Assembly (NCBI GenBank): GCA_951406725.2
Contig: OX597827.1
Coordinates: forward strand, 59,644,001 to 59,708,000
Source of the DNA: Octopus vulgaris
Taxonomy: Eukaryota
Direction of reading: 5' to 3'
Length of the DNA: 64,000 nucleotides
The notes under the pieces were generated by a model. It searched no databases, was not told the origin of the DNA, and saw only the letters and a program-made list of their open reading frames with translations. This document shows, in pieces, positions 1-64,000 of the stretch; positions within the stretch are counted from its first letter, which is position 1; every line of letters begins with the position of its first letter. Position numbers and translations under genes: made by a program.

Positions 1-377
1 GACTTGTGTGTTTGTGCTTCTGTTTATAATATCACTGTGTTTGTCATGTGTGAACACCTATGTTAGCGTCTGTGTGTATGTATGTATGTATGTATGTATG
101 TATGTATGTATGTATGTATGTATGTATGTATGTATGCCAGCATGTATACGTGTGTCAATGTGTATGTACGTGAAGGCGTATGAGCGTGAATATATGGAAG
201 ACTATATGTGTATGTTTGTAAATGTCTACCCATAAATGCGTGTGGCTGTTTCCGTCGATGGATTTTGAATGTCTATATGTATATTAATGTGTGTGTGTGA
301 TTTTGGGGTGCAAGTGAATATATGTATATTCTATATATGAACTTGTAATCGGACGAGCATGCACAGGCAAAGGTACG

Positions 378-453
<76 letters not shown>

Positions 454-707
454 CATCTATCTATCTACATGTTTGTCCGCTTGTCTATCTGTGAATGTGC
501 TCATGTGTCAGTGTATGTGCGTGTATTAGGGGTGTGTGTGTATGTGTGTGTGTGAATGCATGTAGAGAAGTTAGTGGAACCCTGTTTGTTAAAATCATTA
601 CTACTACTACTACTTAATGCGAAGTCATAATAATTAACAACAACAACAACAATAATAATAATGATGATGATGATGATGATGATGATGATAATAATAATAA
701 TAATAAC

Positions 708-751
<44 letters not shown>

Positions 752-1617
752 GCTCCTTGAAATCCATCAAGGATATTTTTCCCTTGTTACTATGGTAATG
801 GGTGGATATTTCCTTGTTGCCATTCCTGTCTGTTCATCTTCGTTACATTCATCACACTAACACTTATCCTATCCTCCCACCTCTCTCTCTCTCTCTTTCT
901 CCATCTCTCATTCCGCCCTCTCTTTCGCTCTTTGTTTCTGTCGTGGCCACTGTCTGTCTGAGTGCCAATATGTCTGCCTCTTAGATCACGGCTACGGCCA
1001 TGTTGCTCATTTGACATCTGGAAGATAATTAGGTCTCTCCCTCTCAGTTTCTTCCTCCCAGTCTCTCCCTTTCACTCTCCCTTTTCTCTCAGTTTCTATT
1101 TCCTCCCCCCCTTCATCTCCTGGCTTTTTGTCTTGTTCACCGACAAAGTCTTTCTTTCCTTTAAGTTCAGTTTTACACCATGTTGCATGTTCTCCCTTAT
1201 TTTGGCTATAAGTCAGCTTGAAAGTAGAAAAAAAAAGGTGCCCATCACCCCCACTAGCGCCACCACCGCAGTAATGTGCCAGTTCCGGCATTTGATTCTC
1301 AAAGGAAAAGAGGTTGCTAAAAAGAGCTAAACATGTTACCTTCAATTTGGTTTTAAGTGCCTGTCTTCACTAATGGCCATGAATGTTGATATATATATAT
1401 ATATATATATATCCATCCATCCATCCACATACATACATACATATACACTTTTTTATCCAAGGGGAGGCAATAGGAGCAACAACCACAGGAACACCACAAA
1501 ATTCAAAGATAGACCAAACACATGCAAAACTTATATACTAGTTTATATACTAGTCTATTTCCAGTCCGTTTTATATCTTGGGTGTTGTTGTCACTCAAGA
1601 TATAACTTTATATTTTG

Positions 1618-1655
<38 letters not shown>

Positions 1656-1891
1656 AGAGGGGTTTAATACCTCTAAGGGATAATAAAAATCCAGAGTCGC
1701 CCCTGGCTATTAGCTGGGTAGGTACAGTCTTTTGTAAGGTTGAACGGTAGTAAGTGGTTCGGTTGGTGAACCGGAGTTTAGGTTATATAGGAGAAGAAAA
1801 TGGATAAAACAACAATGAGAAACTCGTGGTTTACGTTGGTATGTCTTTCATTAAATAGGTAAGAAAGAAGGAAGAAGCAGAGATGAGGGTA

Positions 1892-1942
1892 GCATTTACG
1901 ATCGTTTAGATTTACTGGTTTAAGTAAATCTCTTCAGAATGC
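1892..1942 (-). ncRNA. Type-I hammerhead ribozyme motif with one core mutation
   Basis: Minus strand: GCATT CTGAAGA GATTTACT-TAAACC-AGTAAATC TAAAC GATC GTA AATGC. 5-bp helix I, 8-bp helix II, palindromic GATC loop III. GAAA is changed to TAAA. Confidence 0.75.
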
Positions 1943-2013
1943 GAAAATAGATAGATGCATCGGTTAAGATGCGAAAACAATTGATACATATGTGATGGTA
2001 ATGTAATCATCAC

Positions 2014-2068
<55 letters not shown>

Positions 2069-2086
2069 ATATATAATGTCTGTCTC

Positions 2087-2141
<55 letters not shown>

Positions 2142-2198
2142 GTCTCTCTGTCTCTCTCTGTCTCTCTCTCTCTGTCTCTCTGTATGTCTGTCTGTCTC

Positions 2199-2254
<56 letters not shown>

Positions 2255-2531
2255 ACACAGAGAGAGATCGTTTCGGAATAATTATGCAAAGTGTATAAAC
2301 AGATGATGAGTAAAGCACCGGCACAGTTTAGGTTACCTGTTGTTATCCATAGATTTACTCCAGGAACTTCATAGTGGCAGCTAGGGTAATAGTATTAATA
2401 ATATAGATGGAATGTTTATTAGACTTTATTGAGTCGTTCTGGGCCTCTTCGGGTACATCAATACAAAATTTGCAGTAGATATTTCTTGTGTCGGCATGCT
2501 TACCACTATACGTCCATCTTTTTTTGTTGAT

Positions 2532-2576
2532 GTATCTGTAGAGACCCAGAACGACGGGTCGAAACATGTGTCGTAC
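2532..2576 (+). ncRNA. Type-I hammerhead ribozyme motif (variant core)
   Basis: GTAT CTGTAGA GACCC-AGAACGAC-GGGTC GAAAC ATGT GTC GTAC, followed by AATAAA at 2579. Confidence 0.65.
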
Positions 2577-2598
2577 TCAATAAAATATAATACACATT

Positions 2599-2677
2599 CC
2601 ATCTCCTAATTTATTAATACCATTATATAGTACTATAAAGTATTATATATATTATATAATATTACATATATATATAA

Positions 2678-2737
<60 letters not shown>

Positions 2738-2738
2738 G

Positions 2739-2772
<34 letters not shown>

Positions 2773-2777
2773 TATAT

Positions 2778-2838
<61 letters not shown>

Positions 2839-2880
2839 CTTTATAGTACTATATAATGGTATTAATAAATTAGGAGATGG
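2599..2880. repeat. Perfect 50-bp inverted repeat around a (TA)n spacer
   Basis: 2599-2648 (ccatctcctaatttattaataccattatatagtactataaagtattatat) is the reverse complement of 2831-2880. Confidence 0.9.
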
Positions 2881-2882
2881 TT

Positions 2883-2920
<38 letters not shown>

Positions 2921-2922
<2 letters not shown>

Positions 2923-3133
2923 AACCCCGTCCCCTCAAAAGAAACGAAGAAAAAAAACAAGAAAAACCAACAACGCGAGGACGTGGTACATGTAAGGTAT
3001 TAATAAGACGCTCAGGGAAGGCAAAACATGGTTTTACGTTTCGAGAAAAGCTCTTCTTCAGAAACAGGAGACAGAGGAAAGCCCAAAAGAAGAGGAAGAC
3101 GGAGGAAAAAACTGTCAACAATCCACGTGTAGT

Positions 3134-3134
<1 letters not shown>
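2921..3134 (-). mobile_element. ~200-bp hammerhead-bearing (TA)n-associated element, copy A (ribozyme 3031-3065)
   Basis: GTTT CTGAAGA A GAG-CTTTT-CTC GAAAC GTA AAAC. Shares the caacaacgcgaggacgtg and gacgctcagg blocks with copies at 8.2, 25.0 and 61.0 kb. Confidence 0.8.
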
Positions 3135-3167
<33 letters not shown>

Positions 3168-4046
3168 TATAAGTTGAAAATGTCGCAAAGGCTGAAACCG
3201 GTACTAAAATGTTCTTCATGATAAAATTATTTTAGAATTTTCTACCTTGTCCTATTTTCTTTATATGTGTGTGCGTGTGTGCGCGTATATATGTATATAT
3301 ATATATATATGTGTGTGTATTTAACGTATATGTATTTAAAAGTCACAATGACAAACGTTGTTTTAGATATCACAATGACGGAAGGGTCTCGGCTGGAACG
3401 TCTTTGATCATAAATTTGCACAACGTATGTCGATCTGAGTACTAAACAACAATAGCATCGACTTCAAATCCTCCACTATCACCTCTACACCTTCCTCTCC
3501 GCCTCCTCCTCATTTCACGATATCCCTACCACCACCATACAACCACTAGGAACAATGGCTGTCCATAACATCCTAGTTCTGTTATGTGATTGTCACATGA
3601 GTGTCAGAGAAGGTGTCAGAAACTGCGATCTCAACTATCAATATCCAGAGAGCGATAGGTAGAGGAGAAGATCCAGAGAGAACAAGAGAGGAAACTAAGT
3701 GCGAGTGAAAAATAGAGCGGAGGAAGAGAAACAGTGAGAGAGTAGAAAGAGAAGAAAGACAGGGGTGGGGGGGGACTCTGAGCTATTTAAGAAAAGGAGA
3801 GAGGGAGAGGAAGAGAAGAGTGTGTAGAAAGTATGAGACAGGTAGACACATAAAAAGTAAGACAAAGCAAAGTGACAGATATATAGTCCATCAGATAGAT
3901 GGCAGGTGGATGGGTTGGCTGGTTGGTTGGTTGGTTGGTTGGTAGGTGGGTGGTTAGAGACATTGTGAATGGGTGTATAAAGAGATAAAGACTAAGTTGG
4001 TGTTGATAGATACACAGAAGGATATGTGTGTGCGCGCGTTTTAAAC

Positions 4047-4108
<62 letters not shown>

Positions 4109-4117
4109 GTATTTTCA

Positions 4118-4270
4118 TTCTTTTACTTGTTTCAGTCATTTGACTGCGGCCAAGCTGGAGCACTGCCTTTAGTCGAACAAATAGACCAGGACTTATTCTT
4201 TGAAGGCCTAGTACCTATTCGACCGTTCTCTTTTGCCGAACCGCTAAGTTATGGGCACGCAAACACATCA
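4118..4270 (-). mobile_element. SINE family B, 3' fragment
   Basis: ttttacttgtttcagtcatttgactgcggcc...ttttgccgaaccgctaagtta matches the reverse complement of the tail of 20568-20975. Confidence 0.85.
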
Positions 4271-4809
4271 TCCAACTGTTAAACGTGAAGGAGGATATGG
4301 GATGATCGGGGGTGGAGCTATATCTTGGAAATCCACTGGCCCAATGGCTTATCTTCATGGCAGAATTAATAGTCAAGACTATTTAAGCATTTTTATCTGA
4401 TCAAATTCATCCTATAGTTGCGAAACTGATTCCCGGAGGGAAAGGCAGTCTTCAGGATGATAATGCACCAATTCACACGGCTAAAGTTGTTCCTGAATGG
4501 CACGAGGAACATTCTAGTGAAGTTGAACAACTTTTCTGGCCACCACAGTCCCTAGAGCTCAATATTATTGAACATTTATGGTGCATTTTAGAAAAAAACA
4601 AGTAAGGAGTCGATATCCTCCACCATCATCACTACAAGAACTGGAGATTGTTTTAGCTGAAGAATGGACAAAAATTCCTTTGGAAACAATTCAAACTCTG
4701 TATGAGTCCATACCTCATAGAATTCAAGCTGTTATTACTGCCAAAGGCGGTCCAACCCCATATTAAAATTTGTTTGAAATTTCAAGGTATTTACATTATT
4801 TTGTCAAAC

Positions 4810-4815
<6 letters not shown>
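4270..4815 (+). pseudogene. Decayed Tc1-like (DD34E-type) transposase, C-terminal half plus 3' end
   Basis: Frameshifted translation PTVKREGG...GAISWKSTGPM...QDDNAPIHTAKVV...WPPQSLELNIIEHLW...SIPHRIQAVITAKGGPTPY* carries hallmark Tc1 motifs. Confidence 0.9.
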
Positions 4816-4878
<63 letters not shown>

Positions 4879-4948
4879 TATATATATATATATGAGTGAG
4901 TAGAGAAACGAAAGAAGGGCAATCAACACATCTATTGGGAATTACGTT

Positions 4949-5093
4949 TGAATCAAAGCAGGTTGATTCAATCCCCTTGGTATCCTGAGTTTCAAGCGTG
5001 ATGCTAATCTTCGGGCAAACTCCAATGTCCGAACATTAATTTCACATTTGAAACCAGAGTACCAAGGAGTTTGAATTAAGCTGTTTTGATTCA
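4949..5093. repeat. 145-bp imperfect fold-back palindrome (arms ~68 bp, 8-nt loop) abutting (TA)n
   Basis: 4949-5017 aligns end to end with the reverse complement of 5026-5093, with scattered mismatches. Confidence 0.85.
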
Positions 5094-5100
5094 TATATAT

Positions 5101-5131
<31 letters not shown>

Positions 5132-5195
5132 TATATATACGGATGAATGAATTATCCTTTGTTTACCGTTAACATGGAAAATTCAGGCTCGCTTT

Positions 5196-5277
5196 CTTTC
5201 CTGATGAGAAGATTGCACTTTTCACCGTTTATTCCTCTAGAATAATACCATGTTGTCGTCGAAACATATGTCGAAAG
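5196..5277 (+). ncRNA. Type-I hammerhead motif with long, degenerate helix II
   Basis: CTTTC CTGATGA G...(~50 nt)...C GAAAC ATAT GTC GAAAG. Perfect core, 5-bp helix I, palindromic ATAT loop III, lying between (TA)n tracts. Confidence 0.7.
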
Positions 5278-5319
5278 TAAAAGAATTTTAAAAGATCTTC
5301 GTTCAACTCCATTTATTTA

Positions 5320-5367
<48 letters not shown>

Positions 5368-5517
5368 AACACTTTTTCCTGCAAAATAGGAGTGGCTTCT
5401 CCTGTTCAGGCTATAATTATTGGCATTGTCCTGCGTTTGAGAATTTAAAATCATTTCTTTAACTTTCTAAGACATTTCAACGCTTCTAAAGCACATTTCA
5501 TTTGTTAACGTTCATCG

Positions 5518-5578
<61 letters not shown>

Positions 5579-6202
5579 TACATGGGTAGTAGCTTGTTGT
5601 GATCGCATTCAGATTAACAATAATTGTTGATAACATTTAGCAAATTTTGTTAAAAGCGGTAAATAAAATTGTCGATAATGATAAGCGGATTCACAGGTGT
5701 CTGACTAGGCTCGCCTGAGGAGATCTAATTATATCGAAACATGTCCATTTTGGGGACCAGTTTTACTTTAAAGTACATTATTCGTTTACACATTTGCTTT
5801 AGAGATCAAGTCGTCTGACCCCTTTATCAAACATATAACTACAAATAACATTATCATTTTGAACTGGACTGATATAATTACATTAATGTAATTTTAAATA
5901 CAATACTATAATTACCAGATCCACTGATGAGGTAAAGAGGACCGAAACACGTATACAAACTTAATAAGGTCATTGAATACAAAAGAGATTAAGCATATCA
6001 TTATATGTGTTCTTTAGGTTCCTTCAAACAGAACAACCGACAGGAATGCGAGATGAGAAAGGACGGACCCGACTTTATCAGCAACGTATACACCCTCACT
6101 CACGAAATAAATAAATAAATAAGTAAACAAATAAATGTAAAAATAGATGAGTAAAAGCGTGAATAAAACTACTAAGCGAAAGAAAAAGGTACACTATCTT
6201 GT

Positions 6203-6238
<36 letters not shown>

Positions 6239-6272
6239 GTATGTATTGTCCCAGTTTGTATTTTTTTACATT

Positions 6273-6336
<64 letters not shown>

Positions 6337-6445
6337 CACACACACACATATATGTATATGTATGTATGTCCCCTTCTCTAAAGCAGCTTATCACAACGTA
6401 TGTATTTAAAGTTCTCTTTTCCACTATCACTTTCCTCTCACCCTC

Positions 6446-6486
<41 letters not shown>

Positions 6487-6525
6487 CAATTTGTTAATGT
6501 GTGTGTGTTTGCATTAGATGTGTCC

Positions 6526-6619
<94 letters not shown>

Positions 6620-6848
6620 AGATTTTCCTTCATTATCGCTATGCATCTTCGCATTTACCGCTTAGCTAGCATTATAATTCAAAGAGAAAATTATCAGCTC
6701 TTTTGTGTTAAGAGTTAATTTAGTTACGATAGAGAGCACCAAGCGTATCGTCTCAATCTCGCTTTCATTGTCATGCTTTGCTTACTCCTCTCCTGGGAAT
6801 AAAATTCTCTTTTTTTTCCACCCCATTCAGCTCTTGATTTATGAATAG

Positions 6849-6924
<76 letters not shown>

Positions 6925-7929
6925 AATATAAATATATATATATATATTTATATATAAATATATCTTATAATATATTCCATATACATATAAATGTGTTTGT
7001 GTGTATGTGGTTATATGCTTGGTTTTAATTCTTTTTGTATTTTTGTCAGGTAATAGTGACACCTAAATCTTATCATGTAGTTCTTACTATCTAGGTCTCA
7101 ACATAAATTCACACACGCACAAACACACACACATACACACACACGCGCACATTAGTCCCATATACAAATATTCTACACATACTCATAAATACAACATAGA
7201 AATACAAGAAACTATACAAGTGCATAGTCTTTGTATGCATGTGTGTGTGTGTGTGGAAAGACTGAGATACGTTTATAGTTGTAGAAACTAGTCTTCAGGA
7301 TTATGTGTGTGATTTTGTGTATCTGTAATGTATGAAAGATATAATGAGAGAGGGGGAGATAAAGAGAAGAAAGCGAGAGAAAGAAAGACTGAAACAAAGA
7401 AAATAAGAAAAAGAAAGAAAGAGAAAAAGGAAGGGAAAGACAGAAAGATATAAAGACAAAGAGATATAGAGACAGAGAGATCTTGGCTCCTGATTTGGGG
7501 AACGCGTCATCATATATACGACTTGCATGAGATTCGCTATATGTGTTAGTGCTTTTAGCTCTAAGACACACTTGATCCAGCAGACTTATGATCCAGAGTG
7601 TTCCAATTATGACCATTGCATCGAATTTCGTATTACGTAAAACTACATATCTTAAAGCACCCATAAAACGCTCTCGTCCACGTGTCTCAAAAATAACCCC
7701 TGGCCTTATATAAATATATATATATATATGTATGCATGTATATATATATATATATGTATGTATGTATGCATGCGAATATATATATATATATATAACGAGA
7801 AAAACGGTGCTGAGTTGTCAAACATTTAAACCAAATTTTCTCAAAACAACTTGTCCGACGGTCCCATAGGCCTCCCCTTTAGGAAACACTGATTTAACCT
7901 AAATTTGAGACAACAGTAAAAGAAGAAAT

Positions 7930-8139
7930 AAAGATATACTTTTTTCTATTCCAAAGAAAATCGATTTTATTCACGCTATCGATCGCTTTTTCACCTGGAA
8001 TCGATTTTTGTAATTGTAAGATTTATACACTCCCTGATACAGTCGGTATCTACATATCAAATTTGAACGCAATCGGATGGAGGATGTCCGAGATCCAAGA
8101 AGACACACACACAGACAGAACGAATTTTATATAATAGAT
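7930..8139 (-). mobile_element. Helitron-like non-autonomous element, terminal fragment
   Basis: caaatttgaacgcaatcgg...acacacagacaga...ttttatataatagat has the same end architecture as 12110-12210. Confidence 0.45.
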
Positions 8140-8140
8140 G

Positions 8141-8296
8141 AATTAAAAAATAAAAGCGAAGAAAAACGCAACAAGAAAAAACAACAACGCGAGGACGTGA
8201 TACATACAAAGTATTAGAAGATGCTCAGTGAAAGAAAGAAAGGTAGTTTTACGTTTCGAGCAAAGGCTCTTCTTCAGAGCCAGGAGACAGAGGAAA

Positions 8297-8298
<2 letters not shown>
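8141..8298 (-). mobile_element. Hammerhead-bearing element copy B, truncated (ribozyme 8246-8281, helix I damaged)
   Basis: GGCT CTGAAGA A GAGC-CTTT-GCTC GAAAC GTA AAAC. Homologous to copy A and ends in (TA)n. Confidence 0.75.
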
Positions 8299-8380
<82 letters not shown>

Positions 8381-8758
8381 GTATATACATATGTACATAT
8401 ATGTCTTTGTTGCCATACACATTCGCTAGCTTTCTTACAAAGAGGTCTAACGCTCTTAGCTTAGACTTTTGTAGTGGCAACTAGATTGAACCATCTCAAG
8501 TGTAACTGCCCGAAATGGTCATGACTTCTGAGACATGACCGACGACAGAAAGCTCAGAATGACCCGTCTCTTTTTGCTTGTCCTAATTGTTGCTTCTCTT
8601 GTCCATTTTGTATTGTCTATCTATCTGTCCGAACGTTTTAATGCCTTCTATTGTGTTTTTGTTCCATTTATATACACACACACATATATATATATATATA
8701 GCAGAAGTTGAGCATATCTATATATATATATATAGCGAAGTTGAGATTATATATATAC

Positions 8759-8805
<47 letters not shown>

Positions 8806-10049
8806 TGTGTGTATGTGTGTACGTGTATGTGTGTGTATTATTACTAATAAAATATAAGAGCAAAATGACTTTAACATTCTATTATATATTTCATTAATAA
8901 TATATTTTCTCATGACGCGTTTCTTTCACATTCACACGCACACATTCACAAATACACATTCACACATAATCACATTCACACGGAATCAAGCATTACTATA
9001 CGCAATAATAATAAAAGAGAGCGAGAGGAGGAGGTGGGTGGGCTGAAGCTAAAAATCCTGCATGAATGTGTTAAGACTGACCTAAATGTTTGTTGGAAAA
9101 AGTCTGTGGGTTTTGAAGACCTACTTAAGACGGTGAATGATTGAGTGAGCGAAAGAGAAAAAGAAAGGGAAAGAAAGAAAGAAAGAGAATGGGAGTGTGT
9201 GTATGTGTGTGAGAGAGAGAGACAGACAGACAGATAGAGAATGAAAATGAGCGCCTCCCCACCTACACACAAACGCAAAAAATCAACCGAAATGTATGGC
9301 AGACCGTCCATGCGAAACTGGAAATCACCCAAGGATAGAATTTTGAACGACGGTCTTGTTGTGGGCCGTTGGGCCTTTCGTTGTTTACCCCTATGCCAGA
9401 CACCTGATCAGGCAAACCTATGATCCAAAAGTTTTCCAGCAATGATCATCTCGTCTTTTACACACATGCGCGCGCATATATATGTATGAATGTATGGCTA
9501 TCTCTCAATGCATATACCAATCTCTTTCTGTATCTAGCTTTGAAAAATATAAACTCAACGTGAGCCATTGTAGGATTTGAAATCAGGACGTAAAGATATG
9601 TAACAAAATATTGCTCTACTGATTCAGGCAATGAAACCCTAAAAAACCCCTAAAACCCGTATTTGATAGCAGGAAATGGGTACAGGCATTCGAGATGCAC
9701 CCAAATTTCTGAAGCGCGATTTCAGGAAAGACATATCTTAGTGCATTAAAGAATGCGATACTGATTTCAAATTTTGGTAAAAGGCCAGTAATTTCAAGGG
9801 CGGGGGTAAGTTGATTATATTGAACCCCCCCCCCCCAGTACTCAATCGCTGGAGCACAACGGCTGGAAGAAAGGAAGAAAGAAAAACAAAAGGATATGCA
9901 TGGGTCGCACAGCTAAAGAAAAGAAGACAAAAGGAAGAGGAAGAATCGTTCCTCCTTTTTTGTGGAGACCCCTCCTTTTTTTTTTTTCTTACCAAGAGGA
10001 GATAGTGAGGTTATCGAGCCTTGCTTCGGCTGAGAATAAATAATATTAA

Positions 10050-10368
10050 CTTTGTCCTATTTTAACGACCCTGAAAGAGTGAAATACAAAATCAACCTCG
10101 ACGGAATTCGAACGCAGAAAATGAAGACGGCCGAAATGCCTATTTCTTTACTATCCACAAGGGGCTAAACACAGAGGAGACAAACAAGGACAGACAAACG
10201 GATTAAGTCGGTTATATCGACCCCAGTGCATAACTGGTACTTAATTTGTCGACCCCGAAAGGATGAAAGGCAAAGTCGACCTTGGCGGAATTTGAACTCA
10301 GAACGTAACGGCAGACGAATTGCCGCTCAGCATTTTGCCCGGCGTGCTAACAATTCTGGCTGCTCGCA
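10050..10368 (-). mobile_element. tRNA-derived SINE family A (nested copies)
   Basis: Reverse complement of the ggcgagctggcagaa...gagttcaaattccgccgaggtcgactttgcctttcatcctttcggggtcga consensus seen many times in the window. B-box-like GAGTTCAAATTCC. Confidence 0.85.
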
Positions 10369-10404
10369 TCCATATTAAAGCGTGTAATATTTAAAGCAAT
10401 CTTC

Positions 10405-10550
10405 ATGTTCTGAGTTCAAATTCCACCGATCTCGACTTTGCTTTTCATCCCTTTGAAATCAATGAAATAAGTACCAGCTGAACACTGGAGATGTAATCGA
10501 CTTACCCCCTCCCCGGAAATTGCTGGCCTTGTCCCAAAATTTGAAATCTA
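10405..10550 (+). mobile_element. SINE family A, partial
   Basis: gttctgagttcaaattcc...gactttgcttttcatccc...aagtaccag. Confidence 0.8.
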
Positions 10551-10914
10551 TGTTTAAAGTAATCTAGCAAAGCATTGCAGGACTAGATCAGTTATAGCAA
10601 AAAATATGACTGGATATAACAAGGAAAGTTGGTAGTACAGCTGAAAATAAAGCAAGACATCACAATAATAAAAATAGCCTGCAAGGAAAAAATTAATTCA
10701 TTGGAGGCCCAACTTCGCAAGTAGGACTTGGGGTGACGTTTTTCTCTTTTGAGACATATTTTCGGGGAAAAAAAAATCTGTTTTATATACCATCAAATCT
10801 GCTAAGTAACATCGGTAAAATAACGACCGAAATGATATGAAAACCGCATTAACGGCTTCAAAAATCCGAAAGCCTGAAGGAAAAGTAGTAATATAAAGAT
10901 ATAATCCTACTTAC

Positions 10915-10986
10915 AATCTCTCCATGGCGAAGAGGTCACGGAAAGCTTCCTTCTCAATTTTGGTAATCCTGTTTTCCGGTAGCTGT
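10915..10986 (-). CDS. slit: Slit LRR exon (72 bp, phase 2/2), encodes QLPENRITKIEKEAFRDLFAMERL; corresponds to Slit exon 3
   Basis: Minus strand reads ...tctcttgtttcttcattacAG|A CAG CTA CCG GAA AAC...GAG AGA TT|GTAAGT. 72 bp, and joins the previous exon in frame (CT+A = Leu). Aligns to recalled SLIT2 [24 protein letters not shown], the repeat directly after the previous one. Confidence 0.93.
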
Positions 10987-11047
10987 CTGTAATGAAGAAA
11001 CAAGAGAGAAAATATAGAAACACGCGTAATAATCATTGTACTCGTGT

Positions 11048-11460
11048 AAGATGGCGAGCTGGTAGAATCGTTTGCACGTCCAGTCAGGACGTTTAGCGGC
11101 ATTTCATCCGTCTATTTTTTTTCTGAGTTCAAATCCTGCCAAAATCGATTTTGCCTTTCGTCCTTTCGGGGTCGATAAAATGAATACCTGTGCAGCACTG
11201 AGGTCGATGTAATGGACATACCTTCTCCACCCCAAAAATTGCTGGGCTTGTGTCAAAATTTACTGATAGGCACAAAGTCTGAATTTTTGAAGGAAGGAGA
11301 TGGTCGATTACATCGGCCACAGTATTCCACTGGTACTTATTTTATCAACTCCGAAGGAGAGGAAAAGCAAAATTGACTTCGACGGAATTTGAACCCAGAA
11401 CTTAAAAGCAAGAAGAAATGTCGTTGTGCAGTTTGAACAGCACGGCAACGATTCCACAGC
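11048..11460. mobile_element. Two SINE family A copies, tail-to-tail inverted (+ 11048-11260; - 11265-11460)
   Basis: Both match the family consensus, in opposite orientations, and are almost abutting. Confidence 0.8.
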
Positions 11461-11553
11461 ACGACAACGCAGATACAGAAGTAATATATAAGTTTGTAGA
11501 TATGTATATCTATACACCCACATCACCTAGAATCACCAGGCTTTTATAGAAAA

Positions 11554-12210
11554 CTAGCATTATGACCCGTCTTCGCCGGGTCATAGTGCTAGTGCATGTA
11601 TATATGTGTATATATATATGTGTACATATTACATGTACATCTATATATATACATCTACAGATAAAATACAAAATACAAAGTTATATCTTGATACCGCTAG
11701 TGATAACAATACTCAAAATATATAACAAACTGGAATTGTAGGACTATTCCATTTCTGCACACTAGTTTTATTTTTTAACTTATTCCCATTCATGTGAAAC
11801 CACTTATTCAAGTTCAAGTCATTGATGCAATTTTATACCAATTGCTATTTTTACTTTTGTAATGTTACGATTATATTATACTTCAGTTTGATTTTAATTA
11901 TTACTTACTACATATAATTCAATTGTTATTATTATCTCTAATTTTTATTGTTACAGTGAAAGTATCTGACATAAAATAGAGAAATGTTTTTGTTTCACTT
12001 TTAACACGTAATACTGAAATAGTGGAGAAGATATGATATTGCTATGGGCTCGCCCTAGGCAAGAAGTTGAACTTTTTTTTGCCCATGAAACTACATGGGC
12101 CCTAAGTAAGGCATGTGTAAAATTTGAATAGAATTGGTAGTGTAGTTCTCAAGTTTTAGGGAAACACACAGACAGACACACACACACATTCTCAGTTTTA
12201 TATATAGAGA
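11554..12210 (-). mobile_element. Non-autonomous Helitron-like element, interrupted by a (TA)n-associated insertion
   Basis: Minus strand starts TCtctatatataaaa at 12210 and ends with the hairpin atgacccggcgaagacgggtcat followed by CTAG|T at 11554, i.e. Helitron-type termini. Confidence 0.65.
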
Positions 12211-12399
12211 AATTATCAAAGTGATTGTGAAGCTTGAGATCTTGCTGTTTATATTATAACCAAGTGCTTTCAATAAATAATAAAATAAAGATTGCTCTAA
12301 TTTGCAAATAGGAAAAAGTAAGAACATAGTCCCTGGTTGAATAAATGGAAAAGTCTGAGTCGATGATTCTATTTATGGACTCCACAGCGCAGGTTATGA

Positions 12400-12570
12400 T
12401 CACTGTAAGTGCGTGTGAGTGTGTGTGTTAATTACTGTGGAGGATTGAAAAGGTATGCCAAAAGAATTCATACTATGGCACCTGTCCCCTCTTCCAGCCA
12501 GCACAGCTGTGTATTATGCAACAAAATGTGCAAATATTTGGCCGGGTCTCAAAAGTCATACAAGGGCCTG
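12400..12570 (+). mobile_element. Probable RTE-type LINE C-terminal C2H2 relic
   Basis: CVLCNKMCKYLAG(L)KSH with a frameshift, plus a second degenerate finger upstream. Confidence 0.4.
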
Positions 12571-12779
12571 GCATTGCATCATCAACCTCGACGGAATTTG
12601 AACGACAATATGAGTCTTCGAAGACAGTTTGCTCTCATAAGTACCAAAATAAAATTAGGGATTTATGGAGAGTCAAAGTTGGGAACAAAAACAGGACAGT
12701 AGAGACATACAAGGAAACCGAACGAAAACAAACACGGAGGGTCGTTAGACCAGAACGAAGGGAAAAGATCGGAGATATC

Positions 12780-13280
12780 TTCTTAGCATCACTTCACTGA
12801 TGTAGATTCGGAAGTCTGTTGTCCACGTGGTCTGCACGCTTGTTCGTGGTTGATAAGATCGATGTGGATTTGACATATCCGATTGCAGTGATCACAGGGG
12901 TATGGTTGTTCAGGGTCTATGATTCAGCCGCATTATTTTTTCACCTCTGACGTTTGTCTTCAAGAGAGACACTGCGAGAGATCTCAAAGGAGGAAACAGC
13001 ATCGCTGATGGCATGGCCCCAAACGAAGCGGTGAGCTGTTAGAGTGGACCACTCACGATAATCAAAGTCACAAACGCTAAGATACTGCTTCAGGCAGTCT
13101 TTGCAAGGCTTCCTTGGAGACCCCGCCCTGCTGCGGTGGCCAGTGGTGAGCTCACTGTACATGATGATCTTGGATGGGCGGTGGTTTTTCATCCAGTCAG
13201 CGTACCCTGACCAAAGCAGTCGTATCTGAAGCAAAATGACTCCCAAACTGGTGACCTTTGCTCCCCCGAGGACCTCGGTG
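12780..13280 (-). mobile_element. RTE-clade LINE 3' fragment
   Basis: QIRLLWSGYADWMKNHRPSKIIMYSELTTGHRSRAGSPRKPCKDCLK matches the RTE/BovB C-terminal pattern RLRWxGHxxRMxxxRxPKxxxYGEL..GxR..GxPxKRxKDxLK, followed by a degenerate C2H2 finger. Confidence 0.85.
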
Positions 13281-13461
13281 TATTTATGTATATATAAACA
13301 GGAGTTGAAAGATACATATATATACACACTTATGAACATGTTCGAACGCATTACTACATATATGTAAACATGTAAAGACGTGTGTGCGTGTGTGCACACG
13401 CACATACACACATACGTTAGAACACATATAACAGAAGTGTGTGAAAATTTCATGCAAATAT

Positions 13462-13550
<89 letters not shown>

Positions 13551-13551
<1 letters not shown>

Positions 13552-13981
13552 TGGTTGTCATCGACTTACGACCACAATTGGTTCCGACTGACTGGTCGTC
13601 AGTGAATTTGATCTTAAGTCAGCCTATAGGCCTACATAGCCTTGTTTTATATACTTACATTCTTAAGGTATCTTCTCGGGTTAAAGTCACACACAGCATT
13701 CTGTATTATAGTTAGTCAAACATTTCGGAATCTCAAACAATCGTCTTATGAACAAATACAAGGTTGCCTCGATGTCTCCGCGACAGGATATTCATCCAAC
13801 ACTCAGGGTAACCACAGTGGCGATCGATAACCAAACCATGGGGAAGTATTTGTTAGCTGACATCATCCGTAGACGGGTTTAGATTTCAACTGGACTATTT
13901 ATTATTGCTACCGGGAGCTGGCACCCCAGTCGTCGTAAAGTGATCGGTCGTAAATCGGATGGGTCGTAAGTCGACGACCTG
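13551..13981. mobile_element. Tigger/pogo-like MITE (~430 bp)
   Basis: Imperfect TIRs ctggttgtcatcgacttacgacc and ggtcgtaagtcgacgacctg, flanked by TA. Confidence 0.75.
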
Positions 13982-14084
13982 TATATATATGTTGGTACGA
14001 ATGAATGCATGTATATGTACGTATGTATGTATATACTTACTTGGAAATATATAGGATACAATCACCCAAGAATGTTTTACATAT

Positions 14085-14161
<77 letters not shown>

Positions 14162-14416
14162 CGAGTGAGTGCGTGCATACGCGCCTGTGATGTATATAGT
14201 GCACCTAAAGGAAGTATCTAGCGTACTGATTATACAAGTCTAACTATCCCCAAAAGCGCTATTGTACCTTAATCGTTTTGTCCCCGTAAAGAACATTTCA
14301 CACCTGCTTTTAACATGAAAGGGAAAGCATTTTGTGCTTAGTGCTTTGTTTATGTATGCACGTATGTATGTATGTATGTATGTATGTATGTATGTATGTA
14401 TGTATGTATGTGTGTA

Positions 14417-14447
<31 letters not shown>

Positions 14448-14504
14448 ATATATATTGATGGTTGGATGGATGGATGCATGTGTGCATATATGTATGCATG
14501 TTTC

Positions 14505-14546
<42 letters not shown>

Positions 14547-14637
14547 CATGCATATATATGTGTGTGTGCTCAGTCTACAAAATCTACTATAGGGTGTATA
14601 TATGAGTATGTACAGACATACACACACACAGACACAC

Positions 14638-14684
<47 letters not shown>

Positions 14685-14691
14685 TACATGT

Positions 14692-14745
<54 letters not shown>

Positions 14746-15456
14746 ACATGCATATATATGTGTGTGTGTGTTCAGTCTACCAAATCTACTCACAAGGGTT
14801 TGGTCGGCCAGAGGCTATAGTCCAAAGTGCCACGTAGTGGAACTGAACCGGAAACCATGTGGTTGGGAAGCAAGCTTCTTAGTACATAGCCACATATTAT
14901 ATATGTGTATACATATGTGAATACATGCATACATACATACATACATATATATATATATATACATATATATATATTTATATATATGTGTAACCACTCACAA
15001 ACACAGACATACACGCACCCCCACTACGCACACAAATTGTTGTCGTTTTGTCTGCAGTTATCTGTAATTTTGACCGAATATCAATGAAACTGGAAGGTTA
15101 CAAATTACATTCTGTGTATGTTTGTGCGTTCGTTGCTTCTTTAATAGTGTATGTGCGTATGGAAGCATATGTGTATGCATATGTGTGTGTGCATAAGTAT
15201 GCATGCATGCATGTATGTATGTATGCATGTATGTATGTATGTATGTATGTATGTATGCATGTCTATGAATATTGGTAGGCACGAATGGAGATTTTTCATT
15301 AAGATTTATTGAAATTCTTCCTGGCAGACCTGAAGCCATTCCCTAACACCAGGGCAAGTTCCTTTTGTTTGGGACAAGGCGGTACTAGAGATTTGTGCAT
15401 ATGTGAATGAGCTTAGAGTATTATACACACACACATATATATATATAGCAAATATG

Positions 15457-15536
<80 letters not shown>

Positions 15537-15999
15537 CCAATCACTTGATCGATCGACCGATCTGTCTATCTATTTATCTGTCTGTCTGTCGATCTGTCTG
15601 TGTGTCTGACTGTTTGTCTGGCTGGTTGTATGTACATTTATAATTACACGCCCACGTACACATATGTATATTGGTGTATGCACGTTATACATATATATGT
15701 ATACACACAAACACACACGTGTGTATGTATATCTGGTCATATGTGTGTGTGTGTGTGCGTACGCGCGTGTATACATGTGTGTGTGTGTATTTTGTGTGTG
15801 TGTGTGTGTGTGTGTGTTTGCATGGACGTGCGAGTGGGTGGCCGTGCTGAGGCGGGGGGTCAGTTTGTCATATCTATCGTAATTAAGAACAGCTGTGACA
15901 CATTGTGGGGAGACTCAGTCGCGTCTCAGTCGTGTCAGAGGCTGGCATTTGACATATTGAGGTCCCTTAGCAGACAACACACCGGCCACAACTACATCA

Positions 16000-16540
16000 A
16001 CGACCAAAACTACTGCCGCCACCGTCACCACGACACCGCTGCCGCCACGGGCCCCACGGCGACGACGACGACGACCACCACCACTACCACCACCTGCACC
16101 ATCATCAAATAACCACCGTTATCAGTAACATCATCATCACTAACATTAACATGACTACCATCATTTACCACGCCCACTTACTTCACCACCACCACCACCA
16201 CCACCACCACCACCACCACCACCATCACCATCATCACCACCACCACCACCACCACCACCATCACCGCCGCCGCCGCCACTACCATCACCACAACAGCAAA
16301 AATACCATCACCAACACCAACGCCACCACCATTTTCATTACCATCATCCCCATCAGCACAGTCTCTACTACCATCACTGCAAGAACAGAAACACCATCAC
16401 CACCATTTTCATTACCACCACCGCAACCACCACAGCCACCACCACCACCATCGCCAGGAACAGCACAAGCTACACCACTACCACCACCACCAAGACCACC
16501 ACCATCACCACGGCGACTACCCACACCACCAACACCACTA
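16000..16540. repeat. Degenerate (CAC/CAT/CCA)n low-complexity tract
   Basis: Direct inspection. Similar tracts lie at 18390-18520, 21720-22210 (opposite strand), 23030-23360, 34720-35290, 52380-52800 and 56540-57010. Confidence 0.9.
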
Positions 16541-16686
16541 TGAACGCTGTATAAGTAACTGACCAATCAATGGTTGGACACTCACTCTTACATCACGTGA
16601 CTCATGAAATCTTCACGGAATCATTAAAGTCGTCACATACAGCGTGCCATTACAAATATGTGACGTTTTTGCGTCACATATATTGA

Positions 16687-16728
<42 letters not shown>

Positions 16729-16984
16729 TGTTCGTGAATGTGTGCGAGTATGTGTGCATGTGAGGGTATGTGGATGTATGGATGTGTATGTGAGAAAATA
16801 TGTACAAGCGTATACATAGACACTGGCCCTCTCCTATTCCCATACACACATACACACATATACACAGACACACAGACATACATAATAATACTATACACAT
16901 ACATACATAATAATAAGATGGAGATAAGCATTTTGTCCGTCGCGCTAAAAATTCTACCCGCTTTCTGCCTTCAATAATAATGAC

Positions 16985-17097
<113 letters not shown>

Positions 17098-17169
17098 TGA
17101 TTATGATGAAGATGATGATTTCATTGACTTTATACACTGAAAAAGAAGGAACATATGCTTAGCATACAA

Positions 17170-17750
17170 AGATAAAAGAATGACGGGGAGGATGATAGAG
17201 ATGTAGTCTTCCGGATAGAGGAAGGCCTGTAGGGATAATCGAGGAACCCCACTGTCAGAAATATCCCTGAAACCCTAGGAGCAAGTACCCTCTCCAATTC
17301 CTTGTCTCCGGCTCACAGGTCTACATTTAGAGAGGTACCATCCATTCTTGCCATTTTTACAACCTTCACCCGCCCTTCAATAAACTCACTCGAGGACAGA
17401 ACTTTCCTCTCCACTCTCAATTTCCTTTTCAAATGAAACTTGAAGAAGTCAATGAGAGCTCAACCAAAGAGGAATATATCTGTCCTAATGCCTTTCAGCC
17501 TTGTCCACCAAACAACCTCTTTCGCCACAGCCACCGGGCATAGGAAAACTGCCTTGCCTGACCGATTGAAGGAGAGTAGCGGTGCGATCATCACTCGGCC
17601 GACTGATGGATCTGGCCCACACGTGACAGCAACTGTTTAACATAAACCCACAAGTCCGCAATGCCCGGACACTGAACGAGTGCGTGCAGAATGGTTTTGT
17701 CACTGCGCACACCATGGACAAGTCCGTCTGATAGCACGTCCGTGCCAATA
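17170..17750 (-). mobile_element. Tx1/L1-like LINE ORF2 3' fragment
   Basis: Frameshifted CxxC...TILHALVQCPGIADLW zinc-knuckle, then VAVAKEVVWWTRLKG...FFKFHLKRKLRVER. Confidence 0.7.
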
Positions 17751-17764
17751 GAGACCTGTAGGGA

Positions 17765-17990
17765 CCTTTTGAGAAGGATGGGTTACTCGACCAGAATAAA
17801 ATTCTAACTGGGCCCCACCTGCAAGGTCATGTGCTGTTTCTCTTGATATGCGATCACTATGTCACGCACATATGGTTGTGATGCATGTGCCTAGTGTACC
17901 CTTATTAGACGAGTAGTCATGATGGGTATACTGGGCTTCGTATATTTTACCCCAGTGTGACTTTGATGGCATGCACTGCTCTCTCACTCA

Positions 17991-18064
<74 letters not shown>
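17765..18064 (+). mobile_element. Unclassified retroelement 3' end with (TAA)n tail
   Basis: Complex sequence ending ctctctcactca directly before a long (TAA)n run. Confidence 0.4.
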
Positions 18065-18065
18065 C

Positions 18066-18240
18066 CTTTCTATTATAGGCACAAAGCCTGAAAAATGGGG
18101 GAGGGGATAGTCGATTACATCGACCCCAGCACTCAACTGGTACTTGATTTATCGTCTCTGGAAGGTTGAAAGATAAAGTCGACCTCGACGAAATTTGAAC
18201 TCAGGACGTAAAGAGCCAGAAGTACCGCTAAGCATTCTTC
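18066..18240 (-). mobile_element. SINE family A
   Basis: gtcgattacatcgaccccag...ctggtact...aaagtcgacctcg...tttgaactcag. Confidence 0.8.
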
Positions 18241-18765
18241 AAACTCGTCGCTTTCCACCTAAGGTCAAATAACAACAAAACCAAACATAAAAGCATTTTG
18301 CGTGTACACATACGTAAGTACTTGAGGTATCAAATGACCCATGTCATTACAGACCAAAAATTAACCCCACTCGTCTCCCCCTATAAACAGACCACCAAAA
18401 CCACCACCACCACCTCTACCACCACTACCACTACTACCACCATCACTACTACCTACTACTACTACTACTACAACCACCACCGCCCTTGCCACTGTCACCA
18501 ACACCACCACCATCACTTTCTTACAACTGTCAACTGTCATGTACTCTTGGTTACTATTGTCGTCGCACCGTGTAGTCTATTAAGAGTTAATTGTTGTCAC
18601 AAAACTGCGTTGCCACGACAACAGAAAGGGTCTTTCTGGTTTTTTAAATATATATTTTAGAGAGACAGACGGACAGATTGACACAGGGACACGTTCGGTC
18701 GTTTAAAAGAAAAGAACAAAGCTCAACGCACTGGAGATAAATACTTTTTCTCTCTCTTTCTCTCC

Positions 18766-18830
<65 letters not shown>

Positions 18831-19555
18831 GAGCCTTTTTATCTATCTGATCATTTAAATGTCTTCGAGGAAGCTATAAGATGTCACACAAGCATTCAGC
18901 TCTGAGCGCAATACTTCTCATAGCAGAAACAAGTGTAAGCTAATGAAAAGGATTACATAATTTCTGTTCTTTTGTCATTCACTGATATTGGTATTACGCT
19001 CTGCACTCATCTGAAGCTTTATTCTAAAGAATAACTATATTGAGTTCTTACACCCAGTTACTAGTATCGCTGTGCTAAAGCGAAATCATAATCACTCACT
19101 CACTCTCTCACTCACTCACTCACTCAATCAATCAATCAATCAGTCTATCTGTCTGTCTGTCAGTCTATTGATCTATCTACCGGAGAAATTTGAGCTCATA
19201 ACGTAAAGACGGACGAAATCATTTAAACCATTTTCGAGCTGACCACTCATTGGTCATTTCCTCACCAAATGTTTCGTTGAAATCGCGAGTAGTTTCAGCT
19301 GTTTTACATCCTTTTCTGAAGCTGAAACGCAAGACTGCTCGAATATCGCGCTTTGACAGTTCCATTTCAGATGATTAACAACGGTGAAAGAAAAAAATAT
19401 CAATGATATCAAAATATCAATTGATGCATTTCGGCAAGGCTTTGTATTATCAGACAATTACAAAAAAAAAAAAAATGTTTTAAAAATTTCAAAACACTGC
19501 AAAAATCCGGTACAAATTCTTCATGGTTTAAAACGTTGCTTACTTTTTACTCAAC

Positions 19556-19606
<51 letters not shown>

Positions 19607-19713
19607 CTATAGCTATATATATGTGTATATACACATGCACATATATCAATATATATATATATGTGTGTGTGTATATACATATATATATATATGTATATAT
19701 GTATGTATGCCTA

Positions 19714-19758
<45 letters not shown>

Positions 19759-20567
19759 GTGTGTATGTGTGTATATATATTTTCAAAAGAAAATGGTGGC
19801 CCAACAAAATTCTGGTGTTACTTTCTTTCCCTATGCTACGGTGCCCTACAGATTCCGCTTCTTCACTCAGCCCGCCTTCTAACAGAAAATATTAATAAAA
19901 GCATCAAAGTTTTCGAAAGACTTAATTATAAATCCATTAACCGGACGTATGGTTGTCTCTTCAACACTACAGACATCAAAAGAAAAAGTGATACAGAAAA
20001 TGTATGTACGTACCACAATATATGTGCTTGTATGCGCATGCGTAAGAATATGTGTTTGAGTATGTATAATTCTGTGTTTGTGTGTGTATGTGTATTTATG
20101 TGCATGTATGTGCAACTGAATGTGTATGCGTGTATGTGTGTGTGTGTATGTGTGTGTGTAATTACGGGAGTGTTTGTGTGTGTTGTATGTGTTTCAGTGC
20201 TTGTGTGCCTCGAGTCTGAGTGTGTAGTTACGTGAGCGTTTATGCTGTCTGTGCCTGTATGTGTGTGTATGTGTGTATGTGCGTATGTGTGTGTGTGTGT
20301 GTTTGTGTGCAGGTACCGGTGTGAATGTGTGCTGTGTACTGTGTGTGTAGTCACATGTATGTTTGTGTGCTGTCTGCCGCGTGTATTTGCGCCAGTTTAG
20401 TGTACGTTTGTGCGTTGTGTGCTGTTTGTGTTTGATTGTACAAATAAACGGGAAAGGCATCTCAATACATATAGTTGGCCTTATTTATCCCAAGTCAAAA
20501 AACCTCACGCTTGCCCAATCGAGTCTATGTACCCGTTTATTAGACATCGTAGTTGGATCGAAAATCA

Positions 20568-20975
20568 TAGGCGCAGGAGTGGCTGTGTGGTAAGTAGCTT
20601 GCTTCCCAACCATATGGTTCCGGGTTCAGTCCCACCTTGGGCAAGTGTCTTCTGCTATAGCCTCGGGCCGACCAAAGCCTTGTGAGTGGATTTGGTAGAC
20701 GGAAAACTGAAAGAAGCCTGTCGTATATATGTATATATATGTATGAGTGTGTATATGTTTATGTGTTTGTCTGTGTTTGTCCCCCCACCCCCCAACATCG
20801 CTTGACAACCGATGCTGGTATGTTTACGTCCCCGTAATTTAGCGGTTCGGCAAAAGAGACCGATAGAATAAGTACTAGGCTTACAAAGAATAAGCCCTGA
20901 GGTCGATTTGCTCGACTAAAGACGTTACTCCAGCATGGCCACAGTCAAATGACTGAAACAAGTAAAAGAGTAAAG
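20568..20975 (+). mobile_element. tRNA-derived SINE family B, near full length
   Basis: taggcgcaggagtggctgtgtggtaag (A-box-like), gggttcagtccc (B-box-like), ccttgggcaagt CORE-like block, internal microsatellite, and gactgaaacaagtaaaagag tail. Confidence 0.9.
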
Positions 20976-20991
20976 AGTATATACATAATAT

Positions 20992-21055
<64 letters not shown>

Positions 21056-21176
21056 GTACAAATATACATTTATACGTACATATATGTACATACACATACT
21101 TATGTGTATGTATGTGTATATGTAGCATGCATTATATCTGAATGTCTGTATGTATGTGTGTACGTCTCTCTCTCTC

Positions 21177-21221
<45 letters not shown>

Positions 21222-21288
21222 ACGTACACAAATACACACATATATTTACACACATGCACATATTTATACTCACACACACTGTACAGAC

Positions 21289-21325
<37 letters not shown>

Positions 21326-22396
21326 ATCAGAAATCTTTGAGGTGGTGGTATTACACCGGATTAACTCCAATAGATCAGTTCCTCTCAACCTAAACTACCT
21401 GCTTAACGCAGTCATTCCAGAGTTACCAAGCTACCATTCATTTCAAAATTCCTACCTTTTTTATGCGATGTCTAGGAAAACTTTGTCGTTATTTTTCTCT
21501 GTTTTTTTTTATTTTTTTTATAGTCGTTTTTATAATATTTTGGTGTGGGGGTATCTAAATTTTTTTCTTGATTTTTAATTTTAGATTCGCCGATTGATTT
21601 TACGACAGTTTTATACCCCCAAGGTCGGGTGGGATAGGGGTTATTTTCTTTTGCTTTTTGAATTTTTTTTGACGTTTGCTTTGGGTTGGGATATTTTGTT
21701 TTGGATTCCGTTGACTGGCTGGTCATTGGTTGATGGTGGTGGTGGTGGTGGTGGTGGCAGCGGTGATGGAGTTAGTGGTAGTAGTAGTGGTGGGTGGGGT
21801 GGGGTGGGGGAGGGTGGTAGTGGTGGTGGAGATGATGGATGCGGTGGCGGTGGTGATGGAGGTGTTGGTGGTGGTGATTGAGGTAGTGGTTGTGGCAATG
21901 GCGGTAGTGGTGGAGATGATAGATGTGGTGGTGGTGGTGATGGAGGTGGTAGTGGTAATAAAGGTAGTAGCGATGGTCGTGGTCGCGTGGAGGGTGGGGT
22001 TGAATGCAAGGTGGAAATGCCGTAAAAGTCCTCGTGTGTAAATCACCGTCTTAAGGAATGCTTCTTGGGAGATGTTTAATGATAAATAAACATTTAGAGG
22101 GTCTTTGTACGGCGAAACTACTTTTTCAACAAGGGGCGTGTAGCAGTGGTGGTGAGAGTGATGGTTGTAGTGATGGTGGTGGTGTTCGTGGTGGTGGTGG
22201 TTGAGGTGGTACTTACTGGTCGTGTAGTTGGCAACGAGTGAGAACGAGAGGCCGGATTAGTACTGAGTGTATGACCCTCACCCTCGATCTAACTTATCTC
22301 TCTCGTATCTTGCACACCTGTGCAATAATCACTAATAATCACTTTCCCAAGTAGTAGTAGTAGTAGTAGTAGCGGCGGGAGTGGGGCAGCGGTGGC

Positions 22397-22511
<115 letters not shown>

Positions 22512-22589
22512 AAACGTTAATGATTTGAATCTGAAGTGAAGCTAACCTGAAACCTGGCTCGAATACTTTCTACAAACTGGACCTCATTA

Positions 22590-22830
22590 AGGATATTCAA
22601 AGATCAGACGGTGGTGTTAAACTGGGCAATGGATCGAGGATGGACATTCAGGGTAACGGAATGGACACCAAAACAATGGACAAGATCAAGAGGCCAAGAA
22701 AACGCAAGATGGCGAGATGATCTTAACTTCAACCTGGGGTCAATATGGCCACGACTGGCCAGAGATAAACAACGGTGAAAGAGTCCAAGAGCGCGGTTTT
22801 CGCCTTCAGGAGTGAGGAAAGCTTGGATGT
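22590..22830 (+). mobile_element. RTE-clade LINE 3' fragment (second subfamily)
   Basis: Translates to WTFRVTEWTPKQWTRSRGQENARWRDDL...WPRLARDKQR*, the RTE C-terminal W-P..R.RGRP..RW.D pattern. Confidence 0.75.
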
Positions 22831-23704
22831 GGAAGTGACCGCGCCACGGGATTGAACCAGCAACTATGTAATTGACGACAGAGCTTCTTAACCGCACAGC
22901 CATTCTAGTATCATGAATTCTATGGGTTTTCAGCGCGTCTTTCGGCTTCGAGCATGCCCCCAGATGCTTTCTTAATTACAGATTTTAGGAAGTCTGCTTA
23001 CGTTTCAAGTTGGGTGTGAGAAAATACAACAGCAACGCCAACGACGATGATGATGATAATGACAATGTTGATGATGATCATCATGATGATGATGATCATC
23101 ATGATGATGATGATGACAACGATGACGACGACGACAACGGTGAGATTGAACGTCATCGTCATCATCCTCCTCACCAACATTACCGTCCTCATCCTCTCAC
23201 CACCACCACCACCACCACACCACCATTATCGTCGTCGTCATCGTCATCATCATCGTCGTACTCTGTCTCCTCCTCACCATCTCATCATCACGGTAGTCAA
23301 CAACCACCACCAGCTCCATCTTCATCATCATCATCATCATCATCATCGTCATCGTTTTCACCATGGGTATAAATGTACATCTGGATTTTGCTGTGGGCTG
23401 GGGGGGGGGCAAGAACAGGGTAGATCCACAGCTACCTTGCAAAGCTGCTACAGCTTTAATATTACACAAACACACACACACACACCCTACACACATACCG
23501 ACACAGGCATTCTGATGCATAACAGATGTCGCCTTTATTAGACCTAAACATGTGAATTTTATCAGATTTACATCTCATCTGATGTAAATCTTCTCAGATG
23601 TACATTTTTGCACATGTAGTTTCCTAACTGTAACTACAAATTATTATTGCTGTTATTGTCGTTGTTTAGGTTATCTTAGATATTGCGGCCTCTGACATAA
23701 TAAT

Positions 23705-23915
23705 GGCTTCAAAGTTTGGCACAATGCCAGCAATTTTGAGAAGTTGTAGTTTGGTCGATACCATGACCCTCAGTATTTTTTATTTGTACATTACTTAATC
23801 GACCCCGGGAGGTTGAAAGGCAAAATTAGATGCCGTGGAATTTGAATGTAAAGACGGACGAAATACCGCTAAGCACTCAGTTCAGCGTACCAACGATTCT
23901 GCCAGCTCACCCTGA
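23705..23915 (-). mobile_element. SINE family A, diverged
   Basis: tcgaccccggga..tgaaaggcaaa..gacgaaataccgctaagca..aacgattctgccagctc. Confidence 0.8.
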
Positions 23916-24328
23916 TATAATAACAAAAGGAAAAACAAACAGGATCAGCTAAGTATAGAATGCATTTGATGGAAATCCTGCTTGATCAGGGCCGACCTGT
24001 GGTTAAATAACAACAACAACTACAAATGATTGTTGTGTTTCTTTGTTCTGTAATCTCAGGTAAACTGTTTTACTGATTGAGTAGATTTATGATTTGAGTT
24101 ATTCCAGCCGTAACCAACCCATCAGACAACATAAAACTAGCTTGCGGTTTACTGTCGCTACTCAAGAATTTTCATATCCATCTGTCCATCAGTCCATCGT
24201 AGAAGGCTCTACTAACGAACACGGCTAACAGAACATTATAGTCACCCAATATAGAGAAGTGTAATGCAGAGTATCCATGTGGCTGAAATCCAGAAGATAC
24301 GATCAAGGAAATAACTTCATGAGGAGTA

Positions 24329-24700
24329 TATAAACCAAAAAATGTCAGGCGATCTGAGAGGTGAATATATTTATTTCACCACATGACGTCCTTAGGGTTA
24401 CAGTTGTTTCGCAGCCTTCATTATGTAGTAATAATTTCAGTGCGGGATAAATTATGTTTACATGCTTGCAGAAAAAGTGCATGGTGTGCATTATAAAATA
24501 TTATCGTATATTCACAAATCGAACATTTGTATTATATAATACAGAGCATGCATAGTTGTGCAAACCTGTCAGCGTAATTTAGTCCACACTGAAATTATTA
24601 CTACATGGTGAAGACTGCGAAACGACCGTAACACTAAGGATGTCAATTGGTTAGATAAATATATTCACCACCCATATCTCCCGACATTTTATGGTTTATA
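24329..24700. repeat. ~370-bp imperfect fold-back palindrome bounded by TATA
   Basis: The left arm tataaaccaaaaaatgtcagg...gtgaatatatttat...gtttcgcagccttca...gtagtaataatttcagtg aligns to the reverse complement of the right arm all the way to a centre near 24515. Confidence 0.85.
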
Positions 24701-24854
24701 AACACACACGCACACACACATACATATACACACACACACATATATACACACACATATATATACACACACACACATATATATACACACACACACATATATA
24801 ACACACACACACATATATATACACACACACACATATATATACACACACACATAT

Positions 24855-24895
<41 letters not shown>

Positions 24896-24900
24896 CAGAT

Positions 24901-24952
<52 letters not shown>

Positions 24953-24955
<3 letters not shown>

Positions 24956-25148
24956 ACCTCGTGTGTACCGCTGGCGATTTTTTTCCTCTGTCTTCCCTTC
25001 TCGGGATCTTTCCTTCTCCTATGTTTCCGACGAAGAGCTCCGCTCGAAACGTTAAACCCTACTTCTTCACTTCTTTCCTGAGCGTCCAATAATACTCTAT
25101 TTGTTCCACGTCCTCGCGTTGTTGTGTTTTCTTGTTTGGATTAACTTA
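24953..25148 (+). mobile_element. Hammerhead-bearing element copy C (ribozyme 25023-25057)
   Basis: GTTT CCGACGA A GAGC-TCC-GCTC GAAAC GTT AAAC. Flanked on both sides by (TA)n and homologous end to end with 60963-61164. Confidence 0.85.
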
Positions 25149-25154
25149 TATATA

Positions 25155-25228
<74 letters not shown>

Positions 25229-25249
25229 CTATCTATATATCTATCTATT

Positions 25250-25290
<41 letters not shown>

Positions 25291-25441
25291 GTATATATAT
25301 ATATATATATATATATTTGTATATATATGTATATATATATTTATCTATCTATCTATCTATCTATCTATTTATGTGTATATATATATATATATATATATTG
25401 CTAAGATTGGGAGGATAAAATTGCGTTGAAGCTTGTCATAC

Positions 25442-25487
<46 letters not shown>

Positions 25488-25506
25488 TTGTGTATGTGTA
25501 ACGTAA

Positions 25507-25571
25507 ATTTAGAGAAAAACCATTGGTTTCACATCTAGCGTGAACTAGACTGCTCTTCAGTTTCTCTAAAT
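25507..25571 (-). ncRNA. Type-I hammerhead ribozyme, near intact, Slit-sense
   Basis: ATTTAGAGAAA CTGAAGA GCAGTCTAG-TTCACG-CTAGATGT GAAAC CAATG GTT TTTCTCTAAAT. 11-bp helix I, full core, GUU triplet. Confidence 0.85.
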
Positions 25572-25661
25572 AGTAGCCGTCTTCTACAGAAATAAATAAC
25601 TGTTCTATATTCTATAGGATATGCTCTTCTCCTGATTTATGATATTGTAACGAAGATATAT

Positions 25662-25710
<49 letters not shown>

Positions 25711-25711
<1 letters not shown>

Positions 25712-25905
25712 CGGGAAAGTTTACGAAAATAAACAAAAGACGAAGGCAGGTGGAGTACAAACAAACAAATGTATTAGTATAGCGCTCAGGAATAGGAATA
25801 GAAAAAGGCTTTTACGTTTCGAGCCTACGCTCTTCGACAGAAAGATACACAGAAAAGAAACACGGAGAGAAAGAAGGAGAGAAAAAATGCGAGTAGGAGC
25901 TAACA
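25711..25905 (-). mobile_element. Hammerhead-bearing element copy D, divergent subfamily (ribozyme 25809-25844)
   Basis: CTTT CTGTCGA A GAGC-GTAG-GCTC GAAAC GTA AAAG. Adjacent to (TA)n and shares the gtatt...gcgctcagg block. Confidence 0.75.
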
Positions 25906-26186
25906 TACACACATGCATACACACATACGAGAAGCATCTACATTGTTTTATCCTACCGAATCAATTCACAAGGCTTTGCTCGGCGCTCTACTGGAAGACA
26001 TTTGCACATGGTGCTAGGCAGTGGGAACCGAACCCGAAACCAAGTCGTCGCACAGCGAACTACTTAACCACACAGCCACTCCAGCCGCTGTTTTTATTTT
26101 CAATGAGCACAAATTACCACGATATAGGTTCAAGTTCCACCAAACTCAAATGCCGCCATCTTCTCTCTCCCTCCTGATATATATAT

Positions 26187-26244
<58 letters not shown>

Positions 26245-26649
26245 GCTTTATTTTATTTTGTGTGTGACTTCACCTTGTCTTGTTTACAATATTTCATTTA
26301 TAACTGACATACAGTTAGCTATTTATTTCAATTTCGTTCATAATATATTATCTCTCAGTCACTCCACCCACCATCCACAATACCTCCACCACCACCACCT
26401 CAGCTATCATTCGCTATGTTGCATTTTTTTTTATCTATTTATTTATGTATTTATTTTTACATTCATTGTTCAACATTTGTTTTCTCTTGTTTTATTTTCT
26501 TCATCATTTGACCTCTCATTATTCTGAATCTAATACAAAAACAATTTCTCTTCTTTTTTACTTAGCATTTTTTCTTTTCCTTCTTCCCTTTTGCTTTCCT
26601 ATTGTTTTATACACACACACATATATGAATATGTATATCTGTATATCTC

Positions 26650-26730
<81 letters not shown>

Positions 26731-26859
26731 GCATGCATGTATGTATATATACTCACACATATAAATGTATATATATATGTGTGTATACTCACACATATAA
26801 ATATGTATATATATATATGCACATATTTATATACATATATGTATAATATATGCACATAT

Positions 26860-26892
<33 letters not shown>

Positions 26893-27002
26893 GATATATA
26901 CGTATCTTTATATATGCATATATATACACACATATATACATATACATATATATACATATATATATACATATATATATGTATGTATGTATGTATATATATG
27001 TA

Positions 27003-27067
<65 letters not shown>

Positions 27068-27664
27068 CTCTCTATATATATATAAAATTCTACGCTGCAG
27101 ACGAGTGAGATGTGATGCACGTCTGTGAATGTGTGGGAGGTTATTGGGTGACAATTTAAAATAAGACGTAAAGTAGAAAATAAAAAAGAAACAGAAAAAT
27201 GATGGAAAACAAAAAAAAAAAAAACATGAGATAAGTGTGATGTGATGGAAGTGGAATAAGAGAAGTAGTGTTAGAGAGGGAGAGAGTGTGGGGGAGGAAA
27301 GATGGAGATAGAGAGTGCCAGGAGTGGGGGAAATGAAATGAAACATAGAAACGGAAAGGTAAACGGTTGAGGGAGGAGGAGAAGAAGGGAAGAATGTGTG
27401 AGGGTAAGAAAAAGTGGGAGGGAAAGGCGCGTAAAAACAGAGAAAGGTGTATATATACATACATACATACATATATGTATGTGTGTGTGTGTGTGTATGT
27501 GAGTGTAAGTGTGTGTGCATGTGCATGTATATCGACTTCAGTACCTCTATCTCTCTCTCACTCTTTTTCTCTCTCTCTCTTTCCCTCTCTCTATATACAT
27601 GTATATACATACATATATAAAATGTATATATATATATATCTACACCACACCTAACACTACATAT

Positions 27665-27716
27665 AGAGGCAAGTGCCTGAGTGGATTTGGTAGATGGAAA
27701 CTGAAAGAAGTCCGTA

Positions 27717-27765
<49 letters not shown>

Positions 27766-27968
27766 GTATATATGTATATATGTGTGTCTGTGTTTGTCCC
27801 CCAAACACCATCACTTGATAGTCAATATTGGTGTATTTAGGTCTCTGTAGCTTATCTGTTCGGTAACAGAGACTGATAGAATAAGTACTAGTCTTACAAA
27901 GAATAAGTATTGGGGTAAATTTGTTCGACTAAAGGCTGCGATCAGGTGAGTGAAACAAGCAAAAGAAT
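27665..27968 (+). mobile_element. SINE family B, partial
   Basis: gagtggatttggtagatggaaactgaaagaag...gatagaataagtact...ttacaaagaataag. Confidence 0.8.
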
Positions 27969-27969
27969 A

Positions 27970-28037
<68 letters not shown>

Positions 28038-28073
28038 TACATATATATATATTATATGAACATACATGTACAC

Positions 28074-28139
<66 letters not shown>

Positions 28140-28670
28140 ATACATATATATATATACATTTGTGTGTGCGTGCGAATGTGTGTGTGTATGTGTGTGAGAG
28201 AGAGTGTGTGTGTAAATAGAACGATAGATAGGCGCAAGGTAGATTAGAACTCACATAGGTGTCTGAGAAAAAAGGAAGAATATGGAACCGATAAAAGAAT
28301 ATGGATAAAGAGAGAAACAGCCGTGTGCGCACGCGCGTGTATGCCTGTGTATGTATGAGTGTGTTTGTGAGAGAAAGGGATAAATAACTGAAAAGTGGAT
28401 GTGTGGGAAAAGAAGAAATTAATTATATTTTAAAGAAACTAAAAAGTTTCAAAATGGCTTCTTAAAATCGTCTGCCTTCTTCCATTTTTACTACATCACA
28501 ATTCTTTCAGTTATTCTCTCACTTTACTCATTCTTTTTTTCCTGTTCTATTTTCTATTCCTTTCATTCTTGCAGATACGTGTGTCTTTTCTCTTCCCTTA
28601 TGATTAGTAGGCCAAACCCCGGATTAGGGAAGAAAGGACCACCAGTAGGGGATTTTATTAGTGGTAGGGC

Positions 28671-28705
<35 letters not shown>

Positions 28706-30239
28706 GTGTGTGTTTGTGTGTTGTGTATGTGTGTGTGTGTGTGTGTGTATGTGTGTATATATATATATGTGTGTGTGTATATATATACACATGCATACAT
28801 ACATAGCTCACATATAAGTACAAACGCACATATACACACATATAAATATACATGTACGTACGGACGCACATGCATACGCATATATACCATATGTATATGA
28901 TTGTGAGTGTGTGTATGTATAACGTAAATAAATTAAAACCAGCAGTGGTGTGTTTAATAATTGCCCCGTTACAGTGACAGTTTATTTATTAAAAAAACCA
29001 TTTTCTTTTTTCTTTTCGTAATTATTACATCACTGTTGAAACATTTATGATTGTTTTGTGAAAAATTCCTCGATGGATTCTAGCCCCCAACCCTCACAAC
29101 ATCATACAAACACTTCCATCTAACCACAAAATACCATCTACCCACCAAACCATACCGACACTTCTATCCACCCACTAAACCTAATAGCGTAGATAGTGAG
29201 GTGGCAATGGTTCGGTCCTCCCCGAGCGACGCCTTTTTGGTGACTGCACTTCCAAGTCTGCTGTACAATCCTGTATAGGCTTGGAAGTGTGGGTAAGGTG
29301 TCGGAAAAGTCTAGGATACCCCGGGTAGTACATACTCTAGCTACGCCAGCTACCAAACCTTAGAGAAACATCTCTATTCACTTAGGAAACCATGAACACA
29401 TTGTCAGTCAGGGAAGGAGCCTGTTAGAGGGTCAAATTTAGGCTATCAAATTTCTTCGAATTATACACTAGCGGCGTGAATAAAGGAAGGACTTTCAGGT
29501 GGATGAAACCCTATTTAATCCTTTTTAAAAATAGGGGCTGACCTTCACAAGAATGACCTTGGTCAGACATTCACAAGAATGACCTTGGTCATATGTGTGC
29601 TAATGAGGTGGACCTTGGGCTAACAACATCAACAAGAAAGGAGTCACACACCGTATCGTATCAGTGACAGATCCTCTACGTGCCCCTCCAGGATTGTTTT
29701 AACTTTTACTTAGCAGGACTACTTACATATCGTGTGGATATACTTTTCCCTTACATCCCTGCACACAGACTTTGCTACATCCTCCAAACCTTCTTGTCTA
29801 TATTATTAATAAAGTGTTGTAAGGCGGCAAGCTGGCAGAATCGTTAGCACGCTGGACGAAATGCTTATTGGTATTTCGCTCGTCGCTACGTTCTGAATTC
29901 AAATTCCGCAAGGACAGGATATGAAGCACTCGCTTCGCGGCTGGTTATCTGTTAACTTACCTACTCGGCTATCATCCGACACTCGCAGAGAGGTCTATTG
30001 CTACTTTACGTTGTTTGTGATAAATAAGATGTTCTGTAATCATTCGAAGTAGATGGAATCAGTGAGAAAAACGTCTTGAAGATTTACGGAATATGGGAGG
30101 TGGTGAGCCAGATAGCAGCAAAACTGGCTACTTGATCTGTATTGGATGTGTTTCTGCTTGTTTGTGAGTGCGTGTGTTTGTGTGTACGTGTGTGTGATGC
30201 TTGAGTGAGTCTGTGTGTATTTGTGCCTCTGTGTATCTG

Positions 30240-30280
<41 letters not shown>

Positions 30281-30329
30281 TAGTAATACCAGCGATAATA
30301 ATTATTTTTATTTTATCGCAATTTGATTT

Positions 30330-30378
<49 letters not shown>

Positions 30379-30746
30379 GGTGTATGGTCAACGTGTATAC
30401 ATGTTTTTATGGATATACGTGTGAAAGAATGCATGCATTTGTATACGTGTTTGTAATGATACACACTCACACACACATACATACACACACACACACACGC
30501 ATACACACAAATCTGTTTTATTGTTTGACTTACAGATATCCACAACAACTGTTCTCTGTGTGCTATTTTCCGTTATTTATTACTCGCTGATAAACATTAC
30601 AGTATACATACACACATACATACATGTACAAATATACATACATATACATACACACATATACATATATACATACATATATATGTATATACACAGATATATA
30701 TATATGTGTGTATACATATATATATATATATGTGTATACATACATA

Positions 30747-30786
<40 letters not shown>

Positions 30787-30802
30787 ATACATATATATAT
30801 AC

Positions 30803-30834
<32 letters not shown>

Positions 30835-30848
30835 ATATGTTTTATATA

Positions 30849-30935
<87 letters not shown>

Positions 30936-31375
30936 CTAGATGTTTGTACGTATGTATATGTATATGGACAGGGAGAGAGAAAGATATGCAATTGTACAAC
31001 AGGTTACCAAAAAAAAAAAAAAGAATACAGCTTATGTAGTTAATCAGAAACGAGGTCAGGTGAGATCAAATATACAAGCATGCCGAAGTAGAACTCTTCT
31101 ACACCTCCAACTACCCACGAATACCTACTGAAACGGAAACCCGTGTCCACAGCTGTCCTTCGTCTCCAGGCAATCTGATTCTTTTTCTTAATGATAGAGA
31201 TGAGTCAGTCCTGAGCCATTGTTGATTCTGGAGATTATCTCCCCCTTTTCCTTTGGAATTTGTCCCAATCACTACCAAGCGATTGTTCTACCATCTCAGG
31301 AATCGAGAATGTATTTTCCAGGATATATAATACACCGTTCTTGTTTATCTTTAATACACACATACACAAACACGC

Positions 31376-31410
<35 letters not shown>

Positions 31411-31674
31411 CATTATATATATATATATATACATGTATGTATATATATACACACACACATATATATATACATACATATATGTACACATGTGTATGCACAT
31501 ATCTAAATGTCTGTATATCTATTTGTATTTATATGTAAATACACACACACACACACACACACATATATGTATTTATACAGAAAATTGTAGCATTCATATA
31601 TATATGTTTGTTTCTGTGTGTGTGTCTATATATACACATACATACATGCATACATACATACATACATACATACA

Positions 31675-31742
<68 letters not shown>

Positions 31743-32102
31743 GGTGCCCCAGCATGGCCACAGCTCAAGAGCCGAAACTGGAAAACAAAACAAACATAAA
31801 CATATATATACACACACACACATATATATTTCTTTACTTCATATTTTTATATGTACACACGAACACACACGTACAAGTATATCTATAAGACAGCCTCAAA
31901 AAGCTATAGTTCCACCGTGTCATTCAGTTCCGCATGTATTAAGAGTCAATACATTTAGGTCGTCGAAACAGTCAACTATTTTCGTGATTTACCCCATGTC
32001 AACAAATTTGATGTTGTATGTCACTCCACTTAACAAAGCTGTGTCACCACACACACACACAGAAGCATACACAAAAAACACACATACACACATATAGACA
32101 CA

Positions 32103-32159
<57 letters not shown>

Positions 32160-32335
32160 TTGTGTATGTATAAGTAAGTGTTTGTACTAAATGCTTTGAA
32201 TTTTGTCTCTTAAATCTCAGCAATTATCTTTAGAATTCGTGTTTTTGAAAGTGTTTAGTCACTACACTAACTAGGACAGACGTATACGCATGTGTGTCTG
32301 TATGTGTGTGAGAGATTTTGTGCATGTATATGCAC

Positions 32336-32370
<35 letters not shown>

Positions 32371-32512
32371 GAAACATATATGTACGTATATACAGATATG
32401 TTCATATATATATATATACGTACAGACACACACACACACATATATATGTATACATATAAGTACATATATATCCATATATGTATGAATCTATGTATGTACA
32501 TATGTATGCATG

Positions 32513-32559
<47 letters not shown>

Positions 32560-32572
<13 letters not shown>

Positions 32573-32830
32573 TACATATGTACATAAATATGTATAATTA
32601 TATATATATATACATATATATATATACATATATATATACATACATATATATATATATATATGCATACATATGTACATAAATATGTATAATTATATATATA
32701 TACATATATATATATACATACATATATATATATATATATATACATATGTACATATATATATATATATATACATATGTACATAAATATGTATAATTATATA
32801 TATATATACATATATATATATACATACATA
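32560..32830. repeat. Higher-order tandem repeat inside (TA)n; the unit catatgtacataaatatgtataatta occurs three times
   Basis: Units near 32575, 32667 and 32771. Confidence 0.8.
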
Positions 32831-32843
32831 TATATATATATAT

Positions 32844-32885
<42 letters not shown>

Positions 32886-32900
32886 ATATCTAGCTATATG

Positions 32901-32990
<90 letters not shown>

Positions 32991-33324
32991 TATGCACTGG
33001 CACGCAAATGCATAAATGTGTACGTATGTGAGCATGTGTGTTAGCGTGTGTGTGTGTGTGTGCGTGCATATGGACATGTGCATGTGTGTGAACGTGCGAG
33101 CGTACGACAACGTACTGACGTAACCTTAGATGGATTGTTAAAACCTCATGCGAGTAACATAAACCTAGATAACAAAGCAAGTTGGCAGGCATGCAAATTA
33201 ACTAACCACCTAATTAACAACTTACCCTAATTTTCAAACTTACGTACAGACATCTCAAACTAACACTCACAGACACACGCACGCACACACGCACATATTT
33301 TTTTTCAAACATTGATATTCAGGC

Positions 33325-33419
33325 AGACCAAAGCCTCAGGCAGACCAAAGCCTTGTGAGTGGATTTGGTAGACGGAAACTGAAAGAAGCCTGTCGTATAT
33401 ATGTATGTATATATGTATG

Positions 33420-33468
<49 letters not shown>

Positions 33469-33690
33469 TGTGTGTGTCTGTGTTTGTCCCCCTAGCATTG
33501 CTTGACAACCGATGCTGGTGTGTTTATGTCCCCGTTACTTAGCGGTTCGGCAAAAAGAGACCGATAGAATAAGTACTGGGCTTACAAAAGAATAAGTCCC
33601 GGAGTCGAGTTGCTCGATTAAAGGTGGTGCTCCAGCATGGCCGCAGTCAAATGACTGAAACAAGTAAAAGAGTAAAAAAAAAAGAGAGTA
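33325..33690 (+). mobile_element. SINE family B, 5'-truncated
   Basis: High similarity to 20660-20975. Confidence 0.9.
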
Positions 33691-33859
33691 ATACCTAGAT
33701 TCAGAGTTAAAGATATTTACATGTCCATACAAATGCATTCATTTGTATTTTATTTGACAATCATTCACGCCTGTAAACGCCTATACAGACATAGATATAC
33801 ATACATAGGCACACAGAAACACGTGAACAGTATAACATAGAATATATACATATAGCGTA

Positions 33860-34120
33860 ATGGCGGCGAGCTGGCAGAAACGTTAGCACGTCGGGCGAAA
33901 TGCGTGACCGTATTTCGTCTGCCGTTTACGTTGAGAGTTCAAATTCCGCCGAGGTCGACTTTGCCTTTCATCCTATCGGGGTCGATAAATAAAGTACCAG
34001 TTGCGCACTGGGGTCGATGTAATCGACTTAATACCTATGTCTGTCCTTGTTTGTCCCCTCTATGTTTAGCCCCTTGTGGGTAGTAAAGAAATAGGAATTT
34101 CGTCTTCCGCTACGTTCGGA
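33860..34120 (+). mobile_element. SINE family A, full length, young-looking
   Basis: ggcggcgagctggcagaaacgttagcacg...gccccttgtgggtagtaaagaaatagg. Confidence 0.9.
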
Positions 34121-34153
<33 letters not shown>

Positions 34154-34392
34154 ATCATGCATATATATATATATATGTATACCATCATGCATATATATAT
34201 ACCATCATGCATACACACACATAAATACATCTAGACATTTATTTACGTGTGTATGTATGTACGAATGTGTATCTATCTATAAGCGTCCGTATATCTATAT
34301 GTGTGAATGTGTGTAACCATCGTAAATGATCAATGAACAGCAAGCGTACCTAGTTACCCAACCCGTAACCCAAACGCTCTATCCCTTTCTCG

Positions 34393-34425
<33 letters not shown>

Positions 34426-34600
34426 GCAAACACATACACACACACAACACACACACACACACACACACACAGCTACACTAATCAAGGGAAATGAGTTCGG
34501 ACTAATTAATTACGGACTGACCAAGTGCAAGACAAAATGGGTCACGTTGACTGAAAAATTCGAACACTGACCTTCAGTTTCAACCACACACACACACACA

Positions 34601-34645
<45 letters not shown>

Positions 34646-34979
34646 CACACACATACACACGCTAACAGATATGTACGCACATATACGACATATACACTTG
34701 CTACAGTACTTTAAAGTGATTCACTTCTCCACCATCACCACCACCACCACCACCACCACCACAGCCAACATCATTAGCAGCAGCAGCAAGATGAGAATCG
34801 TTATCATCATCGTCATCATCATCATCCTCGTCGTCATCGCCGTCGTCTGAATGATAGTCAGCACCATTACTCCGTACACCAACAAAACTGGCCCTTCACC
34901 ACCACCACCACCGCCACCACCACCGCCACCGCCACCACTATGATTATCACTTTCATTATTATAGGCACCAACCCCCACC

Positions 34980-35058
<79 letters not shown>

Positions 35059-35546
35059 TAACACCAACAGTGCAGATCCTCCATAATCTGTTAATACTAC
35101 CACTACCACTTCGGTTAGAAGACGACGACGACGATCACTACCACCAGTATCACCAATACCACCACCAATACCATCACCACCACAACCACCACCACCGTCA
35201 TTACCACACCACTGTCGCATGAGCATCAACAACACCAAGATATGCAGTACCAAACCAAAAACGCCGCCTCCACCACAACCACCACGACAAGAATAAATAT
35301 ATCAATGAGTAAATAGATAAATGAATAATTAAATAAATAAACATTTACATAAAGACACCCGCCCACCCATCCACACACCTAGACACAAAATTGCGGCATC
35401 AACACTGACAGAAGCCACACCAAACACAACAACAACAACAAGAACATCAACATCAGCAATAATAATATCGAGAGTAACAGTACAAACAAACATTAAGACT
35501 AACAGAAACCATACTGGAACAAACACAACCAACAACAAAAAGAACT

Positions 35547-35609
<63 letters not shown>

Positions 35610-36367
35610 GTGCTGCTGTTGCTGCAGCTTTTACTATCACCCAAATTTCAGGCCTCGATGCCTATAGTAGAAAGGATTGTTATCATCGCCATCGTCACCC
35701 TTATGCTTGACATTTTCATAATCACCGTCACCACTGCCACCACCGCCACTTACCTCCACCATCATCACAATTATGGAATTAACGATGTTTAATCCCAATG
35801 AAACGGCTGTTGAAAGGGGCTAAATTATGATCCGTGTATCTGCTTTTAGTTTCGCCTATAGTATCACTGAGTTTAAAGCTAAGATATTTAACTCCCAAAT
35901 GGTGCAATTTACCTAGCGGCAAATAGTCTTTCGTTAGCCTGTAATGGCGAGTTAAACGTCTTTCTCTTTAGGGATGCATCTAGGCTAACCCAGCCCTTCA
36001 TATGCAGCATATGAAAGGGCTGTGATCAGAAGAGATGCCCTATAACCATAACATGTGGGAAGGATATTTGAGAGAGGGTTATATTCGGGCAAACCTGCTT
36101 GACATATGCTATATGTCAAAGGGAAGAATTGAGTCGACATGTAAGAGGTATGTACCCATGCACACTCTCCTAAAGTACACAACATGTGACAGCTGTCTAC
36201 TCAAAGTGCCTCGTTTACATGTAGCACATTTGGAAGAGTAAGTGAGTGGACAATTGTTTGGTAACCCCCCACTGTGACACTTGCTACATGTGACAGGAAA
36301 GAAGTTAGGTAGAGCTACCAGAAATTGGCAACATGTATGAGGCATGTAATCCGGCAGATCCGCCCTA

Positions 36368-36670
36368 GGAGGCACATGGCCAAGTGGTTAGAGCAGCGGA
36401 CTCGCGGTCGATGGATCGCGGGTTCGAATCTCAGACCGGACGATGTGTGTGTTTATGAGCGAAACACCTAAGCTCTACGCGGCTCCGGCAGAAGGTAATG
36501 GCGAACTTCTGTTGACTCTTACGCCACAACTTTCTCTCACTCTTTCCTCCTGCATCCTGCAGCTCTCCTGCGACGGACCGGCGTCCCGTCCAAGTGGGGA
36601 ACCTATACGCTAAGGAAACCGGGAAACCGGCCCTAATGAGCCAGGCGTGGCTCGAGAAGCAACAAACAAC
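36368..36670 (+). mobile_element. tRNA-derived SINE family C
   Basis: tggccaagtggttagagc (A-box), gggttcgaatc (B-box), cctgcgacggaccggcgtcccgtcca V-domain-like block, and an (AAC)-rich tail. A second copy lies at 61844-62150 (-). Confidence 0.88.
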
Positions 36671-37102
36671 AGATCCACCCTGCACAGACCCGACTACATG
36701 TACTTAAACAGTCCCGCTCTTAGTACGCCAACATGTGGAGAAAGGAATACACGAAGGCAGAATCATCATACGTAGGACTAACCTTGGATTAAACAATGAC
36801 AACAAGATGTAAAATACGTTGGATACTACAGTATATTTTCAATTAGTTTATATCGGATTCATTTGGTTCTCTGAAGTGACGTAGTATTGACACAAGTGCA
36901 CGAAACGAGCGGTTTGTTTGTTTGTGTTTTATCAAAAGCACGTAGAGAATGTAGATAAGTGTTTAGCTAATTAAATAGAAAACAAGAAACTAAAGGGAAA
37001 AATAGAGGAATAAGGAAGGAAACTAAACAAAAGAAATATGTAGAGCAGTCTGGCTTTCGTTAAACCCTCACGTGTGACTCCGAGTAACAGAATCTTATAT
37101 AA

Positions 37103-37141
<39 letters not shown>

Positions 37142-37155
37142 ATATATATATATAA

Positions 37156-37236
<81 letters not shown>

Positions 37237-37909
37237 CATACACACATAAATACACATGTATATAAATAAATATATATATGTATACATATATGTGTCTGTG
37301 TGAGTGTATGTGTACATATTTTATGTATGCATGTATATATACATATATACATATGTATGCGCATATGCACATATGTGTATATGTGTGTGTGAAAATAGTT
37401 GTACATGTATATATGTATGTATGTATGTATGTATGTAAGTATACAGATACAGTTACATGCACACACTCATATAAATACAATTTAATATCAAACAGAAGTT
37501 CAACACTTTTTAGAATACAAATTTTTTAAAGACAAATATGTTGAGAGTAACTTCGAAGTTTGTATTTATTAGTCGTCATCAGACTTTCTGAAAACGGTTT
37601 GTAAACCGAAACTTCAAGATCACAATTAAACCTTCTCTTGAAAAATACACACAGATGTACGTATATATTTATGCATGTGCGAATGCATACATAAAACACA
37701 TACGTGTATGAGCGTGAATCAAACAGGCTTCTACAAAGTTTCCGCTTTCGGAAATTCCCCTCTTTAGGCTTTAATTGCTTCCTTGGTGAAAAAAAAAAAG
37801 TTCAATCTATAATCACAATAGTTGCAAAGAGACCTAAGTCACGGCAATTTCTACACTTATATAGTCCGACAAACAAAAAGTAAAAAGCTAATAATTTTAA
37901 TTTCCACGT

Positions 37910-38310
37910 ATAGGCGCAGGAGTGGCTGTGCGGTAAGTAGTATGCTTACCAACCACATGTTTCCGGGTTCAGTCCCACTGCCTGGCACCTCGGGCAAGTG
38001 TTTTCTACTATAGCCTCGACCAAAACCTTGTGAGTGGATTTGGTAGACGGAAACTGAAAGAAGCCCGTCGTATATATGTATATATATATGTATATATATA
38101 TGTATGTATGTTTGAGCGTCTGTGTTTGTCCCCCCACCAACATCGCTTGACAACCGATGCTGGTGTGTTTACGTCGCCGTAACTTAGCGGTTCGATAGAA
38201 TAAGTACTAGACTTACCAAAGATACGTACTGGGGTCGATTTGCTCGACTAAAGGCGGTGCTCCAGCATGGCCACAGTCAAATGACTGAAACAAGTAAAAG
38301 AGTAAAGAGT
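37910..38310 (+). mobile_element. SINE family B, near full length
   Basis: Matches 20568-20975. Confidence 0.9.
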
Positions 38311-38488
38311 ATATTTTGTAGCTTGATCGTGAACCAGTGCCAACATTCAATATGGCCACAATACCAGTCCTCATCAAGGGCTAGGAAGGTACCATCATTC
38401 ACTAACTAGAAAACGCTCCTTATTTCGCTAACACGGCTTGAAGTTCAGTGATCTAATGAGTTACAGCATTCTAAATGCTATTATTATA

Positions 38489-38812
38489 AGGCGGCGAGCT
38501 GGCAGATACGTTAGCAAGCCGGGCGAAATGCGTAGCCGTATTTCGTCTGCCGTTACGTTCTGAGTTCAAATTCCGCCGAGGTCGACTTTGCCTTTCATCC
38601 TTTCGGGGTCGATAAATTAAGTACCAGTTACGCACTGGGGTCTATATAATCGACTTAATCTGTTTGTCTGTCCTTGTTTGTCTCCTCTGTGTTTAGCCCC
38701 TTGTGGGTAGTAAAGAAATAGGTATTTCGCCCGTCGCTACGTTCTGAATTCAAATTCCGCCGAGATCGACTTTGCCTTTCATCCTTTCGGGGTCGGTAAA
38801 TTAATTACCAGT
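38489..38812 (+). mobile_element. SINE family A with duplicated or nested internal segment
   Basis: A full copy followed by a second ttcaaattccgccgag...cctttcgggg block. Confidence 0.9.
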
Positions 38813-38948
38813 GATTTCTTGGATGTTATCATCCCTTTATGAGGTTAGTATATTCACTATTTAACTTTTATATATATGTGTGTGTGTCCCCCCATATGTG
38901 TATGTATACAAATATATATATGTATAAGAATCTGTCTTTCATTATATG

Positions 38949-38998
<50 letters not shown>

Positions 38999-39554
38999 GG
39001 ACATGCGGTGATCTTTCTGGCTGGGCAAGCAATGACCAGAACTTTCTGTCACATAAATATTTGAATCAACTTAACATGTTCATATTATACCGCTTTTGTA
39101 AAATTTTAAAAAATTGCATTTTATATGGGGGGGGGGTTGATGATTTATATATATATCAGGTATTGCGAATGGACAGAAACTTAATCTAAGTGTATAAGTA
39201 TTTATTAGCATCTAAAACTATTCCTTATCAGCTCTTACTCGAAAAAAGATGTCTTCGTGGCATCTTTATCGGAAAAAATGTTAAAATATTACACCGAAAA
39301 GGATGCAACATCTCGTGTTGCTTCCATTGCACAGAATTTTTTTTTTGTGTCGTCTGCCACTGCTTGTCGTCTCATGCTAATTCCGACAATAAAAATCTGA
39401 AGCCTGTGATGTCACGTAGTTTATTTTAATTTTACAGAACATTACAAGAACGATGTTATGAAACATAAGTAATATAGATTCAATTTTGTTTTTATAATTT
39501 TCAAGGGAAGCATTGTTTACTTTGCTTCCATGGACAGCACGCCTATGATATATG

Positions 39555-39623
<69 letters not shown>

Positions 39624-39689
39624 CATACATATACATACATATACATTTATTTTATATATATATATATATTTATACATACATATACATAC

Positions 39690-39738
<49 letters not shown>

Positions 39739-39759
39739 CATACATATACATACATATAC

Positions 39760-39800
<41 letters not shown>

Positions 39801-41749
39801 CATATACATACATATACATATTAGGGAGAAGTGCAAGACCTCATTCGTACTTTTGAATTTGTTAGTACTGCAGTTGAAGATGGTTTGTCTGAGATTACTC
39901 ATATCAGATGGGTATGTTCGATTTTTAGTGCTTTCAAATCCAAATTAAGAAATGTTGAGCTGACGAAGGAAATGTTGAGTTTCAAATTCAACTAATCCAG
40001 AAACGTAACGTTCTCAAATGATCTTTGTACGTGATATTTTGTTATTTTTCCCTCCATATCTACGTGAATTATTTTTGAGTAAACACTGTATGGAAGATTT
40101 TTCTTATAGTAGAAGAAATGGCTAAAAAAAACTTTTTGGCTGCTATTTCTAAAAGTTTCAGTGTGTGGTAAAGTAAATTATTTTACTGAGCCCTAATTAT
40201 ATAACGTAATATTTTAAATATACCTTGAATGGTCCTTTTACATACTGAACACTACTTGGTGAAATTAATTAATAATTAATTAATTTTACCCTTTTATTAT
40301 TGACATATATACATACATATACATTTAGATTCAATTGAATATGGTACTTAAGTTAAGGCACCAGAATTTAGTACGATATTATCCATACGATTTCAAAATA
40401 AGGTGATTAAAATCAAAATAAACAACAAGGATATCCAGAGGTAATGCAGTACGATCGTTTTACGCAACTCCATTTAATTGAACAATGCAAGCATTACATC
40501 AATTTAAATGCAGAGCAATCCTCAGTCATACAAAGACATAGAACTTAATTAAATTAAAACAGATGGACACATTATATATATACTTATATATATATGCCAT
40601 TATATATGTATATATATGGAAGAGTGTTATATATATATATGTGTGTGTATGTGTGTGTGTGAGTATGTGTGTGTGTGAGTATGTGTGTGTGCATGTGTAT
40701 GGGTTGGTGTATTCAACTGACCTGACGCTAAGCAACAGGAGCAACTTAGATAAATAAATACCTATCTACCCATCTTTCTATCTGGTCATCTAACTTTGTG
40801 TATGTTTCTTTTTTCTTTCCTCTTCTCTCCCATCTCTCTCTCTCTTTCTTTTTTTCTTTCTTGCTCTCTACTACTTTCGCCATAGTAAACACATACGCTG
40901 ACGCTAAGAGTTCTATAAACAAACTACGAACTATGTATATCTGAGAAAGACCATGTCAGTTTTGAAAGCCCATTTAATGAATACTAAAATGTATTCAGAC
41001 GTCACTATTCACACACACGAGCGAGCGCGCACAGACACACACATAAAACATATATAAACACAAGCAAATACACACTTATAACAGACACACACGCTCACAA
41101 ATACATACGTATATATATATAACAGTTAGGTAGTGGGTAGCGATTTTCTTCACTACTTTAGGAAGTGACAGTACCCGGTATGGGCCCCTATCCAGGGTTA
41201 CGGAAAGGAGACAACTATCAAAAAAATCCGGAGTGGAGCCCCGTAGGCGGTTTAGTGTTCGGCACTCTTCCGGCAGCTCCTGCAACCAAATTGGTACCAA
41301 ACGTAATGCTCTGCACTCCTTTGGACTACGTCAGCATATGCATATATATATGCATATATATATGTATATATATATGCGTATATATACTATATATACATTC
41401 ATTTACACACACACATATATAAATGCGCATATGTATAAATATATATATATATGTGTGTGTGTGGGGGGGTGTATATGTGTGTATGTGTGTGTGTATATAT
41501 ATATACATATGGACAATGTGCATACACACAGACACACGCACACACACACACGTACACGTACACAAACACACGCATACACATCGTTATCTCCTTGTGCGTG
41601 CATGCGTGCGTGCTTGCGTGCGTATGCATATCCGTCCGCGTGTGTGTATGTGGGTACAAATTTTAATGATAGCCATCTGAAAATTGCCCCCAAAACACTA
41701 ACACATACCACACACGCCGCTACTAACACTAAAATATTACGTCTATAAT

Positions 41750-41814
41750 CTCTACCCTACACCATAGGTCGATGGTCATATGATAGTAACACATGACCTA
41801 CGGTAGGGGCAGAG
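41750..41814 (-). ncRNA. 65-nt pre-miRNA-like hairpin (candidate only)
   Basis: Minus strand CUCUGCCCCUACCGUAGGUCAUGUGUUA-CUAUCAUA-UGACCAUCGACCUAUGGUGUAGGGUAGAG. About 26 pairs, including G-U pairs that form only on the Slit-sense strand. Confidence 0.35.
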
Positions 41815-43244
41815 AAAAAGAGAGAGAGAGACAGACAGACAGACAGAGAAATGAGGAAGTGGCGACTACCTTCCCCTTTTCACAATCATACACACACTGT
41901 TGACACGGAATCAACCGATATTTGATACTGGTTCGTTAAAATTACCTCTAAACTCTCGCAAATAGTACGTATTTATAAACCAAACCGCATGCTTTCGAAT
42001 ACGTACACCAGCGCACGAATACACACTCATACACTTACACTTACAAACATATATATATATATATTTACAACCCCTCTATTATTTTAAAACCATTAAATAG
42101 TTTATGTTAATGGCCACGTACATATTACTTCCCTTGTCATTACTTCTCTTGCGCTTGAAAGAAATGATTGTTGGGCACAGACTATTAACGGTTCGAAAAG
42201 AAGGAAAAAAAACCCCACAAAACAACTAAACCTATCACCATCTTTGTATATATATTTTTTCCCCTGTTTTCTTTGTGGGTAGTGGGTAACTCATTAGGTT
42301 TGGTAGCTATGATGTCCGGTGTCGGTAGGGGCCGTATTTAATGTCGGAAATGTTACGTGCAGAAATTGAACCTTCAAAAAAAAAAAAAAATAGCGCTCTG
42401 TTTCTGATCCAGTAAAAAAACTGTTGGTGTAACACTACTCTTTGGAGGAGGAGGAGGAGGAGGAGGAGGAACAAAGGACCTTTCAGCTGAAGACATGGAA
42501 ACATCACAACATGACAAAGTAATATTTTGTGTATTGTAGAAGTATAACAAATTTATTGTTGATAAATTTTAAGAACAAAATCTTATGTGTGACCCCCACC
42601 AAGGTTCATATGGATCCCTAAGTGTCATATGAACCCGAAGTGTGATATGGACCCTGATTTAGAACAGCTGCATTTACGTGGTCGGTGAGCTTACTTGAAA
42701 TAGCAGTTGAATATCCATCGAATTACGGCAGTGTTTCGTATTTGAAGTTTCATACCTCTTAGGAACAGAAGAAAGGGACAAAGTTGGTGAATGGGTGGAG
42801 AGGGGATGCAAAAATATTTTTTTAAAAATTGGTTTATTTTGAAAAAGTAAAAAAAGTATTCAAAGGTGCAATTTCTGTTCAATGAAATACGGAAAAACTA
42901 AAAAATGAAAGTAGGTATGTGAGGGAACACTCACCGATTCCTTTCCCATAAGGTATCAGTGGCGGGGCTAGAATGAACGACAGCCGAGATAGCCAGTGAG
43001 TTTGTCTCCCCAACTCAGGACCCCAAGTCTTATACAGATTTATACAGTAGAATCAAAAGTAACGCTACCATAAAAGCGTCCGTCGACCGAGTCGGGCCGC
43101 TCTTCGCCATCACCATCTAGTACACTACTGTACGGTATGGGACTTTGATTCTAAAGTTCTGCCTTAATTACACACCAGTGTTTTACATTTGATACCCACC
43201 GTATGTCGAGGTAAAGGAAAATAAATGAAGACAAATATAAGGTT

Positions 43245-43570
43245 CGGAAGTGGCTATGTGGTTAAGAATCTTGCTTCACGACCATGTGGTCTTGGGTTCA
43301 GTCCTACTGCGCGGCACCATGGGTAACTGTTTTTTACTATAGCTCCGGGTGAACTAAAGCCTTGTGAGTGGATTTGGTAGACCAAAACTGAAAGAAGCCC
43401 GTTGTGGAGGTGGGAGGGGGGCGTGTGTGTGTCTGTTAGTTTGTTTGCATCTCCGAACTTAGTGGTTCGACAAAACAAACCGGTAGAATAAGTACCGAGC
43501 TTTTTTAAAGAATAAGACCTGGAGTCGATTTGTTCGACTATAATCCTTCAGAACGATGCTCCAGCATGAC
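43245..43570 (+). mobile_element. SINE family B, diverged
   Basis: agtggctatgtggttaag...gggttcagtcctactgcg...aagccttgtgagtggatttggtag. Confidence 0.85.
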
Positions 43571-44294
43571 CCGCGTGCGTGTTTGCGCATGACCCGCGTA
43601 TCTGTATCGAAGGTACGTGCAATGTGCTTTTGGTCCATATGAGAGAGAGAGAACGTGTTTGGAGAATTGGTAAAGTTAGCAGTGTTTGTGTGAGATACAT
43701 CTTTAATAAATTTCTATTAACTATAACCAAAACTCTATTTTGAACTAACACACAAGATACCTTACTAAATTGTAGTAACTTTACATACAGCATAAACCGT
43801 TCTTGAGATTTAAGGGATTTTTATTAACCATGTTTATAAATCTTCTATATCGCAACTCACTTAAACAACATCTCGATGTTTATACAGTATTTTCTTTAGA
43901 TTCGGCAGTAAACCCTTATCTCTCCTCATCTCACCTTATCTAACTTTTCCATCCCGAATGTCCGTCACATGACTCTCAGGTGACATTATAAACATTTACC
44001 CATAATCACTAGATAGACACGCTAGATAAACAGCCAAGGGTTGCGCCCCTGCTTACCCTACACCAATGATGGCATTTACCTTAAAGCGTTCTGTTTATTC
44101 GATGTTTACTGCGTTGGTGTTTCTGGTGATTTGTCGCAGTGGAAGTGGGTTTGTATATATACTTTATATGTATGTGTTTGTGTGTGTGTTTATGTGTGAC
44201 TGTGTGTGTGTGTATATACACACACATATATATATACAGATATGCATACTTGCATATAGATAAACATGCAGACACAAACGAACACACACACACG

Positions 44295-44349
<55 letters not shown>

Positions 44350-44494
44350 ATATGTTGTTGACGTCATAATAATTTTGTGAAGGTGAAATAATTCTTTCTT
44401 GGAAAAGTGAATCTCGAAACACCTGAAGCTATAGATTATATTATGTAAATATTAAGTTAGAAAACACATACATACACATACATATATACACATA

Positions 44495-44562
<68 letters not shown>

Positions 44563-44659
44563 CATACAAAAATATACATGCATATATATACATATATACA
44601 TGCATACATAATTGTGTATATAAAAAAAAATTAAACGTCCGAACACTTTAAGGTCACTA

Positions 44660-45900
44660 CAATTCATGAAACGGATTAAAAACGTTTTTCATGATAATCT
44701 GGAAAAATCAATGAGAGCCATCACTGAAGAACTTCTAGTGTACAGAGACATTTGATATATGTCGTACGCACCGAGAAGCCAAGACACGGGCAAAGACACA
44801 AGGAAACCGTTAGATCCGTGTCAAGTGGTTACTTAAGAAAGTTGAACCATCACCTCACGAACATGGCATACTTCGGTTTTCCTCTGATGAAAAGAAAAAG
44901 ATGCCTTCGACCATAACCGAGAACCTAACAGGACGAATGATAGATGTGCCCAGAGTGATGCACACGATATTTACAACAGTAACGGTTTTAGGAGTGGTAA
45001 GTAACAGAGGTCAAATCATGCCACCTCACGTCTTTACGTAGTCTTAAAATTAATGCTGTTGCATACGATGTCGTACTGGAGAAAGTTGTTAAGCACAGGA
45101 TGGACAAAGTACACAGTGGAACGCTATATATGGATATTTTCGGTTTGAACTGCCATTTTTTCTAGCGGTGTCATATGAAATTGTCACCCATAATTATGAC
45201 CCTAGAATCGATCTATTGTATTTCAATCTATTTTAGATTTAGGGTTAGTTAGGGTTAGGGTCAGGGTTAGGGGTGGGGGAAGGGTATCTTTTTTTCTTCA
45301 CAAATGTAAATAAACCCAATGTGTTTCTTAAACGAGGGACATATTCATACGGCACAGAATGCTTTTTAACTCAATAGACGCCAGTGATTGGTTAAAATTG
45401 CCGAAATGAAAGAAATTAAAGACGAAATATGTTACAAACTACAGAATTTTCTCAAGAAAGCCAAAAGAAAATTGGGTTTTATAAACACATTCTACCAGTA
45501 TACGAAGTTTAAAATTTTTTAGTTACCTAGAAATTATGTTAAAAACTGCCGTTCAAACCGAAAAGATCCCTACATATGTTTCAACAACATTCAATGCCTT
45601 CTCACAAAGCCCACGTAACCCAAGAATGCATATCGGACAATATTTACGATCATGAAACACCAGACATATAGCTTCAAAACGCGTCCAATTTAAAATCCTA
45701 TGGACAACTAGGTTTGGAAAGTTGTTGGATGGAGACGAAAGGACAACCTCACAATAACACAGCTTCAATGAAGGCTGCCATGAAGGTGATATCGTTCGAA
45801 ATTAATAAAGTCTGTTTTAGTGCAGGTATGTCAAAGACTCTAGCCCCGCATCGAAGCAGGCATTGAAACTGAAGATGATTTACAAAACACTCATAAAATA
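44660..45900 (+). pseudogene. Highly decayed DD37D (maT-like) Tc1/mariner transposase, interrupted by a MITE
   Basis: Remnants FSSDEKK...VPRVMHT...VLGVVSNRGQIMPPHVF...LKINA..Y..VLEKVVK, then after the insertion YVFQQ(H)SMPSHKAHVTQE...L(N)PMD. The spacing is compatible with D37D. Confidence 0.7.
45131..45570. mobile_element. 440-bp MITE with ~30-bp TIRs and internal TTAGGG repeats
   Basis: tggatattttcggtttgaactgccattttt versus aaaaactgccgttcaaaccgaaaagatccc, TA on both sides. The transposase frame resumes across it. Confidence 0.85.
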
Positions 45901-46309
45901 AAAGCTTATCGAGAGCGTGTGTACAAATTTTTATTAAATGTATATTTTGTTTTTGCGAGGTTAGAATCGTTTTGTCAAATTAGCAAACACGTCCTCAAAT
46001 ACCTCACACTCTTTATATGCATATATGAACATATAGATATGCACACACACGCGCGCATACACACACGCACACGCGCGCGCACATACACACACATACAAAT
46101 ATATACATGAATATATATGTGTATAGATATATATACATACATACATATATATTTCTTTACTACCCACAAGGGGCTAAACATAGAGGAGACAAACAAGTAC
46201 AGACAAAGGGATTAAGTCGATTACATCGACCTCAGTGGGTAACTCTTACTTAATTTATCGACCCCGAAAGGATGAAAGGCAAAATACATACATACATATA
46301 TATATATAC

Positions 46310-46359
<50 letters not shown>

Positions 46360-46366
<7 letters not shown>

Positions 46367-46789
46367 GGTTGTATACTGTCAATCTAACAAGAACGTGACA
46401 TAGGGGGTACACCACCGTTATATAGCCCTAGGAGGCATCGAACGCCTCCTGACAGCTTCGACACATTTTATCCTGTGTCCTTATATACACATACGAAGGG
46501 GAGACAAACACCCCCAACTGCCGGAACTGCATCTAGGGACACCGTGTTTCAGGATCATTGTCCTTCATCGGCCTAGAGTAGCAGACACCGGTCAGCTCGC
46601 GATGTCTGTCTCGACTTCGCATCTGTATATATCTATAGTCAGTGAAGTCTATTCACTGATTATCAAAATAAGAAATATTGAGTTTCCCCCTACTGTCACG
46701 TTCTTGTTAGATTGACAGTATACAACCATTATATCGCTCCACCACCGTACACCTCTCTACGAGAGATTTAGAAACTCAATATTTCTTAT
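46360..46789 (-). mobile_element. (TA)n-inserted Penelope/retrozyme-like element with nested inverted termini
   Basis: Inverted repeats 46360-46407/46686-46734 and 46668-46686/46771-46789, with a hammerhead inside. Confidence 0.75.
46516..46597 (-). ncRNA. Type-I hammerhead ribozyme with extended helix I, Slit-sense
   Basis: TCTAGG CCGATGA AGGA-CAATGA-TCCT GAAAC ACGGT GTC CCTAGA. Helix I continues through internal loops via CTGC/GCAG, CCGG/CCGG and AGCTG/CAGTT. Confidence 0.85.
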
Positions 46790-47258
46790 ATATATATATA
46801 TATATATCATATACAAACAGGCATAAATATATACATACAAATATACATACATACACACATACATAGATACGACATACATACATACATGCATACATACATA
46901 CATACATACATACATACATACATACATGAACCTGCGTTCTGTCATAGTCCCTAATTAATTTTTTAATTCCTTATGGAGGGCACTTAATGTTTCCAGATGA
47001 ACTGAGACGTGTAATGTGAAGGACATATGTATCTACTATTTACACACACACACACAAGCGCGCATTCACACACACATATACACACATTCGAACGTATATA
47101 TGCATACATATGTATATATATGTGTGTGTGTAGGGAAAATACATGTGCGTGTATCATATAAACCATACATATATGCGTGTATGTACGTACTTCCCTCTCT
47201 ATGTATAAAAATTATATATATTTCTATGTATGCATATATGTATACATACATACATGCG

Positions 47259-47304
<46 letters not shown>

Positions 47305-48122
47305 GATATCTATGTATATATACATATGTATATATATATATATGTTTGTGTGCTTGTGTGTGTAGGTACATATGTTCCTGAAGGTGTGATTGCGCGCGTG
47401 CGTACACCTGCTGGTACACACATGTGTATTTCTAGTCTTATTAGTCTTATAAGCCCCAAGAGGTCTATCACGTGTGTACCACGTGACACACATTGTTTCC
47501 TACGAGCACCGGAACAATAGTGAGCATATAAATGAAAGGCGATGGCAAGATGATGGTAATTTAAGGGCGTACACACATGCACAAACACAATAACTTACAA
47601 ACACTCAGATATGCACATACAGCGACAAACGCGCATACACATACACACACAAACACACACACTCACACACACACATACACACATTACGCCGCACACAAGT
47701 ACCTTCACTGATGAACACATTTACGCTTACTAAAGGTGTGCATGCATTTTCACGCATTCGTATATGAAATACAGAGATGCACAGACATTTTTCTCAATTT
47801 ATCCGCACACACACACACACACACACACACCACACACGCGCGCGCAGATACACCACACACACGCGCGCGCGCACACACACACACACGTGCTATACACACG
47901 CACACACAAATCACATACACAGACACACAAATCACACGCACATGAATCATGCACACACCTATACACACATACATGCATGTACACATCCCCTCAAATACAT
48001 ACATATACGTACGTATGTATTTGAGGCGGTGGCCCAGCGTGTCTGCAGTCAAATGACTGAAACAAGCGAAAGATAAAAAGATACATTTTCGAACAACCAA
48101 ACAAGGAAACGAAACAACCTCC

Positions 48123-48169
<47 letters not shown>

Positions 48170-48727
48170 TCATATACAATTTACCCTAATTAGTTATGGT
48201 GATGGTGGTTGCCGTGGTATATTGGAAATCGCTTATGTTGTTTTACATATTATTCATTGTATATGAAAGCATAAAAAAAGCGTATGAACATCTTAGAGTC
48301 ACAACAAATTCAACAGCGCAACCTCAGAACTCTCCCCACCTCCTATTTTAGCGTGCAGACTTATCACTCTTACGTATTCGCATTGCTCCGAATTAAACGT
48401 GCTTTATCTTGTAGCTTCGAGCTTTCTATGATGCGTTTGTTTAATTCCCAGAATGACTTTGCAGGGTAGGTGTAAGAGACCAAATCTGGTCGGTTTGAAC
48501 ATAAAAACAAGTGGAATATTTGAGCCAGATAGATCCGGTTTAAATGCTAATGAGTAATGATCTAGGAATGCATTGCAGAACATTATAAAGATAACGTAGC
48601 CATATCAGAAAACATTAATGTATTTATCATGAAGCAGCAACATAAGCACATGCTTAGGGCATCAAGGAAGCGGCGGTGCAGTGGGGGAAAAACAAAAGAA
48701 ATCACACTAAACTTGCTAAAATAATAC

Positions 48728-48940
48728 TGGTTTCAAATTTTGGCACCAGGCCATCAAGTTCGGGGAAGGGGGCTAGTCGATCATATCGACCTCAGTATTC
48801 AACTGGTACTTATTTTATCGATCCCGAAAGGATGAAAGGCTTAGATGATCCTTGCGGCATTTGAACTCAGAACGCAAAGTCGGAAGAAATTCTACTAAGC
48901 AGTTTTTTCCCAGTGCGCAGCGATTCTGCCATCCCGTCGC
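48728..48940 (-). mobile_element. SINE family A
   Basis: ggtttcaaattttggcac...ctggtacttattttatcgatcccgaaaggatgaaaggc...gattctgcca. Confidence 0.85.
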
Positions 48941-49170
48941 ATTACTCGCTAAAATAATGTTCGAATTGGTTTATATGATCGGAAATATAATTTCGAAGTG
49001 TTCAGGGTGATACAGTGAGGATCCAATCAAAGACTTTGCTATTAAATAAAACAGAAAAAGTAGGAGAAAACGTGGAAGTATACAGAAATGAACACTGTGT
49101 TCCATCTTCCTGTTAGTTTTCTTTCGATTTGAAAAAAATTAATTTACTTTCTAGCTTATATTTTGAATTA

Positions 49171-49432
49171 CCGTATTTTAACGTGTATAAAGAACCCTCG
49201 TGTATAAGGAAAACCCTAATTTTGGAAAAAAGGATTTGTAAGGGATTAGTTAAATTTTGATAGGTGCAACCGCACTTATCGGGTAATGCGTTTCATTTTT
49301 GTGTGGGGAGAGAAAGAGAGCGAGAGAGATGGGAGACTATGGATATAGTAAGGAAGAAAGTCCCTTCAATGAAGGAGAGGGGTGACATAAATGAAATTAG
49401 AAATATCTTAAATGATACTAATGAGATGCTTT

Positions 49433-49474
<42 letters not shown>

Positions 49475-49821
49475 CTCTTTCTTTCTCTCTCTCTCTCTCT
49501 CTCTTGCTCTTTCTTTCTCTCTCTCTCTCTCACACACACAAACAAACAAATGCATAATACTATGGAAGAGAAAACAAATGCTTTTTTTCTTAAACACACA
49601 CGATATGGTATGTAAATCAAGGATGTCTTTAAAAGATACAATATTTTCCCATTAGAATATACTTTTTGCGATGTTGTAAGTCATGGAGATTTGAGGTTCG
49701 AGGAATTAAGTAATTTATTAATATCTATAATACTATCCATATATAATAATAAAAAAAACTCCCGTATGTTTTTAACCTAATTTTTGACATAAAATGGTTC
49801 CTTGTATACGTTATAATACGG
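49171..49821. mobile_element. Non-autonomous Tc1/mariner-superfamily (pogo-like) element, ~650 bp
   Basis: TA|CCGTATTTTAACGTGTATAAAGAACC ... GGTTCCTTGTATACGTTATAATACGG|TA, a 22/26 TIR match. Confidence 0.75.
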
Positions 49822-50419
49822 TACATGTATAGGGAGGCACTATAATTTTTTTAAGTGCTTAAGGCTCTATGGGTATTAATCCGGCCCTGCATGTAAATCA
49901 GCAGTATAGCAGAACGTAATGGAGGATATATATATATAGTGAAAACATCCTATATTATTACATTTATAAAACATGCAAAAAAAACAAAACAAGTTTATGA
50001 GAGGCCATGCTTGGCATACAGGTTCTCCAGAGATTTTTGAAGACATTGTTTTGGTGAAATAGTGCGTCTTATATGCTGTCAAATACAAATGCTACAGGTC
50101 TGCAACACTCGAACAGACCCATAATAAAAACTCATTTCACCCATGACTGTCTCGTTTATATCCTGATATTGCATCTAGCCATCCAGAGTATAATATGTTG
50201 GAGTTTTTGTCGATCAAGTTTGGCCATGTATCTGCAGGCCAGGGCCAGAGGGTTCTTTTTTTTTTTTAGTTAGTCACGTATGTAATTCTCCCTTCTACAT
50301 ACCACTGATGTTTGTCAACAGTAAAGACCGCCGACTGGAGCCATCTTGGGCGAAATAATTACAAGCAAAATTGATGACCATGATGGAATTTGAACTCGAA
50401 GCAAACATCGTAAGGCATT

Positions 50420-50481
50420 GTCATCGGGACGTAAACATACCAACACTGGTTGTCAAGTACCGGTGGGGGACAAACTGAAAC

Positions 50482-50519
<38 letters not shown>

Positions 50520-50679
50520 GAGACCGATAGAATAAGTACCAGACTTAAAAGAAAAGTATTGGGGTCGAATCATTTGACTAAAATTCCTCAATGCAATACT
50601 CCAATATGGCCGTAGTCTAATGATTGAAACAAGTTAAAGATAAAATACTTCCATACGTACATGCATGCAGAAATATACA

Positions 50680-50710
<31 letters not shown>

Positions 50711-50870
50711 GGTGGTCTTCCACACAGTTTTTCTCTACCAAATTGACTCAAATGTATTGGTAAGCGCGAGGACTTCAATAGAAGACACACGCCGAAGGAG
50801 CCGCACAGTAGGACCGAACCCGAAACCAACGTAGTTACAAAGCGAGCTTCTTAACCCCATAGCCACGCCA
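50420..50870. mobile_element. SINE family B fragments (3' half on +, 5' half on -)
   Basis: gaccgatagaataagtacc...ggggtcga on the plus strand; ctaccaaattgactca...gaagacac...gaacccgaaacc is the reverse-complement head. Confidence 0.7.
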
Positions 50871-51323
50871 GATGCTGTTGTTTGTCTGATAGGTTCGTAG
50901 GTAGATGGGTAAGTAGACGGGCTGGTGTTCAAGCTGCAGGGTGGTCGAGTATTAGGAAGCGAATATACAAGCCATTTGTGTTCAACATGTGTACAATATG
51001 TTAAGTACGTGCACACCACATGTACCGAATATTAATACAAAGTACACACATCCCTATAAATTTTCTTTAAGCCAACAGATACCAGCCCCTACTTACGTCT
51101 GCATCTGCCTACCATGCCACCAAACTACGTAACCTTCCCATCTACTTCCACAAAAAAAACCCACTTCCATACCAACCTACCTACCTACGTTTCTAATCCA
51201 CCCGTTTCCATCCGTGCATTCGTACTTCTGTTCGTTTCTCACTCCACTCCTCCATTCTCTCTTTTCTTTTACATATCAACATCTTTACTAAGCTACCTAC
51301 ATACATACCTATCTTTCTTTCTG

Positions 51324-51358
<35 letters not shown>

Positions 51359-51572
51359 GTCTATCTATTTTTTTCCCCAAAAAGAAAAGCTCCACTTTGT
51401 AATTTGTCCCCTCTGTGTTCAGCTCTGTGTGGCTAATAAAGAAACATATCTATCTATCTCTCTATCTATTTACCTGGGTGTCTGTTTATCTATCTATCTC
51501 TGTCTGTCTGTCTGTCTATCTCTGTCTGTCTATCTGTCTATCTCTGTCTGTCTATCTGTCTATCTCTGTCTG

Positions 51573-51617
<45 letters not shown>

Positions 51618-51668
51618 ATATATATATATATATATATAACAACTGTCAATCTCTATCCTCTCTCTCAC

Positions 51669-51771
<103 letters not shown>

Positions 51772-54624
51772 ATATCTATCTGTCTGTCTACCTGTCTATC
51801 TATCTGTCTACCTGTCTATCTATCTATCTGTCTACCTGTCTATCTATCAATCTATCTATCTATCTATCTATCTTTCTATCTATTTATCTACATATCAATT
51901 CATTTATCTAGTCATCCCATCTATCTGCCTAACAACCAGTCTTCCATCGATATGCGCCTATACGCTTGCTCAACCTACAAAGAACAGCTACATCTTCCAG
52001 GAATCACACCCCACTCCCTCAGCCCATGGTCTTAGAAAAACAAAGAACATACATTGGATAATGTAGTCCTGGGTGGGTTTCCTTCACATAAATATAAATT
52101 GACAAGAGGGTCACGGTTGGAATCCCTTTGATCGCAGGTCCTGGGTCTAAACAATAACAACAACAATCTCTCCCTCTCTTTCAGTCTATCCCCACCACAA
52201 CACACCTCCCTCCATACCTACCTACCAACCTACCTACATACTTACCTACCTACATACCCAGCTACCTACCCACCTACCTACCCAGTTCCTTGCATTCCTA
52301 CAATGTGTCGTTCATAGTTGTTATAAGCTTTACCACCCGCCACCTCGAACTAGAAAATGATGAATTGCAGGAGTAGCACCATTAACAGCAGTGGCAACAA
52401 GAACAACAACAACAAGAACAGCCGCAGCAGCAGCAGCAGTAGCAGCAACGGCGGCAGCAAAAGAAGCAGCAATAGAAATAATAATATACACACCACCACC
52501 ACCACCACCACCACCACAGCTGCTGCCATTCCTACCACCAACGCCGCAACCTCTACCACCAGCACCACCAGCACCACCTCCACCATCACCATGACTACGA
52601 CCGCCACCACATCCACTACAACTACAACCACCTCCACCGTTCCCCACCACCACCACTACCACCACCACCACTGCCGCCGCCACTCCACAACCACCACCAC
52701 CATGACTACAACCGCCACCACATCCACTACAACTACAACTACTTCCACCGTTCCTCACCACCATCACCACCATCACCACCACCACCATAGCTGCCACCAC
52801 CGAATACATACATAGAACAAAACATACAAATCTGCACATGCACAGACACCAAATACTGCAATATATACACAAAAATACACTGCTGTTGTTGAATTTGCAA
52901 TGGAGACTTGGATCTAGGTTAGAAACCGGCTCTTTCTATATTGGCAAGAAATCATGAAATAGAACTAAATAATGACGTGAAGATTATCATCATCAACGTA
53001 CCACTATTCCATGCGTCAGACAGAATATGTCGAGGCATGATGTCCACAGTTGGATGCCCTATTTGAAGCCAACCTTCACCTGTTTTTTTCTCTCCTGGCT
53101 TTGGTCGGGCTTAGACTGTTGATAGAAAGACGCATGCCCAAGATGCTGCGCAGTGAGACTGAACCCAGTACGACACGGCTGGGAAGCAAGCTACATATGT
53201 ATGTGTATAAGTCTGTCTATATGTATGTATGTCTATCTGTCTGTCTCCTGTATGTATGTATGTATGTATGTATGTATGTATGTATGTATGTATGTATGTA
53301 TGTATGTATGTATGTATGTATGTTTGAAACAGTATGAATTATCAAAATTCCTACAAAGTCTGGCGGGCATATTTCATAAAATCTATTTATGTAAAATTAT
53401 GTAAAATTAATTATACAACATCATAGAGAAATAAAAGACGATAATTTTCATTATATTTATCTTTAATTACATTCTGTTATTATTCTTTCAAATAACATAT
53501 CCGATATGTTTATATCAGAAAAAAGAAACAAAAACATTTGTTTTCAATTCAAATTTTCTCATCGCCGTACAATCCCAGCCTTTTTTCCTCTTTTTATTTT
53601 GTTCGTCTTGTTATATAAACAACACTGCGGATTGTTCTGTCGGAGCAGAAGGCCAATGTCGATGAGTTGCTTGAATCCATTCCAGTATATTTACAGGTTT
53701 CAGTTTCCACTGACATTGAGACAATGAAAAGCAACGTTAACCCCGATATGAATTAGAACCGTAGTCTAGACCAAGTTTTCGCAACCTACTTTCTCTTTGC
53801 AAAACATTTAAATACATTTTATGTTTGAGGTGACTGTTTAGGAAAATGCGATGGCACTGGATGGGTGCTTCACAATTCCATACATAGTTCATGGAAGGAA
53901 AAGGCGAGGACAAGATCTCTCCGAACAAATAACAATAATAATTTATTTCGCCTGAATAAGCATTTCATGTCTGGACATCGGTAGCCTGGACGCCTTGGTG
54001 TGGAAACAGCGGGGTTGGTAGTTAGACACAAAAATACAAAGGCATTTCCACAGACTCGCAACGTCGCTCGCCGTCAGAATTCCATCTCCATGGAGCTGGT
54101 CTAAGTTGCGTACTATCTGGTCAGAAGCCGGGGCCGAAGAGGATGAATGGGTGGTCAAATCTAGCTGCTGCTGATCATTGCGCATGCGCATAAGGGGCTT
54201 CCGTCAGATCTCCGGCAAGCTCTAATTCTATGTGCATGCGTGGATGAATGTTCCACAATGGCGTCTAGAACCAGGCGTCACTACAACTGCATAAAAAATT
54301 ATCATATATCTTCAGTAATCTTTATGTTTCTTTTTCATAAACCTAAATTTCATAAGGTATCAAACAAATCATAAAACTACCTTTCAGAAGGTTTGGAAGT
54401 GCTAAATCCATTAGACGTCACGAAGAGGGTTGCGGGAATTCCGTTTGTGCAAGACCATATCCTTTTATAAATTCCCTACAAAGCAGTAATTTTTCTCAGT
54501 AGGGAGTTTTCTATACTATTATTTTAAAAAAATATCTTTTACATGTTTCAGTTTGCGGTCATTCTGGAGAATGTCGATCGATCGAATCGACCACAGTACT
54601 TGATTTTTTGTTTGTTTTTAAACC

Positions 54625-55032
54625 TACTCTTTACTCTTTACTTGTTTCAGTCATTTGACTGTAGCCATGCTGGAGCACCGCCTTTAGTCGAGCAAATCGA
54701 CCCCAGGACTTATTCTTTGTAAGCCTAGTACTTATTCTATCGGTCTCTTTTGCCGAACCGCTAAGTTACGTAGACGTAAACACACCAGCATCGGTTGTCA
54801 AGCGATGTTGGGGGAACAAACACAGACACACAAACATATACACACACATATATATATATACATATATGCGACGGGTTTCTTTTAGCTTCCGTCTACCAAA
54901 TCCACTCACAAGGCTTTGGTCGACCTGAGGCTATTGTAGAAGACACTTGCCCAAGGTGCCACGCAGTGGGACTGAACCCGGAACCATGTGGTTGGTAAAC
55001 AAGCTGCTTACCACACAGCCACTCCTACGCCT
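54625..55032 (-). mobile_element. SINE family B, full length
   Basis: Reverse complement of 20568-20975. Confidence 0.92.
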
Positions 55033-55171
55033 ATACTAATTCTATCAATTTATTTTGCCGAAACGCTAAGTTACGTAAACACGCCAACATCTGTTGTCAA
55101 GCGGCGGTGGTGGTGGTGGGAGGGACAAACACAGAAGCAAACACAGACACATACCCACGTATACATATATG

Positions 55172-55209
<38 letters not shown>

Positions 55210-55455
55210 TGTAAAGGTAAGATCCAAGAATGAAGATATAAGTTAGTGAGCTTCAAGAAATCCGTAGATTCCATCGAATCCCCTGTGAGTTAGCACGGGA
55301 TCTAACGTCAATGTAAACTTCATATAGTGGAGGCATCTTTGGCTTGAAGAGTAGCTTGTAACCTACTCCTCGTTTGGATAATTTACTACTTCCGAGGTTC
55401 CGCTAAGCTATGAAACATATGTAGCTTGGATTTTATTTACTTCATTCACTAATTT

Positions 55456-55517
<62 letters not shown>

Positions 55518-55639
55518 CTATATACGACGAGCTTCTGTTTTTAATTATTTAAATTCTTCCTCTGAAGAAGGAGTTGGTTTCTAACAAAGACACAAAGCTC
55601 CATCTTCGGAAAGTAGATAACGACATCAACGTCGCATCT

Positions 55640-56030
55640 GTTTCACTCATTAGGTTGCGGCCATGCTGGGGCGCCGTCTTCGAGAATTTTAACCGAACGA
55701 ATCGTTACCGGTATTTATTTTTTTTCATACATGGTATTTATTCTATTGCTACCCTTTTGACAAACTGCTAAGTTGTGGGAACGTAATCATACCAACAACT
55801 GCTACCAAGCATTGTTGTGGGACAAACACAGACAATGAAGCACAGACACACACACACACACACACAAATACACACAAGTAACTACTTTCAGTTTCTGTAT
55901 ATCAAATTCACCCATAAGGTTTTGGCCGGTGTGAGGCCATGGTAGAAGATACTTGCTCAACGTGCCACGCACTGGAACTGAATCCAGAACCATGACGCTG
56001 AGAAGCAAACTTCTTACCTCATAGCTACTC
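55640..56030 (-). mobile_element. SINE family B, old diverged copy
   Basis: tgtttcactcatt..gcggccatgctgggg...gtgccacgcactggaactgaatcc. Confidence 0.75.
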
Positions 56031-56285
56031 TGCGACTATGTATGTGTGTGAGTATGTATGTATGTCAGTGTGTGTGTACATACGTATATATACATATGTA
56101 TGTAGGTAGGCAGATACATGTGTGCATGTGTGCGTGCGTGCGTGTGAATGTGAGTGAGTGAGTGTCATGCACACACGCAAACATACAACGGTTGTTTTGA
56201 AACAGCATGAAAAGAAATTACTTTCAGAGAAAGATAGGAAGAGTGAAAGAGAATGAGAGAGAGAGAGAGAGGAAGGGAGTAAGAG

Positions 56286-56336
<51 letters not shown>

Positions 56337-56640
56337 GGAGAGAGAGGTGGGGTGAGTAGAAGAAAATAAATTTTCGAACGAGAACGGAATCACCGATTAG
56401 CATTGATGTTGTTTCACTTTGAAGTCGAAAAGAAAACATTTAGCAACCATCATTGACTTTAACGATATAATAATACCCTGATGACAGCGACGAGGCCATA
56501 TTGCGATATTTCGTTTATACCACATAGAACAACAGCCAGCAGAGTTGTTATATGATTATTCTCATTATTATTATTATTTTTATTGTTATTATTATCATTA
56601 TTATCATTATTATTATTATTGTTATTATTATTATTGTCAT

Positions 56641-56687
<47 letters not shown>

Positions 56688-57166
56688 TCATCAATGTTTT
56701 TTATTACTATCATCATCATCGCCTTCGTCTTCCTCATCATCATCATCATCATCGTCGTCATCATCATCAACATCGTCGTCGTCGTCATCATCATCATCAA
56801 CATCATCGTCGTTGTCATCATCATCATCAACATCGTCATCATCATCATCATCATCATCATCAACATCGTCATCATCATCATCATCATCATCATCATCGTC
56901 GTCGTCGTTGTCATCGTCGTCATCATCATCATCATCATCAACATCGTCGTCGTCGTCATCATCATCATCATCAACATCGTCGTCGTCATCATCATCATCA
57001 TCATTTTATTATCATTATTGCTCCTGCTGCTACTGTTCTATTTATTGTTGTCGCTGTTTCCATGTTTACATTTTGTGCTTTCCTCTGGGGCACTTTGTGA
57101 ATCTTCCTTCCTTTCTTTCTTCCTTCCTTCCTTCCTTTCTTCCTTTCTTTTTTCCTTACTTCCTTC

Positions 57167-57225
<59 letters not shown>

Positions 57226-57441
57226 GCCTTCTTTCTTTCTTGCTTTGTTCTTTTGAATTTCGTATGAAGTTTATTAAATCTTTCTTATTTGTTCTCCGTT
57301 AGGAAAATAGTGTGTTGTGTTTCATTTTCGCTTATCTTGCAACTAGGCTGATTACTTATGCACCACACGTACATATTTATTCAAACAATCATATCACTGC
57401 GTATATACAGAGATAAATCGCACACACACACTTCCACACCA

Positions 57442-57516
<75 letters not shown>

Positions 57517-57793
57517 ATAATGTCCTAGGATTAGAAGAAAATTCGTTACAATAGGCCTCGTGTTTCCCTCTATGCGGATTTGTGAAACGAATGACAAGCT
57601 CGTTTAGAGCGAAACATGTGGCCGACTATAACGACTATTAGTCTAATGTAATATAGGATTTTATCCTCGACTCTTTAAACCGCCATGAGTCTTTTATTTG
57701 AAAGTGGTTTCTTTATAATAAAACATTTTTTCTCTCTCTTTCCCCTCTTTCTCTCTTTCACACACACACACACATACATACATACATACATAT

Positions 57794-57842
<49 letters not shown>

Positions 57843-58494
57843 TGTATGTATGTATCAGGAGATAAACAGATAGATAGGTAAATAGATAAATTGATAGATA
57901 GATAGAGAGAGAGAGGGGGTAGAGGGGAAGAGAGAGAAAACGATTATTAACTCAATTCGACAGTGAGGTCCTGAATGACATACTTAAAATAATTCTTAAG
58001 GAATGAGCTGAAATTTACTTCTGATGTCAATGAAGAAACAAAACCCTAGTGGAATTTGGCTGTAACTCTCTTATAAAAAAAAGGGAGATAATTTCAAAAA
58101 ATTAAAAAACGATTTCACAGAAAATTTAATTCTCTCGCTAATTAGGTGTAACGCTTTTTAAATGTTGAAAACGAATAACACAGTTAATATTTTCCTATAG
58201 ATGTTATTTAATTCCAATTTTCAAATGACCCTTGTCAAATATATGTGAGTTCCCAATGAAGCTTACAATATCAAATTTCCTCAACAGAACAGTTTTTTCT
58301 ACCAACCTTATAATTCCGACCATATAATTCCTGGTTCAACCAACCTTATAATCAAGATAAAATTGCATCGTTTATTTATTCGAACTAATAATGTACAACA
58401 ACATTTGATGGAGTTCATTCGGAAATGAATACTTAAATTTATAGCTTATTGATGTTCTTATAATGATTCTGTTTATTATCCAATACCAATATAG

Positions 58495-58935
58495 GTCAGC
58501 GAACCGACAGAATTCTTAGCACACAGGACGAAATGCTTTGCAACACTCCACCCTTCTTCACATTTTGAATTCATATTTAAATTCAAATTCCGCCTTTTCA
58601 GCCTTTCCGGGGTCGACAAAAATAAGTACCAGTGGAGCACTGGGGTCGGTGTAATCGACTTCCCTTTTCCCTCCAAAAATGGTGTCCTTGAGCCAAAATT
58701 TGAAACCATTAGATACCAACAAAAGGCGGCGAGCTGGCAGAATCGTTAGCACGCTGGACGAAATGCTTGGCGGTATTTTGCTCGTCGCTACGTTCTGAGT
58801 TCAAATTCTCGCCGGGGTCGACTTTGCCTTTCATCCTTTCGGGGTCGATAAATACCAGTGAAAAACTGGGTTGTGAAATCGACTAGTCCCCTCCCACAAC
58901 ATTTCAGGCCTTGTGCCTATTGTAGAAAGGATTAT
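58495..58935 (+). mobile_element. Two tandem SINE family A copies
   Basis: 58495-58710 is diverged; 58722-58935 is close to consensus. Confidence 0.85.
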
Positions 58936-59114
58936 TATCATTATGAAGGGCGGGGGCCTGGTAAAATCGTCAGCATGTCGGGGCAGAATGTTGCGATCTC
59001 GATCACTTCTACTTGGAAACCGAGTACCAGGCTTTATGAATCCTAAGGCTCACAAAATAAATACAGCAATCCCACGACTATTGCCGATGTTGCGTTCCAA
59101 AACCCCTCGCGATA

Positions 59115-59424
59115 ACTCTTTACTCTCTTTTACTCATTTCTGTCATTTGACTGTGGCCATACTGGAGCACCGCCTTTAGTCGAGCAAATCGACCCCAGGA
59201 CTTATTCTTTGTAAGCCTAGTACTTATTCTATCGGTCTCTTTATATATATATATATATACGACGGGCTTCTTTCAGTTTCCCTCTACTAAATCCACTCAC
59301 AAGATTTTGGTCGGCCCGAGGTTATAGTAGAAGTAACTTGCCCAAGGTGCCACGCAGGGGGACTGAAACCGGTATCATGTGGTTCGTAAGCAAGCTACTT
59401 ACCACACACCCACTTCTACGCCTA
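59115..59424 (-). mobile_element. SINE family B with internal deletion
   Basis: Head and tail blocks are present; the central caaccgatgctggtg block is missing. Confidence 0.85.
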
Positions 59425-60962
59425 AGTAATTTTTAAAATTATTTTTATAATTTGTATATATTTATTTTATTATAAATGCAAAACAATACCACAGAGAAAT
59501 CGACTTAAGCTTAAATAATAAACCGCGATATGGGCGAGGGATTACTGTAATAATAAAACAATTAGATAAACCTCTAATAATACGCCTTGTAGCTGGAGTT
59601 ATTTTTCGAAGATATTTTGGAAGAGTCGTTTTCGTCAAAGGAAAAGAGCACCCGCACAACACATTTAAAAAAATATTTTCACTTTAAACGAAACAACAGA
59701 AAAAAATGACTTTGTGAAGGGGAAACTGCAGACATCTTAAGATCTATACCACCATGACCTCCACCAACATCATAATCACCGCCGCAACCAGCACAAACCT
59801 CGCTACCGCCATTTTAGCTACTACGACCATCACCACTATCATCGCCACCACCATAATCGTCACCACCACCACCACCATCCTCATTTCACCAATACATACA
59901 ATCACATTCCATTATCTATTTATTCTATGAGTCTCCGTAATAGACCTCGATATGTTAAAAACAGCAGCTAAATATCTTCAGATAACATCCCCCCATCTTC
60001 TTCGCATAAAAAAGAAAAAACAAAAACACAAACATGTTGGATAACGTGTTCCAGGGTTTTCTGTACGTAGTTAAAAACAGACAAGATGGTCACGGGAGGT
60101 GTGTCTTTGATCACGGATCTGCTCGACAAAGGGCTACCCTGGAGCTACGCAACAACAATCATAACAACAGCAACAGAGGCACATCTATTACCCTTCGTTT
60201 ACGACACCACCAGCATCAGCATCATCATCATCATCACCACCACCACTACCATCAACACTACAATCATGACCAATAACAACAAGAACAATACCGCTAGACG
60301 GCACCACCGCCAACGTCTACCACGTGATAGTAAGCCATCACTGTGAAATTAATTACCATATCGAGAAACCAGCCTGCAGACTGTATCACAGACGACCGGC
60401 AACAACTGGAACAGAAGGCCGGCAGATCAAATCAACACGTTTAAGAATAGGCGTGAGGGGAGGGAGTGACGAGTGGGCTGGGATATGTGGGGTGGGGATG
60501 GGGGGGTCATATGGGTTGGTTGGTTGGTAGGAGGGGGTGTTGGTAGTGATAAGGATAGGGATTACGTAAGGGAATGTTGTTCTAGTTCCAGTTGCTGATG
60601 TTGATGATGATGGAAACGGTGGTGGTGGTGGTAGTGATGGTGACACAAGGTACAAAAAAAGGGCACAAAAGCGGCGAATGTTTAGGTGTGGTGGACGTTA
60701 TAACATAGAATAGCAGGACGAACAAACACACACGTATTTATTATATACGTACATACATACATACATGCATACGCACGCAGTCACACACACACACATATAC
60801 CAGAGTAAGCACATAAATGTGAAACAAGGTGGAAGAATAGTAGTCGAAAATTAAAGGTAGAGTAATACATATTTTATCAGTAAAGTTACAGACATCCCAA
60901 AAACTGTTACTCAGAGTTTCACGTTCCCGTTCGTCCGACAGTTTATATATATATATGTATAT

Positions 60963-61164
60963 AGTCAATCCAAACATGAACAAGCAAGAAAAAACAACAA
61001 CGCCAGGACGTGGAATAAGAACTGTGTTATTGGACGCTCAAGAAAGGAAAGAAAAGAAAGAGGATTTAACGTTTCGAGCGGAGCTCTTCATCAGAAATAT
61101 AGAAAAAGTCCAAAGAAGGGAAGACGGTTAAAGAAAATCGCCAACGATACACACGCGGTCACAT
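60963..61164 (-). mobile_element. Hammerhead-bearing element copy E (ribozyme 61064-61098, canonical core)
   Basis: ATTT CTGATGA A GAGC-TCC-GCTC GAAAC GTT AAAT, lying between (TA)n and (TG)n. Confidence 0.85.
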
Positions 61165-61207
61165 GTGTGTGTGTGTGTGTACCTCTATATACTCCATTCA
61201 TACATAC

Positions 61208-61247
<40 letters not shown>

Positions 61248-61474
61248 TTATAAAGTATATACATCCCACCAGGGATGAGGTTTTTTTTTAAGGTGGTGCT
61301 CCAGCATGGCCACAGTCAAATGACTGAAACAAGTAAAAGAATAAAAGAGATACATACACACACACAAACACACACACACATATATAATCCAATGGAATTC
61401 TGGTCTTGTAATCACCTCTACTGGTATTAAACATCTTGTCTGACGCTCTGCCAATTATATGCATGAGTAAACAA

Positions 61475-61802
61475 CTGGTACTTCCTCGGTTACGGCGAGG
61501 AGTATTTCAGTTGATCCGATAAACGGGACGGCCTGTCTGTGAAATTAACGTGCAAATGGCTGAGCACTCCACAGACACGCATATCCTTAAAGTAATTCGC
61601 TGAGAGACTAAGTGTGACACAGATGTACCCTTGAAATACAGGTGGCTCTTTGAAATACAGGTACAGCTCATTTTTGCCAGTTGAGCGGACAGGAACAACG
61701 TGAAATAAGTTGTCTTGCTGAAGGACGCAACGCGCCGCCGGTAATCGAACTCATGATCTTATGGTCGTGATCCAAGTATCCAAACCACTAAGCCACGCAC
61801 CT
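61475..61802 (-). mobile_element. tRNA-derived SINE family D
   Basis: Minus strand gtggcttagtggtt (A-box), gagttcgattacc (B-box), cttcagcaagacaacttatttcacgttg CORE-like block. A related head lies at 62320-62470. Confidence 0.8.
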
Positions 61803-61843
61803 TTACGACACGAGTAAAACGTTACCGAATTACAGACATATAT

Positions 61844-62150
61844 TGTTGTTGTTTTTGTTTGCTCCTTCTCGAGCCATGCCTGGCTCACAAGGGCCGGTTT
61901 CCCGGTTTCCTTGGCATATAGGTTCCCCACCTGGACGGGACGCCGGTCCGTCGCAGGTGAGCTGCAAAATGCAGGAGGAAAGAGTGAGAGAAAGTTGTGG
62001 CGAAGGAGTCAACAGAAATTCGCCATTACCTTCTGCCAGAGCCGTGTAGAGCTTAGGTGTTTCGCTCATAAACAGACACATCGCCTGGTTTGCGATTCGA
62101 ACCTGCGATCCCTCGACCGCGAGTCCGCTGCTCTAACCACTAGGCCATGT
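61844..62150 (-). mobile_element. SINE family C
   Basis: Reverse complement of 36368-36670. Confidence 0.88.
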
Positions 62151-62932
62151 ACATCAACACAGACCTGCATAAAAGAAAACAAGTCTCCAATTTTTTTCTC
62201 ATCTGCTGCAATCATTACGGCAATAGAGTTCCATGACGAGTCATAGAGACTCATAGAGCCGGTTTTCCGGATTTTATGGTTCCTGTACACTTCCTTGGAC
62301 AGAATACCGGTCCGTCGCAGGAGTACTCATTTTTGCCAGCTTAGTGGACTTGAGCAACATGAAATGAAGTGTTTTGCTCAAGAACACAAATGCGTCACTC
62401 AGTCCAGGAATCGAAACCACAATCTTACAATCATGAGTCCAACATACTAACCACCGAACTACGCGTCCCACATTAGAAAAGTAGAAAATATAATTATTTA
62501 AAAAATGTAGTCTGAAATAACTCTCTCTACTATAGCTGCAAAGTCTGAAATTTTTGCGGGTAAGGTGACACTCGACTATATTGCCCCCCCCCCCAGTATT
62601 CAACTGTTACTGATTTAATCGACATCGGAAGCATACAAAGCGAAGTCAACCTCAGCGGCATTTGAAATCAAAACTTAAAACTGGAAGAAATGCAACTAAG
62701 CATTCTATTCGGCGCGATAAAGATTCTTCCAGATCGTAGCATTTATACAGTCTGATATAATGATATCCGGACGTAGGATTGAAATTATGAAATTAATGAA
62801 GTTGGTACGGAAGTTGTGGTGAAAATGAAAGTTCTGGAAATTAACAGGAGTAGAAATGCTACATAGCTAAGTAAAAAATACCGGTTTATATATGTAAGTA
62901 TATCTCTCTCCTCTCCCTTTCTCTCTCACTAT

Positions 62933-62979
<47 letters not shown>

Positions 62980-63514
62980 GTGTGTGCATATAACTCGGAG
63001 GATGTACAACTCTGCAGTCTCTCATTACTTCCTCTCCCTTCAGCATTTTTCTGAAGAACATATTGTTCGAAACGTTGAATTTTTCAACCAGCACGACATT
63101 TTTTACTGGAATTTTTTATCGATTATACTACATAATGTAATTCTTGCACACGCAGACCAGTATCAGCTTCTTCAGGGTCTGTTTACTGACACACACACAC
63201 ACACATGTTAAAATACGGCATATATATATATATATAAATATTATTATTTCTAAATCTCTCTAAAGGAGAATACGGCAGCAGTACTGGATATTAATAGTTA
63301 TCGCCAAGCTAACATGACAGCCCAGAAAAATAGGACGAATGCTACCTTTGATTAGCTCCAAGAGGCCATCGCTCGCCTCTAGCTGGCTTTGTGACACACA
63401 AACCTGTGCCCGTTACATTCTTCGAACAGGAACAAGAGGAAAATAAAAACAAAATCGGAAGCCCTCTGCCACAGACAGGAAAAAGAAAGGCAATAATGAT
63501 ATTGTTGTACTTAC

Positions 63515-63586
63515 AGCACTTGTAGGTTACTCAATCCTTCGAAGTCAGTCCGACGTATAATGGTAATGTTGTTGCCCTTAAGATCC
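63515..63586 (-). CDS. slit: Slit LRR exon (72 bp, phase 2/2), encodes (L)DLKGNNITIIRRTDFEGLSNLQVL; corresponds to Slit exon 2
   Basis: Minus strand reads pyrimidine-rich ...ttctcttccatcAG|G GAT CTT AAG GGC AAC AAC...CAA GTG CT|GTAAGT. Exactly 72 bp, i.e. one 24-aa LRR. The peptide aligns without gaps to recalled human SLIT2 [24 protein letters not shown]. Confidence 0.93.
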
Positions 63587-63689
63587 CTGATGGAAGAGAA
63601 ACAAAAGAAAGGGGTGAGATGTGAGTTTGACTGACGGATTAGAAAATATAATAGTAATAATAAAAGCAGCAGCAACAACAACAATAATA

Positions 63690-63900
63690 ATGGTTTCACA
63701 TTTTGGCACAAGGCCAGCAATCCCGGTGTAGGGGATAAATCGATTACATTGAACTCCTACCATCCCCCCCCCCAGTGTTCAACTAGTACTTATTATACTG
63801 ACCCCGAGCGGATGAGAATTAAAGTCGACTTGGGCGGAATTTGAACTCAGAACGTAAAGACGGACGAAATGCCGCTAAGCATTTTGCCCGGCGTACTAAC

Positions 63901-63902
<2 letters not shown>
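63690..63902 (-). mobile_element. SINE family A, ~100 bp upstream of the slit exon acceptor
   Basis: aaagtcgacttgggcggaatttgaactcagaacgtaaagacggacgaaatgccgctaagcattttgcccggcg. Confidence 0.88.
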
Positions 63903-63949
<47 letters not shown>

Positions 63950-64000
63950 GTGGTGTGTGATGATGATGATGATGACGATGATGACGATGACGATGATGAC

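Follow-up and report, generated by a model that had tools for sequence, protein, structure and literature searches.

Introduction

The copying of animal retrozymes back into DNA has mostly been inferred from their co-occurrence with Penelope-like elements (PLEs). Metazoan non-LTR retrozymes, as described in PMC7229834 and 10.64898/2026.07.22.740005, are strongly self-paired, non-coding units of 150 to 450 nt (350 to 390 nt in mussel) that carry a type I hammerhead, occur in tandem copies, make target duplications longer than 4 bp and share their genomes with PLEs; introns hold about 44% of the retrozyme copies of Xenopus tropicalis (10.64898/2026.07.22.740005). Here, we report a repeat unit of 364 to 365 nt from Octopus vulgaris, followed up from a hammerhead in a large intron. 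The unit shares the size, hammerhead type, tandem copies, self-pairing, target duplications and PLE-bearing genome of the metazoan non-LTR retrozymes and fits as a variant of them. Most of its subfamilies differ in having a U4C core. A further difference is that its insertions are mostly dispersed, with head-to-head arms and two fixed ends (the word “inverted” is absent from the main text of PMC7229834); its cleavage and circles are putative.

The insertions resemble PLEs of the Neptune and Poseidon clades (PMC8557442, PMC11167929) in several ways: they are truncated at the 5′ side and carry an inverted 5′ copy, one end has a tail, the targets are AT-rich or (TA)n, and there are two internal reverse transcriptase (RT) start sites. 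The PLE hallmarks given in PMC8557442 are microsatellite targets, inverted copies with 5′ truncation and a tail that is often confined to one end; PMC11167929 describes the PLE tail as the stretch between the two start sites, with no difference between strands in vitro. The octopus unit departs from the PLEs of these papers in having no open reading frame (ORF), a 55-nt tail (PLEs, 30 to 40 nt) and a full-size hammerhead, and from the in vitro result in that its start sites, called A and B here, pair almost strictly with each other.

The hammerhead itself is like that of Schistosoma Sm-alpha as given in PMC2632901, with UAC in the internal loop of helix I, a U on the opposite strand and a C...A hexaloop II (CAAUGA here, CAAAUA in Schistosoma); it differs in its U4C, in a single U as the whole 3′ side of the internal loop and in being a predicted ribozyme. 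With the RECK hammerhead and the CPEB3 HDV-like ribozyme it shares a sense position in a large intron, but those are conserved across mammals or amniotes, and the octopus copy is a near-identical member of a recently spread repeat.

Hammerhead motif and gene context

The window, which is the whole stretch of DNA analysed (64,000 nt; GenBank assembly GCA_951406725.2, contig OX597827.1, positions 59,644,001 to 59,708,000), holds the following elements of the motif.

46516-46597, minus strand: type I hammerhead, predicted cut at 46538/46537 (C17 = 46538)
46580-46578, minus strand: UAC bulge
46577-46572 with 46537-46532, minus strand: proximal helix I, UCUAGG/CCUAGA
46571-46565, minus strand: core CCGAUGA (U4C), with C3 at 46571
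46564-46551, minus strand: helix II, AGGA/UCCU, with hexaloop CAAUGA (loop II, 46560-46555)
46550-46547, minus strand: GAAA
46547-46539, minus strand: helix III, ACA-CGG-UGU, near-palindromic
46531, minus strand: unpaired U

The three-way junction has the CUGANGA, GAAA and NUH core with every core position present except U4C. Helix I counts 19 bp within 46516-46597 and runs on as a much longer rod in a 136-nt fold. A strict descriptor matched once in the window and not at all in 200 of 200 block-shuffled windows. The motif stands as the first-pass annotation had described it (U4C core, GAAA, 4-bp helix II with a 6-nt loop, 19-bp helix I and cut site). The minus-strand fold had a z score of −3.07 (0 of 200 shuffles equally good), and helices I and II form with P of 0.86 to 1.0 in a 601-nt context. 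Searched with Rfam models, the motif gave no hammerhead match at the gathering threshold or at E up to 10; RF00163 matches six other places in the genome.

A nearest-neighbour model, which takes no account of tertiary contacts, does not form helix III; C3-C4-G5 pairs with the CGG loop in a fold 5.4 kcal/mol lower than the hammerhead. The same pairing competes in the natural U4 copy of this copy’s subfamily (gap, 3.2 kcal/mol), and the gaps in other forms are 2.3 to 5.8 kcal/mol; by this fold model, C4 makes the inactive pairing with loop III stronger. The U4C variant occurs in nature: in a viroid, it causes a considerable loss of in vitro activity, and the viroid is nevertheless sustained by it in vivo (PMC3088659). 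Variant and competing fold suggest that a lone copy in this intron would be slow. The residues for the contact between helix I and loop II are present, as proposed earlier. Fast cleavage is unsupported, in view of U4C and of the fold that blocks helix III, and some cleavage would be compatible with these results.

Two exons encoding leucine-rich repeats (LRRs) flank the motif.

63586-63515, minus strand: 72-nt LRR exon upstream of the intron, assigned to slit; donor to cut, 16,977 nt
10986-10915, minus strand: 72-nt LRR exon downstream of the intron, assigned to slit; cut to acceptor, 35,551 nt

Both have AG/GT sites and matching phase, and the intron between them is 52,528 nt long. Exons about 250 to 290 kb downstream on the same strand match SLIT2 domains D2 (E = 3.9e-24) and D4 (E = 3.1e-23), and the gene is very probably slit; we infer that the window exons belong to it and are consecutive. 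Motif and exons being all on the minus strand, the sense orientation in an intron of about 52.5 kb was correctly noted before. In the downstream region (L239 and L240; G000:C14:59365000-59398600) lie the first EGF-like exon of slit and, for domains 2 and 4, its LRRCT exons; the gene would span well over 340 kb if the window exons are part of it.

Insertion holding the hammerhead

The hammerhead lies inside a 430-bp insertion (46360-46789) made of two head-to-head pieces of one 364- to 365-nt unit, set between (TA)n runs.

46284-46361: left flank, (TA)n-rich microsatellite target
46360-46686, minus strand: long arm, beginning at unit position 216, crossing the cut site and ending at 179 (3′ end of type A); 98.8% identical to the tandem unit at locus L008 over 328 nt
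46686-46789, plus strand: short inverted arm, unit positions 131-234 (3′ end of type B, which is A plus a 55-nt tail); 100% identical to the L008 unit
46360-46407 with 46686-46734: 49-bp inverted repeat formed by the two arms (left half and partner)
46788-46807: right flank, (TA)n, with no readable target duplication

The arms overlap by 1 nt at their junction (46686). Their 49-bp inverted repeat would pair in the slit pre-mRNA, with helices I and II staying closed. Compared with nine arms at eight other loci over 218 nt, the copy in slit has no substitution and one 1-nt gap; outside that stretch, it has one private substitution, in distal helix I. By these identities, the insertion, which holds a single hammerhead, is a very young copy of a dispersed repeat, and the motif looked “best-formed” at first pass because the copy is new.

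Repeat family

Elsewhere, the non-coding unit is found in tandem with a period of 364 to 365 nt, one type I hammerhead per unit and up to three hammerheads per locus. Its 31-nt U4C core has 221 exact copies in the genome, the U4 form 5 and a reversed control none; a degenerate 20-nt core pattern that also covers older subfamilies has 716 exact matches (control, 0). The unit is strongly self-paired (circular fold, −143.5 kcal/mol; z = −10.7; 0 of 100 shuffles as low). No PLE-coding frame (an ORF for RT plus GIY-YIG) was found within the unit or joined to it in the loci read, and arms longer than one unit continue into the preceding unit, not into coding sequence.

The average difference between the two arms of one locus is 1.9%, and between loci it is 4.7%; the within-locus value was the smaller in 57 of 61 loci. 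Tandem units inside an arm differ at 179 of 9,302 sites. Rare variants are shared by both arms in 12 cases and confined to one arm in 189. This likeness of arms fits one source subfamily per insertion and is not proof of one molecule or circle. Pieces of the unit occur as contigs in four runs that we guess to be RNA (two organism labels), which are silent on strand, level, ends and circles; among the listed runs that hold the unit, none is recorded as RNA. A Pol III B-box-like GTTCGATGC was rejected as the family promoter, being found mainly in the youngest subfamily and missing from most older copies. In the literature surveyed, mostly open-access and at title and abstract level, neither the unit family nor its strict end pairing was found in any paper; the supplements of PMC7229834 and 10.64898/2026.07.22.740005 might list the unit.

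The ribozyme is kept across subfamilies. An older one, about 80% identical, retains CCGAUGA, with a G-C pair of helix I turned into A-U and an A-U pair of helix II into G-C. An alignment of 26 of the 119 distinct regions has 97.4% of its cells paired (slid controls, 26 to 56%) and four pairs, in helices I and II, changed on both sides; the rows are related, and the cells amount to few independent events. Helix III has no two-sided change in these 26 rows. In 26 of 26 rows, which were picked by patterns that cover the bulge and the U, the UAC bulge and the lone U are present and loop II begins with C and ends with A. Helix III comes in four sequence forms, all self-complementary (self-duplex, −9.3 to −13.3 kcal/mol), a property shared with hammerheads known to cut as dimers (PMC6155905, PMC7229834). 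The kept self-complementarity suggests that cutting would be favored in tandem units. The U4C core has persisted in subfamilies 14 to 18% apart, and a variant thought slow can thus serve a spreading animal element.

Loci L219 to L224 belong to a small sister subfamily with canonical U4, in which loop II mostly has 5 nt and helix III is mostly a perfect palindrome. A midpoint-rooted tree without outgroup, built from 31 of the 164 rows, places this subfamily among C4 copies (99/95). U4 as the ancestral state was rejected on this nesting, a direction that an outgroup-free tree leaves unsettled; the U4 subfamily may be a reversion.

Insertion ends and target sites

The parsing of insertion ends covered 105 distinct loci from the younger subfamilies; four others duplicated loci counted already and were excluded. 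Two fixed 3′ ends recur, A near unit position 179 and B near 234, 55 nt apart. Two outward-facing 3′ ends were found at 71 of the 105 loci (59 A+B, 0 A+A, 0 B+B, and 12 where one end or both are atypical, a number that includes parsing failures); the other 34, of which 17 are B, 15 are A and 2 are of another kind, have one 5′-truncated end. Similarity to the insertion in slit was the basis for choosing the first 26 loci, which lean to A+B; 40 loci chosen only by core match and position gave 20 A+B, 0 same-end, 3 atypical and 17 single. A further 49 loci, mostly of older subfamilies, read by motifs and 29 of them selected for a B end, gave 11 to 12 A+B and about 2 B+B, and the A+B rule is therefore strong but not absolute. 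The near-strict pairing (59 versus 0 in the younger subfamilies) constrains the origin of the Penelope tail and inversion, which in vitro work has left open.

(TA)n adjoins the insertion on at least one side at 50 of 66 loci and on both sides at 33 of 66. Six loci without long TA runs (L002, L011, L039, L044, L063 and L067) have target duplications of 10 to 12 bp. With two fixed 3′ ends, an inverted 5′-truncated copy and an AT-rich target, the insertions bear a Penelope-type footprint, and so carry directly what for other animal retrozymes is deduced from genomic company.

Among loci chosen for holding the core, 6 of 160 5′ ends lie within 5 nt of the cut site (about 4.8 expected); there being no pile-up, the genome gives no sign of cleavage. 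Single arms with the 5′ end exactly on the predicted cut were seen at L026 (1865-2043) and L015 (1287), and one with its 3′ end there at L069, too few to exceed chance.

Candidate mobilizing enzyme

Two PLE families in the genome are young and have an intact ORF, which is 781 aa long in one (RVT_1 plus GIY-YIG) and 1008 aa in the other; there are also fragments of further families. PLEs were sampled by GIY-YIG and RT searches, from the top candidates of about 6,000 each. The 781-aa family ends in (TA)n at two 3′ sites about 35 nt apart, and its copy at L107 has one of each on opposite strands. BLAST, and local alignment scored against shuffles, gave no match between the unit and any of the families sampled, the 781-aa and 1008-aa ones and the end regions included; the best local alignment was equaled by 4 of 100 shuffles, among 12 comparisons.

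Copies of the 781-aa family (L102 to L107; e.g., G000:C16:20835000-20841000) have a 479-aa ORF upstream of the RT/GIY-YIG ORF and a minimal hammerhead-like motif with a U3/A8-type core. The 1008-aa family (L215 to L218; e.g., G000:C10:97805000-97814900) forms tandem units of about 6.2 kb and carries a minimal hammerhead-like motif in which position 4 is again a C (CCGACGA).

Probable origin of the insertion and possible effect on slit

We consider it probable that the hammerhead came with a non-LTR retrozyme, a protein-free unit of 364 nt that was copied here very recently. A Penelope-like enzyme likely inserted this copy into a TA repeat of the slit intron, and its effect on slit is likely small. 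Tandem or read-through copies of the unit would be transcribed, and the hammerhead would divide the multimers into single units; it probably works best when two hammerheads pair through the self-complementary helix III. Units may circularize. A Penelope-like RT/GIY-YIG protein would nick both strands of AT-rich DNA 10 to 12 nt apart, with one nicked strand primed at unit position ~179 and the other at ~234, and the two cDNAs would stop at variable points and then join head to head. More tentatively, and with a good deal of doubt, we propose that a dimer of a Penelope-type enzyme uses both nicked strands simultaneously to copy a single small RNA, be it a multimer or a circle, that the two strands are obliged to start at different sites of the pair 55 nt apart, and that U4C and the self-complementary helix III confine cutting mainly to tandem units, so that single copies sit unharmed in sense introns such as that of slit. 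The natural U4 and C4 sister subfamilies and the four forms of helix III offer a ready-made test of the start-site and tandem-cutting ideas.

Given the same origin, the single hammerhead might cleave nascent slit RNA at a frequency that reduces or changes the spliced product, a side effect that selection has not shaped; we consider this rather unlikely. Such cutting would draw on a ribozyme in sense to slit, on helices I and II that are predicted to form in long context and on a UAC bulge, lone U and C...A hexaloop matching the Schistosoma contact residues (PMC2632901); with all three contact residues in place, even slow cleavage could touch slit, and the 35,551 nt from cut to acceptor leave time enough for it. 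Fast intronic ribozymes reduce splicing (Fong 2009, as cited in PMC10274809), and retrozyme monomers of coral and mussel are reported to cut at ~0.8 and ~0.1 per min (PMC7229834). However, slow ribozymes were without effect on splicing (Fong 2009, as cited in PMC10274809), one of nine Xenopus dimers was cleaved in vitro (10.64898/2026.07.22.740005), and the insertion has a single hammerhead only, with the activity cost of U4C (PMC3088659) and an inactive pairing predicted 5.4 kcal/mol below the hammerhead fold against 3.2 in the natural U4 copy. Selection on the motif, as in a domesticated slit regulator of the RECK hammerhead or CPEB3 ribozyme type, is very improbable: it is favored by the precedents for intronic ribozymes (PMC6155905, PMC10274809) and by the fact that the motif lies in sense within a neural gene’s large intron, but the copy is free of substitutions relative to dispersed copies along 218 nt, has the family’s ordinary structure and TA target, and shares intron and strand with a second hammerhead-like repeat of another family. 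The earlier view of the ribozyme as a feature of slit, with a possible part in its processing, is unsupported, since it is one of hundreds of mobile copies and shows no substitution against nine arms at eight other loci. With hundreds of dispersed copies and so young an insertion, its position in the slit intron is most likely chance. For slit itself there is probably no consequence, and the case warns that a perfect intronic hammerhead can be the newest copy of a transposon.

Two other readings concern the nature of the unit. Its end structure is that of PLEs, Xenopus retrozymes resemble the end repeats (pLTRs) of PLEs (10.64898/2026.07.22.740005), and PLE families were sampled in part, all of which would suit a unit that is the detached pLTR of an autonomous PLE, the insertions being 5′-truncated copies of that element and not of a self-standing retrozyme. 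We hold this to be quite improbable, because arms longer than one unit enter the previous unit and not coding sequence, loci have up to three hammerheads, the end regions of the PLE families tested do not match, and the hammerhead is of full size, having both a helix III and the contact loops, against the minimal ones usual in PLEs (PMC6155905). A miniature DNA transposon (MITE) with 49-bp terminal inverted repeats and a TA target, happening to hold a hammerhead, would account for an inverted repeat that adjoins TA runs. This is hardly credible and was rejected, as the inverted part varies by locus, the two ends are different unit positions, 34 of the 105 loci have one truncated end and the duplications are 10 to 12 bp.

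Other repeats

A second type I hammerhead-like motif occurs in the same intron and on the same strand (25507-25571, minus), with a canonical CUGAAGA core, an 11-bp helix I and a long helix II. It lies between (TA)n runs, has a fold z score of only −1.81 and belongs to an older, different repeat family, with best relatives 80 to 92% identical and 234 candidates. Three 108-nt Rfam Hammerhead_1 matches with a long helix II (L032, L033 and L036) represent a hammerhead repeat family unrelated to the unit by BLAST. Directly left of the TA run, positions 46150-46283 hold a fragment of another common dispersed repeat, which presumably resembles a SINE-type repeat and has its like in many translated flanks.
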